Positions 1 through 64,000 of a stretch of 64,000 nucleotides of DNA are shown piece by piece. The notes under the pieces are model-generated. The model was not told the DNA's origin. It did not search any database and saw only the letters and a program-made list of their open reading frames with translations. The DNA lies in contig NC_087439.1 in the NCBI RefSeq assembly GCF_036321535.1, positions 67,890,001 through 67,954,000 of the forward strand, in the 5' to 3' direction. Made by a program: the position numbers and the translations under genes. The stretch is from Camelus dromedarius (taxonomy: Eukaryota). Positions within the stretch are counted from its first letter, which is position 1; the number at the start of each line of letters is the position of its first letter.

Positions 1-269
1 TTGAGAGACTCGGGTTGGAGGACTGAAATGGGCCTTTAAAAAAGACAAAGCACATCCCTTGAGAAACTGTCCTGAGTCCAGAGTACCTGTGGTCTGAGGT
101 ACCCATGGTCTGAGGCAGAGCTTGGCAGGATCCAGGGCGGGTTGGGGGGTCTGCCGGGTTTTGAGCTGATGGGATGTCACCAGCGACGGCTGCCCCTCCG
201 CCCTGTCCCCGTGGAGGTCTGACCTCCTCCCGGGGCATCCCAGGAAGCCGAGGTCACAAGACCCTGTGA

Positions 270-311
270 GTGAGACCGCAGTGGGAGGAGGTGAGACTGC
301 AGTGGGAAGAG
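270..311 (+). repeat. 21-bp tandem duplication (2 copies, 2 mismatches)
   Basis: gtgagaccgcagtgggaggag / gtgagactgcagtgggaagag. Confidence 0.85.
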
Positions 312-319
312 GACCTTAC

Positions 320-464
320 CTGTCCAGCCACAGCCCAGCACCTCCAGCCGCATCCCGATCCCCGCTGGCGACCACCGCTCAGGGTAGACCCGCACGTACT
401 GCGCCGGAACTGGGTCGAACCTCCGGATGTCGGGGGTGTCGTAGTGCATGTTCCCTTCAAACAG
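320..464 (-). CDS. NRP2: NRP2 exon 10 (b2 end, LFEGNMHYDTPDIRRF...LEVLGCGWT), 145 nt
   Basis: Acceptor cccctgcag|CTG, donor CAG|GTAAGG. Confidence 0.97.
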
Positions 465-2002
465 CTGCAGGGGAGACAGGCCACCCAGCCCTTCTCAGCA
501 GGACCCCTCCTCCCCCCTCACTGCTGCCCCTCCTCCCCATGCCCCTCCCCACCCCTCACACCAACCAGAAGGCAGCAGCAGAGCTGATGCATGGTCACCA
601 GACATTACAGTCCAGGGGAGCCCCACTCTCAGACCAAGGCTTTTACTCATTTAGGAGGTAGTTAGGGTCCCAGAAACATGGAAAACAGGGCACAGATGAA
701 AGCGGTAATTGCTGGGTTCTATCTTCTATTCTGGGATTGAAACTGTGGATTCAGGAAAGAATTAGGGTCTGAATGAGTCTTAAGCGGGATTTGGCTAGAG
801 AGGAGAGAAGGGGGTTTACACTGTTGTGCTTGTTCTGAAGTTCTCAGTTTATCAGAAAAAGAAGTTCTTTCCCTGATGCTTTAGTCTAGATTTAAAAAGT
901 CCCAGCTTGAAAGCCTAGATTTAGAAAGTCCCAGGTCACTGAGAGGCTGAAGGGAAAGGGACCAACCCTTCTCTAGGCTAGTGACAACTTCCTCTGGTCA
1001 CACATTGATGGTCCAAGACGGTGTTCCCTGATCCCCCAGCCTTCATCTAGTGGAAGAAATTTTGTTAAAAGAAACCTCACCTAGAACTATGCTACATAAA
1101 ACTGATGCCCGTGGGGCTGCCTTGGCTGAAGCCAGGTGGGGGAACCAACCCAGAGCACACCCGAGCATCAGTGATTTCGGGGAATGTTGGTGTGCAGGTG
1201 TGCCAGGGCCTGTGAGTCACCTCGTTTTGCAGGATGCTCACAATTCCAGAAAGGGGGCCACTGTCATGGGGAGGGCAGGCTCTGATCCTAGCTAAGACCA
1301 TCTCCTTTCCCAGGCCCCCAGAATGGTCCGGAAGAGCTAGGGTCAGCTGTCCCTGGGGAAGCCTGTGGTCCAATTTCTGCTCCATCTGCTGAAAGTTCCA
1401 GTTACCAAGCCCTGAGCCTTTCCAAGCCTCTGGAATTATGAGCTGAGAGTTTACATCAGCATTACAAAACCTCCAACCCAGCCCTCACTTCTGCATTAAG
1501 AATGGAAACATTTGCTTAGCAAAGGGGTTAAACAGAGACATGTGATACCCCTTTCTTGTTAGGGGCCCTGCTCTTCTGAGGAAAACCAGGGGTAACTTAG
1601 CAATGAGGATAGGAATGTCTGGCTGACCGGGAGATTAACCTGGATAGGGACAGAGGTGTCATGTCCTCTCCCCTTCCTGGGGCTCCTCCGTGGCCCGTGT
1701 TGAAGGCTGACCTTCATGCCTCTGAAGGCAGGAGAGGGTGCACTGCACTGGCCTGCACTTTGGTCTGAGTAAATTTCCCTAGCCTCTCCCCAGCCTCCAA
1801 GTGACAAGTAGGAAAGATCTAAACAGTCAAGACCAGGAAAATACAAAGGCATGCAGTAACATTCAGAAAAACAGTTGTTTTTGGAAGTAAATTCCCCAGT
1901 TTCTATAGTTGAGCCTCCAAGAAACACATCCCCTTTGGATGTCTGGACATTTCCAGGGAAACTTTATCTAAAAGAGGCTATAGAGGGCCCAAGTTACTAG
2001 AA

Positions 2003-2230
2003 AGGCAGTGTTGAGTAGTGGTTAGGCATTTTGGCTCTGGAGAGAGACTCGTGTCTGAATCATGGCTCTACCACAGGTGCTCTGGGACCTTCAGTGTGAC
2101 ATCAAGCTTGAGTTTTGTCGTCTCTAAAATGGGAGTGACCAAAGGATCGACCTTCTAGAGATGTTGTAAGGGTTAAAATAAGGCATGGAGCAGAGGGCCG
2201 GGCACAAAGTAAGCTCTCAGTTAATATTTG
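2003..2230 (+). mobile_element. MIR SINE, near full length
   Basis: ggcagtg...tagtggttagg...ggctctggag head, core-like tctaaaatggga, and ttgtaagggttaaa...ggcacaaagtaagctctcag tail. Confidence 0.65.
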
Positions 2231-2231
2231 T

Positions 2232-2237
2232 TTTATT
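2232..2237 (-). terminator. Candidate intronic polyadenylation signal AATAAA (intron 9)
   Basis: AATAAA begins 3 nt after the read-through stop, with a U/GU-rich ctttgtg stretch about 20 nt further downstream. Confidence 0.5.
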
Positions 2238-2240
2238 GGC

Positions 2241-2339
2241 TTATAGGGGTTGGTGATGACCGTCAAGACGGGAAAGCAGCACCCCCAAATCAACCTCCCT
2301 GTTTGGGGCAAGGTTAGCGAGTCTCCAGGAACAGCCTAC
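2241..2339 (-). CDS. NRP2: Intron-9 read-through tail of a putative soluble s9NRP2-like isoform (VGCSWRLANLAPNREVDLGVLLSRLDGHHQPL*)
   Basis: The exon 9 frame stays open for 32 codons into intron 9 to TAA at 2243-2241. It starts VGCSWR like the human s9 isoform tail as recalled. Expression is not shown by the sequence. Confidence 0.5.
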   Translation of the reverse strand, partial: VGCSWRLANLAPNREVDLGVLLSRLDGHHQPL

Positions 2340-2689
2340 CTTTGGCTGCTGGGTCCTGGGGTCCTGGATGTGTTCCCAGTCCTTGCCATTTAGGCTGTAG
2401 GAGACTTTGAACTTGCGCACAAACGCCCTGGCTTCCACCGCGGTGATGCTGTCTCCTCCACGGGCCCCCTGGATGATGACACCTTTCACCATCTTGGGCA
2501 CTCCCAGGTCCACCTGAAGCCATTCCTCACCCGGCTGGGCCTGAGGGATCCGGGGGAACCAGCCCGAGCGGCTGCTGACCAGGCGGGCGGCACTGGGGCT
2601 CCAGAGGTACTCGCGGGTGGAGGAGGCAGAGATCTGAGAGTCGGCGATGAGGCCAGAGAGCATCCCCAGCATGTTGGAGCAAGGGGCAT
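2340..2689 (-). CDS. NRP2: NRP2 exon 9 (b2 domain, DAPCSNMLGMLSG...RTQQPK), 350 nt
   Basis: Acceptor ctctccccag|ATGCC, donor AAG|GTAGGC. Confidence 0.97.
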
Positions 2690-2825
2690 CTGGGGAGAGG
2701 GAGGAAGATACAGGAGGTTCTGCTGGTACCCTCCTAACTGGAACCACCCCCATCAGCAGGGAGCTGTCAAAGAACCTGACTATCAAACACATTAAGTCAG
2801 AACTGATTTCTTTACATTTCAAGGT

Positions 2826-3072
2826 AGGATAGCACTGTGGTTAAGAGCCCGGACTGGGTGCCAGACTGCCTGTATTCACGTTTGCTTTGTCACTTACTAG
2901 CTGTGTGACCTTGGGAAAATGATTGAAGTGCTCTGTGCCTCAGCTTCCCTAGATCTAAAGGAAGGCTAATAGCAGTACTTACCTCTTGTTGTGAGGGTTG
3001 TTGTGAGGATTCCGTTAGTCTACAAAACTCGCAGCACAGCACCTGGCATGGCTGAGCATCTCACATGCTTAG
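2826..3072 (+). mobile_element. MIR SINE, near full length
   Basis: gtggttaagagcccggact...cacttactagctgtgtgaccttggg...ctctgtgcctcagcttcc...gttgtgaggatt. Confidence 0.75.
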
Positions 3073-3229
3073 CCAGGGACTTTCACATCCTTTTTTGATG
3101 ACAAGACACCCAATGACCCCCCTGGAGGCGGTGAGCAGGGGAGCTCAGCTGAGCACTAAATTGTCACCTGGTGATTGTTTCCCCAACTAGATGGACCCCT
3201 TCCTGGGGCTAGGATTTTACTTCCACAAG

Positions 3230-3602
3230 TGTTATCGCAGCTCTTTACTGCTGTTCCCGCTACCCAAAACGCCCTTCCACTTAGTCATCATCAGCTTTAC
3301 TCACGCCCCAGCTTAAGAGTCACATCCTCAGAAAGGTTGTCCCCATACTTCCAGTCAACAGTCCACGAAGTCCCCTCAGTCCCTCTCAGAGCACCCTGTC
3401 CTTTACCTACACACATGCATCTTAGTGTATGATCATCCCTGGGCTTGCATTTGCTTATTATCTATCTTGCCCACCAGCCTGGAAGTTCCATGATGTCAGA
3501 GACCCCAGCTGCTAGTTCCCTTCTCCTGTTCCTTTCCCGCTCCCAGTGTGGGGCCTGGCACACAGCAGGTCTTCCCTCAGTACACGCGCAGTGAATGAAT
3601 GA
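3230..3602 (+). mobile_element. L2 3' fragment
   Basis: cctggcacacagcagg...tgaatgaatga terminus and a preceding L2-like segment. Boundaries approximate. Confidence 0.5.
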
Positions 3603-3777
3603 GGGGAGTGTGCGTGAAGAAGCGGTACCCAGCAAGGCAGAGTCTAGAGTCAGTGTGTGTTCAATACCTGTACACTGAGTTACAGGTAAAACCAAGCCAT
3701 CGGTTTACAGAGGGTTCAAAGGGGAGCAGAGCCTAGGACACAGTCCTCTTCCCGACATCACAGGAGCCCCACTTTAC

Positions 3778-3922
3778 CTGTGACCCGGCAGCCAAAGAGC
3801 TCCAGGCGGAGGGCGATGCCCGAGTGCCAGGTCTGAGGGCGGACCCTGACGAAGCGCGTCAGCAGCGGCGAGTGCAGTTTGTTCAGAACCACCTCCGTGG
3901 CATCGTTGTTGGCTTGGAACAC
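3778..3922 (-). CDS. NRP2: NRP2 exon 8 (b1 end, VFQANNDATEVV...LFGCRVT), 145 nt
   Basis: Acceptor tgttacag|GTG, donor CAG|GTAAAG. Confidence 0.97.
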
Positions 3923-5034
3923 CTGTAACATGAGATGCGAGTCCACGTTATTGAATTTCCCCGTGCGGTTGAGCCACGTGAGCAGTCTTTGATTGAGGGG
4001 GGTCAGTTCTGTTCAATTTTATTTCTCTCAACCTTAAAAATAATCAGTGGGTTTGTTGTTCAGTGCTTATTTCGGAAACACCGTGAAAAAAAAATTTAAT
4101 TTCTCATACTGCTCTAACTTGAAAATAATGAACGGTCTTCACAAAAACTTTTGGAGGGAAGGAAAATGTTGCCTCTGGGCTTGACAGCAAAGCAGAGGAA
4201 GGGGCTGTGAACTTTCAGAAACTAAGAGAGAGGTGGGGGGAAAAAAAGAGAAAAAGTAGGGTATCCTTTAAAAATGGAGCAGAAATGTCATCTTTTAGGG
4301 CTAGCTGACCTCACTCACTAGCTTGAACTTGACTTTCCCACTTCCTCAGGTTGCAGGCATACAGAAAGATTTGCAGTGTTTTATAATTACAAAGGGCTTC
4401 ACAATTGTTTTTGTTAGTTACCTAGAGGCCTCCCTGCTCCATGTGGCGGGTGAGAGGGTAGGGGGCACCATCTACCCTCATGCCCCTGTGTCAATCAACA
4501 CTTTCTTGGTTCTTTCTGGTCTTTGTTGTAGGGTCAGGGTTGCAGACAGACCGTCGGAGTCCTGCTCTGGCTTCCTCTCACTGCAGTGCCCGTCTTGTAA
4601 TGAAATCCATCCCTGTCCCCATCTGACCAATGCATCTCTTCTGGGAGGAAAGGCTTTTCGGAGTAGCTTCTAATCCAAGATGGTAGGAGCAAGTTCTAGC
4701 GTACCAGATGGCCTCAATCAATAACTGCCATATGGATCTTATGCTTTTTTGTGCTCTCCATTAAAAAAAGAAAAAAAAAGTAGCTGGAGCAAGTATACAT
4801 GAGTTTCTCTTGGTTTCCCTGGATAAGGATGGAGGGAAAGACCAACTAGCCAACCATCCCTCCCAAATCATACCTGTAACAACCAGGTGACTGTAAGTCT
4901 ACTCACAGCCAAGGCTTCAAAGACTAGCAAATCCTCTTGGGAAGGGGGACTAGATGCTTCAGCTCACGGCACCTCCAGCGTGGGAGCTGTTTGGGCACTG
5001 ACAAGGCTGGGACAAGAGGAATGGGGACTTGGTC

Positions 5035-5150
5035 TATTTGAATACCCTTGAGCCAGACACTGTGTAAACACAATTAGCCTACAACACCCTGGGAGGTAAG
5101 TATTATTATTTCCACTTTACTGATGAACAAACAGGCTCAGGGATGTCTGT
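5035..5150 (-). mobile_element. MIR fragment
   Basis: cctacaacaccctgggaggtaagtattattatttccactttactgatgaacaaacaggctcag. Confidence 0.6.
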
Positions 5151-6549
5151 CTGGATCTCGAGCCCTTGCCGTGTTTTTAGGCTTCAGGCTTGTGGTTTCC
5201 TCCCTTGACTCTCACCTCTTTTAATAAATCTGCAGTGTTTATGTTGGTGGCTAGGCATCATGGAGCCCGTAAGGTCCCCAAGCATGGGTGGAATGGAGGT
5301 AGAGCTGCTGTTCGGTGATGTGTTCCCTGTGTGTTTATAATCCCAACGAAGCATGCTCTGGGTAACAGCAAAGAACGGCACGGGAGCTGAGAGCTAATTA
5401 ACAACATGTCCTTTCTTCCTTAGGAACTGTAACTAGGAACTCTGCCATTTGGCAACCTCGAACCTTTGATATTTCCCACTTGCAAAGGTCAGAATTAGAG
5501 CCATTTAACAGCACCTCACTGATGGTGGGGGGCAAGGCTAAGAGACATCATACCTTTGGCAACCAAGTGAGGGGAAGTGGCCTGTTTAAGGAGAGGAGGA
5601 AACAGGTGTCCCCTGGTCCACTGTACTCTGCTGAAACCCCTAGTTCCTGATGCTAAGCCCACCGATTCCAGGGGAGCTCCCCCGAGCCCGCAGGCCGCCA
5701 GCTTCCTCCTCTGCAGCCTTGTTGCCCGCAGCGGGCACCGAGGCAAGACTGCCTGCCCACCCATCCCTCTCAGTTTCTGTTTGGCTGCTTCCTGCATCGT
5801 GATTGAGGACAAAGAGGGGTGAGAAGACAAAGCAAGGGAAGAAAAAGGGGCAAGAAAGCAGAAGGAAAGAGGGTTAGAGCCAGACACCTGGGAGAAGACC
5901 TAAGGAAGTGAGAGATGCCAGAACCTCTGTGATCTAATCTTGGGGAGGGACGACCGCAAGGGGGGCCTGGGAAAGCCCAGACCACGCCACGCCCGTTCTT
6001 TGGCTTTCTCATCAGCTCTGAGGAAAGGGCTGCAGGAACTGCATCCAAGGGGAGGAGATTAATCAGTTCTCCTAGAATTCAACATGAGGCAGAGGCTTTT
6101 TGTTTGTTTTTTTGTTTTGCTCTGGCAGGGAAGAAGCAAATGCAGCATTCTGCTTATTGGGGACAGGTGCTGTGAGCAGCGGGGGGCCACCACTGGCCTG
6201 TTCCCCCAGGACGGTGACGGTGTGTGGCCTCCATCAGGAGATGCTAAGGAGTTCATATGAGGTGGGGGGGCTTGATTTCCACGTGAATATAGAATTAGAG
6301 CGTTGAGTGGATCTGAACTTTAACATGGCTGCTAATCCACAGCACACACACCACGCTGGTAATGTTTAGAAACCCAGCACGTCTTATGTGTTTTTAATAC
6401 CCAGTTTTATCTTATCTGGCCCCTTCATTTCTCAGCCTTGGCAGTCAACACCAAGAAACCTTCTCTATCTTTCCCCAGTCAGGGAACGACTGATTCTTTG
6501 GACTGTCTTGGGAGGCTGGCGGTGGGTGGGCACGGGGGTCCATGTCTGC

Positions 6550-6567
6550 GGGGGGGGGGGGGGGGGG
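6550..6567 (+). repeat. Poly(G) run, 18 nt
   Basis: Read directly from the sequence. Confidence 0.9.
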
Positions 6568-7257
6568 CTGGCCTTTGCATGGATGCATGTGGCCTCAGGC
6601 CTTGGGTGTGCCCCCTGGATCTCTGCCTACAGTGGCATCAGTCAGAAAGGGAGATAAGCCCACAATTTATTTACCTTAGGCCGTGACCTGGTTGCTCAAA
6701 TTGAGCTTCATTCTGCTATTCCGTTTTGCTCACTCTTCTGGAACCAAGTGAAGGCTCTTTCAACGTGGCCTCAAATCATCCTTCCTACGTCCAAGCCCAG
6801 ATCCTTCCTGGCATTTTGTTTGCTCTTGACCTTATGTTCATGTCTACCCTCCACTCTTTGGACCCTTAGCTGAAGGAATACCATCTTATTTTTATTAAAC
6901 TTTTTCTATACTTCTCACTCTGTGGTGGGCATAGTGGGAACAAAAAAAGTCCAAACACCACTGAACCAGGAGCCAGACTCTGCTGTTAATTAGCTCCTAA
7001 GTGTGGGCAAATATCTCCACCTCCCCCGGGCCCCAATTTCCTCCTCTAGTAAATGAGCAGGTTGTACCAGTTGATTTGTAAGGTCTGTTCTGGCCCCCAG
7101 ATTCTAAGGCTTTCCTCACAAGAGTTTCTTATTTAGAAGTGTCCCAGGAGTGTCCACTTTCTAACAGCGCATTTTAGTTCCCATTGTCCCTTACAGACTA
7201 AGTGCTTTTGTGGACAAGTGCCGTGGATTTTCACCCCCTTCAAATAGTGCCCATAGT

Positions 7258-7398
7258 AGGGAGGATATAGCTCAGTGGTAGAGCACATGCTTAGTGTGCA
7301 TGAAGTCCCGGGTTCAATCCCCAGCACCTCCATCAGAAAATACATAAATAAATAAACCTACTTACCTCTTCCCAACCCCACCAAAAAAAAAAAAAAAG
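7258..7398 (+). mobile_element. Camelid tRNA-derived SINE (Vic-1-like), full length with TSD
   Basis: A box TAGCTCAGTGG 7268-7278, B box GGTTCAATCC 7311-7320, A-rich tail, and a 14-bp TSD TCAAATAGTGCCCA at 7240-7253 and 7399-7412. Confidence 0.85.
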
Positions 7399-10300
7399 TC
7401 AAATAGTGCCCAGAACACACGGTGAGTGCCCCACTCAAAGGGAGAATATACCTTGTGATGTTTTGGTTCAATCACATTTCAAATTATTAATAACAAAGAG
7501 TAATGAATAACAATACCTCAGTCCTCCCGTATTGTCTTTTGCCCAAAGACATCAAAGTGCAGTTTATGAGACTCTATCTTTAATGAAATATTAAGCAGTT
7601 TCTATCCCTCCTGACCCAATGGATGTACAAGGTCTCTATTTTTCTCCCTGCACCTCCCTATTTATAGCTGGTAAATGCTATCATATATTATACATCTTTA
7701 TGAATTTCTCAATGCCTCTGTGGTTTCAGAATCACCTTTCATATGTTTTCTGATCAAATTCTCTGAGATGGATTCTTGGCTTCCAGTCTAGGCATTGCAA
7801 GGTAAGGGGCTGTGTGCTTGGGAAATGATGCCAGGAAATTGGTTTTACTCCCTAGTCCCTGCCGACTCACTCCATGACTATAGGCAAATCAATAAACCTT
7901 AGATACCTTGGTTTCTCCTTTAGGAAAATAAAGTCAATAACAGGCTTGTAGATAGACCCGAAGGTTCACCAGCCCTCCCTGCTGGCTCCTATGCCTGCGT
8001 GACACCCAGGACAGATGTTAGACTAGAAGCTTTGTCACAAGCAACAAATGGGGCTTCGTTCAACTGGGGGAGTCCAAGTTCTGAAAGCCACTGACTCCCA
8101 CGTCCCACCTCGAGGCCAAGAATTTTCAGGCTATAACTTGGCAGTGAGGTGTCCATATTGCTGAGAAAACTCAGTGAATTGTCAGCGTATGGTGCACCCA
8201 GATAGACGTATCTCAAACGTGATGATTGCATTTTAACATCTGCTTTAAAGAGCTGAATGTCGCAGATGGTGTATATTTTTGTTAATTTTAAAAGAAAAAT
8301 TGTTAGTCTGGTTGCTTTATCACCCGAAGGAAACCCAGAAGTGTGTTCAAGGTGATTCTAGCTTTCTTTAGAGGTGGGGATAGTGTTGATTATATCGTAA
8401 TCATTCAAAAAAAAAAAAAAAAAAACGAAGCTACGTCGAACATAAAGATTTCTGCAAGTGCACCTCTGTAAACCAAGTTTAAAAAACAATTCAGGGCACG
8501 AAGTGGTTTGGAGAATCCATTTGGTGCCTCGCTGAATTCTGAATGCAATCCAACACTTTCCAATTGATTCTTGAGACCTTTGGTTTATTTTCAGTAAGAC
8601 AGCATCTGAAACTAGCAGCACTTCATGGATTTTCTGATTTGCACCTCTGGGGGAGGGGGGGGGGCATCTGCCAATTAAATTGGCTGCTATCCAATATCCC
8701 AGTTTGGTTATTATCTGCAACCCCCACACTTCTCCCCCCAGGAAAAGAAAATCAACATGTTTTGACCAGGCCTGTGAGCTCATAAGGAATGGACTATAAT
8801 ACTATGTGGAAAAAAAAAAAGAAAAGAAAAATACATATATATAACTCTGATAAGAAACATCTAACCAGAAATCATCCCTGATGGCTTCTGAGGTCATCTG
8901 TTCTCTGATTTTCACCCTATTTCTGGTCACAGCCACCTCTCCCTGCTGACCCCTTCCCTAAGTCCTCTTTGAAGGCTATGCAGTGACTCGGGCACTGCTG
9001 AGAACAGCAATGCCTAGCTTGGAGGCCTCTAGGAGGGGCATTCTCTGCCAGCGCTAAATCCCCCTCCCGCAGACCATCCATCTCTGCCATCTGCATCCGG
9101 GTGCCCAGGCCAATGTAGATGGTCCACGCCTGTCAAAGTCTTTGAGCTCCTTGGTGGAGACAGTGCAGGCTCGCGGTGTTCCTGACTGTTTAACCTCCTC
9201 AGCGGGGCAGGCCCTCATTACGTGCATGGCTTCCCACTTGAGTAGGGCTTCAGCATTCCATCTGCACACGCCTACGGAGTGACCTACAGTTTATTTCTAT
9301 TTTGCTGTAAAAATCTGAACGCGGCCAGCTCCAGGGACGACGCAGAAAGCAGGAAATTTTTCAAAGACAACACAGTGCTGGAGCCCTGGGGTAGAAATTG
9401 TGCTGGAAATCTTCTTCTTCTTCCTTTTCTTTTTTTTAATAAATATTTCTCTCCACTAATAAATGTTTCATTGCATCCAAAATTCTCCTTTTCAATCTGC
9501 TTGGCACAAACACTCAAGGAAGAGAACAAAGCAGGCCAAGGAGGGAGGCGGCAGGAATGGAGGGCAGAGATGGGGAAACCAGTAGCACATTTTAAAAAAC
9601 CATCTCTGAAACAAGTGCGCCAACTCACCCCTACTGCCGAACCATGTGCCAGCCCTCCCTCCCCCACCCAACACTTGCGTTTTCTCTAAAACCAGCCATC
9701 AGGGCGACACGTAGAAATAAATTGTTAATCAATGAATGCCATCCTGTTTAATTAATTTGTTGCACCAAACAGGCAAGAGTGGGGGTGTGGGGGTGCTGCA
9801 TTCAGGGAAAATGATGTTAAGGTAATGGACTTTTTTTTTTTTTCCTGTTTGTAAATCATGGTCCTGACATTTCTCTCTTAAAACTCTTCCTTAAAGACTA
9901 AAATTTTTTTGAAGCTGCTTTCATTCTAGTGACTGTGGGAAGTTAGCCAGATACAGAATCAGAAGGTTCTGTCTCATATATATATGAGAGAGAGAATTTA
10001 AAGGAGGGAAGGGAAGGGATGGAGGAGAGGGCAAAGAAATTCCCTAACCACTAAATGCTCATTTATGACCACGGTGCCCTCCTGTCTCCTCCTGCTTGAC
10101 TTTGGGGCTGTTTTTGTCATCAAGCAGTTTGGCTGACGTGGAGGAGGAGATGGACGAGCAGGGCCTTGTCGTGGGGCATGGGGCAGGGGAGGCCGCTTTC
10201 TTTCTGGGGGTGGGATGTGCACACCCTCATCTGTGTATGCCTTGTGGGGCCTGTTAGATTTACTGCAGGATTATGTTACCCCCATCGAGACGCTGAGCCC

Positions 10301-13300
10301 TGGAACACAGCATACTAACAGGATTAGGGTTTCAGGATTTGAGACAGGAAAGCATCGGGGAGGAGAGGAGAGGAGGACGGCCCAGGGATTTGCGGCTGGA
10401 GGAGAGATGGGATAGGGGAGAGTGGAGCATTGGAGCACTGCAGGGGTGGGGGCAGTAACAGACATTCTAACTGGGTGGGAATGTGCCCTACGCAAAAAAA
10501 AACCTCCTAAAAACACACCACCACATTATTCAAGGAGGCACCTTTAACTTCCAGGTGGGGAAAAATAGAGAGGAGAGGGTACAAGGAATGAGGCTGCTGA
10601 GTCCATCTGCCACCTGCATTCCTCTTCTGGGTGGGATCTCAGTAAACCACGGAGCAGGGAGAAATGCAAAGAACCTGGTGATCCACCTGGTGAGGTGTTC
10701 GCTCCCCTGCTCGTCTAGGGACGCTGGGTTAGCGCTCAGCCAGTGTTTTCCCAGCCCAAGCAAAATCTCGTCAACATCCCACATCCCCTGCTTATCTGCT
10801 CGGTCCCACTAGACCCTGGGCACAGCGGTGGCCTGGGAAGCAGGAGGAATTTAGCATCAAGGCTGTAAGCGCCAAGGAGGCTGGCCTCAGCGCCCGGAGA
10901 CAATTCAGCACCCACGGGAATTGGGTGAAGCCAGCCACGGGAGCCTGATGGAGAAAAGGTTCCAAGCTTATGTATAATGAAATTTTCCCTTGAGCTTTCT
11001 AAGTGGAGAGGCTAAAGGTCTGAGATCATCCCACGGCAAATGGATAAGGGACAAACTTAATTATCTAGGGCCCTGGATTTGTCTTGGTTATAATTGAGGG
11101 GGGCAGATAAACTGGGGGACTTGGATTTGGAAAGGCCATTGGCCCTCTTCTGAACACACATAACCTTGGTTAGAGGATGCAATCATATTCATGACTTCTG
11201 AAGTCGGGTACCATTACGAGCTGACGACTTGAGTCACTGTCTTAATCTTATATATGATGAACAAAATTACTACAATAAAAAGGAAAAGGGAAAGCCAGTC
11301 ATCCACCAGGAAGTTGGTTTTTTTTTTTTTAAGTACTTCTGGAAAACTCAAAAATTTTCATCAGACGAATAATTGCATTCCTAACTGAAGAATGAGGGGG
11401 TACTGCTCATCTGAGGCAGCTCAAGGACAGGCCCCATCAGATGCACGGAGAGGTCTGGATGACTTATCAGGTCCCTTCCAGACCTACGATTTTAAAGAGG
11501 CAGATAAATATCCCATGGGGTCTTGTTACTTTTTAAATTGATAACTTGCTTCTGCTCAAGAAGAGCTCTGCGGGTCTAATACATTAATTATATCTGCAGA
11601 GAGCCTTCCATCTACAGAGCCCAAGGAGCTCTGCCAACAGTAGCTACAGCGCCATTCCATTTGGGCAGACAGAGACACTGAGGCACAGAGTTATGAAGAG
11701 AAATTTCCAAGGTCACACAGCGCATCATTCAAGAAGATCTGAAAAAAGGCCCTGCATGGGTCTGTTAGCCGACTGATTTGGGGGCTGGGGTGCTTTGATG
11801 ATGTCACTCTTTCTCCTCCCTAAGTCTCTGGTAGTTTCGCAGAAGGTTTTAAATTCTCCAACAGCTCTCACACTGATTTGTTTTAATTTGGAAAATAAAT
11901 ATAGGGCAGGGGGTTTTTGCAGTGGGGTGTTTGTTTGCTCAGAAGGGATGTGGCCAAATCAAATGCAAAGCAACTTCATTCAACTCTACATCCTTGGGAT
12001 TTGATGATGGAGCCCAAACTCCAAAGTGATGAGCTCAGCACTCAGAGCCATGCTGCCTGAGCACCACCTGCCTTCCAATCTCCATGAAACAGAGACTCTC
12101 CAGGACGCACCCTTCTCGTCCCCTGGCCTGGACTGAGCATCGAGGAAGCCAGTTTCCCTCTGGATGCAAGTGACAAACCAGGGCTGGATCAGACCGTGGG
12201 AACACCTGCCTGGGTCAAAGCCTTTCACAGGGACTCCTCACTTCTCCATGTCCCTGGGGCACGTCACTTCTCTGGAGAGCTTCAATTCCACAGTCTGAAA
12301 CACTGTTAAGTTCTGAAGCAAATAACCCAGTGCCTGAGGGCTCTCCAAGCCCCTTGGAAGTCATCATTACTTTAATACGATGAGCTTAGAGCATTTCTGC
12401 CACTCATTATGGGGTAATTCTGAGAACTCCTGGACCTAAACCTTACTTCATTCCTGTCCTCACTCTCCCATCCTCCATCCAGCCATCAGGATATATGCAA
12501 CACCCCGACAGACTCTTTCCTTTAGCACAAATTTCTTCCAAATACATCAGAACAGCCCAGCAACACTGTGACTGAAAGCAAGGTAACCAGAGCAGTGTCA
12601 ACAAGAAAGATGCCCATGTTTACCAAATAAGGGAGAACTGAAGACGAGGGCTTTTGCTGAGACGTATGAGGGCATGGCCTCTGCCCTCCTGCCCTGATAC
12701 CAGCCTCCATCTCAGTCCCTCCAGTGCAGACTCGTCACCAAACCAGCATCTCCATGGTGAGCAGGATCGTGGCCAAGGCCTTGTGTTCTCCAGCTTTTTG
12801 CACCTTTCTCCACACCCCTCCCTTGGTTTGTGCGTATATAATTGTGCCTATAATTATAGACACATACGTGAACCTTCTACAATTGTGTTTACAATGTTGT
12901 GTCTGTGTTTGGGGTGTTATTAATTCAGCTGGTGAAACCAAAAGCAGTAGTTTTATGCTTGTGGTTTCCGAAGAAATATATGTGAAGCAATTTGTATAAT
13001 CTCAGGAGCACATGGACTGGATATGGGCTCTAATAGGCGGATGAGCTCTCTGCCTTGTGGTTACGCCATAAATATGCATAAGGAGGGCCCGCCCCACAGG
13101 AAAATCACAGGTTCCTTTTTCTCATGGCATGTGGAATTGGATAAGGATTTGGGGATGTGCTGTACATGTGGCCCACATAATTGGGCTGCACTTTGCCAGG
13201 AGGATGCTTGCAAATCCCCCAGCGACAGAGTAATGCCTTTCTCATTGGCACCCTCACTGTTACCTGTTGGATGGAAAGAGAGACTCAGAGGCTGCTCATG

Positions 13301-16219
13301 GGCTGTGGAAGGCTGGCAAAGCGTTCCTGAGTCCTCCTTGCTTCCTGGCCATGAGGAGGTCTTCCCCCACAGGCTCAGGTCTTGCCTCAGCCCAGCCTAG
13401 GTCCAAACTGTAAATGATGTTTTGCAAGGGAATAGCACAGCCATCGCCCACCACCCTGAGTGCTCATTAAGCTTGTTTTTCTCCGACTTCCCCAACTCCC
13501 TGGTCTTCGGTATCCTGCACTGGTGTTGACAGTGACCAGGGAATTGAACTCGAGTTCCCACATGTCTGTCCCACATGTCATCCCCTCCTCATGCCCTGTG
13601 CACTGGTTTGCATCAGCAAACCCTCCCCCTGCCCGCTCCCCCTGGAGCAGAGAGCGCTGCGGCCTCCCCCTCCGCTGTGCTTTGCTCACAGGTCGAGCTG
13701 TCTGAATTTTGCTTTCAAGCCCACCACTTAGCACCAGTTCGCTTGGCGCGGTGCCCACCCTCCAGTGGCTACAAAGAGAAACTCAGTGGTAGTGCCCGGC
13801 GCAGACGAAGCCTCTCCCCCCACAGCCCCCAAGTCCCCTCCTCACCCCACCTCCCCTTCGTGGCATCAAATCAGACTGCAGCAGACTTGACAAATCTATT
13901 TGGCACGGTTCACTCAACTATTTCAACCCGAACAGCCAGAGAGCTGCGCTGATGCAGCATGAGTGGTGCGGAATCTGCACATTAAATACAGACATCTGGG
14001 AACTGATCTGCTAATGAAGGAGCAGCAGAGATCACCCTTGGAGGTGAGGGCTGGGCAGGTCTCCTCCCTCGCCCGCCACACCCGCGGGGCATCAAGGGAG
14101 CATGGGGGTGGCAGTGCTTAATTGTCAGACTTTCCATTCCCCTGCTTCCTTCTAGGTACCAAGAGGGTGCATTTCTAATGGGGACAGAAAGGGCTTTTCC
14201 TCTGCCCCAGTGCCTTTTATGTGGGCAGGACTGATTCACTAAAAAAGCCAAACGAACAACAATAACAACAACAAAATGAAATTACCCATTGGCTCCTAGG
14301 GAAAGAAATTAACCAAGAGAGAGAAGAGGAGGCAAAGGAGAAAGTGAGAGAGAAGACAGGGGATGATGTGTCTGATATGCAAAAGTTGAGAAGAATGATT
14401 CCAAAGGAACCCAGAGAACTAGATTCAATTCTCAGGAATATCTTCCCTGCACCACAAATACCAGGGATAAAGCCAGGGAGGACAGCATTCTATCAAAATG
14501 TGCAGTGCTAAGGTATTTCCAAAAGCAGATTTCCTACAAATGGTGTTTTAAATAGCATCCCGGTCCATCTGCGTGCTTTTAAAATCAGCTTATGCTACAG
14601 TATCCCTCTGGCCAGCGCTGCTTAGTCATTGAGCCTGGACGGGGAGGCGATCAGATGAACCTCTTCCTCCTCCCCGAGAACCCACCCCAACCCAGCTGCT
14701 GGCCCTCACCTGCCTGGCTGAGCTTGCGCGTCCTGCTAGTTTCTTACTGAGAAGGGCTGGTGGGGAGAGAGGGTGTGCAAAGGAGTGGGCTGGGATGAGG
14801 ACTCAGCCCACAGTGCTCCCAGCATTCAATGTCAACTCAGGCTTGCCACGTCCATGGGATATCTGGTAACCCTTCCTAAAACAAAAGAGTCACTGAGAAA
14901 CCAGACCTGGCTTCACATGTCAAGGTGGGGAAGTCTTTCAATTGCTAAGTATCTCACTTTCTTAATCTGTGACATGGAGAACTATGTGTGTAAGTGTGTG
15001 TGTGTTTGTCAGAGAGGGAAGGAGAGAGAGACCTGGTAATATCTAGAAGCCATGAGCTCAGATGAATAGTGCCATGTTACTATGGCGATCTTAATTTTAA
15101 AAAAGGCACTCCTTTAAAATCTCACATTTCCTGAGTGAAACAGTACCAACATTACAGGTCAAGATTTCCTGGGTCCAAGGTTTCCAGTTGCACCAGCAAG
15201 AGCAAGCTGCCCTGACGCAGTGACAGGAGCCAAGGAGACTCTGTTTGGAAAAGACCTTTGGCATCTCCAGGTTTGGCCACCTGTGTCCCATCTGGATAAT
15301 CCACAACCTGACAGAGCAGGGGGCTGCTGGGACTGAGCAGACCCTTTCCCTCTGTCCCCAGTTTCATTCAGGGAAGGATGAACACTCTCCTTCCAGACCC
15401 GAGAGCCAGCCTACAATGAACAGAATTCTCCCCCCACCCAGGGAGGACCATTGGATGTTTCTAATAAGCCTGCCGTACGCTGAGTGTACCTTCCAACCAG
15501 TACATACAACACCAGCGCCAGCTGCAGGCCAGTTCACCGCCAGAATGCCACGTGTCTTAAGAGAGCTGAGTGTCAGACATTCATCCATATGTACAACAAA
15601 AGCCCCACATCACCCACACGGACACACCTCTGGGAGCCGCAGACGCTGACGGGCCCCAGCCGAGAGAATTCAATGCCTTGCTGCTAAGCATGATGGCCAG
15701 TTCAGATCCCCTCCCCAACAAACCGAATTTCTCCTCATTATTTATTGTTCTCTTTCTTCTTTGAGACATTGTGACTCCCTCTCAGGATTTGTGCCCTTTT
15801 ATTTCCAGATCTCGGTAACTCCTGAACTGCAGTTTCATGTGGTTTTGTGATTGTTAACTCAGCATGTGGAAGGGACTCAGGCCATAAATGCTCAATGAAT
15901 CCTGTATGGGGAGACGGGGACTGGGAACACATTTTCTCCTTCATTTGCAGTCAGAGAGCACTCTTCGAGCTCTCTTTCTCTCTCTGCTGTGCAAGATGCA
16001 ACAGCAGTCAGGCTGTCAGAGAAATAGTGTTTTCCAATCACTTTAGCATAAGAAAGAATATTTTCCGGGCCAGCGTCTCCAGTACCTCCATCAATTATTT
16101 GAGCCTCACCGGAAACGAACAAGGCCTCCTCTTCCACGTGGGGTGGATTAGCAACTCCTCTTGCCCCACCCCACCCGCCTCATCCCAGCTGCCTTTGCGA
16201 GGATGGGGAATGGGTTTAC

Positions 16220-16375
16220 CTTGTGGTTTTTGCCGTGCCGGTACACCATCCAGTCTTCACCATTCGTGCTGACTTCCAGCTTGTAGGATTTGACATAGTA
16301 GCCATTCTGAGTTTCCCTGGAAATTGCTCCCTGCGTTGCAATGGCCGTGAGCATGGTTAGAAAGCGTAGGTCCAC
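16220..16375 (-). CDS. NRP2: NRP2 exon 7 (b1, VDLRFLTMLTAIATQGAISRETQNGYYVKSY...KNHK), 156 nt
   Basis: Acceptor ctttctcag|GTG, donor AAG|GTAAAC. Confidence 0.97.
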
Positions 16376-18228
16376 CTGAGAAAGAGAGATGGAGAAGTAA
16401 GGGGGCCATGACTCCCAACACAGGGCAGCATCTTGCTTTTTCTGCAAAGGACACGATTATAGATAATCCTTAGTTCACAACCCATGTCTGTGATTCACTC
16501 ACAGGTATTGGTGATCAGGAATCAGTTTGCAGCCACTGGACAGTTAAACTCAACTTATTTTAACACCTACGAGGTTGGACACCTATGAAATTGTAACTTG
16601 CTTTTTTTCTCTCTCTTTTTTTCAAATCTGAACAGACAGGATTGAGTTTACCGTAAAGAAGTCATTGACCATCTAGAACTACGACCCCTCTTACTAAACC
16701 ACAGCCTGCCTTGGACAGTAAAAGCAATGCTGTTTTAAGAGAACAATGGCTAAATCCAATCCACTCCACTCCACTCCGATCCAGCCCAATTCAATCCAAT
16801 TCACTTACGATGCCCGAGCCGTAGAAGCCTCATCCCACGGCTGTTTCCCCTCCCCTCAGTCCCGCTCTCCATTGTGTATTTAGTTGCTCAGGTCACTGAG
16901 GGGTCAAAGGGCATGCAGAGTCTGCCCAAGCAATTAGGCTTATGCACCAAGTCCTGACCTTTTGCCCGATGAGGAGGATATGGCCAACGTTTTGAGGCAC
17001 CTCCCCTCCCACAACACCAAACCCATTTGGAAATTGCCGGGTGTCATGCCTTTGCTGGCTACAGTGTTTCTTAATGGCAATCTCTGTGTGATCAAAATTT
17101 AGCCAGCAATGGTAAAATTTGATTGAGGAAGCATTTATTGCTTACTTAATATGTGCTCAGTGCTACTAAGCATTGGAAGAGGTACGAATTGCTGTCTACG
17201 TTAAACAGGTGGAGAGCAATGAGAGGAAGTATATGATTAAGGACCAAAAGTGAGGACTACAACCAATGGAATGCTGATTACAAAGGAGAACTTTCTGGGA
17301 GCTTTGCAAGATGAGAAGGACTTTTGGAGAGGCAGAGGAGAGATGGTGACAGATGGCCTTAGAGTTGTGCTGTCAGGACCTCTGTGGGCTCCATGGAAGC
17401 CTCTAAGAGGTCTTTCTCCCTCTCCTGTTGTCTGCCCTGCAACGTCCTTCTCCGAGCAGGGGTCACCACTTCGCATCAGAGCTAGGACAGGCTTGTCAGG
17501 GGGTCACCAGGCTGTCTGCCATGTGTCATAACAGCAGTCATTGCTTTAGCATGGGACTAGCAGCTTGCTCTTCCCTGGGGATGAGAGCTGGACCCGTGTG
17601 TAGTGCAAGGGAGGATCATTTAACATGAGCTGCAAGTCTTATTCAGAAGCAAAGCAAATAGTCTGAAAAGATGCTGCAGGGCATCAGGACTACTAGAATT
17701 TCATTCCTGGTTGTGCCATTTTCCCACGTGTTCCCCTGATAGCTACAGGCAAAACCTTCCCGGCAGGGCTCCCTCCAAACAGCAAAGATCAGAAGAAGCA
17801 GCCGTGCTCAGCTAGCAACTCAACCAGCCTGCCCTTAGGAAAACGCCCCCTGAGTCTCTGATGCCTCCCCCTTCCAAGAATGAGCAAGCTCTGGGACTGT
17901 TTATCGAAGTTCCTCGGATACCTATGGTGATAGGGCAAACAGCTTCCCGGCCAAACAGCTTCTCCAAGGCCTGGTAATCTTCCCAAGGGCAGGGCCAGTG
18001 TCCCGCTTACTCGTCATGTTATCCCAGCACTTCACACAGTGCCTGGCACAGTGTCTTTGTGCCTGGAGCATGGATTTCTTTGGATGGATGGATGAAAGGA
18101 GTCCTCAAGTATATTGTATTTACTTCCTTTGTGTCCTTTGTCCACCCTAGTGGAGGAGCTTCCCCCCCACCCACCCACCAATACACACACACACACTCTG
18201 CACACCCTCTGGTATCTGAGTTAAGTAC

Positions 18229-18398
18229 CTGGAGATACTCCTTGCTGGAATCCAAGTTGGGTGTCCAGCCATTGTCATCACCGTGGAGCCGGCTTTGTTG
18301 AGGTGTCCACCTCCCATCAGAGTAGGTAGATGAGGCACTGATCTGTTCATTAGCAATCCGGCCAGACTCCATTCCCAGGGGGACATTGCACTGAAAGT
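18229..18398 (-). CDS. NRP2: NRP2 exon 6 (b1 domain start, FQCNVPLGMESG...KEYLQ), 170 nt
   Basis: Acceptor tcccttag|ACTTT, donor CAG|GTACTT. The VEGF/semaphorin C-terminal-Arg pocket residues Y299, W304, T319 and D323 (human numbering, recalled) are present. Confidence 0.97.
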
Positions 18399-20053
18399 CT
18401 AAGGGATGGAGACAGTCAAGGCGGAGTTAGGTCTCTCAACCTCAACACCCGGGGACTCCCAGAATGCTGTTCCCTTCTAGGGATGAGTCCTTGCAGGCAC
18501 TCCTTCATCTCAAAGACCTAATTATACACTCACAGTTTAAAAACAACTGCGCCAAGTCATAGAGCTTGACAATCCCTCTGGGTCTGAAAGAAACTAACTT
18601 TGACCTAAAAGAAATCAGGCTGTGGCTAACTAAGAATCATCATACAAATTAAAAAGACAATCAAAAGCACAAGAACTGTTAGTGCTGCAGGCTACGAACG
18701 CTCACAGATGCCAGATGCACCACTATTGAAATCCAGGTAAACGGGTGATAGACTCGTGGCAATGTGGGTGGGCGGACATGCGGCAGGAAGCCTGCTTTAT
18801 TAATAAATACCCAGGAGGCACTTTTGCTGCTTTCGTTCTTTCATTCGGCTGTCTCGTGGGTTCTGGCACAGAAGACAGACATCACAAAGCCATAAATACC
18901 TGTCTTTGGGAGACCTCTCTGTGAGAATACGCCTGCCCCTCTATAGTCCCCCGCATCACCTGTCTGGGCAAATGGACCCAGAAGTCACCTTCTCTGGCCT
19001 TGCGCTGTCAGCTTAACTGCTGTCCTCGCCATGGATCCCACAGACACTGGTCAGTATTTGTGTGTGCATGTGTCAGAGAAGGAAAAGCAATCTTTCTCAG
19101 GTATCAAACCTATGCTGTAGCCCTGTGACCGTGCTGGCCATTTGCAGAATGCAGTGCAGCTCGCAATACTGTTTTCTTCTCCCTCAATCTTTATGAGTTC
19201 TTTAAAAAAAAAAAAAAAAGCAAAACCCAGAGCAAAACACGTCAGCTTTCCAGGAGGGCAGGCTGCTGCGTCTGTAGGTATGCGTGTGGCAAGCGTCTGC
19301 GACCATGGCAGGATCCCCCCAGCTCTAATCATCCTTAAAGCGTTCCTTCAGTCCTTCAAGTTATCACTTGGGTTTCTCAGTGACAATGGCAGCACATTTG
19401 GAGCACATGTCCAAGAGGAGCTGGTTTAAAGATGTAGCTCCAGGCAAGAGACTGATGGTCTAGATGTCAAGTTTCATGACCACTAGGGTCAGGGTTATAC
19501 TTTCTATGCTTTGCATGGTGCCTGGCACACAGGCAAGCTCAAAAAACTGTTTATTGAAAGTATGAAATGAAAGTCCAAGCAGTGTACCAAGCTAGTCAGA
19601 GAAACTCTAACCAGGGCCAGAGATGTTTAATGTCCAAAAAAAAAAAAAATGTACACAGAAGAGATTTAAAATTGCTCAGTTTTTTGACAGTGGGCCACTG
19701 AGGCTTGGAAAGGAAGGAAAATGGCCCTAGACTCAAAAAATGTTAGCACAGGAGGGGACTTTATATGGATAGCCTAACTAACCCCCTTTTCATTCTGAGG
19801 CTTGAGATGGTCCTGTGACATTCCGGAATAACTGATTTTTGGAACACAAATGAGCACCCAGATTAACATTTGTTCTGTTTTCATTAATCTCTGCCTCGCA
19901 AGAGGATACAGCTCCCATCCCCTGAACTCAGATGCCACTGCATCTGAGAACTCTGTAGAATTCCCATCTCTTTCTCTTGCAGTGGTCAGCCTCTCTTCTC
20001 CCTCGCAGCCCTGATGGAAGGACAAGACAGAGTTTCACAACTGGCCAACTCAC

Positions 20054-20209
20054 TCTCTGGCGGCTCCTGGTGGACCAGGTAGTAACGTGCAGAGAAGCCA
20101 TCCTTAGCCACCGCCATGTCCGTGTGAAAGGTCAGCGAGAGGATCCCGGTTGCGGAACGGAGTTCAGAAGGTGTTTTGGTCCCACAGTACTTGCCAATCA
20201 GGGGGCCAA
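20054..20209 (-). CDS. NRP2: NRP2 exon 5 (CUB2 C-half, GPLIGKYCGTKTPSELRS...HQEPPE), 156 nt
   Basis: Acceptor catgtccag|TTGGC, donor GAGA|GTGAGT. Confidence 0.97.
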
Positions 20210-20790
20210 CTGGACATGCAGGACAAAGAGAGGTCACAGAAACGGAAATGACAAACTCCATTTGCAATACATTCTCCCTTCCCACAACTGCAAGTCGTTC
20301 AGTCGAGCATCCCTCTGTATGCTGTGGCATAAAAGAACAACCAGAGATATGTTTTAAGAACAATGTCTAATATTTTCCTGCACATTAACAAAGTGCTTTC
20401 ACTGACCTGGCTGCATTCTGTTCTCACAGCCCTGGGCGACGGGCTGGAAAGGTATCATTATAACGCCTGCTCTACAGAGGAAGAAATTGAGGTTTGGAGA
20501 GGTCACATGACTTCCTGGTTCATATGGCTAGGAAATAGCAGAGCCGGGACTCCAATCCAAGTTTCCGGACTAAACCTTATGCTTTTCTCAGGAAATGAAA
20601 TAGCTTAGCCATCAAGTCTCCCTTACAGTGCAAAATACTTAGAACAACTATAAATGTGAAAGACTGGTTTCCTCGCCAATACTGACTACCCAAGACCTAT
20701 ATTGGCCAAGGTTCCTCTTGGCCTTGGTGGGGGGGAGGTGCGCCTTTTTAACATCTCTGATTATATATATGAAATGATAGTAAAATTATA

Positions 20791-21030
20791 TTTTTTTTTA
20801 CTTATTTATTTATTTTGGCTTTTTAAAAACTGAAGTACAGTCAGTTTACAATGTTGTGTCAGATTCTGGTGTACAGCATGTTTCAGTGCTTATTTATTTT
20901 TTAATTTTTAAATTGTTTTTGCAGGGGTAATTAGGGTTATTTATTTATTTTGATGGAGGTACTAGGGATTGAACCCAGGACCTTATGCATGCTAAGCACA
21001 CTCTCTACCACTGAGCTATACCCTCCCCCC
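20791..21030 (-). mobile_element. Vic-1-like SINE with an L1 3'-end fragment nested in its tail
   Basis: Head ggggagggtatagctcagtggtagag at 21030 reading down. Outer TSD tgata(g/a)taaaattata at 20775-20790 and 21032-21047. Confidence 0.8.
20812..20888 (-). mobile_element. Very short LINE-1 3'-end fragment
   Basis: The plus strand ctgaagtacagtcagtttacaatgttgtgtcagattctggtgtacagc is the typical antisense 3' terminus of laurasiatherian L1. It is flanked by cttatttattt at 20801-20811 and 20889-20899. Confidence 0.65.
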
Positions 21031-21049
21031 TTGATAATAAAATTATAGT

Positions 21050-21175
21050 AATAATAATGATAGCAGCTTATTTATACAGATAAGACATGGAGAGGCTAAG
21101 TCACTGGCCCAAGGTTGCAGAGCTGGAAGGACAGAGCCAGAATTCAAACCTAGTCAATCCGGCTCTAGAGTCCCC
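21050..21175 (-). mobile_element. MIR fragment
   Basis: tttatacagataag...gagaggctaagtcactggcccaaggttgcagagct...attcaaacctag. Confidence 0.6.
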
Positions 21176-21514
21176 TCTGGGCATAGGGGGTGGTCACTGA
21201 GTCACTTTCCAAGGCAATTCTGATGCCTTCGAGCAGAAAAGAACATTACCTATAGGTTTTCTCATGCTCATCCAGGTATCTACCCAGTCTCCTTCTACCC
21301 TTCTCCAAGGAAATATCTCCAAGAGAGGAAACTGCCTTTCTGCAATCTCTCTGAAAACATCCTTGGTGAAGGATAAGAAGAGAAAGTCATCAAGGGTCAC
21401 AGATAACCCCTGAGGAGTTTTAAAGTCTTTGTTCTCTTTTTTTATTGCTCCTAAAGCAATTAACAGGCAAAGGCGAAAACACGGAGAAGTGCCTGGCAAG
21501 GGACAGCGCCATCA

Positions 21515-21662
21515 NNNNNNNNNNNNNNNNNNNNNNNNNNNNNNNNNNNNNNNNNNNNNNNNNNNNNNNNNNNNNNNNNNNNNNNNNNNNNNNNNNNNNN
21601 NNNNNNNNNNNNNNNNNNNNNNNNNNNNNNNNNNNNNNNNNNNNNNNNNNNNNNNNNNNNNN
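21515..21662. other. Sequence gap (148 N) covering most of exon 4
   Basis: N run. Other gaps: 33024-33259, 37680-37819, 51542-51697, 53596-53754, 54756-55007. Confidence 0.99.
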
Positions 21663-21750
21663 TCCAGGTTGTGTGGGTACTTCTCGGGAAACCCCGGGGA
21701 CTCGATGGTCCCGTTGGGGCCTGTGAAGTTCTTTGAACAATCTTCCGAGC
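21520..21750 (-). CDS. NRP2: NRP2 exon 4 (CUB2 N-half, GSEDCSKNFTGPNGTIESPGFPEKYPHNL...), expected 231 nt; 3' 143 nt lie in an N gap
   Basis: Acceptor atatacag|GCTCGG at 21750; 88 nt are readable. The end at 21520 is inferred from the 231-nt length expected by homology to human; the donor itself is not visible. An alternative in-frame acceptor lies at 21768 (see findings). Confidence 0.85.
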
Positions 21751-21781
21751 CTGTATATAAAAGACAGCCTGTATATAAGAC
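21748..21781 (+). repeat. Tandem duplication (18 + 16 bp) spanning the exon 4 acceptor
   Basis: agcctgtatataaaagac / agcctgtatataagac. Confidence 0.9.
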
Positions 21782-24700
21782 AGAGGAAGAAGATGCCCTT
21801 CTCCGCTGCCTCTGTCGCATGGGTTATTTAAATATTTGGGCCCAAATCTCCCTACTCACGAAGTTTTTGTTTCCACTGGAGTGGCCCTTGAAGCAACATA
21901 CTTTTCACATCCACATTTCAAGCCCTTAAGCCAGATCATCTTTAGGAGAGAAATTAGGGGAGGCCAGTGGGCTTGCTCTACATATTAGAGTAAGAGCAGC
22001 AATTGAGGGTTTGGGAGGGGGCGGTGTAGAAAGAAGCGTGTGTGAGATACAGAGAGAGGGAGAGGGAGAGAGAGACTGATTCTCTTGAAAAGAGGAACAG
22101 AGTCCTCTTTCTCAATTACTCAGCTGCTTGCTCCAGAAATGTAAGTTATTTCAATCCTTAAGGAAGGCTTGCTGATTGCCAGCAGGGAAAACAATGTCAC
22201 CCCTTATTTATTGCTGACCTCAACACTAGCCCCTATTGTACCAGAGCCAACTCAGTGCCCCCGTCTCCCTCCAAGATCCAAGGTGCCTCAGGGGAGGGGC
22301 AAAGGCGAGCTCGGGTCTCATTCATGTCCTGACTATATTAAAACGAGCAGCTCTGTAGTGGCCAGACAATTAACAATTGAGGTTTGTAGCTGGTGGATCA
22401 CAGCAGGGTTTGGGGATGTTAAAGGCCGCTCCAGCAGCAAGTTTGGAAAAAATGTGGCAGTGCATTGACATGTGGAAGACTTCTGGTTCCTTTGCGGGGG
22501 GGGGGGGGGGCAGGGGAGCGGGTGGCCTTGTTTCTCTCCTCAGCTCTTGTGTCCGCTTTCTTGGGGCTCACGGAGGCACCTTATTAAATGCTGCACACAT
22601 TCACCTCCTGGTACAGGGTTGGACCACAGAGGGAACTCGTAAAAGGATTACAGCCAGCACATCTCCTAATGCCTCTAGGTGGAATCACACTGAAAGGACC
22701 CCCATGTGCTGTAACCCAGCTACCACTTGCCAGGGAGGGCCCTGGGACAGTCCTGCAGCCCAGACCACGGGCCCAAGAAGCTCCACAGAGTCAGAAGTTT
22801 CTCGAGTTAACACGATGAACGTAAAAGCTGCACAATTATAACTGATTGCACGATATGGTCTGATTTTAAAATTTGGAAAGGGAGCAGGATTTATAATAGG
22901 CCCTCCAAGCATGAAGCAGAAAACACAGAAATACTAGATAAACCAGGTGTTTACTGGCAGGAAGTGTCCTCTGGGGATCCCACTGAAATATAACTATGTG
23001 ATGTCAATACACTGATCTTCGCCCGCAGCGATGTCTTTATCCGCGGCTCCTGCAGCCGCCCCTCTGTGAGTCTCTTTATTGATGACGGCTTTCTGGAAAG
23101 CAGCAAAGGTCTGACTTGGAAAAGGTGCCATGCAAATAAGCGGGGGAGGGGGACTGCAACTTTCTTTAGCATCAGACGGGAAGTGCCAATATCCCTGCCC
23201 ACCGGGCAGGCCATCACCTCACCACCACCCTTCGCCCCAGCACTGTGCCTTGGCCAGGTGGGAACCCGGGACCCCTGGGATGAGAGCTAATCTTTTCAGA
23301 ATTCTTTGGAGGCTCTCTAATGCTGAATCCCAGAGGCGCTGCACTGCATCATGGGGGCAGGGCGGTCCAGGGGCAGCCAGGCCCGGAGGAGGAGTGGAGA
23401 CGACCCCTCCCCCGAGTTTGTTTACCACGGAGCCACCAGTTTTGTTTACCGTCAGGACTCCAGCTCCTGAGGGCCTCCTCAGTGATCCAGGATGAGGCCC
23501 TTTAGCAAAGCCAAGCCAGCTGGCAGGTCTTCAGGGGGCCGGGAGGAATTTTGAAAAGGTTAGTGTTTATAGCTGCTGGGCCACTTTGCCAGAGGAAATT
23601 AACTCTATTCACAAGTTGCTTCCAGAGCTAGAGGAGGCATCCGACATCCCCTCCTAGAGTTGGCTCTATTGTCATTCTCTCCCAAGGCGAGGGGAATCCC
23701 CACCCCCTCGGAGCAGGGAATTTATAGCGGAATCTTTCTTTAGTCCCTCTCACCCATGGGGGGACAGGTGCTTCCACAATGGACACTTTGAAAGCCCAAG
23801 AGAGGCCTGGAAAATGTGAAATTCTGAAGTACCCACAGTTTCCAAGGTTCTGTGGTTCTGGAATTGACTGGAGAGAATTTTTCAATTGGACGTCCTTAAA
23901 GGTAAAAAGGAGAAAAAAGTGTGTAACTATTTCTGATAAATGGCTAAACATGGGTGTATCTTGTGGCTTATTTTGAATCAGATAGAAAAACAGTTTGATC
24001 CTTTTTATGCAGAAAAATCAAGCCCGTCCATTACAATCACACTTCCGTCTCTAATTGTACCATCTCATTCTTTGTACAGTGTCACAAAGCAGTCAGCTGA
24101 GTATCAAACGTGGAGAAGAGATCTCAGAAAAGGGTGGCCAAGCCTGGGACAAGAGCGGAGTCTTGCAGATATCTACCTAATCCAAGATGCTTTTCTGCAA
24201 TGTGTTAAAAGGATTAAAGGTTAAAAAAATTAGCTCAGTCAACAAATACTCGAGTTAGTGCAACACTGAGATTGCCCATAGAAGCTGGGGGATTTCAGCC
24301 GCAGTGAATGATTTCATACCAAAGGACTCTGGTATGAAAAATGCCCACTCTGTGGTTTTCCACTGTAAATTTTACACCAACTCCACAAGCGGAAGAAGAA
24401 TCTGCATGCATAAGGCTATTGAAAACATGGTAGATTTATCCCGAGTTGAGCTGTGTCTGACCACAAAAGGTGAATCCAGTCCTTCAATATGGGAAGTGAG
24501 AGTAGGGGGCCCTGCAGAGTTTCTCCATCTGTAAATGACCCCAGAGATTTCTGTTTCCAAAATGTCACTGGGCACCAGGAAAGAAAACTTGATCTGGAAA
24601 CTTGGTCCAAAGACAATCAGAAAACAAACACACATACCAAATCCCCACATTTTTCAGTGATTCAGTTTCCAATGTTACTTTAAAAATTATTTTTAAATTC

Positions 24701-27553
24701 CTTTCTCTGTTCTGCTCATGATTTGGTGATTTGAGATTACTTAAGTCAGCGAGTTGTTTGGTTTGCCCTTTTAAATGTGGACAGTCTGGTCATACATAAA
24801 ATCTTTTATAAACCACTTCACTCAGGGCAGACGTGAACCTCCCTCTCCAGCCACTTGCCCCCATCTGTACCGAATTGTGGGTTTATTTCTGATGGTATAA
24901 TCATGCAGCAGAGCCCTGCCTGGGCGATGTGCTGTCGAAGGCTTCCAGAGCCCTCTGTACGGTTGCAGATCTGCATTTACAGTTCCCCCTTCTTTCTCTT
25001 TATGAATCTGACTAGCAAACATAGCTGTGTTTGTTTGCATTTCTTCAGCATGCTCATGTGTCTCTTTAATGTTCTGTGGATGATGTAACTTTGTGTATTT
25101 TTCTCTTAGGACTCCACCAGTAGAGATGCGGGTGCGGGACATGGCACCAGGAAGAAGGCTCATTTCCCTAAACACCTTTGTTTTGAATTCTGCCCGCGTG
25201 TGTCTGTGCTTTACTGAGGGGTGACTTTCATGTGAGAGTTGCTCTTTCTAAGGGGCATAATGGCAGGTGTGAATGGCGGCTCCGAGGCCACTAGGCTCTC
25301 CCTTTCTTACGTTCCCCAGAAGAAGGGCTGTTGCTGACGGAGCTGTGCTTATCTCCTACTGCAGGAATCTCTTTCTTCCTTGTAGGTAATCCCAGTCCTT
25401 AACGTAGACTGCCCCGCTTCTCCGTGCCCACGCCACCTTCCCTGGCTGGCTCTGTTGTTCCTAGGCAGTCCACAGACTTGCTGCCTTATTCAAAATCCTC
25501 CATCAGCTTCTCCTCAAAACAGCAATGCTGAGTGATGATATCCTCTTCTGTGTTTTATCTTTTAATATCGACTCTTCAAATCTGCCTGATGGATAGAGTT
25601 AACAACCACTTTTTTTGATGTCGACTTCTGGAAAATGTGGCATCATCTTCTGTGAAATACTAAATTGGGAAGCATGAAACAGAGATGAGCTTGAATGGTC
25701 CTGTTCACCCCTGTTCTGACTTCCAGTGGTCAGCTCAGCGGAAGACCTTGATTGGAGCAATTCTCCCCTCGTGGTCAGCAGAGTGGAGCCGAGTGGTGGC
25801 TTCAGCACTGGGGACCTTGCTGTCTAGCAGACTTCCCAGATCCCCCACTGGCCAAGCCACTTGGTTGCTTCCTGAGTTTCATAACCATAGCATGTTCATC
25901 GTGCTTCACACTTACGTGTTCTGCCTCATCTTAGAGTTTTCCTTTCAACTGACATATCTACTTACACATATTCATCCAACAGCATCCGCTGTGCATCCGT
26001 TATGTGCTGCGGGTTTGCACACCTGTCTCCCCCACCAGAAAAGGGCAAGCACCCTGTCTTATTCCCTTCTCTCTTCTCCCCACCGCGCCCCACCGGAGGA
26101 TGGTACGGTGAGTGGTCCATCAGTGCTGGGGGCTGTAACAAGTCTGAATCTTGCACAGGACTCGAGGGAGGGTGGATCAGGCCATTCAAGAGCCTCACAC
26201 TTGCCCTGAGCCACTGGACACACAGATTGTCAGTCCCTGTGACCTTCTGTCGTCAGGAGCATGACCCATGGCAGGTGGACCTTCCTGGGACTTGTGCCCT
26301 GGGATGGTCCTGGCTCCTGCCCTGGTCCCACCCTTTCATTGGATTCTGCGATCTGGTTCTCAGGCAGACAAACTGGGCAAATATTTAGACAGAGTGAATA
26401 TAAAAAGCGCTTTCAGCAGCAACCACTTCCTTTCGAGAATTGTTTGGCGAAAAAGAAAATATATATGAATAGTTCCCCTCACGCTGAACTCAAGAGGCGC
26501 CGGACTTGGGCCTCTTGATGACAAGGCTGACAGCCTCCCCTTTCAGCAGACTCCGCCCACGAGTTGTAAAACTTAGGCTGCCAGAGAGGGAGACACACTT
26601 GTAGACTGTAGATGGGGCGAGAGCCCCTGAGGTGGGGGGACGGGCGGCGGGTGAGGGGAGAACTGGAGGATAAGCTTCACCTGGCCTCAAGATCATGAGC
26701 TCACATATCGGAGGGAAGGGCAGACTGCTTGGAGTGATTTAGTGGAGATGCTGAAGCAGCGTCTTGTGAATGAAAGTTGTCTCTACCCAGTTATGGATAC
26801 TCAGCACTGGCCCATATTCTCAAGGTCTAAAGTAGTCTAAGGCGGACCTACTGGAAAGCAAGCAGCCAACTTAAAAGAAATGTAATGTTCTCTGCCTCTT
26901 TTCCTGCTCTCTTTTCCAGGGTGTCAATTTCATCGGCTTTAGGAAGGGGATTCAATGGGTAGTCACGGCACAGAGGATCAGCAAGGGGAATTTCCAGGAG
27001 CTGTATCTGAATATAAAAGCTACTACATGACCCCACTGGTGGTGGTGGGATGGGGGTGAGGGTCATAGTAAGATTTTTAGAGACTCCAAGACTGAATAGA
27101 TTATGTCCTTCTGCCCCATGTAATTCCAAAGGCTATATTAAACCATGAAGTAATTAGGAGGAAGCGCAACCAAGTTTTGTTTTTACCATGAAGATTACTG
27201 TGATTTTTTTTAAATACACACAAAAGTCAAATTCTTTCCAAAGGGTTTTTCTATTTAATAGGTGCCCCTACTCTTTTGCTGCCACAAACACTCAAGCATT
27301 AACCCAGCAACTTGCCCTCTTATGTTGGCTGGTAACCTAAACTGGGTTCATCTCAGGCTGTCTCCAATTTCACTTGAACCCCTCTTTCCTCCCTCAACTT
27401 GCTTATCGGGTTGGATAAAACTAGAACCCTTACCACCTGTGTCCACCCACTGGGCTCCATTTGTGGGCACATAACTATGACGCAGGTCCCTCATCCAGTG
27501 CCCCACGGCCAGACACGGAGTCCCATCTTCTCTCCCCCCATGACCACACTGAC

Positions 27554-27735
27554 CTGTCTTGAATATCTCATAGCGCAGGGAGAAGCCTGCCCCCTGCCGG
27601 GCGTAGTCGGAGGTGAACTTGATGTAGAGGACAGAGCCGGAGGAGATAATAGTGGGTGGGGCGATGTTCCCACAGTGCTTTCCCAGGAGGTCTGCGGATT
27701 CGCTGTCCCCATCCCGAATCTCAATGAAGTCATAC
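27554..27735 (-). CDS. NRP2: NRP2 exon 3 (CUB1 C-half, YDFIEIRDGDSESADLLGKHCG...YEIFKT), 182 nt
   Basis: Acceptor cacctag|GTATGAC, donor ACAG|GTCAGT. Confidence 0.97.
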
Positions 27736-28129
27736 CTAGGTGGGGATGGCACAGAGGAGCACGTATGAGAAAAGGTCGCTTTCAGGAGATGAAAAGGACT
27801 AGTGTCTCCCTCCAGCTCAGGTGCTCTCCACTCACTTCTAGACATTCAGGTGTTCCAGATGGATAAACAAAGGGCACTTACATGTGCTTTTGGAGGCTGG
27901 CAAACATAGATATAGGAAGTTGCATTGCTTTATGAAAACCACAGAGAATGAGCACCCCAGTGGATGGCTAGATTTTAAGGCCTTATCTCTTGCACGTGTA
28001 AGAGCAGTAGCGTCATTCTATCAAATGTCTCAAAACAAACATTTTCTTTTCTTTGTTCGGTGGCACATGTTTATTTCCATTATGAGTTCTCTGAATCTTA
28101 GTCTTTTTTTTCTTAGCTCTGTGTCTCTG

Positions 28130-28260
28130 CTAGTCACTTAACCCCTTTGAGCATCAGTTTCTTCATCTGTAAGATGAGGATAAAAATAGCCACTGAGGTA
28201 GGTTGGGATGGAGATGGAATGAAAAAACATAGGGCAGATGCTAGGCACGGAGTCAGGCGC
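28130..28260 (+). mobile_element. MIR fragment
   Basis: cacttaacccctttgagcatcagtttcttcatctgtaagatgaggataa core. Confidence 0.6.
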
Positions 28261-29589
28261 ACGGGGGATGTTTCAGAGACACTTATTTTCCTGATCCCCC
28301 CCCATGTCTCAGGTTTCTCCTGGGTCATCCTCTTTTCTCTTCCCTTTAACTGTTAGTGACAAAGCTTCCCCAACTGTGAGCCACCTCCTTCCTGGATATG
28401 ACTCTGCAAAGTTCACATCAGCAGTGACTAGTCAACAACACATTTTTAAAAGGAATCAGCACCATATTAGATAAGGCAATAAAAATCTTTCTCCAAAAGC
28501 AGGGGGTGACTCCCTGGGGATCCCGCATCTATAAGCACATAACTATTAGCCTCAGCATGAGGCAGAGCGGGCTGCCTTCCCTGGGCTGAGGCCGGAGCTC
28601 CTTTCAGACTGCGTCAAACTGGCCTGGGTGGGGGATGACTCCTCAAAGACAGCCTTGGCTAGGTTCACGGGACGACGCACACACTGTGCCGTTTTATCTG
28701 TACAGATGCACATATTTGGCCTCTGACAATCTTCACCGTCCTCAGTCTGTGCTCCTTCTCTGGGCTCCCAGGGAATACTCCTGTCACAACTGTTAAGGTG
28801 GAAAATTTCTTCCCCACCAGATCCCTCAAACTGCTGGCCCCTGTACCATTATTTACTGAAAACCATCCATCTCCCTCTCCCTCCGTTTGTTTACTTTGCA
28901 TCAGCCTGTTAAAACAACCTGTACAAAATTGCTTCCTTTTGGGTAAAGAGAGGGACTAGAAAGGCTACCCTCCCTGGGATGCGCCTGCCACCTCCCACCA
29001 CACACACAGGGTCTGGGGCAGCTGGCGGGCTGCAGAAGTGGCTGTTGGAGCCCGAGTGGCTTGAGGCTCCGGGAGCCATATTTCAGATCACTCAACCACT
29101 TCCAAATAAATAGGTCTGCGAAGGAAGTCTAAGGAGTGAACCAGGATTCGTTCATTCTTAGGCCCCAGAGGGCTGGGCTCCTATAGGCCAAAGAATCACA
29201 GGAGGTGGTTAGAGTCTGGAGAAGACGAGATGGCCGCATCTCCCTCCGGAGCTCTTGAGAGATGACCACAGATTGAGAAAGGCCATGGGGGTGGGGGAAT
29301 CTGTTGAGGTCTGTGATTTCAGTGTAGGAGATGGTGCTGACTTTGGAAACAGTCACTTCTAAAATAACAGTGAAGAGACACTGAGTTTGTTCCCTAAGGA
29401 AATTCCCCTAAATCTTCTGGAAAACCCCTTCTTGTTATTTCCACACTGAGGTAAGCCCTGCTGGACAGTCATTCTCAGCTGAGTAATGGTGATGCCTTAC
29501 CCGTGTGCACAATGGTTGAGAAGCACCTGTATTCATGGAGCAGACGTTCCCCGGCTCACCAGGCCTGGTATCAGCATCCCCTACCCCTA

Positions 29590-29790
29590 TCCCAGAAGCA
29601 GACAGAACTCAGCTCAGATTTATTAGCTGGGTGCCCTCAGGCAAGTTATTCAATCTTTCAGAAATTGGAAAAATAAGAGCAAAACAGGGCTAGTCAAACC
29701 TTTCTTCTAGGGTTTTTGTGAAATGTAGATGACAGACATAATCTATATAAAGTGTCCCAGCTCACAGCCTGGCAGTTAGCGTGTGCTTCA
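29590..29790 (+). mobile_element. MIR fragment
   Basis: ttattagctgggtgccctcaggcaagttattcaatct...tttttgtgaaatgtagatga. Confidence 0.5.
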
Positions 29791-29929
29791 CGAGCGTTCA
29801 CTGTGGCCTGTATTCTCACACCCATTTCAGAGGTGAAGAGGCTGCACACTAGAGCAGAAACGACCTTCGCTAAGAGATAGAGTGAGCGAGTAGAGGTTCA
29901 GTGTAAGAGAGAATGTTTATCTGTTCAAT

Positions 29930-30530
29930 TATTTTGGAAGGCATTTTGGCAAAAATGTCACAAAAGTTAATATGTTAGGTACATATTAACACTTTACTCC
30001 AGCAAGGGTACCTACTCTTTAATCCAGCAATTCCACTGCTAGGAATTTTTCCTAGGAAAGTAATCAGACAATTGTGCAAAGATGTATATGGATCTGTGTG
30101 TGTGTGTGTGGGTGTGGGGGTGTGTGTGTGTAGTGAAAAGATGCTTTGTTTATAAACAGCATCATGTCTAAATGTCCAACAACAGCAGTGGGTAAGTCAA
30201 TTTGGGATATTTATAAAATGGAATACTCCACTGCTCTAGTAACTGGTGCTGTAACTCTAGTTTTCTTTTTGCCTTTAAGGAAAAATGTCCATGCTATTTA
30301 TTAAGTTGAAAAAAGTAGATGTTTTAAAAAGCATGCTTTAAAATATATACATATTCCTTGCATATACATACAGAAAAAGTCTGAAAGACGATACACTAAA
30401 ATATTAACAGTGGTGAGATATGTGGATGGTGGGCTAATTGGTAATTTTTACTTCCTTCTTTGTTCTCGCCCATTATCTGAATTGCTCACCATGAGCCTGC
30501 ATTTCTTTAAAGTATATAAAATGAAGACAT
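29930..30530 (+). mobile_element. Ancient L1 (L1ME-like) 3' fragment
   Basis: Diagnostic L1 3' motifs: ccagcaattccactgctaggaat, aaatgtccaacaac, aaaatggaatact, actaaaatattaacagtgg. Boundaries approximate. Confidence 0.65.
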
Positions 30531-32399
30531 TTCCCTTCAGAATTTTGTCAAAGTAGAAGAGCTGAGGAAAATAATCCAGCTCTCATAATTTTGCAGATGA
30601 AAGATACCATCACCATCATCATCATCATGACCACAATCATCAGCCATCTCACAGAAGCACAGTGAGGGCTAAATAAAGCGCATCAGAGCACCTGGAACAG
30701 TGCCGGGGCCATCGCCCACACTCAATAAATGCTTGAAAAGCATTTTTTTAAAGACCACTAGATAGCTCCAGTCTTCGTGTTGCCAATTTCTACAGGAAGG
30801 ACAAAGAGGGGCCCTGACATCCCACTGGCTTGTTCATCAGAAGTGGAGGGTTTTACCTGGCTGCCTAATCACCCATAGAGTAATTAAGGGGATTAACAGA
30901 ATCAGCCACGAAGCAAGGCAACCCAGCGTATGTCAGAGCTATAAACTTTCTCCAATGTCCTCAACGGGGATACCACCCAAATCCTCTCGAGTAATGTGGC
31001 CAGCTACAAATACATCCTTACACATCTACACACACAGCTAATGAAGGGAATGTACGTTCGGAAAAGGTTTGTATCAATCAATCAATCATACATTTTCTCT
31101 CCGAGCTTGCTATTTAAAGGACTCCACTGGTGAATACTTTTGTGAAGCCAATAATCAGCCCTGACTTGAATTTCTTAGGAAAACTGGATTTTCCTAACAG
31201 GTTTGCTTGAAGAGAAAGCGACCCAGGGTGACAATTTGGTGGCTAAAATCCCCCTTCCCTTCAGGATCTGGGTTCTCCCCATGGACAAGCCCCAGTTAAC
31301 CACCAGGTCCTCCGGCTGGGCTTTTTGTATAAAGGGCACACGCCAAATGACATGCTGACTCCACAGAGAATGTCTCATTTACCTCCTGTGTGACTGACTC
31401 ATTTGGGGAAATTTTTTTATTATTAGGGATTTGCTACAGCTGGAGTCAATCTCCTTAGAAATTTCCGTGTTGTCAGGTTCATTTGTGTAGAGCTAGCAGA
31501 GGCTTAGGAATAAATATGGCTTTGCATCTAGCATCCAATATCTAGCATTTGTTTGGTAGAGGAGTCTGGGGTACAGCCTCAGAGCTCACCCCAGCGACAG
31601 TCAAGGAGGATAACTCGAAAAGCCATCCCTCTTACTCATTTTCCGGAAGGAAACATAAACCAGCTAACAGACGTATTAACTATTGTGTTTGCATTTCATT
31701 ATTCCTAATCTCCCTCAGATGAAAAAATTCCTTTCAAAGCTTTAACACTACCTTTTCTTATTTTATTTATTTATTTACTTTCCGAAGCTGAAGTCGCCAT
31801 CTCTATCCCAGTTCCTTTTTTTTTTTTTCCTTTCTACAATGGTGCCTTTTTATTTTTCTCCTGATAGACTCCAACATCTGCATGTGGAACATTTGTCTAG
31901 AGAACACTTTCTGTACTTTCTCGCCTTCAAAGTCTTAATTTCTCTCCCCAAACCCTCGTTTAGGGGCATGGGAATCTTGACGGTGGAATTAATTCTAAGA
32001 GTCGGCAGGAGAGGTATGAAAAACAAGTCTCATCTCTTCTCACCACTAGGCAAACGTGAAAAGAGGCTTTCTACTTTCCCTAACTGCATCCAAGCTTGAC
32101 ACTGCCCCGCAAGGCCACCAGAGGCTGGTTAGCCAGCCGAGCCTGCACTGGAAGATTCACCACGTGGAGGCCCTTCTCCCACGGCCGGTGACGTCTAACC
32201 CCTTCCAGAGTCCACCTTTAGGGACGCCACCTAGAACTGCTCGTGAGGGGACTTCTATCTCCTAGGGAGAGTATGTACTTGGCTGCTCTGAGGAAGAATG
32301 CTGTGCCCATTCTATGGGATTTGTCTAGAACGTCCGAGCACCTGTGCTGCCCAAGTCCTGAAGCCACAACCTTTGCCAACCCGGCAATGCCTCTTTTCA

Positions 32400-32835
32400 C
32401 GCTCCTTGCATCATAAAATGTTTAAGCCATCACATTTTATACGTGGCAAGCTCTTTCCAGCCCCTGGGCCTTTGCACTTGCTCTTCCCTCTGCCTGAAAC
32501 ACATTGTTAGCTTTTGCTATGGCTGGGACCTTCTTATGCTTGTAAGTGCAAATGTCACCTCCTCGGAGAAGCCTGCCCTGAGCCCCCTACTTCAGTTAGC
32601 ATTCCCTTATTCTCTACCTCACCACCCTCTCATCGCCTGTCTAGCTATTACCACAATCTGTAAAGGGCTTGTCAATAAACCTGATTATTTGTTTAGGATC
32701 TCTGTCCTGCACTAGACAGTAGCCACCATGAGAATGAGAACCCCATCTTTTAACGGATGAGTTTATAACACCTACATGGTGCCCAGCACACAAGACAGCT
32801 CACTAACTGTTTGTTGAGAAGATAAATGAATGAAG
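32400..32835 (+). mobile_element. L2 3' fragment
   Basis: gcctttgcacttgctcttccctctgcctg, aaatgtcacctcctcggagaagcct, ends in tgttgagaagataaatgaatgaa. Confidence 0.65.
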
Positions 32836-33544
32836 GCCCTGAGGTTGGTGTTATATATTGAGAAGAAGGAACTCTGCTTTCTGAGGGGTTTGATACGTTT
32901 GGTCCATTTTATTGTCTGCCTTTGTGCTCCAGCAAGCTCACTGAGCTATTCTGGTTGTATCTGGAAACCAAAATGTTGCCTCATGACTCAAAAACACGAA
33001 ATATACCATTTTGAGTGGAAGAANNNNNNNNNNNNNNNNNNNNNNNNNNNNNNNNNNNNNNNNNNNNNNNNNNNNNNNNNNNNNNNNNNNNNNNNNNNNN
33101 NNNNNNNNNNNNNNNNNNNNNNNNNNNNNNNNNNNNNNNNNNNNNNNNNNNNNNNNNNNNNNNNNNNNNNNNNNNNNNNNNNNNNNNNNNNNNNNNNNNN
33201 NNNNNNNNNNNNNNNNNNNNNNNNNNNNNNNNNNNNNNNNNNNNNNNNNNNNNNNNNNNCAGGAGGAGAAAACAACACTGTCATGTATGACTGCCCAACA
33301 AAGAAGCTGCCTGAGACCCCAAGAGGCTGTGAGGCAGGTCTGCACAATGCTGAAGTCTCTGGACAGTTCAGGCCCAAAGCAAGGTGGCCTGGTCTGTGGC
33401 TCAGTAGGGACATTCAGCTTTTATGGAGAAATCAGCTTGCTGTCAGTTCAGGTTTTTTAAGAAGTCAATTTCATTTCCTTGAATCTCTCCCTTTCATTGG
33501 TATCACGCGTTTAGTAAGAAGCTGGGACATCAGTGGGAAAAGCT

Positions 33545-33755
33545 CTCATTTACTGAGCACTCACAGTGGGCTGGACCCTCGCTTCGTTTAGATACTATTT
33601 CATTTAACCCTCACTTGATACACACCAGACACTGATACGACTCCTGTCCACGTGCAGATGTAGAGACTGAGGCTCAGGGAGCCAGGTGACCTGCTCAAAG
33701 TCACAGGATGCGGAAAGCTCAGAGGCAGGATTTACTCCAGGGCCCACTGACCTCA
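33545..33755 (-). mobile_element. MIR SINE
   Basis: catttactgagcact...catttaaccctcac...cagatgtagagactgaggctcagg...caaagtcacag. Confidence 0.6.
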
Positions 33756-34384
33756 CATCTGTCCTTTGGCTGCATCGTTGAATGACTATTGGAGAGCAGC
33801 GGGAAGGTCAGATTGTCAGAATACGATCACACTAGAAGGTGCGAGGTGCAAAGAATCCACTCTGTCTCAGAGATGTCACAGAATCTTGCTCTTTTTATCA
33901 TGCTGCTTTGTTTAAACAAAGCCTATAAGACTTGCCAAATTTAATAGACAAATCACCGGCAGAAGCAGTGAGTAGATTTGGAATTCATGGTGTCGAGACT
34001 CACCCAGTAGAAATCTAGCTTGTAAGTGTTCAGATGGGATAACATGCTAATTTTTGTAAGTGGAGTATTTTTAAGAGCACATACATACCCACATGCGAAC
34101 ATATGGCCCATCGAGTGAGAAAACAGTATCCGGTGTATTTATACACTCTTAAAGTATCAGCTAGAGCACATATTTTAAGCCCATGGATTTCCAGTAGGGT
34201 CCACAGATAAGTTTCAGTAGTTTGGGGAACCCCTATAATCCTATGAGGGAATTTTGTGTGTTTGCGTGTACACACATTTTCCTAGGGAAGGGGTCTGTGA
34301 TCAAACAAAAAAATTTTATCACTGTTACATAGAAACGTATCTGTCAATAAGGGTGTGTGTTCTCTGGGAAATGCAGTGCGTGGG

Positions 34385-34570
34385 TTTTATGGACAGATCC
34401 AGCTAGTATCTGGCACTTACTAGTGATATGATTTCAGACAAGGCATTTATCTTCTCTGAGTTTCTTCATCTCTAAAACGTTAGTAATAAGTCCCACCTTT
34501 TGGGACTGTTGCAAGGGATTATGAAGTTAGATAGAAGCCCGGCGCTGCACTGGGTGCCGTAGGAAGTGCC
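34385..34570 (+). mobile_element. MIR SINE
   Basis: cacttactagtgatatgatttcagacaaggcatttatcttctctgagtttcttcatctctaaaa. Confidence 0.55.
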
Positions 34571-35344
34571 TGGGAGGCACCAGCTATTTTATCATCGCCT
34601 GTGTAATGGAAAGTCAAATTTAGAGACAGTCTCCAGGCCCCGTAACCTCGGTGACAATGGAGGGTCGTTTCTAAAAATCCTCCTCCCGTCCAAACTCATC
34701 AGCAGCGCTTCCTCACTTGAATTTTTGAGAATTCATTTCAATCTCATGTTTCTGAGCCCAGGCTCTGGAACCAGCCAGCCAGGCTGGGTTCAAAACCACC
34801 CCCACCCCACTCTGCATTTGTTGGCTCTGGAACACCTAGGTACTCAACCTCCTTGGATCTGGCGAGTTAATGCTTGTCAACAGCTCAGCAGAGGGCCCGG
34901 CGCGTAGTAAATGCTCGGTAAACAGAGGGTAGCTGTTACTGCTGCTGCTATTATTATTTGTTGCCGTTGCTAACTTCACATCATTATTATGTACTATCTA
35001 ACTTATTATTATTATTTATTATTTAACTCCAAGGACTCACACAGTGCCAAGACTGCATCTGTCTGTGTTTTGCATTGGTGGCGGATGCCTTTTTAGTAGT
35101 GGCTATTGGCACTTTCATTTTCTTCCTTTATTTCTTCCCACCCCAGATCTAGGATATTTTGAGCTTACTTTCAATCCCCTCAACAGCCAGGGTCACCAGG
35201 GATCTTTAGAAGGGAGGAAATCTGACCACCCAGCAAAGGAAGTATGTGAAGAGAACAACCCAAAACAAACTGAAGGAATTATTCCAAAAAACCTTGAAGG
35301 CAAGAAAATGGAAACTACGAATAACATCTATTTATAATTGCTGG

Positions 35345-35480
35345 TTGTTTTTCCGCAGAAGCCCTAGGATGATGGAGAGGGCCCCGCTGGTCTCATTGTT
35401 CCTGGCGGAACAGGCTGCCAAGAACGCCTCACAACGTGAGGAAGGCGGCCGCTGCAGACAGAGAGTCTGATAAGTGTCAC
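35345..35480. promoter_or_regulatory. Candidate endothelial enhancer (ETS/SOX/GATA/SMAD motif cluster) in intron 2
   Basis: CATTGT 35394-35399, TTCCTG 35399-35404, GAGGAAG 35438-35444, GGCGGC 35444-35449, CAGAC 35455-35459, GTCTG 35465-35469, TGATAA 35468-35473. Confidence 0.5.
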
Positions 35481-38184
35481 TGTAGATGAACTTTCAGAGA
35501 ATCAAGGGCACACAACAAAGCCTGCGCCACTTCTCCCCTGACCTTCTGGCTCCACACCACTCCCTCCACTGACCAGCTCCCCAGCAAGCATGTTCCTCGG
35601 GCCGTGTGGCCACACATCTGCTCTGCTCCTGGACCAGCAAGTACTCTGGAGGTCGGCTTGGATGGAATGTGTTTGCTTATGTAAGGAATGATTTTCGAGA
35701 CATGTGAAGTTTTAAGGCTTTGGGGCAGGCTGTTTTCAGCATGACTGTTGGGTGTTACTTTCTGTCTATGCATCTATAAAATCCTCACTCTCCCAAGTCA
35801 GCTTAAATGACCCCTTGCTCATATTTTGTAATAATATCAGAGTAAAAAGTAGAAAAGAGTAGCGTACAATTTATGCCCATTCACCAGTAGCCTGGTGCTG
35901 AGATGGGAAGGCGAATCCCAGCAGGATCAGAGACTTGCTGAATTGTCCTAAGCTGGCCTAGGTCAACCGAGCATGCCTCAGTTTGCCTCATCTCATAAAT
36001 AGGTACAGGGATCATGGCTCTGTGCCTCTCAGGGCTGACCAGAAGGGGCAGAAAGTATCTGGAACCCACTGAGGGGGAATCATTGTACAGCATTTCTGGG
36101 CCTGGTGTGCTGGCAGTGTACCTGAACCTGGCCGGGTGAATGGTTCCCTCTGGGACATCGCTCACGAATCCTTGCTCCCAGAGGGTCTAATTGTAAGAGT
36201 GAATCATAACCTTCCCATCTGTCCGAAAAATGGAAGCCTGCTGGGAACGATGTGTGCTGGGCACCAGGGAATCAATCACCACATCAAAAAAGTCCTTTAT
36301 GTTTTTTTTCCCCCCAGGGACGAAGGTTCCCAATCATTTTTCTCTCCACCTTTGCTGGTATCCAGCCTCCATAACAAAAGTCCAAAAATACAAAACTTGT
36401 CTGAAAAACATGCCATGTGGAAATCCAAGCAGGGGGCAGTTTGGGGAGAAGGTAGCAGAGGTGATGGGCCCTGTCCTCACATTTCATGCATCCGGAGCTT
36501 CAGGTGACAGAGCTCAGGGCTTCTCCTTGGCTCCAGGGGCTAACTTGTCACTCCTGTGCAAAAAGCACAGTCGTGTGGAAATGACGGGCCAGCACTAATG
36601 TTCAAGCAGGAAGGGACTGTGGCCACGCCAGGGTGGAGATTCTGAATGTAGCACTTGGTGGCCAGTCAGCTGGAACTGCTCCCACCTCCCAAACCGCCAC
36701 TGGGTAAGTGGCTTGCTTAGATGGCTGTGTTCTGAAGGCACTGTGGCTGTGAGGGCCAAAGCAGGTCTGTTCACACAGTGCACATGAAAGCCCCCGCCTT
36801 TCCCCATCACAGGAAAGTCCCTCTGTTCTGAAAGACCTGGCTGCCCCTTGTGCAGGTTCAGGATGATGGGTGTTCTTGGCTGCAGGTTCTGTAAGACCAG
36901 GAAGAAATCTGTCTAGAAAGGACACCAGCTTCTACGAGAAAGGGAACCAGGTTGCAGGAAGCCTCCTCACAGGACGGAAGCAGTGTGTGTCAGACCTTGA
37001 AGAACTTTTATTTATCCCACAGCCAGAGCAGGCTGTTGGCTTTGTGCATGGCTGGCTGGTGGGATGGCTACCATCTTGCAGTGGCCAGCGGGGCCCTCAC
37101 CGCTTGGGGAGGCAGCGTCGGTGGCCAGGACGAGCTGTGGGGCCACATGAGGGTAAGGGCCCTTGTGGGCAGTAGCGACCCCCCAGAAGAGAAGTCAGAA
37201 CCCCAACACTTAACCTCGCAGCCTGTCCTGAGGCTTGGACTAAATCATGTATCTGCTTGGACTTCAGTTTCCTTCCCATGGCAGGAAGACCAAAACAACA
37301 ATAATAAAAAATAATAATACTATCTTACCCTCCTACGGCTCTCCAAGGGATGACACATCGATAAATCACTTTGAACTTTTAGATGAAAGGTGCTCTAGAA
37401 AACCGAGGGCTCATCAACTGTAATTGTTACGGTAATCATTTTAATGATAATAATGATGATAATGGGGGGTGGGGGGGGTGAAACCTCCTACCTTGAGACA
37501 AAGGAAAACTCCCGTTAAAACCTGCAGCACAGATTGTTCCCGCTCCTAGCTCTCAACCGTCTCTTTCCAACTGCCAGTTCCTGGGCTGAAATATTTACTC
37601 CTTTCCTTTCCAATAAAACAATTATTTGTTCCACCATTTTCTCTCTCGCTCACTCGCTGGTGCATCTGGCTTTGCCCTGNNNNNNNNNNNNNNNNNNNNN
37701 NNNNNNNNNNNNNNNNNNNNNNNNNNNNNNNNNNNNNNNNNNNNNNNNNNNNNNNNNNNNNNNNNNNNNNNNNNNNNNNNNNNNNNNNNNNNNNNNNNNN
37801 NNNNNNNNNNNNNNNNNNNTCTTCGGATTCCAGATGAAGAGTAAGGTGGTGGCGGGGATGGCAGGGAATTTGAAGAGGATGCTGACGGGGGCTGGAGGGG
37901 ACCAGAGGAGTAGGAGGTAGGTGACAGGGAGGCAGGAGACAATTGACTGAGAGGCAGGCCTCCAGCTTGTATTTAAAGACACAGAAAGATCTCTCTGTCT
38001 CTCTCCTTGACTGCCCTGTCGGCATCCAGAGGTGACCACACGGCAGGAAGAGGCAAAGAAAAGGTAGAAAAAAGAGAAAAGAAAAAAAGAAAAGAGTTGT
38101 CAAGGATATCTAAGGAAATCAGAGAGGCCTCAAATGCCTAAGCCTTGGGACAGCAGATGACAGCTCTGAGCATATGGACACAGG

Positions 38185-38390
38185 TATACAAAGGCAGCTT
38201 TGGGCAGCAGGCTTCAAATCCCAGCCCCACCATTACTCCCTGCGTGATCTCTCTGGGCCTCAGTATCCCCATCTGTCAAATGGGAGTAATAGTAGTCCCA
38301 GCCCCAAAGTGTCATTATAAGAATAAAACATGGGAAGTTCCTGGTACAGTAGCACCCGATGTCTGTCAAGAGCAATAAATATTTGCTATT
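38185..38390 (+). mobile_element. MIR SINE
   Basis: ggcttcaaatcccagcccc...ctctgggcctcagtatccccatctgtcaaatgggagtaatagtag. Confidence 0.65.
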
Positions 38391-40469
38391 ATTGTCCAAC
38401 TGACAGTCCCTCCACACCACCTACAAACGTACAATTGAGTCCCTAATGGGGCAGAACAGAAAAATTTATAGAGACAGCCAAGATGCTTGGCTACAAAGCC
38501 AGGGGAAAAAGGCATAAAAAATCGTGTGGATTTTCCTTTATCATGTAGTTTTTTGCTGCTCTCCTAAACGTAAGACCAACTCAGTTTTTCTTTCTTCTTT
38601 TTGTTTTAAATTTTATTTTGAACCTGCTAACATTTTTCAGGGATTTTCCTTCTAGGAAAAAAAAATTTTTTGATTATGTAAATTAAATACAACCCTCTCC
38701 TCTGCAATCAACTGAAGTAAGTTGTGAGGCACTAGGTCTTGTAATGAAGGACGATTATGGAAGCTCTTTTCTAGAAGGAAAGACAAGGGCAGCTAATGTA
38801 TTTTTTTCTTCCAGGGATGATTGATCCAGGCAGAAGTAGAAGAATGGAATTAAATGATCTGTTGAGTTTCTCTTAATCCAAAGGTTTCAATTGCCCTGCC
38901 ACTAAAGAAGGACAAAACAAAGAGAATTTTTTTTTTTCCGAAAGGACTCATGACTACAGCAAAACACACAAATTGCTTTTTTTTTAAAAAAAATCTAATT
39001 TCTCTTCTTGGTCTATTTCCTTCTCCTTTTTATCCCCTCCACACCCAGAGCTCCCACTGAATTTCTTAAGACTGACTCTCACCCGGTGTAATTAGATGGG
39101 AGAATTACATGGAGTTACATGGGGTGAGATGCTGGCCTTCTGGGACCTCTGGGTTCAGAGAAGGTGCCAGGGTTGAGAGGCAGAACAAGTGGGACTGTGT
39201 ACTAGAAAATCTCAAGTGATTTTCTCAATCAGAAGATAAAAATGCGTTTGTTAGGAAGGATATCCACAGTGAAGCTTGCATTTGGAGAGCTGAGATTGCA
39301 ACATTGCATATTTAAAAACAAACTGCCAAAAATAACCCTTGTCCCAACTGCTCTTTAACCTTGGTAGGCGGAGGAGAACAGTCTGCCGTGTTTTTCCCAC
39401 TTCTTCAGAGAGCTAAGTTGCTGGGTGGAGCCCTTGGTCAAGGTTGGTGAGTGTGGGCTTGGCTGCCAGCTGAGCCCAAGTCAGCAGGACTGTTCCCGTT
39501 TATTGCACCACGTACCTGGAGGGGGATCTGTTTCTGTCATTAGCAGGGTTGTTGCAATACAGGAAAGGATTGCTGCTCATGGGTTCCTTGGGGGAATCAG
39601 AATATTTCTGTGGTTGGGCAAGCAGTAAATCTGTAACAGTGTCACAAATAATCAACCCCAGGGTCTCTCCTGAGTGCAAGATGCCCTCTTGAACCACAGA
39701 GAACTCTCACTTCTGCTTTGATTGCTAGAGACTTCGGCGGACACCAGCTGAAGCCACAGCTCTAGTTGGGCAATGTGCCTTCATGCCCTTTATTCATAGC
39801 AAAGAGAGTTGTGTTCAGAGGAAGTCTTCCGTAGGAGTAAACTGATGAGCAGGGCTTAATCCAGAGTGTTACCTGGACTTTCCCAGTCCAAACCCTACTT
39901 TCAAGCATTAAACGGGAGGAAAGGAGAAGGCTGGATATAGGGTATGAAACTGTAGAAACTCTGACCAGGGAGAGTCAGACAGCCAAGAGTCCCCATAATC
40001 TCAGTCTTTTCCTGCTTCCTGACCCCGGCCCCTCCTTGAGCTGCTGGAATCATCTGGCCAGGAAATAAAATAAATAGCATTGCTTAGGCATCTCTTCACC
40101 GAGAGAGGGGTTTGTCACAAGGATGGCCCTTTGTTACTGGGGTTCCTGAAAGCATCAAATTCTCCCCCCTTTTTGTCTTTGACATGATGTTCTCGCCTGG
40201 GCCACCAGCCATACATATTCCCCCTTTGCCTGGCTAACTTCTTAAGGATTGGTGCAGGCATCACCTCCACCAAGGAGCCTTCCCTGATCTCCTCAGCTGA
40301 GGCTGGATCCCAATGCTGTGGGCTCACAAAACATGCCCATATCATGTCCCTGCCAGAAGGCATGAGGTTGGTGAAGGCAATAGAGCATGAGAGGAAAAAG
40401 CACCGACTGCAAAGTAGGTTACTCTGCCTTCAAACCCCTTCTCTGCCACTTCCAAAAGCGGCACCTGGG

Positions 40470-40635
40470 GCCAGCTGCCTACATTCTTTGAGCCCAAATT
40501 TCTTCATTTGTGAAATAGGAAGAGAAACAATAAGTTCACAAGGTTTTGTGAGAAGGATCAAATGAGATGATGTATGTAAAGGACTTGGCAAAGTGCCAGG
40601 CTCACGGGCGATGCTCTAGATATGGTAGCTTTATC
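40470..40635 (+). mobile_element. MIR SINE
   Basis: ctttgagcccaaatttcttcatttgtgaaatagg...gttttgtgagaaggatcaaatgagatgatgtatgtaaag. Confidence 0.65.
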
Positions 40636-40639
40636 ATCA

Positions 40640-40790
40640 ATAACCGTATTTTTTTACCTGCTTCCTCCTCCCAAACTCTAAGTTCCATAAGGGAAAGAGT
40701 ATGATTTACTGACTCATCACTGCACCCCCAAGGCTCTCGTCATGCTTGGCACATAATAGATGTTGAATAACTAGGAATGAATGGAAGGTC
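40640..40790 (+). mobile_element. L2 3' end
   Basis: taagttccataaggg...cttggcacataatagatgttgaataac...gaatgaatggaa. Confidence 0.55.
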
Positions 40791-42470
40791 TATAGCCATT
40801 TCGCTTGCGAAAGACCACGTCCCAGAGAGCTTAGTAACTTCTGTAATCCATGTCTTAACCGCCCGCTGTCACCATGTCACATCACAAGGTGGACGACGAG
40901 GGAAGACAGCTCTGTCAGCCTTCCAGTGTGGGTTCCTGCCATGCTGACCTACATCCAGGCAACTCAAATGTAAAAATATCACTGAAATAATCATCTGCTT
41001 GCACCTGCTCAGCCCCCTCTTGGACTAAGCGCTGCAGTGGGTAGAGATAAGAAACATGTGGTCTGTTCCCTTGGAGAATTTACATGCTCAGAACACAGGT
41101 GACTGCACATGGGGAAAAAAGGCAAGCAAATCAAGGCAATAAGCAATGCTCGGGGAGTAGGAGCCCCTAAAAGAACTGGAGGAATCAAGGACAACAAACG
41201 AGAAGGGAAGGGGGCGTGCAGCAGGATGCTGGAGGTAAGGGGGAGGGGAGTTTGAGTGTCAGGCCCTCACGGGGTCTCATACAGATGTAAGGTGTATGTG
41301 GTTGTTTGACCACAATGGAGGGTGTTTACTGAGTGCAGGGGATCCTCGTTGGCTGGGCGGGGAGGCGCCAGCTTACTGAGGTCTGGCATGTTCCCTCTGT
41401 TTCCTGCAGTTGACTTATCAACCTGTGAAAGTGCTCCCTTTCTAAGATAGCATCCCCTACTTTGGGAGAAGCAGACACATCTTCTAAGATTTAGAGGACT
41501 CTTATGGCCGTAAATAAATCCAAGAGCTCTTTGTTTATCCAGGACACGCAGAGGCTAAATATTCCCTAAACCTCAAATACCCAGAATGTGGGCAGTGCGA
41601 TGGTTTCAGAAGGAAGATGGTGAGCAGCTCAGCTAATGCACTTTGTCCCCGAGAGAGTGAGTGCTCCAGTCCTTGCACTGCTGTGAGCGTAGCTGACTCA
41701 AGCAAACCAGACACGCGGGCCCTGAGATTGCACTGGCTTGGGACAAAGCTTCAATTCCAGAACTGAACACTTCCCAACAGACACCAAAGCCTCCTGAAGC
41801 AAAATCCATGGCCATCATAAAAGAGTGAGAACAGGTCAGAGAGCATACTCATAACCGAGAGTGACAGCAAGAATATTGACAGAAAAGTCACAAACTTCCC
41901 CAAAGAACAAAGATGCTAACACAGTTGCTAATGTATTGTGCATCAGCCTAAACAAGACACCGCACTCTTGCAAAGTAGTTCTAATTGTCGAAGGTTTGCA
42001 GGTGAGGACACTGAGGCCTGGGAGTTTAAAGATAGACAAAATCTCATACTTAAATCTACCCGATCCACATATGACATGACCCAGCCTCTGTCACAAAAAG
42101 TCAAGTTTAGAATTAGAAGCCTGAATCATGGAGAAAAAGTTGACTCTCCTTTATTTTTATTTGAGAAAACAAGGAAGTGTGGCACATGACTGAGGACGTT
42201 CTTCCTCAGGAATCTTTCAAAACGGGAAGTTTTGGAACTTGAGTGTTTCAGTATCTGGGAATTTCAATGCTGCACGGTAAATGAGATCTCACTGTGTGGA
42301 ACACACACAGAAAGTCATTAGTATAGACTTCTTTGTGGGTTTTTCAGCCTAAGAAATGTTCTTTCAAGTCTTCCTAGCAGGTTTTGCTCTTTTTGAAGCA
42401 TGCTTTTCAAGCTACTTGTCTGGCAATGACCAGCTCTTAAAAGGATCGGGCAAAATCAAGGACTCTTGAC

Positions 42471-42617
42471 TGTTTTGTTTTGTTTTTTGTTTTTTAAATT
42501 TTTTGAGGGGTGGGGAGAGTAGTTTTTTAAATTTTTTTAAATTGAGGTTCTGGGGATTGAACCCAGAACCTTGTGCATGCTAAGTGTGCACTCTACCACT
42601 AGGCTGTACCTACCGCC
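42471..42617 (-). mobile_element. Vic-1-like SINE, more diverged
   Basis: tggggattgaacccagaaccttgtgcatgctaagtgtgcactctaccact, preceded by a T-rich tail. Confidence 0.8.
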
Positions 42618-45289
42618 TGATTCTGGTTTGACTTGAGCCTCCTGGAGGGGGTGGGGTGCCCGGCCTGTGTGAGGATGCGTGAAGAAGCTGTGTATCATAC
42701 GCAGGTGGGTGTTTTCAAGAATACATATTCTGAGATCTCAGAAATGGAAAACGTATTCGAGTGCATGTGCATACATTTCTGAAGCCCTAATGTTCAGTGG
42801 CTTGATGACCCGAGTGAAAGGCAGGGACAGGAGCCTCTCCCCACCGCAGGGGATGACGTGGCTTCTCCCCTGGTGCTCAGATGGCCCTGAGTCCTGCCCT
42901 TTTGCCCCTCAGCCGCACGGACTGGGCAAGGCCACGGAGGCTTCTGGTTTCTGTTCAAAGTCGGGGAAGAGGCCCCAGAGCAGCCTATGGGCGCTGGGGG
43001 CTTGGATGCCTGTGGATGGCCAGAGGGAGGAGTCGGGAGCTCACCGCAGATGGTGGCCTTGGATGGCAGACTCAGGCAAAGCTGGGGCTGGTGAGTGAAA
43101 GTTTCCAAGCAGACAGCAAGCTTAAATGAAATGAAATTAACCAGCAACGGTTAGGGGAAAAGGTCGGTCTGTCTGGGGTTTATTCATCAACGGCCTCCAC
43201 CTTTGGGATGTGGATTTCAAGGGACAGAGAGCCAAGGGCTTAGGGACCACTGGCCAATCTGATCCTCTCACATCCGGGCCCATTCCCAGGTCATGGGGCC
43301 ATCTCTGCAGTAAATCCTGCACAAAGGAAGAAGAGGGGAAAACACGAGGGCAAGGCTGGGCCTGCTGACCACTGCCCTTACTCCAGAGTGGGGCTGCGTT
43401 GTTGTTTTTTTACCCCCTGTTTTCACTCCCTTTTTGCAGGGGTGTTGCTGCTGCATTCTCTCATCAGAAGGACTGTTTGGGAAGTTTTGGTAAGTATCCA
43501 CCCTATGGGCTTTGAGAGCCAAATCCAATTTGAAACATGCACCCGAAATGACAGTTGGAAGAATACTAATTTCCTTTGCTAGTAAGTTCTTTCCCAACCC
43601 AGGAGCTCCCTTGGAACGAAAAGGAGAGCGGGAGAGAGGAGCAATAGGACAGAACTTCCAGGACTTCAATTAGATTAATTGTTCCCTTCACAAGACAGTC
43701 AAACAAGGCAGAGGGAGGAGGAAGAAGCCCGTTTACTCTGAATGCACATGGCAAGGAAGATGTTAAAAATACCTTGCAGGGTGAGAGATGGAGGGAACCG
43801 GATGTGCCTTTCCAAGTACAAAAATTAATCAGAGTAAGAGAGAAATGGGGAGTAGGGGAGAAAGGGCGGAGGCAGAGAGCAGTAGGGATGAGGTTAAGTA
43901 GTGGAGGCTTGACCCCAACAGAGCCTTTCTGACGCTTTGGCACTGGGGGAAGGAGACCCCAGGAAGACTTTTTTCTGACCTTCCTGAACTTTTCAGTTCC
44001 AGCTGAAAGTATGGAATGGAGGAGTGGGGAGAAAAACAGAAAGCTACTTAGTAAGGATGGTAAACTCGAGTAGCTTCAGAATAACCTGGAACTTGCCTGC
44101 TTCCCCTCCTCCAACTCCAGCCAGAGGCAACGTCTTTGTCCCTCTGCCACCAGCGGGCTTCGGAGGCCTTGTGATGGCCCCATCCCTGGGGCTCAGCCCC
44201 CAACGGTGCAGGAGCGTGCTGCCCTGGCCTTTCTTGCTTCCTGACATATTTTAAGCCATGCTCACCAGCTCCTGAGTGTTCCGTTCCAAAAGCCTTGCCT
44301 TCTCTCTCTGCCACTATGAATATACATGAGCTGACCTCTTAGCAATTCCCCTGGGAGATTTGCAGGCATAAGCATAACAGATTTTGGCCCTCAGTGGAGA
44401 GAGGTGCTTAGTCAAATTTCTCCGAGCTCAGACCTAAGCTCTCGGTACATTACACCTCAATTTGTGCCAACCGGCCAGACAGCAGGAGCCTTATACCTTA
44501 TACAGATGCTCTTTGAACATAAATTTTTGGTAAAGTTCACTGGCAGGGAACTGGCAGCCTTGAGTGCAAATGTGCAAATGTGCACTGGCTGTGCATTTAA
44601 CTCATTCAAAGAGGAACTGATGAGTTACCCCATGTCCTCCATTGAGTCAGAACTGGATCTTGGATTAAAAACTCTATCTTATGACTGTCACATGAAGGGT
44701 TCATCTGGGAAACCGTTCGGTTTTCAAGAAAGACAACCTCTGGTTAGGAAAAAGTCATTACAAAGGTGCAAAGGAGTCCTAGGAGGGTACCGATGACACT
44801 GACCCCCCTATGCCTGGCAGTCTAGCACTAGTTAAAGAGGACCCTGTGTCCTCCACAAGGCAGCGCTGGCCCAGATCTGGCCCCCCTCCCCGGCCGGCTG
44901 TCCCCTGTATTAACTTTTCAGTCCTCACAATGCCTTGGTCACGAAGAATGCTTGACTATTTATGAATCATAAGGGGCCATGGAATACCCATCAGAGCAGT
45001 GGCATGTTCTAGGCACGTGTTTGGAGAAGGACAGGATTGTTGGCATGTTCTTTCCTGCATGGAAAACTCTCACTTTTGTTTTAGTGACGAAAGACTCTAA
45101 GATGGAGCCCACCGGACAGCACAAAGGGCATTCACGTTCTTGACGTTACAATGCTGCTTCCTCCCTCACCTTGACGGCAGGGACCTTGGTGTTAACAGGG
45201 CATTTCTAAAGCACTCGCAGGCGTCTAAACACCCACTGGGTCTCTCCTAAGCTAGACATTTCAAAGGTGGCAGGACTGATGTTGTGGGC

Positions 45290-45440
45290 CCAGCTGAGTC
45301 ACCTCAGGTGACTTACTTAACTTCTCTGGGCTTTGGTTTCCTCATCTGCAAAATGGAGGTCATCATGGTGCCACCTCCCCAGGGCCATTGAGAGAACCAA
45401 ATGGATGGATGTTCATAAAGCAATTAGAAGACTGTAAATA
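45290..45440 (+). mobile_element. MIR fragment
   Basis: ttacttaacttctctgggctttggtttcctcatctgcaaaatgg core. Confidence 0.65.
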
Positions 45441-46026
45441 AGTCCCTGACACCAGCTTTGAGACTCTAACCTGCACAGCACTAATACCAAGCACCAGTGC
45501 GAATTTTAGACCTACCAGTATAGGCTGAGATGTTTCACTCTCTTTCTTAAGAAAACCAGCTGCTACTTCACAAAATAACAGCCTGATCCTCCACGGCTGG
45601 ACGCAGAGGAAGTCTCCACTTGGGGAACTGGCTACTATTTTATTAAGGAAGCCGCTGGGGTTCCTACATGTGGTAGTGATGGTGGACATGGGGAGACCTC
45701 CCAGGGGGAAGTAAATCCCCAAGTCAAGAGCTGGCATTGTTCAGTCCACCCCCTCCCCCACGTGGAATTCTCCTCCATGCTAGCCTTTGAGTTTAGGGTG
45801 TATTCTCTTTACTCTTCACTCAAGAAGGCGCTTTCCTTCATACTAGGGGATCAACTAGGCTTTTAGTTCCCCTGAAAGAAATAAACCTCTTGAGGTCTCC
45901 CTCAGGGGCCAGGCCCCACTACAGCAGGTCCTGGGGTTGGGGAGCTGCCATGACTGGGCGGGAGCCAGGGGGGCGGGGGCGGGAGGGTGTGTCTCGTGGA
46001 TGTCAGCTGTACAGGATGGCGCTTAC

Positions 46027-46204
46027 TTGCAGTCATGCTTTTCGATTTCAAAGTGAGGGTTGAAGTTGAGGACAATCTTCTGGTTGGGTTCAGGGGCATA
46101 AACAATCCACTCGCAGTTCTGGTGGGATGGATAATCCTGGGGGTAACCCGGGGAGGTGATGTAGCCAGCATCTTTGGAATTCAAACGACCTCCACAGGGT
46201 GGGT
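46027..46204 (-). CDS. NRP2: NRP2 exon 2 (CUB1 N-half, DPPCGGRLNSK...EKHDCK), 178 nt
   Basis: Acceptor tcttttccag|ACC, donor AA|GTAAGC; translation matches the CUB1 domain. Confidence 0.97.
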
Positions 46205-49200
46205 CTGGAAAAGAAGACACACAAGCAAAGAACTTCAAATATGTTACAGCCTGGGGTTTTTTTTTTTTTTCCTCTCCTTGTTTCTCTTCTCTACCAGTGG
46301 CTGATTAAAACTGTTTTACAGACCTTTTATGGCAGTCCAGAAGACTAACCTACTTACTCATTTAGTGGAAGAGATTATTTCAGCTCATCCCCGCCCCCAC
46401 CACTCACCCAACCACACACACACACACACACACTCCTCAAATGAAAATACTCCAGAAAATGGTCATAAACATTCCCAATTACATGGTCTGAGATTTAAAA
46501 AACAAAAACAAAAACAAAAAAACCCCAAGAAAGCTGTAAACTTAACATGCCTCCCTGCCTTTTCCTGTCTCCCCTGCCTGGCCCATCTCCTTCTCATTCA
46601 AACCGCTCATCTCTGTCTTTATCTCATAAATCCTTCTTGTTATTTGGTGTCTCCCAGCCCAGGCAGCAAGAAGACTCTGGGAACTGACAATAGTGGTTTT
46701 GTGGTGCCGACCCACAGTGAGCCTGGTAACAATTACATGTGATGCGAAGGAAGCATTTTTAGTTTTGGGCCAGAACAGGCCCTAGAGGGTGATTTCAACT
46801 TTTTTTTTCAAGAAAGAAAAAGCGAAACTCCCAAACACTTAATTTCATATACACCACAAATTTGATTTATTATTTCATTATACACCAAGTGGAAAAATCT
46901 GCATTAGAGAATCCACTGGCTCTGACCTCAGAGTTTTGACAAAAGTGCTTTGTGCCGAGTGGACGCCTGTGTTTTCTCCCTGCTTTCTGCCCGCGGTCCC
47001 TCCTGCCTGGTCACCGCCACCAGAGTGTGCTGCTGCTTTGTCCAACTGCACCAGCCATTGGAAAGGCCGCTGCTGGGGAGTGCTGCCCCCTCCCCCACCC
47101 CTTGCCCAGCAGTGCCCGGCTGGAGGTAAACAGCTTCTTGTGGGCCAGGAGGGAAGGGGGTGATCTTCAAAGGCAGGAAAGGTGGGCGATGACATTTGAA
47201 GCATTTCATGTATTTGAGAGTGAGGTTCTGTCACCCTCAGGAGGGGGTTCCTGGGATATGGGGGGTTTTGCTTAATACTGCAGTAGAACAGAAGCCAGGA
47301 AGGCACCAGAGACCTGGAAATATTCAGAAGCCTCTCAGAGACCTTCCGAAGATGTGCGCCTCTCTTAGCATCAATCACGATTTAATATCGCCATCTGCAT
47401 GGAGCAGCATGGGCCCGTGAATTATGCATTCCATCTCAGCAGCTACCCTACAGGACGGGGCTCTCTCCTGTGTTCCCTCTTTGAGGGAAAGGGTCATGCA
47501 TTTTTTAACTCTACAGGTGCACTCTCCTATTCCCCGTGTCTGCTGGCATTACCGTCTTCCAGACCTCTGCTTTAGATTACCAGCCTGACAGGCTCTAAAT
47601 GCATAAAAGATGGGCGCACTGCACAATGGTGGTGGGGGTACACAAACCTACACAAGTAGCCTTTTAGGCATCGCGCCTCCCAGAGCTCAAACTGTGCCGA
47701 GCTGAACTGCCCAGAATCTAATGGATTCAGGTTCCATTTCCTACTGGGTGGAAAACAAAAGCAGGCCATTTCCTCCGGCTAGCAGAGACCACAGCATCCT
47801 CTAACTAATGACCCTGCACCCTCCCCAGTCAGGAGGACAATGGGCCCAGCCTTCCCGCCCAGACGGAGATGAGGCCAGCAGTGAGCAGGGTACCGCCTGT
47901 TCTCAGCAGCCCACCCTGCAGTGACTTTCCGGGTGTCCACACCACTCAGCCACGCTGGGCAGCCAACATCTTCCAGCAGGTCAGACTGTGGCCCATTGGT
48001 CATGGCTCATGCACGTGAAATGGGGCTGAGAGTGGCCCTCTGTAAAGGTGGAGGTGTGGAAACTGTGATAACCAGCTGCTCCTACCAAGCTGGCAGGAGA
48101 GGAAATTTTCTACTGGGCACAGCTCCTCTACTGACTGTTTTGCTGAAAACTGCAGCCCTGCCCCCCACTCACTGGAAACCACACTTTTCACCTTGGAACT
48201 CATCGGAGGGAATCCGAGCTGAGCTCCAGTGTAGTAACCACATCATCCAAACTCTCTCCCTCTTTTCGTCATCCTTCCCTACTTCTCTCCCATTACTCTT
48301 GAAAGAAGAACTTCTCTCCCGAAATTCCCTGCCCTCCAAGTTAAAGCTTTTAGCAATTAGACCAGGCACACATGATCAGCAATAAAGTCAGGAAAGTTCC
48401 TCATAGAAAGGTTTCATTTCTCACCCACACTGCTAGGAGTAATCATTTCCCAACTTAAAAAAAAAGTTAAACTATCTATATCTCATGGCCAACAGTCTGC
48501 ATTTTCTGCTGTTAAAACTTACTTAACCGGAGAAAAAAAGGAGTAACTCGTTTCCTTTTTTCCTGTTCTTTCTTTATCTGAGGAAAATCAAGGCACTTAT
48601 TAAAATATTTAAGAACTCATTAAAACATCTGCTTTGTTTGCATGTAGTTAACCTTCTCAATATCCAAACATTTATAAACTCACGTTCTTGTTTGGCTGGC
48701 ACTCACACTCAGAAACACATACAAACATAGATATGGAACATACATCCAGTACATAGACATATTAGAAATTCACACTTCAGTCCGGTACACACTTTCACAC
48801 CCTCTCATAAAATATCACACATCATTTGCACAAGACATCTATCCACCAAGATAAATACTAGAATTTCCATCTCTGCTTTTCTTGGAGAGAATTGAATTCT
48901 TGAAATCTATCATCGGTAACAATTGTAAGGAAAACACACTTACTCCTCGGCTCCTCTTGAAAATGGATCTTTCATTTCCAGGTGTGGGGACCCTTCATTT
49001 CTTAAATGCAAACACACCCCCAGGAGAAATGAGCTAGACTTTCTTCTGAAGAGCTACACCATCCGTGGCTTGGGAGGTCTTTATTGTGTTCCTAAAGGAA
49101 CAGCATAAATGCTCTCTGTCCTGTTTCAGAGGACTCCGGTCCAGCCAAAAGGGAGTTGAACTCAAGGGCAAACCCCTTTAGGCCAATCTCCACACAGAAA

Positions 49201-50512
49201 AGGGAGGTTGACCCTGTGAAGTTGCAGCTATTGAGCCTGTTTGGCAAGTCGGCAAGGGACTTCTTTCTTTAACTATTTTGTGAATACCTTTCACCTGGGG
49301 CAAACTTGTTTTCCAAAGAGAAGTAGGCAAATCCAGGCCTGGACTGTTCAGAGCAGTTTTCTCTTACATCTGGGAGGGAAGCCTATGGGATGGGCCAGGT
49401 CAGGCCAGATAAAGACCTCAGAGGCCCAGGGATGAAAGGATGCAAGTGATCCCCAGATGTAATTTGAAATCAAGGGAATACTAAGTTCTAAAGTCACGAA
49501 GGTCTGATTTTCTTTCCCCCCTGCAATGACTACTAAGGTGTTTTTATTTGACACATCAAAGGTCAGATTATTTCTGACATCCATATCTTCCTCTTTGTCT
49601 CTCTCTTTGTTTGTCTCTGGTGCCCTTGTTGGCTGATGACCTAAGTACCATCTGATGCTGCCTGGGGGTAACCTGGCCCTGGATCAGATACAGGGATTTT
49701 GTACCCATTGACTTACAATTCTAAGGCACTCTGCCAGCTTCAGAAGGAACTCAGCCTCCTACAGAACCCAATTTAAGATGAAGCACTGGTTCCTCAGTAA
49801 TATTTTATTTTTAGGACATATTTATTAAGGATTAAAAGAAGATCTTTTAAAAAAATCTGGTCTGTTTCCTAGGGAAATTCACTTGGATTTGTTTTAAAGG
49901 AACACTGTACAGCCAAGACTTTTAAATAATCAGATTACAGTGGCTTACTTCACGATGGCCACCAGAGACGCCAGTGACACCAGGCAACAGCCTGCGGGCT
50001 GTCCCACAGTAGAATAATCAGATCACTTGGTTTAGCTGAACTGAAGGAAAAAGTCCTTGGCAAAAACGGGGGAATTTAGGCTGGCTGGATTTGGGATTAG
50101 TGAGTCAGATTGTTGTCAAAGGTGGGTCTGGGGTGAGGGGACCAGATTACTAGGAGGGGAGGGGGGCTGACATTAGCAAGAAGAGGGGAGGCAGCACGTG
50201 GATGCTTAACTCCGTGTGACCTTCCTCGACTGTAATTCTGTGAGGGGGCTGAATGAAGTGTGTCGTTTTCAAAGTTCTTTTTAAAGGTGTTTGTTGTTTT
50301 CCTTGACCAAAACTCTATGCAGAACTCCAATGTGCAAAGCAGCTAAGAGTGGAGCTCTTCTTGGGTGTAGGGATGGGGGGAACCAGAATCAGTACAGTGT
50401 CTCTGTCTCCAAGTCCCCCCACCAAGGGGGCTTCTCTGTAAGAATACTGGGGCTTCTTGGAACAGAGTCTGAAACCCACTGAACTGATCTCAGTTCCCTT
50501 GTTACTTTAAAA

Positions 50513-50625
50513 AAATGTTTTTTAATTAATTAGGTTTATTTACTTTTAGAGGAAGTACTGGGGATTGAACCCAGAACCTCGTGCATCCTAAGCATGCACT
50601 CTGCCCCTTGAGCTATACCCTCCCC
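50513..50625 (-). mobile_element. Vic-1-like SINE
   Basis: tactggggattgaacccagaacctcgtgcatcctaagcatgcactct...agctataccctcccc; probable TSD tactttaaaa at 50503-50512 and 50634-50643. Confidence 0.8.
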
Positions 50626-50884
50626 ACTCTTACTACTTTAAAATGCCAAGTTAAAGAGAAAGAATAGAAGGATTAGAAGACATCGATTTCATATATATAC
50701 CTAAGGGCACCTGGTAGAGAAAAGCAGTCACTCTCATTTCTCCTGAAAATAATATACTTTATTTACTTTATAATTTATTCTTTATCCACAGCCTAATCCC
50801 ATCCTGTTCCTTTTTTCCACAGTATTGTTTTTATTTAATCGTTAGTAGCAAGGAAAAGAAAAAGTTCTTTCTCTGACTTAAAAA

Positions 50885-51060
50885 GAGAAGGTTGTCACTT
50901 TGCCACTTAACTAGTAAGAAGCCTTGTGTTCAAGTGTGGTCTCCCCACTAGCAAGTTGTGTGACCTTGGGTAAGTTAGTCAACAACTCTGAGCCTTTGTT
51001 TTCTCTTCTATAAAATAAGGGGTGTGGTTCTAAAAGGTCAGTTCTAGTTTTAAAGTTCAA
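50885..51060 (+). mobile_element. MIR/MIR3 fragment
   Basis: ccccactagcaagttgtgtgaccttgggtaagttagtcaacaactctgagcctttgttttctcttctataaaataagggg. Confidence 0.6.
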
Positions 51061-52329
51061 AGCCTATACAATGAGGAGGAGAAAAGATCCTCTAACCCAT
51101 AGATGAACCCCAAATTAAAAAGATTCTCTACCCTTCTAGACAATAAGATATTTACACAAGGTGTTAATTCCTGTTTCATCTGCTTGGTAAGCCTGAAATA
51201 AAACTCCGGGATTCTTCGAATGAACCTATCTGTCTTACATTATGGAGAGTTCAAATGTCTCTTTCAATCACGTTAGCTCTACTGACATGAGCTTCTTTTC
51301 TTAACTGAGTGTGTGGCTACATATTTATAAACATTAGGGATACACAGTTCTGTGTGTGAGCATCTCAATGACAGTGATGCATGAAAGGAAAGGCCAAAAA
51401 TCAAAAAAAGAGTTTCTTCTAATCTCTTGCTCAAATCATCTAAGTCCTGTGCTCAGGGTTGGAACCAAATTTTGCTCACCAACCCTGGATAAGCTGCTTT
51501 TTAAGAGCGATTTCTCTGAGCTGAGGTTGGATTTTGTTTTANNNNNNNNNNNNNNNNNNNNNNNNNNNNNNNNNNNNNNNNNNNNNNNNNNNNNNNNNNN
51601 NNNNNNNNNNNNNNNNNNNNNNNNNNNNNNNNNNNNNNNNNNNNNNNNNNNNNNNNNNNNNNNNNNNNNNNNNNNNNNNNNNNNNNNNNNNNNNNNNGCT
51701 GGGTGGCAGTGAGTGATACACTCCTGAAGGCACAGCAAATGGAAATCCCTGTGAACTTCTGCAGTGATAAAGTTCAAAATCTGAATAAAAGAACCATCTG
51801 AGAGGGCAGGAAGGAGAGAAACCAGAGAGCAGGAGAGGAAGCCAGTGCCTGAGCGTGGAAAAAGGAGTAAAGAATGAGGCAAACTTCCTCTTCTAAAACA
51901 CCTCCAACGAATTCACCAGGGAGAGAACTGGAAATTGGGTCTGGAAATAGGGCCTTTGGAAACTCTCTCTCCCTCAATCTGGATTCTAAAAATGAACCTT
52001 CATCTAATCGTTAAAATGTACATTTGATGTGATTACCTCCCCTGACCTCGAATCATGCCACCTGTGGTAACCTTGTTATTTGTCATCTTATATCATAAAC
52101 AAATGCAATTCCAATAGGGCAGCCAATATAATATCATTAGTTTATATTTATGTCCACTCTTTCCCAGCCCTCATTGCAAATGCAATTTTGATGCCATTGA
52201 TGAGAGATCTGAGATTACAATTCTTGACCATTTCAACAGACATTTGGGGAAGGAAATAGAAGAAGAATAATTTTAAGGTCTCTCAAAAAGGTAATATAAT
52301 TTTTTTTCATTTATTTTGATTAACTGAAG

Positions 52330-52800
52330 GCTTATGTTGAAACCTTCATGGCTCCCTATTGGTTAGTAAATGAAATCCAAACCCCTTGGCCTAACAATTT
52401 GGTCCTTCCATTTGGCCCAAGCGATTGTTTCCAAGCTTATTTGCAATTATTTGCCTCCACACCGTCTAAACTGTGGCTTCTGAGTGTTCCCCAAACAAAC
52501 CCAGTGTCCGTTTCTCTGTTCCCACCTCCCCTTCCCCCGGGATGCCTTTCCCCGTTCTAAATCCCACCTACCCTCCCAGTCCAGGCTCGCATGCCACCTC
52601 CGCCCCACCTGGTCTCCCACACCAGGAGTAAGCTTTCCCAGCCTCTGAGGCTGAAGCTCCTCAGCATCTCCTAAGATGTGCGAGAGCCTCATCCATTCTG
52701 CTGGACCACCTGATTCATCTTTGGTAGACCTTATAGGATCAAACCCAGAGCCTTGCCCAAAGGTCAGACTCAACGAGGCTTGATGAATTAATGAATTAGT
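52330..52800 (+). mobile_element. L2 3' fragment
   Basis: aaaccttcatggctccc...aaatccaaacccctt...tgatgaattaatgaa. Confidence 0.55.
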
Positions 52801-54214
52801 TCATTAGGGTAATACCAAAAGCATCAGTAGGTATCACAAATTCTAAGAAAGAAAGCTTTGTCACAAATTGTTCTGTTTATCCAGCTACTACCATTCCTTC
52901 CCAATCCACAGCTGCTGTGAAATGCAAATGTTTTTTCTGGTGAACCGAGAATTCAGATACCTTGTCTGGGTTCCTAATACCTAGTCATAGGTCAAGGTGG
53001 AGCTAGCGTGAGCTCTGTCTCGTGGGACACAGTAACCTTGTGTAATAACAATGGAGTTCAAAGGATATTACATTTTAATTCTAATAATAGTAAAATTAAT
53101 TTAGCTGAGGGTTTTCTTGCCCCCTCACTCCACACGCTCCCCACCCCTGGCCCCGCTGCCACTCACCCTGCCAAAGGCAAGTTCTAGGGATTTGTTTTCA
53201 GTCAGTAGCACCAGGAAGATTCAAAGTATTGCTTCATCACCAAACTGTTTGCCGGGAACAGATTATCTCTTCCTGGGTTTCCATTCACTCCTCTCTACCC
53301 ATCCCTCCCCAATTTGCCTTCCTCCCTTCCTATGCCCCCAATTTGCCTTTTAGGCACATCTGTTTTATTTTTCCCCTTTATCAAAGCAATGATTGCTGCC
53401 GCTTGGTCCAGTAATTTGCAATTCCCTTTATCTTCTTCGCTGAAAGACTGGCCAGAACCCGGATCACTGGCTATCACGGGATCTGGAGAGGCGGTGAGCA
53501 GGGTATCACTGGCCGTGTGCATTAAGGGGGCCAGCCCCATCCACTGCCCGCTTTCCTTCTGTTATTCCCAGCCTCCTCCCTTTTTTCCTGGATTANNNNN
53601 NNNNNNNNNNNNNNNNNNNNNNNNNNNNNNNNNNNNNNNNNNNNNNNNNNNNNNNNNNNNNNNNNNNNNNNNNNNNNNNNNNNNNNNNNNNNNNNNNNNN
53701 NNNNNNNNNNNNNNNNNNNNNNNNNNNNNNNNNNNNNNNNNNNNNNNNNNNNNNCCACGCAGCGTTCCCTGCTGAGCACACTTTCAGGGATGAAGGATGG
53801 AAGAGGAGGAAGGGGAAGAAAAGGAGAGAGATTTAAAAAATCAGTAGAGGCGAGAACTGAAAGTGGAAGACCAAGGTGAGAAAAAAAATGCAAAGAGATG
53901 TAAATCTAAGATGAGACTTCTCCAGCAGAGAGCATCCCCTCTGAAGAACAGTGTGCCGAGAGCTAATCTGACGCTTATAAAACCAGACAAAGGTTTAGTG
54001 GGGTAAGAGCTGAGAATGAGTAATTATTTACTTATTAAAAAACTCATACAAATAACATAAACTTATCACAAGGGTGTTAGAGTGTGCTTTCGACCATTCT
54101 ATGATCACCAGATACTGTGAACCCTACTGAAGCTGTTTGGAAGATTAAATGACTTCTGAATAGATGGCTTAATGTGTCCTGAACAGTACTGTGTCATCTC
54201 ATGTGGCACAACCA

Positions 54215-54345
54215 CCCTATAACGGAGCTATTATTATCACATTTTCCAGATAAGGACACTGAGGTACAGAGAGATTAAGTATTCTGGATCACAGACCTGG
54301 CGAGTGGCCGCACTGGATTTTAAACCCGGAGGTCTGACTCCAATG
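54215..54345 (-). mobile_element. MIR fragment
   Basis: ttattatcacattttccagataaggacactgaggtacagagagattaagt. Confidence 0.65.
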
Positions 54346-56729
54346 CTTCGGAAGCTGGGAAGGCCAATGAAGGTCTCCCCCCAAACTTTTCGGTGACAGA
54401 ATTTAGTGGCATGGAGGGAAAGATAAATGTTTGGCCTGTTTGAGAACTCCGTTTTCTCTCCCGGTGCGAGGAATCCGTGTGTGAACAATGAGAGATGTGT
54501 CTGAGGCTGGGGTGTGAGTGGGCTGAAAGCACTTAACACCTTTTCCACTCCCAGTACACAGGCACTGGGGTCCTTGTCATCCTGGCCCTCCTCCCTGCGT
54601 TCTGGAAACCAGGGTGTGCATTTGGGGGAGGGTGTAGGGGGTGTGAACAGGGTGTTCAAGTCTGAAACTATGTGTCACAACATCCGAGGGCTTCTTCTTG
54701 GCTCCTCATTGCCATTCTTCCCCATCCTAAATGCCACAGTTTTGTTGTTCTACTGNNNNNNNNNNNNNNNNNNNNNNNNNNNNNNNNNNNNNNNNNNNNN
54801 NNNNNNNNNNNNNNNNNNNNNNNNNNNNNNNNNNNNNNNNNNNNNNNNNNNNNNNNNNNNNNNNNNNNNNNNNNNNNNNNNNNNNNNNNNNNNNNNNNNN
54901 NNNNNNNNNNNNNNNNNNNNNNNNNNNNNNNNNNNNNNNNNNNNNNNNNNNNNNNNNNNNNNNNNNNNNNNNNNNNNNNNNNNNNNNNNNNNNNNNNNNN
55001 NNNNNNNTCCTGTTAGCTAATGAGCGCATTAAGCCCTTCAGCAGTTTCTCATCAAGGCAGATAAAACTTTGAAAAAGGCTGTAGGCTCCCCAGCACAAAC
55101 TTCTGCAATATCTTCCAGGAATGGGTTAATAAAAAAAAAAAAAAGTAAATTTCTTACCTGGAAGGAACCATACAAAGACTCACTTCTGGGGATCAAACAC
55201 AAGTCTGCCACTCAAGAAGGGTGCCTCAAAGATTATTCAGTGGCAAATGATGGCCAGACGATAAAATATCTCGTATATGTTAATGATACTACAAACTACT
55301 ACCCAGATGCCACTTTTCAAGCCCTTTCTCGTCAGTGCAAGAAATTAAAAAGTTATCATGCCTCTGCTCCATCTTTTATAAAAGGAAAGTCTCATCTCTG
55401 TTTCCTAAAGTCTTTCCAAACTAAACCTTTGGGGAATATATTCTGAAAATTCTTTTCCAGTGAACCTGGCTCTGAATTCTGTTAATTTTGTTAACAAGTG
55501 TGCCCCATACTCGGGTCACCCAAAGTCAGCTCATTCTCTTGACTGATTTAATGAACAGTTGAGTGAAAAGAAAAACACCAGGCAGGGTCCTCAGAACCAT
55601 CGAGTCCACGGTGTCTCTCCCACTGACCCCCAGGGGCCTCTCCCCAACTGTTATTTGCTTTCATGCCTCATTGCATATGAATTGGCATTTGGACTCCAAG
55701 CCATGTCTACAGCGGGAAGATAGGAACTGGCCTTTCGATTGCAGCATGTGAACTATATATTGAACAGCAGGAGATGAGAGCCATTTGGTAGACAGCAGGA
55801 GTCCTGGCTGGATAGCCCGGGGTTCTAGGCACTGCAGCCTTCCAACATTTCATTTTGCCAGTTGGGTGCTCTGTGGCTTAATCTGAGGGCTCCACAGCAT
55901 GACATGAAAGTCCAGACCTGCAGCGCTGCCTGGGCATTCACAATTCTACCAGGCACAACTTGGACAAGAAGGGGCTTGCCCTGCAGCCCTCCTTGGGAGC
56001 GCTCCACTTTCCACTGTTTTGCACTGTGTGCTCCGTTGGCAACTGGCCCCAGCTTCACCACCTCCAGTGGCTGCTTATGGGGTAAAGTTGACTGGGTACC
56101 CACTATATGCGGGGACGAGACCAGTCCCCAGAGCCTAGAGCAGGCTGTCTGTGCAGAATCCAGGAGTTTATAGCTCTGCTTGCAAATATTTATGCCTACC
56201 CACAGCCATCCTGCAATCTGGAGAGACAGGCTAAAAAAGCAAGCCTCTTCAAACTCTTATCCAGCGCCTAGCCTGTCCTGTCTTCTCTTTCAGGATTTGT
56301 TTGAACCTAGACCTCTCCCCCACAGCCAATTTAACACCTCTTATCTGATCATCCAGTCCAGACGAAAGGTTGAATTGACCGTGTCTGCCAGTGTCCATGG
56401 CAATGGTGTTAAAACCCAAGTACAGATCAAAGCTCTACAGGCAAGGGGCGAGGGGTGGGAGGTCGTTGGTTACAGGGTCCGGATTCTTTTGGCCCCAAGC
56501 GGTGTGTGCCGGAGGTGGGGAAACATTAGTTAGGGCTGGGAGTTGCCGCTATCTTTAGAAACCCACTGTAAGGGCCTGAATTATTTCCTAGCAAAACCCA
56601 GTTCCCCGCGGACCACGAGTAAGTCCAGCAAAGGAGAGTTTCTGACCGGGAATGGCTAGCGCCAGGGGGCTCTCCTCTCTGTCTAAAACCGAAAGGAAGG
56701 GAGGCGGAGGGAGGGAGAGGAGCCTCAGC

Positions 56730-58548
56730 ACACGCCAATAAACCAGAGCGCGGATCCCCTCCCCTTTCAGAGAAATTCAACTGGAGCCGCAGAAGCGGCG
56801 ACACGTTTGAGCCGAATCTCCTAAACTTGGCTCGGAAAGCTGATTCCCATCCTCATATCCCCACGGTTCCCGGAGGGGCGACCGGTTCATTCCACCACCA
56901 CCCCTCGCCAGCCCCCAGACGTTAGCTCTGCGGGCGCCCCTCACCCAGCCACCGGGTGCGGGGGACCTGGTGGGGAAAACGGCGGTGCGCGAGCCCGAGG
57001 CGAAGGGTGGAGGCAGCCGTTTAATTACAGCTCGCCTCGCCTCCATTAACTTCTGTTGATATTAAAAAGGAATCAATCAGTGAAAATGAAGCATTGGCCG
57101 CGAATATTTCTTTTTCTCCAGTGGAAAAGCAAAGAGTGAGGCGGCGGGGGAGGGGAGGCGGAACTCGCCGCTACTGCAGAGGTTTCTCCCAGGCAGAGAA
57201 CCGCAGCAGCGACTTAACTTTCTGGCAATGGGCAGCAATGAGGAAATGCCGCAAGCGTCTCCCGGGGGGTGTCCTTAGTCAGGAGGAGGAGGGGACAAGT
57301 CTGGAGGAGTTGCAGGCGGCCACTTCACCCAGGCTTGAGCCTCGGTTTTGCTTTCCCTGGGAATATTTTTCCCTAATAGAATGTTTATGGATCGTTCGGC
57401 TCTGTTTCTGCTGCGCAGCCCAAACAGATCGATGCGGCGTCAGAGACAGCGGTGGGTGGGGGTAGCTGGGCTGGGGGGGGGCCACAACGTCCCCACCACG
57501 TGGATGCCCGCGCACCGCGTGCTCTTCACCTGTTCGCCCGCACTGGCGGGCGCCCGGCGCGCGGCGCTACCAGAGGCAGCGCAAGTTGGGCGCATCCTCG
57601 CGGCTCCAGCTGCCTTCCTTCCGCCCCGCTCCGACCTCGGCTCAGAATCCCACTCCGGCTTCCCGCAACGCAGCTGGGCCAGCGCTCGGACCTCCACCCC
57701 CGCAGAGCCGGCTCTCCAGAAGCGGCGATGGGGAATGCAGTGCAGTATGGAGCGCGGGAAGCAGGAGGGGGCGCTCCGAGCCGGGCTCGCGGAGCTACCC
57801 CAAGTCCCGAGCCGGGACAGGAGGGAGGCGGGCGGCGGCACTATCTAGCAGGGCAGCTGGCGTGCCAAAGACTGGCGGAGCCTGGTGCGCGACACCCACG
57901 CGGCCTCTTAGCTACCAGAGAGTACAAGAAGTCGCGCATGGTGTCTGCGAGGTTATTTGCTCAATTGCTCCTTGGCTGGCACCTTTCGCCCTCCCTTTGC
58001 CCCTGACTTCTTCTCGGAATGGGTTTTTAGCCGCTGCCGCAGGCTGGGCCCGATCCCCTTCCGGCCGGCGCGCACCGGTGAGTCAGAGATCTAGCTGGGC
58101 CTCGCCCTTTGCTACCCGCTGCCAGCTCGCCCGGTGCCAGTCGGCTTCTCCGACGGAAAGACCGAGCGGCTCGCGGCTTGCGATCGCCTTTTCCGCGGGC
58201 TGGAAAATATCCACCCCGGGCGGGTCCCAGCTCCGCATCCCACCAGGAGGTCCCACCCCGGGTCCGAGGCTGCCTGAGGCCTCGTAGAGGGTGACCTGCC
58301 CGTACTTCCGCGCCTCTGGGCTTCTCTAGAAGTGACGCAGCGCGCCCGAGGCTAGGGTGGGAGGGGGCTCTGCGGAGAGCGCGGGAGGCAGGTGGCAGAG
58401 CGGGAGTGGGTCTGAGCGGGTGTCGCACACACACGTACACACTCTGCGCAGCGCTCGGGGACAGATGTGCGAACATCTGGGGTAGGAGATAGCCTCAGAG
58501 TATTCACGACCCCTCCCGCTCCGCACAGCACACGGAACCTTAAGTTGT

Positions 58549-58599
<51 letters not shown>

Positions 58600-58699
58600 T
58601 GCACGCACGCGCCGGTGTGTGCGCCAGTGTGCGCGTACTCGCGCTCCAGGGCCTACCAGCGTCCGTGCCTGAATACATAATGTACCGTGGGCATCTTAA

Positions 58700-58720
<21 letters not shown>
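56730..58720. promoter_or_regulatory. Second CpG island in intron 1
   Basis: About 2 kb of GC-rich, CpG-dense sequence, separated from the promoter island by AT-richer DNA. Confidence 0.8.
58551..58598 (+). repeat. (GT)24 microsatellite
   Basis: Read directly from the sequence. Confidence 0.95.

Positions 58721-58732
<12 letters not shown>
58705..58732 (+). repeat. (CA)14 microsatellite
   Basis: Read directly from the sequence. Confidence 0.95.
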
Positions 58733-60236
58733 GCGAATAACACAAACATACATAATTTACTCAGCTTTCAGGTCTGTGAGAGGTAATTTAATTTTGCTTC
58801 AAGCTGGGAATTTAGAATTAAGGCAATAGGGAATGGGGAGCCACAGGAAATCTCCCCAAGTGGGGCCTGCACCCATCTCTTTGATACGATTTGCAGCTGC
58901 TCTGAAGACCAGTTACGGCAGAGAAGCAGCAGCAAACGTGTGGATTTGGATAACAAGGGCATTTGTGAATCTTCCTTCCCCTTCAGATAAACACCCAAGC
59001 TTCAGGTGGGGCGTGTGTGGCTCTTGGGGACTGTGGACCAGAGTCCCAGGCTCCCACAGGACCCACTAGCCCGCTGTGATGAGGTAGAACCCGGGAGGCT
59101 GCCTGAGGTTAGTCCTACCACTGAGGTGGCAGCCTTAGAAGTACCTCCGGGTAAGGACACTTCAGGAAGGCTTTTTCTCTGTCCTTTCTCTATTTCCTCC
59201 AGGGATGGTTTCCCCATCCTCAATCACCTGTAGCAGCTTCTTAGAGTTTTGTCAGATTCCAGGCAGTGTTGTCAGAGGGGAGAGAGGCTTCCCCAGGAGA
59301 GTGGTGTGGGGAAGCCAGAACAAACCCCACTGGGTTCCCTGGAACCGGAGAGCCCTTCTCAGAAAGCCGACCCCAAGCCAGCCTCCCCCCCGCCAACCCC
59401 CAAATATTGGCTCAGACTGTTCTGGGCCTTGCAGTGCTTTTCTCTGCAGTCCGTTCACACACCCTTTTTGGCAGTGGTTGAGAATAAATTGCGCTCAAAA
59501 GTTTCTTACCACTTCACAAGAGTGAGACCTTCAAGGGTCATACAGTTTGTTTTATCTAATAATAATTTTTAAAAGAACAGATGATTTACTTCCCCACAAA
59601 ACACATGGATGCGGGAAAGAGAGCTGGTCGACCAACCACCTTGGTTGCCAGCAGAGCCCAGCCCAAGCCCTGAGCTCAGCCGCAAGATAACTTGCTCCAT
59701 CAGCCTGAGCCCTATGCTTCTGAGGCTCATCCACACAGTCTGTAAAGCATCCACAGCATCGGAAAACCCAAACTACACTCCCGTATTTCCCAAGCCCTTC
59801 AGTTAACATTGCTCAATGTAGCTAAGTAGAGGGAATGCAAATGATTTATATTTCGCTGGCTAGGTTGAAGAAACTCAAGGGAGATGTGTTCTGCTTCAAG
59901 ACAGGGAAAAAAATTCCCAAAAACTGTAATGCAAAGGCTTTGTAGTATTTTTAAACCTTTGATTCAGTCCATATGTGACATCTGAACACCGCCAAATTCT
60001 GTCTATGTTTCAAAACACACACACTCTCACACACTCCTTAGCAGGAGAGAAAAGTTGGGTTTTAGCAGCGTTGGTGGTGTAGGGAGGGCCGGCTGGGATC
60101 TCTCTCTAAATAATTCAGTATTGAGCGAGCCTCCTTCTATGCCATTGCGTGTGGCCCCCTGCATTCGCAGTAGCTTTTAAAGGTAAAGGCATGTTGAAAT
60201 GAATAAGGAAAAAAAAAAAAACTTTGAAGGGCTTAC

Positions 60237-60309
60237 CTGGTTGGCCTCTCACTTCGTGTCCTGAAAAGTAGAGAGCTAAGAAAATCCAGGTGAGAGGAAA
60301 CATATCCAT
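60237..60309 (-). CDS. NRP2: NRP2 exon 1 coding part (signal peptide MDMFPLTWIFLALYFSGHEVRGQP), 73 nt
   Basis: ATG at 60309 in strong Kozak context (ccaaaATGG); donor CAG|GTAAGC at 60236. Confidence 0.97.
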
Positions 60310-61121
60310 TTTGGAGGTTGTTTTCTCCAGAGATGTTTTTGTAGATTTCTGGTATAATTATGTCTTTGTATTTTTCTCTTTCTTATATTCTTCCTTACAG
60401 TGTCCTCTGTAAAGGTTTCTACTGGTCAATGTTTCCCTCCTGGATCCTGGCGGCCCGTCTTCACCTTTATTCTTGCCGGATCCCCACCTCACCGGGAGGG
60501 TAGCTCTTGAAATCAGCAAAGAGGGAGCAAGCTGGGAAGACAGGACGGGTTTCCTCTCTTTAAAAAAAGCATCTATGTCCTCTCCAGTTCCTCAAAGTAT
60601 CATTTCCTTTATCCTACAACATCACGGATGTTTCCCNNNNNNNNNNNNNNNNNNNNNNNNNNNNNNNNNNNNNNNNNNNNNNNNNNNNNNNNNNNNNNNN
60701 NNNNNNNNNNNNNNNNNNNNNNNNNNNNNNNNNNNNNNNNNNNNNNNNNNNNNNNNNNNNNNNNNNCGACACGCGGGCGGAGGCACCCACTGCCGGACGG
60801 CCCGAGTGGGAGGCAGCCGCCCAGCTCTTGCCCTCGCCGGGTNNNNNNNNNNNNNNNNNNNNNNNNNNNNNNNNNNNNNNNNNNNNNNNNNNNNNNNNNN
60901 NNNNNNNNNNNNNNNNNNNNNNNNNNNNNNNNNNNNNNNNNNNNNNNNNNNNNNNNNNNNNNNNNNNNNNNNNNNNNNNNNNNNNNNNNNNNNNNNNNNN
61001 NNNNNNNNNNNNNNNNNNNNNNNNNNNNNCCTCCACCTCGCCCAGCGCCTCGCCGAGTGTCTGCGCGTCTGAGGATGTGCTGGGGGCGGGCTGCGGGCTG
61101 GTTCCTCGCTCGCGTTCTCTG
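60310..61121 (-). other. NRP2: NRP2 exon 1 5'UTR (about 810 nt, two gaps)
   Basis: The readable segments (cagagaacgcgagcgaggaaccagccc..., acccggcgagggcaagagc..., aaaggaaatgatactttgagg...) resemble the human NRP2 mRNA leader as recalled. The TSS position is approximate. Confidence 0.7.
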
Positions 61122-61281
61122 CTTCCCCTCCGGNNNNNNNNNNNNNNNNNNNNNNNNNNNNNNNNNNNNNNNNNNNNNNNNNNNNNNNNNNNNNNNNNNN
61201 NNNNNNNNNNNNNNNNNNNNNNNNNNNNNNNNNNNNNNNNNNNNNNNNNNNNNNNNNNNNNNNNNNNNNNNNNNNNNNNNN
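60637..61281. other. Three sequence gaps in the 5'UTR/promoter (60637-60766, 60843-61029, 61134-61281)
   Basis: N runs interleaved with short GC-rich segments. Confidence 0.99.
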
Positions 61282-61720
61282 CGGCACCCGGCTCGGGCGG
61301 GGCGGCGGCGGCTTTCCCCCGGCCGCGGCCGGATCAAAGTTAAGGCAGGCAGCTCCCGCCCAGCCGCCCCTCTCCCACTCGGCCCCTCCCGCCCATTCTG
61401 GGCACCTTCGCGCCTGGGCTACTCCGTGCGGCCCGTGCGTAATGCCCCGGAGAAGGGGCGCCCCCGAGCACCTCCAGGGCGCGCTGCCCTTGGCCGCTTC
61501 GCCCCCGCCCTAGGGAGACTCCGCGGGAAACGGAGGAAATTCTTTTTCTTCCCCAATCCCCTGACTCCGGTGCCACACACGTAGAACCCAACACAATGCC
61601 ACGCGCAATGGCGTTACAAGAAGAGTTGGGTGGCGTACGGTGTTTGGAGTAGGGAGCCAGGCGGCAGCTCAGCCATGCGTTCACACGGGCAGCAATGCGT
61701 GGCGGCGACACACACGGTCA
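61030..61720. promoter_or_regulatory. NRP2 promoter CpG island with GC boxes, no obvious TATA
   Basis: Very high GC and CpG content spanning the inferred TSS; SP1-type GGGCGGGGC at 61295-61303 and several CCGCCC. Confidence 0.8.
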
Positions 61721-63384
61721 GCCCTGGCTGAATAAAACCCCAAACACTCCGTGCTGTTTACTACTCAGATCCTTTGTTTTGTCCCAAACATAACTCCTCT
61801 CCTCTCTGGATGAGGATTTAGTTTTCCCAGCGCCCCTAACTTGTAACTATCAGAAAAGGAGACACTTCCTTAAAAGAAAATTTTCAGGTAATAGAATCGG
61901 ATTCCCCCAACCCTCCAAAAAAGTCCAGGTACCCGAAGACTTCTCGAAATGCTACTGTAGCTACTTCTATTCACATTTTCCCCATAGAAATGTGGTCACG
62001 ACGCTGAGAGAAAGAAAACAGCATTACGCCAACTATTTTTAAATGGAGGCGTGAAAACTGTTTAGATTGAGCTACGAGTTAACAGTTGGGAAAACACTTG
62101 TATCTTAGTTTCTGGGGATGGCTTTGTGGCTTCCAAACTGTCTTGCTTCACTAGGCACCTATTACTGCATTATCAGAAAGCCTCTAACAGGAACAAGTCT
62201 AAATAACACTCTGCGTATACCTTTCCTGCCACTCTGCAGATTAAGAAAAATAAAGTTTCCGTGACAAGAAACACACACACATCTCACTATCCCATGTATT
62301 TCTTTGCTTGTACTTGTGGATTCTTCTGGGTGGCTTTCCCCCTTATCTGGACTTGCCATTAGCTTTGTTTATCACTTTTAGTGTTTGAAAAATCTGAAAC
62401 TCCCACTTAACTGTTATTTACACTGAGATAACCAAAACAAAATTGAATCAGAAGTGATTTGCAAACAGTTGAACCAAGCCGTGGAAGGATTTTCCAGTGC
62501 TGTGTAAATCCACAGGCTGCATATCACACTGTTCATCTCAGATGCCAGGTTTGAAAGGGCATTTAACCGAGGCCTGGTGAGTCTTCCAGTGAGCATATCC
62601 CCTAGCTGGCCTGAGGACTACCTTTCATTCCTTTCATTTTCTCTCTCTCTCTCTCTCTCCCTTCCTTCTCTCCCTCTTTCCTTCCTGGACTTGGGAGAAC
62701 ATCCACATTATTAAAAGCTCCAGATTTACTTTAAAAAAAAGTCAGTTGGAAAGAAAGACCACTGCTCACTGATACTTAATGGAGTATACAAGGCAGTTTG
62801 AATTTTGAACCTTCATTGGAGATCTCAGCTTATATCATTGCCAAGATGCTAACCTAAGGACAAATAGCATTATCTACAGTGACAGAGGCTGAATGAATAG
62901 AGTCGATTAGTGTCACCTCCCCCCACCACTCACCAGGCATGCCAAGCCAATCTAGCAAGTGCTCAGTATGAAAGATTTCTGTTTCCAGGAACATTATAGC
63001 CAGAATTTATGTGAAGGGGAGACAAAGAAAAAGTAAACTGAAGCCCACTGGGAAACCATAGGAATGAAACTCTGGACTTGTACTTTTAGGGTCTCAGGGT
63101 TGAGGGTCCTTAACCAGGCTGCTTCGAGGGTTTTTGGTCTGGTAGGGAGAAGGGTCAGTTTCAGTGTTCTGTTCCTGGACCTGATTTTCAGCATTATGGA
63201 TTTGAATTTTTCAGAGATGTCATTAAGATGAAGCTAACTTACTTCCCAGGAGTCTTCTGTGTGACTGTTGCAAGACTTCTCATCAGTCCACTTGAGTGAA
63301 GTCCTGATTTCCTGCAATTGGGTAGAGAGGGTGAGTCTTTGGTTTAGAGCCCTGGGGACTCCCAGCAGCCAAACCATTTTTAAT

Positions 63385-63398
63385 CCTCTAGGGGGCAG
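63385..63398 (+). promoter_or_regulatory. Candidate CTCF site CCTCTAGGGGGCAG
   Basis: Fits the core consensus CC[A/G/T][C/G][C/T]AG[G/A][G/T]GGC[A/G][C/G] at every position; about 2.3 kb upstream of the TSS. Confidence 0.45.
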
Positions 63399-64000
63399 CA
63401 CTCAATAAATAATGGTAACAGTATTGGCAGTAGCACTTTTGGCGGTGCTTTTACTTCCAGAAGCTCACAGCCCTTTATCAGACCAGGGAAGATTCAGAGT
63501 GAGACCAGATCTCCCCCAGACCACTCTGAACAAGAGACCACAGACCCAGGGAAGACTTAGAATGACTTTGGTCCAAGACTTCCAAGGACTCTTGGGAACT
63601 AAACGCAAATCCAATCTGTGCCCTATAGAAAATGAATCTTTAGGGAAATTCTCCAGACTGGGACTGGCTCAGACCTGCCAGCCCCAGTTTTTGCCTAGAC
63701 TGGAATCTCAGGGGTTTGGCTGCAATTGGTTTGGTTTTGACCAGAGGTGCAGGGGTGAGGAGCCAGGCACCATACTTTTCATTATTTTGTGAGTCCACAT
63801 CTTTGACCCATAGAGAAGCCTGCCTACTAAAGGCAAGTAAACAGTGGGCTTGTTAACAGAAACATCAGACTGACTAGGAAACAGCTAACTAGTGAAGTCG
63901 AGATTCCTGGCGGCATCACTGACTCACCTAGGACGTTTTAATCATTATCCTTAATTGTGAAATAATAATAGGTAACCCCATCCTACATTCCATTCCTTTG

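Follow-up and report, generated by a model that had tools for sequence, protein, structure and literature searches.

The window, which is the whole stretch of 64,000 nucleotides of dromedary DNA that was analysed, carries exons 1-10 of NRP2 in order on the minus strand, as obtained by mapping full-length NRP2 onto it. The ten exons are located at about 60309, 46220, 27737, 21763, 20210, 18399, 16378, 3925, 2689, and 464, respectively. Exons 6-8, in which the b1 domain is expected, share 86-98% identity with NRP2 residues 274-430. A run of N at 21515-21662 hides part of exon 4, so that the length of the protein is not countable from the window directly. Intron 9 (2339-465, 1875 nt) is contained entirely within the window. 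The features at and around the exon 9/intron 9 boundary are the following.

2689-2340, minus strand: exon 9 of NRP2, coding for the first 117 residues of the b2 domain (F5/8-type C; 431-547 in homology numbering), with the acceptor AG at 2691-2690
2681-2679, minus strand: TGC (Cys) within DAPCSNML, where b2 begins; the partner of this Cys lies in exon 10 and is absent from the read-through product
2339-2338, minus strand: GT of the exon 9 donor, within AAG/GTAGGC
2339-2244, minus strand: read-through tail of 32 codons, VGCSWRLANLAPNREVDLGVLLSRLDGHHQPL, continuing the exon 9 frame past the donor, beginning with VGCSWRLAN and ending with HHQPL
2333-2331, minus strand: tail Cys codon TGT, at tail position 3
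between 2323 and 2322, minus strand: site of the putative 1-nt deletion (GAG/AC in the window, GAGGAC in outgroups)
2316-2314, minus strand: putative ancestral TAA stop, out of frame in the window, 8 nt after TGG (2327-2325)
2243-2241, minus strand: TAA stop closing the extended tail
2237-2232, minus strand: AATAAA hexamer, 3 nt after the stop; intron 9 has no other AATAAA or ATTAAA in the sense direction
2230-1986, minus strand: ancient repeat-like segment, common to all mammalian orthologues aligned
2212-2203, minus strand: T/GT-rich stretch TTACTTTGTG, 20-29 nt past the hexamer, a possible downstream element judged by its sequence
about 464-321, minus strand: NRP2 exon 10 (LFEGNMHYD...LEVLGC), encoding the remainder of b2 and the partner Cys, with the acceptor AG at 466-465

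The exon 9 peptide runs from DAPCSNMLG to QDPRTQQPK, and its last codon is AAG (Lys), ending at 2340. It is 94-96% identical to mammalian NRP2 and to the NRP2 chains of the PDB, including 94% to bat NRP2 over residues 431-548. The reading frame of exon 9 continues past the donor and meets an early intronic stop after 32 codons, the arrangement of an s9NRP2-type isoform. The frame, the tail of 32 aa, its stop at 2243-2241, and the TAA at 2316-2314 had been given in a preliminary description of this locus, and all of these coordinates were found correct on re-reading the sequence. An open frame of this length is by itself unremarkable, with a chance estimate of about 0.2. The predicted product of 579 aa is a length in homology numbering (547 + 32), as the N run hides a portion of exon 4.

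Human s9NRP2 is produced by read-through into intron 9 and sequesters VEGF-C (Rossignol et al. 2000; Parker et al. 2015, cited in PMC10934188, PMC5641316, and PMC6540211), and it is without the last 48 residues of b2 (PMC5641316). Its transcripts were reported in 67% of one human tumour cohort (PMC8070368), and soluble Nrp2 was reported in mouse airways (PMC10934188). The camelid locus shares with the human form the gene, the exon 9/intron 9 boundary, the truncation, by which the end of b2 and all that follows it are lost, and an intron-encoded stop; the predicted camelid product would, like the human one, retain b1 and an unpaired b2 Cys. The human tail is VGCSWRPL and comprises only 8 residues, whereas 32 residues are predicted in the window by the 1-nt deletion, together with a very short 3' UTR. 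A paper search with the human tail peptide gave no match. The closest annotated counterpart is the predicted isoform X7 of the Cape golden mole (Chrysochloris asiatica, XP_006862016.1, 555 aa), which is likewise an s9-type protein that ends after ...QPK and an intron-encoded tail. Unlike the window, it has a tail of 8 residues without Cys (VSYSRATP) and the stop at the ancestral position. Among the matches listed, no other annotated s9-type protein was found, and there was no camelid s9-type protein or read-through ORF; the large mammalian protein clusters were read in part only, so that absence there means little. The same general mechanism, in different genes and introns, operates in the soluble NRP1 forms s11NRP1 and s12NRP1 and in sFLT1-type decoys, in which intronic polyadenylation and read-through of a donor yield a secreted ligand trap with a short intron-encoded tail; here the likeness to s9-type NRP2 is one of analogy.

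As a protein query, the exon-plus-tail ORF retrieved read-through ORFs of many vertebrates; the tail was compared with nine of the genomic or pre-mRNA contigs that carry them and with two metagenome loci. The metagenome scan yielded one ruminant-like and one sauropsid-like locus, and none of camelid type. The sequences closest to the window are L002/L003 and L010, which are ruminant-like in their repeats, L010 being 88% identical. Both L002/L003 and L010 read GAGGACTCCCTAACC, and the window aligns at the same place as GAGA-CTCGCTAACC. In addition, L005 carries GGAGGACTCTAACC, so that GGAC is found there, as in L002/L003 and L010, versus GAC in the window. The G is missing from the window at a point 17 nt into intron 9. 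The homologue of the TAA at 2316-2314 is in frame in L002/L003, where it closes an 8-residue tail (VGYSQRTP), and it also ends the 7-residue tail of L005 (VGVPGGL). In the window this ancestral TAA is out of frame owing to the loss of a single G between 2323 and 2322. A deletion of one nucleotide shifting the stop had been proposed in the preliminary description, and it is borne out by the outgroup contigs L002/L003, L010, and L005, which retain the extra G, and by the 8-aa tail of the golden mole. The alignments thus support a 1-nt deletion relative to the probable ancestral arrangement, specific to the lineage of the window. A different change is seen in L010, a metagenome contig (positions 632-660), where the fifth intron codon is TAG versus TGG in the window, leaving a 4-residue tail, VGCS.

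The intron-encoded tail is highly variable among mammals. The tails seen are VGYSQRTP, VGCSQKTP, VSYSRATP, VGCS, VGVPGGL, VGRSRWTLP, VGRSWWALP, VGCSQKTLLPF, VGRSQRTLMPF, VGHSQRTLMPF, VSGS, and VSRSQGTLSPSPKRAV. Their length in the other sampled mammals is 1-16 aa, and the 32 aa of the window make up the longest mammalian tail in the sample; the sauropsid tails are longer and unrelated in sequence. The last 120 nt of exon 9 align to the window with 87-95% identity and zero gaps, and the tail region aligns with 66-83% identity and 8-30 gap columns. The first 60 nt of intron 9 are dotted with insertions and deletions, some of 1 base, some of 6-8, and some larger. At tail position 3, Cys occurs in a minority of the mammalian sequences seen, and the others have R, Y, H, V, or S. 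This is the pattern expected of intronic sequence that is probably under little or no coding constraint, and the extension in the window is for that reason most likely due to neutral drift. Separately, the frame used by the window is also open for ~33 codons in L001, L004, and L005, with a similar peptide (...LTLNREVKLGVL.SRLDSHHQ...). A conserved coding frame in these three contigs was considered and rejected, since the likeness was judged to reflect chance (about 0.2) together with nucleotide similarity over a stretch too short for dN/dS.

The stop of the extended tail is followed at once by the candidate poly(A) signal. The preliminary description had counted a single sense-strand AATAAA in intron 9, 3 nt past the stop, and a string search agrees: the minus strand of 1-2339 holds no other AATAAA or ATTAAA. 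The density of AATAAA on the sense strand of the window is 0.82 per kb, which gives an expectation of about 1.5 in intron 9, and the probability of at least one AATAAA within the first 130 nt of the intron is about 0.10. The hexamer by itself is not beyond chance. Such weight as it has would come from a position held in common with other mammals. The window, L004, and L008/L009, representing three lineages, carry the motif CCAATAAA(A/G) at the aligned position, and it is decayed in L001 (CATAAA), L002/L010 (AGTCAA), L005, and L006/L007, i.e. in four of seven lineages. By parsimony, the hexamer appears to be ancestral and to have been lost repeatedly. Its loss in four of seven lineages argues against strong selection on a poly(A) site. 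Together with the T/GT-rich stretch, the hexamer would place cleavage at about 2202-2222, and no TGTA is present upstream of it. On its sequence, the candidate poly(A) site is plausible and does not appear strongly conserved. The exon 9 donor, AAG/GTAGGC, is good and close to consensus, and it lies ~100 nt upstream of the hexamer. Strong donors nearby and upstream tend to suppress poly(A) sites.

The predicted read-through product contains the exon 9 Cys but excludes exon 10 and with it the partner region, LEVLGC, which leaves the b2 Cys unpaired on the sequence, dimerisation itself being predicted. PDB chain 4QDS_A consists of b1 and the first 27 residues of exon 9, and it therefore includes the exon 9 Cys and is without the intron tail. 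We take 4QDS to be the core of the s9 dimer. According to a published account, the early termination within b2 deprives one cysteine of its partner, and this cysteine forms the intermolecular disulfide of s9NRP2 (PMC6540211). Dimerisation had initially been assigned to the intron-encoded Cys, but this account names the Cys unpaired by the truncation of b2. Stress had also been laid on the retention of Cys in the camelid tail; this emphasis is weakened, as the tail Cys is missing from most mammalian tails and the intron tail is absent from 4QDS_A.

Taken together, the locus is the s9NRP2 boundary of NRP2, in which the loss of one G led to a predicted 32-codon tail running up to an old AATAAA, most likely through neutral drift; we give this reading a probability of roughly 0.6. 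According to this reading, splicing at the exon 9 donor, which depends on U1, would fail or be outcompeted, and the transcript would read into intron 9. Cleavage at the candidate site would then produce an mRNA with a short 3' UTR, about 20-40 nt long. The protein would consist of a1a2-b1, a truncated b2, and the 32 residues, and would be secreted with a longer, unstructured C-terminus. Both b1, the domain that binds VEGF-C, and the exon 9 Cys left unpaired by the truncation of b2 would be retained; the protein could dimerise through this Cys, and it may trap VEGF-C like the human form. Production of the transcript, its cleavage, and the secretion and decoy activity of the protein are predictions drawn from the sequence and from the human isoform. 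The preliminary description had also expected the transcript to escape NMD. This part stands if the poly(A) site is used, and it does not hold for plain intron retention, in which exon junctions follow the stop.

Three other explanations bear on this reading at different steps. The missing G might be an assembly or consensus error, with a true tail of 8 residues, and a difference of a single base within a GG dinucleotide invites that suspicion. However, five runs (X15-X19, from five samples and two studies) contain 100% of the 313 sampled 31-mers of window positions 1-3000. The chance that no sampled 31-mer covers the deletion is about 0.035, so that with a chance of about 96% at least one spans the site; moreover, a run of two bases is not typical for homopolymer error. 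An assembly error is thus an unlikely source of the deletion, and we regard a true tail of 8 residues as very improbable. A more serious alternative is that the isoform is not made to a meaningful level, in which case intron 9 is spliced, the AATAAA bordering an old repeat is a silent relic, and the extended frame is untranslated. The chance-level hexamer count in intron 9, the decay of the hexamer in four of seven mammalian lineages, and the good donor all point in this direction, and a camelid read-through ORF or s9-type protein was not found in the protein collection. That absence weighs little, since camelid contigs seem not to have been gene-called there. The RNA runs contain 31-78% of the 31-mer words of window positions 1-3000, a segment that is 83% intron, and these intronic words reflect pre-mRNA or DNA carry-over and hold nothing specific to the isoform. 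On the other side stand the documented s9NRP2 transcripts of humans and the soluble protein reported in mouse, and the hexamer with its GT-rich stretch forms a plausible site. Because s9NRP2 transcripts in humans and soluble Nrp2 in mouse airways have been reported, production of an s9-type form in the camelid is plausible, at near even odds. The silent-relic explanation is possible, though we hold it to be doubtful.

The third explanation concerns what the longer tail does, and proposes that the 24 extra residues are a functional innovation by which a camelid decoy would differ in how it dimerises, how stable it is, or how it sequesters ligand. It draws on the length of the tail, 32 aa being the longest among the mammals sampled versus 1-16 aa elsewhere, on the Cys kept at tail position 3, and on the stop placed just before the poly(A) signal, which would give a normal stop-terminated mRNA. 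Against it, neither the length nor the frame nor the Cys of the tail appears constrained over mammals; dimerisation has been ascribed to the Cys unpaired by the truncation of b2, and PDB 4QDS is without the intron tail; in addition, the camelid tail contains neither a sequon nor any other motif and averages near zero in hydropathy. We consider such an innovation quite unlikely. The functional weight that the preliminary description had implied for the 24 residues is likewise not sustained by mammalian tails that measure 1-16 aa, are rich in indels, and show intron-like identity. The further proposition, that camelids express a soluble NRP2 decoy whose 32-residue C-terminus alters dimerisation, stability, or the trapping of VEGF-C or semaphorin relative to the 8-residue form, is highly unlikely. 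Returning to the s9NRP2 boundary with a drifted tail, the 32 residues are most likely an ordinary variant, specific to this lineage, of an isoform already known, brought about by neutral drift rather than by a new function. The intron-encoded tail of s9NRP2, Cys included, is not conserved among mammals, which argues that the tail is dispensable and that the conserved function, if any, is the truncation itself. If the isoform is expressed, camelids would have a slightly different natural VEGF-C trap, a point of modest interest to comparative studies of the vascular and lymphatic systems.

The sequence around the boundary also contains repeats of several kinds. The segment at 2230-1986, which begins just past the hexamer, may derive from a MIR element, which it resembles, and a search for further copies of it within the window found one weak match only. 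About 190-400 nt into intron 9, L002 and L010 have an extra repeat (GGCTTCCCTAGTGGCTCAG...) inserted in this old shared segment, and the window and the other mammals are without it; we take the inserted repeat to be akin to a ruminant SINE. Another old repeat-like segment (GGTCACACAGCTAGTAAGTGACAAAGC...) is located in intron 8, just upstream of exon 9, at 2990-2720 on the minus strand, and shares ~88% identity with L010.

What the first reader, a model, noticed from the sequence alone, without database searches (positions are those of the whole stretch)
21748..21790. Duplicated exon 4 acceptor could insert six residues, including a Cys, between CUB1 and CUB2
Seen on the transcript strand: catcttcttcctctgtcttatatacAG|gctgtcttttatatacAG|GCTCGGAAGAT. 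A tandem duplication gives two near-identical 3' splice sites exactly 18 nt apart. The upstream AG (exon start 21768) carries the longer pyrimidine tract. Using it keeps frame and changes KT-GSEDC to KT-GCLLYT-GSEDC. The copies differ by a 2-nt indel, which argues against a simple assembly stutter. Established: the spliceosome tends to use the first suitable AG after the branch point; CUB1/CUB2 mediate semaphorin-3 binding; NRP2 CUB1 is the Lujo virus receptor surface; the a2 region contributes to binding of the HCMV pentamer. Inference: this lineage may express an NRP2 with a longer a1-a2 linker and an unpaired extracellular cysteine.
Basis: partly seen in the sequence, partly recalled or inferred. 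Interest (0 to 1): 0.7.

Follow-up and report, generated by a model that had tools for sequence, protein, structure and literature searches.

The report
Second in-frame acceptor AG in NRP2
The neuropilin-2 gene of this animal really has two look-alike splice acceptor sites 18 bases apart before exon 4. The upstream one sits only 6-7 bases after the conserved branch-point motif, so it is probably skipped, and no reads could be laid to show that the six-residue insert is ever made.

Summary
Observation confirmed. On the minus strand, two near-identical 18-nt units each end in ACAG|G (AGs at 21770-69 and 21752-51). Using the upstream AG keeps the frame and turns KT-GSEDC into KT-GCLLYT-GSEDC, with no stop.

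It is not an assembly stutter. Fourteen DNA runs from two coded organisms hold every sampled word of the stretch.

It is also not a net 18-nt insertion. Whale, pangolin, bat and galago align colinearly with about the same length. In this lineage the stretch just upstream was overwritten by a copy of the acceptor: 8 of 19 columns are window-specific there, against 12 of 115 elsewhere (P=0.002).

All five species keep a branch-point-like heptamer, TCTT(A/G)A(T/C), 25-27 nt before the canonical AG. The new AG lies 6-7 nt after that A, inside the zone where AGs are normally bypassed. Downstream of the conserved AG cluster, the upstream AG has no TNA branch-point candidate at a usable distance. Pangolin carries its own out-of-frame AG at the same spot, yet its annotated protein is normal.

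All ~175 NRP2 proteins that cover the junction, coelacanth to mammals, have KT|GSEDC with no insert; no protein of this lineage was visible.

Best reading, about 0.6: the canonical AG stays the main site and the insert is at most a minor isoform. Interest is modest.

The parts
27554..27735 (-). NRP2 exon 3, the C-terminal half of CUB1; it ends ...EIFKT plus the first base of the Gly codon
   Evidence: One search gives the sequence, with acceptor cctag|G at 27735 and donor G 27554|gt. Pfam CUB E=1.5e-12, profile positions 56-110 of 110. One search finds NRP2 (P0113) with the peptide matching residues 85-144.
27552..27553 (-). GT of the intron 3 donor (ACAG|gtcagt)
21797..21816 (-). Purine-rich cluster holding five AG dinucleotides, conserved in five mammals. 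It marks the 5' limit of the AG-free zone, so a working branch point must lie downstream of it.
   Evidence: One search lists the AGs; searches give the alignments.
21777..21796 (-). It lies upstream of the branch-point-like heptamer and is conserved in the other mammals.
21775..21781 (-). Branch-point-like heptamer GTCTTAT with a TNA core and its A at 21776. It is orthologous to TCTTAAT (whale, pangolin, bat) and TCTTGAC (galago). The A is 25 nt before the canonical AG and 6-7 nt before the new AG.
   Evidence: One search gives the distances; in alignment A3 the T..A is invariant. The motif definition nnyTrAy is from PMC8531310. No branch point was mapped.
21768..21785 (-). Upstream repeat copy CTCTGTCTTATATACAGG with the new AG at 21770-21769. 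It holds the window-specific overwritten patch: about 21767-21774, a 1-nt deletion, and G 21781.
   Evidence: 8 of 19 columns are window-specific. Seven of those eight changes make this copy equal to the downstream copy (read by eye from the alignment).
21751..21768 (-). The 18 nt that would become coding (G-CLLYT-G) if the upstream AG were used. Otherwise they are the last 18 nt of intron 3, ending in the canonical AG at 21752-21751.
   Evidence: in-frame, no stop.
21663..21750 (-). Visible part of exon 4, the start of CUB2: GSEDCSKNFTGPNGTIESPGFPEKYPHNL. The rest, 21515-21662, is masked N and was left so.
   Evidence: The orthologous exons are in L001, L002, L003 and L005.

Best explanation
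This is the intron 3 / exon 4 boundary of neuropilin-2. After this lineage split from whales, a short templated mutation overwrote the intron stretch between the branch-point motif and the polypyrimidine tract. The event could have been a conversion-like template switch, or a duplication with an equal-sized loss. The overwriting sequence was a copy of the acceptor itself (...ATATACAG|GC). This produced two near-identical 18-nt units and a second AG, in frame, 18 nt upstream, with no change in intron length. The new AG lies only 6-7 nt downstream of the conserved branch-point-like A at 21776, which is 25 nt from the canonical AG. Downstream of the conserved AG cluster, no other TNA-type branch-point candidate lies at a usable distance from the new AG. 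The spliceosome therefore most likely bypasses it in step 2 and keeps joining exon 3 to 21750, giving the normal KT|GSEDC. Use of 21768 (+GCLLYT) would then be at most a minor product. Shown here: the sequence anatomy, the frame, presence in many DNA runs, colinearity with four outgroups, clustering of lineage-specific changes toward the downstream copy, and conservation of the heptamer. Inferred: that the heptamer is the branch point, and that the AG is bypassed.
For: Anatomy and frame. No net insertion: blastn spans of 210 nt in the window against 211 (whale), 213 (pangolin), 206 (bat) and 204 (galago), and the MAFFT alignments A2 and A3 show no 18-nt gap. Templated overwrite: 8 of 19 window-specific columns in the upstream copy against 12 of 115 elsewhere, Fisher P=0.0017. 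The changed bases reproduce the downstream copy, including that copy's own lineage-specific G and T (read by eye). In the outgroups the two halves resemble each other only weakly (shuffle P 0.03-0.17). Branch point: TCTT(A/G)A(T/C) is conserved in 5 species at 25-27 nt from the AG. It fits nnyTrAy and the usual 18-37 nt distance (PMC8531310). It is the only TNA motif between the conserved AG cluster and the acceptors. Bypass: AGs within 12-15 nt after a branch point can be bypassed, and genome-wide the zone appears to be about 7-8 nt (PMC2991248; PMC1431707). Natural precedent: pangolin has an AG 8 nt after the same heptamer, 19 nt upstream and out of frame, yet its annotated protein P0287 reads KT|GSEDC. 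Constraint: every NRP2 protein that covers the junction (120 cluster representatives and 59 of the 62 further sequences, about 175 distinct proteins) has KTGS[ED]DC with no insertion.
Against: The branch point is predicted, not mapped. The overwrite removed the purine at heptamer position 5 (TTAAT became CTTAT), which may weaken it and favour other branch sites. A distance of 6-7 nt is at the very edge of the bypass zone. In human NF1, new AGs at -4 to -21 are often used as the 3' splice site or cause exon skipping (PMC7317903). The 18-nt in-frame spacing would let selection tolerate use of the upstream AG.
Confidence: 0.6

Rival explanations
1. The upstream AG is a working acceptor, used in a substantial share or the majority of transcripts. 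The animal then makes NRP2 with a six-residue GCLLYT insert, including an unpaired Cys, in the a1-a2 linker.
For: Both AGs have the same ACAG|GCT context, and the upstream one follows a 20-nt pyrimidine-rich run. The spacing is in frame with no stop. The spliceosome prefers the first AG after the branch point, and AGs created at -19 to -21 in NF1 introns are used (PMC7317903). The conserved heptamer lost its position-5 purine in this lineage.
Against: The only candidates at a usable distance (12 nt or more) from this AG and downstream of the conserved AG cluster are non-TNA, for example GGGCATC at 21794. About 90% of predicted branch points are TNA. The pyrimidine run is conserved in species that have no AG after it, so it is not evidence of a new site. 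Pangolin tolerates an out-of-frame AG at the same place. The linker length is invariant in all ~175 NRP2 proteins that cover the junction. RNA runs X43 and X44 hold 0.20 of the words, nearer the 0.215 expected for canonical splicing than the 0.28 for the extended exon. That likelihood ratio is only about 1.8 and carries almost no weight.
Confidence: 0.28
2. The new AG disturbs early 3' splice-site recognition. This would cause partial skipping of exon 4 or use of a cryptic exonic AG (such as 21743-42), as seen for many AG-creating mutations in the AG-exclusion zone.
For: In NF1, 24 of 49 AGEZ-interrupting variants cause exon skipping (PMC7317903). The heptamer is slightly weakened.
Against: The allele is present in every DNA run listed, from two coded organisms, so it is not strongly harmful. 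NRP2 is highly constrained. There is no transcript data either way.
Confidence: 0.08
3. An assembly or sequencing artefact: a stutter in an AT-rich stretch.
For: The region is low in complexity (TATATA), and the copies are short.
Against: All 30 sampled words are held by 14 DNA runs of 8 samples, 5 studies and 2 organisms, and 28 of 30 by two RNA runs. P=0.004 that no word touches the patch. The total length equals that of the outgroups, whereas a stutter would add length. The locus is single-copy in the assembly.
Confidence: 0.02

Closest known systems
Tandem alternative 3' splice sites (NAGNAG and wider in-frame tandem acceptors)
   Same: Two AGs at the end of one intron, both with C at -3 and G at +1. 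The spacing is a multiple of three, so either choice keeps the frame.
   Different: The spacing is 18 nt rather than 3-12. Use of both sites is not shown. The upstream AG lies next to the presumed branch point rather than downstream of a shared pyrimidine tract.
AG-creating mutations inside the AG-exclusion zone (NF1 series, PMC7317903)
   Same: A new AG appears about 19-20 nt upstream of an authentic acceptor. In NF1 such AGs are often used as the splice site or cause exon skipping.
   Different: Here the change is apparently fixed in a wild lineage, is in frame, and sits 6-7 nt after the conserved branch-point motif. That places it in the branch-proximal part of the zone.
Branch-point-proximal AGs that are bypassed (region r3 of Corvelo et al. 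2010, PMC2991248; Gooding et al. 2006, PMC1431707)
   Same: An AG less than 12-15 nt after a TNA branch-point motif, observed genome-wide up to 7-8 nt, with the real acceptor about 25 nt from the branch point.
   Different: The branch point is not mapped here, and the distance is at the edge of the observed zone.
Known NRP2 isoforms (a0/a17/a22, b0/b5, soluble s9) - from my own knowledge, not tested here
   Same: The same gene; alternative splicing of NRP2 is well documented.
   Different: The known variants change the membrane-proximal and cytoplasmic part or truncate after b2. None alters the a1-a2 (CUB1-CUB2) linker, which was invariant in every protein seen here that covers it.
Clustered templated mutations (template switching or short-patch conversion between nearby similar sequences) - my own knowledge
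   Same: A cluster of substitutions plus a 1-nt indel, all matching a sequence 18 nt away, with no net change in length.
   Different: The mechanism is inferred from the pattern only. A duplication followed by an equal-sized deletion is not excluded.

Membership tests
Neuropilin-2 gene, exon 3 / exon 4 (CUB1-CUB2 boundary) | The exon 3 product is the C-terminal half of a CUB domain and matches NRP2 | tested here: met
   Pfam CUB E=1.5e-12. The peptide matches residues 85-144 of NRP2 P0113. The exon 3 and exon 4 motifs SSGSVLYIKF, FSLRYEIFKT and GSEDCSKNFT occur in mammalian NRP2 proteins.
Neuropilin-2 gene, exon 3 / exon 4 (CUB1-CUB2 boundary) | Colinear with the NRP2 loci of other mammals at this intron-exon boundary | tested here: met
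   83-89% identity over 210 nt to annotated NRP2 loci L001, L002, L003 and L005.
Tandem alternative 3' splice sites | Two AGs with acceptor-like context a short, in-frame distance apart | tested here: met
   ACAG|GCT occurs twice, 18 nt apart, with no stop.
Tandem alternative 3' splice sites | Both junctions are seen in transcripts | not testable with these tools
No protein of this lineage was visible in the protein collection. A metagenome scan for either junction found nothing.
Tandem alternative 3' splice sites | A branch point at a usable distance upstream of the proximal AG | tested here: inconclusive
   Between the conserved AG cluster and the upstream AG, the only TNA motif is 6-7 nt away. 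The remaining candidates are non-TNA. This is prediction only.
Simple tandem duplication (net insertion) | The locus is longer than its orthologues by one repeat unit | tested here: not met
   The length matches whale within 1 nt (1 nt shorter), is 3 nt shorter than pangolin, 4 nt longer than bat and 6 nt longer than galago. No 18-nt gap appears in A2 or A3.
Simple tandem duplication (net insertion) | Adjacent copies far more alike than chance | tested here: met
   TRF score 56. None of 2000 shuffles reached the observed score.
Branch-proximal bypassed AG | A conserved nnyTrAy or TNA heptamer 18-37 nt before the authentic AG | tested here: met
   TCTT(A/G)A(T/C) in five species, 25-27 nt before the AG. 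The motif and distance are taken from PMC8531310. Met at sequence level only.
Branch-proximal bypassed AG | The extra AG lies within the bypass distance of the branch A | tested here: met
   A 21776 to AG 21770-69 is 6-7 nt. The literature zone is under 12-15 nt, observed at 7-8 nt (PMC2991248).
Branch-proximal bypassed AG | The extra AG is not used in splicing | not testable with these tools
   No reads could be laid.

The most novel reading that the evidence does not exclude
In this lineage the upstream AG is the main, or a tissue-regulated, acceptor. Much of its NRP2 would then carry GCLLYT, with a free cysteine seven residues before the first CUB2 disulfide cysteine, in a linker whose length is otherwise invariant from coelacanth to mammals. 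That could change a1-a2 geometry, disulfide pairing or dimerisation, and ligand binding.
Probability: 0.12. Interest if true: 0.5.

Novelty: new member of a known kind. Interest (0 to 1): 0.25.

Why it matters
If the upstream AG were used, a strongly conserved receptor (semaphorin-3F and VEGF-C co-receptor; its CUB domains also bind viral glycoproteins) would carry a lineage-specific linker insert with an unpaired cysteine. That would be worth a biochemical look.

As it stands, the locus is mainly a tidy natural example of two other things. One is how a short templated mutation can plant a perfect copy of an acceptor inside the AG-free zone. The other is how the position of an AG relative to the branch point, rather than the strength of the pyrimidine tract, probably decides whether it matters. 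It also warns against reading 'tandem duplication' from one genome alone: the outgroups show that no length was added.

Tried and rejected
Locus L004, which the tool made, spans that place and was not used.

3. I looked for an annotated or Logan-derived NRP2 protein carrying the insert. The steps were an exon-3 peptide search, then P0113, two homologue searches and cluster members. No protein has CLLY or LLYTG. No protein of this lineage (marker FTGPNG) is visible, because such proteins are hidden inside 90% clusters. This says nothing about this lineage's own transcripts.

4. I left the third homologue search unused. Fragments are absorbed into full-length clusters, so it could not expose them. 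A query running across the masked N stretch would have amounted to looking up masked letters.

5. The metagenome scan for either spliced junction gave 0 hits.

6. Six encoding-contig requests gave no DNA. Pig, musk deer, dolphin and golden mole were not the longest products on record; badger and colugo have genes longer than 100 kb. An earlier colugo request was not sent because the service was busy.

7. The word share of RNA runs X43 and X44 (0.20) against expectations gives a likelihood ratio of about 1.8, too weak to use.

8. RNA folding of the acceptor region pairs the purine cluster with the pyrimidine run, but z is -1.48, not significant.

9. MaxEntScan and SpliceAI are not available.

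10. The idea of an older repeat already present in the ancestor was rejected as unsupported (shuffle P 0.03-0.17 in the outgroups).

Full report
**What is there**

On the minus strand the end of the intron reads catcttcttcctctgtcttatatacAG|gctgtcttttatatacAG|GCTCGGAAGAT. The AGs are at 21770-69 and 21752-51, so the exon would start at 21768 or 21750, 18 nt apart. TRF reports an 18-nt period, 2.1 copies and 90% matches. The repeat finder gives two 18-nt copies.

The upstream exon runs from 27735 to 27554 and ends AAG ACA G|gtcagt. Its product is the C-terminal half of a CUB domain (Pfam E=1.5e-12). It matches residues 85-144 of neuropilin-2. Joining 27554 to 21750 gives KT-GSEDC. Joining it to 21768 gives KT-GCLLYT-GSEDC, with no stop. 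The rest of exon 4 (21515-21662) is masked N, and I left it so.

**Is it real DNA?**

Fourteen DNA runs hold all 30 sampled 31-mers of 21663-21962. They come from 8 samples, 5 studies and two coded organisms, A and C. Two RNA runs hold 28 of the 30 words. If the words were sampled at random, the chance that none touches the repeat patch is 0.004. The locus is single-copy in the 2.31-Gb assembly. Some of those runs may be the source of the assembly, but eight samples cannot all be. An assembly stutter is very unlikely.

**It is not a net duplication**

I fetched annotated NRP2 loci from four other mammals:
- giant pangolin (L001)
- gray whale (L002)
- a vespertilionid bat (L003)
- a galago (L005)

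The 210 nt ending at 21663 align colinearly with 211, 213, 206 and 204 nt in whale, pangolin, bat and galago, at 89, 83, 83 and 85% identity. The whale is the closest, which fits an artiodactyl. The multiple alignments have no 18-nt gap (A2, A3).

Where the window has CTTATATACAGGCTGTC, the other Laurasiatheria have CTTAATGCTA(Y)GGTTCTC. Changes specific to the window cluster in the upstream copy: 8 of 19 columns, against 12 of 115 elsewhere (Fisher P=0.0017). Reading the alignment by eye, seven of those eight changes make the upstream copy identical to the downstream one. They include that copy's own lineage-specific G (CTC to CTG) and T (ACATAC to ATATAC).

In the outgroups the two halves are barely more alike than shuffles (P 0.03-0.17). 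The simplest account is one templated event after the split from whales. It overwrote about 10-18 nt of intron with a copy of the acceptor (ATATACAG|GC). The '2-nt indel' between the copies is then probably the retained ancestral TCTTA, not a later deletion. A duplication followed by an equal-sized loss is not excluded.

**Which AG is used?**

This could not be measured. What remains is anatomy and comparison.

1. *A cluster of five AGs limits where the branch point can be.* The cluster (21816-21797) is conserved in all five species. Their annotated proteins use the canonical junction. A working branch point must therefore lie downstream of the cluster.

2. *Only one TNA-type motif lies in that interval.* It is TCTTAAT in whale, pangolin and bat, TCTTGAC in galago and GTCTTAT in the window. 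Its T and A are invariant, and it sits 25 nt (27 in pangolin) before the canonical AG. This fits the mammalian heptamer nnyTrAy and the usual 18-37 nt distance. About 90% of predicted branch points are TNA (PMC8531310).

3. *The new AG starts 6 nt after that A, and its G is 7 nt after it.* AGs within 12-15 nt after a branch point can be bypassed, probably for steric reasons. Genome-wide, the bypass zone looks like 7-8 nt (PMC2991248; PMC1431707).

4. *Pangolin gives a natural precedent.* It has its own AG 8 nt after the heptamer, 19 nt upstream of exon 4 and out of frame. Its annotated protein is still normal.

5. *The 'longer pyrimidine tract' is not evidence for a new site.* It lies upstream of the heptamer and is equally present in species with no AG after it.

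Several points cut the other way:
- The overwrite removed the purine at heptamer position 5.
- A distance of 6-7 nt is at the very edge of the bypass zone.
- The two AGs have identical -8..+3 contexts.
- In human NF1, new AGs at -4 to -21 are often used, or cause exon skipping (PMC7317903).

My odds are as follows:

| Outcome | Probability |
|---|---|
| Canonical AG is the main site | about 0.6 |
| Appreciable or dominant use of the upstream AG | about 0.28 |
| Skipping or cryptic effects | about 0.08 |
| Artefact | about 0.02 |

**Protein context**

Every NRP2 protein I could see that covers the junction has the linker ...RYE(I/L)(F/Y/H)(K/N)T|GS(E/D)DC... with no length change. That covers 120 cluster representatives and 59 of the 62 further sequences, about 175 distinct proteins from coelacanth to mammals. 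The other three lacked the motif. None of these proteins is from the window's lineage; its marker FTGPNG occurs only in a caecilian protein. This shows constraint on the linker, not what this animal expresses.

In the numbering of P0174 the insert would fall between T144 and G145. The new Cys would sit seven residues before C149, the first cysteine of CUB2. Solved structures of NRP2 a1a2b1b2 and of NRP2 in larger complexes exist (2qqk, 7m22, 6gh8). I know them as the semaphorin/VEGF receptor fragment, the HCMV pentamer complex and the Lujo GP1-CUB1 complex, but their titles were not shown to me. Altered sequences cannot be folded with the tools here.

**Comparison and verdict**

The feature belongs to known kinds. 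It is a candidate in-frame tandem acceptor and, more likely, a branch-proximal AG that is bypassed, created by a short templated mutation. It fails the test for a simple tandem duplication because there is no extra length. Whether it is a true alternative acceptor was not testable. It is a new instance rather than a new kind, and interest is modest unless junction reads show real use of 21768.

Noticed in passing
window 21719-21721 (-): Codon GGC gives Gly in KNFT-G-PNGT, right after the N-F-T sequon at the start of CUB2. Every eutherian NRP2 protein seen that covers the site has Ser here, and whale, pangolin, bat and galago DNA has AGC. It is a lineage-specific change at a site invariant in the eutherians seen.
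   Followed up: partly
L001:25695-25696 (pangolin): Pangolin has its own AG 19 nt upstream of NRP2 exon 4 (exon start L001:25716). It is out of frame and 8 nt after the conserved TCTTAAT heptamer, yet the annotated protein P0287 has the normal junction.
   Followed up: partly
window 21797-21816 (-) and 21777-21796 (-): A purine-rich cluster with five AGs is conserved in five mammals. It is predicted to pair with the pyrimidine run that follows it, in a hairpin of -21.8 kcal/mol. With z=-1.48 this is not significant, and covariation was not examined.
   Followed up: partly
window 21515-21662 and eight other N runs (33024-33259, 37680-37819, 51542-51697, 53596-53754, 54756-55007, 60637-60766, 60843-61029, 61134-61281): Nine masked stretches of 130-252 nt. 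The one at 21515-21662 covers the rest of exon 4. They were left unfilled.
   Followed up: no
window 270-312, 43832-43879, 49723-49766: Other two-copy mini tandem repeats of period 18-21 with TRF scores 53-72. Small duplications of this size occur about once per 10 kb in this window.
   Followed up: no
I did not examine it.
   Followed up: no
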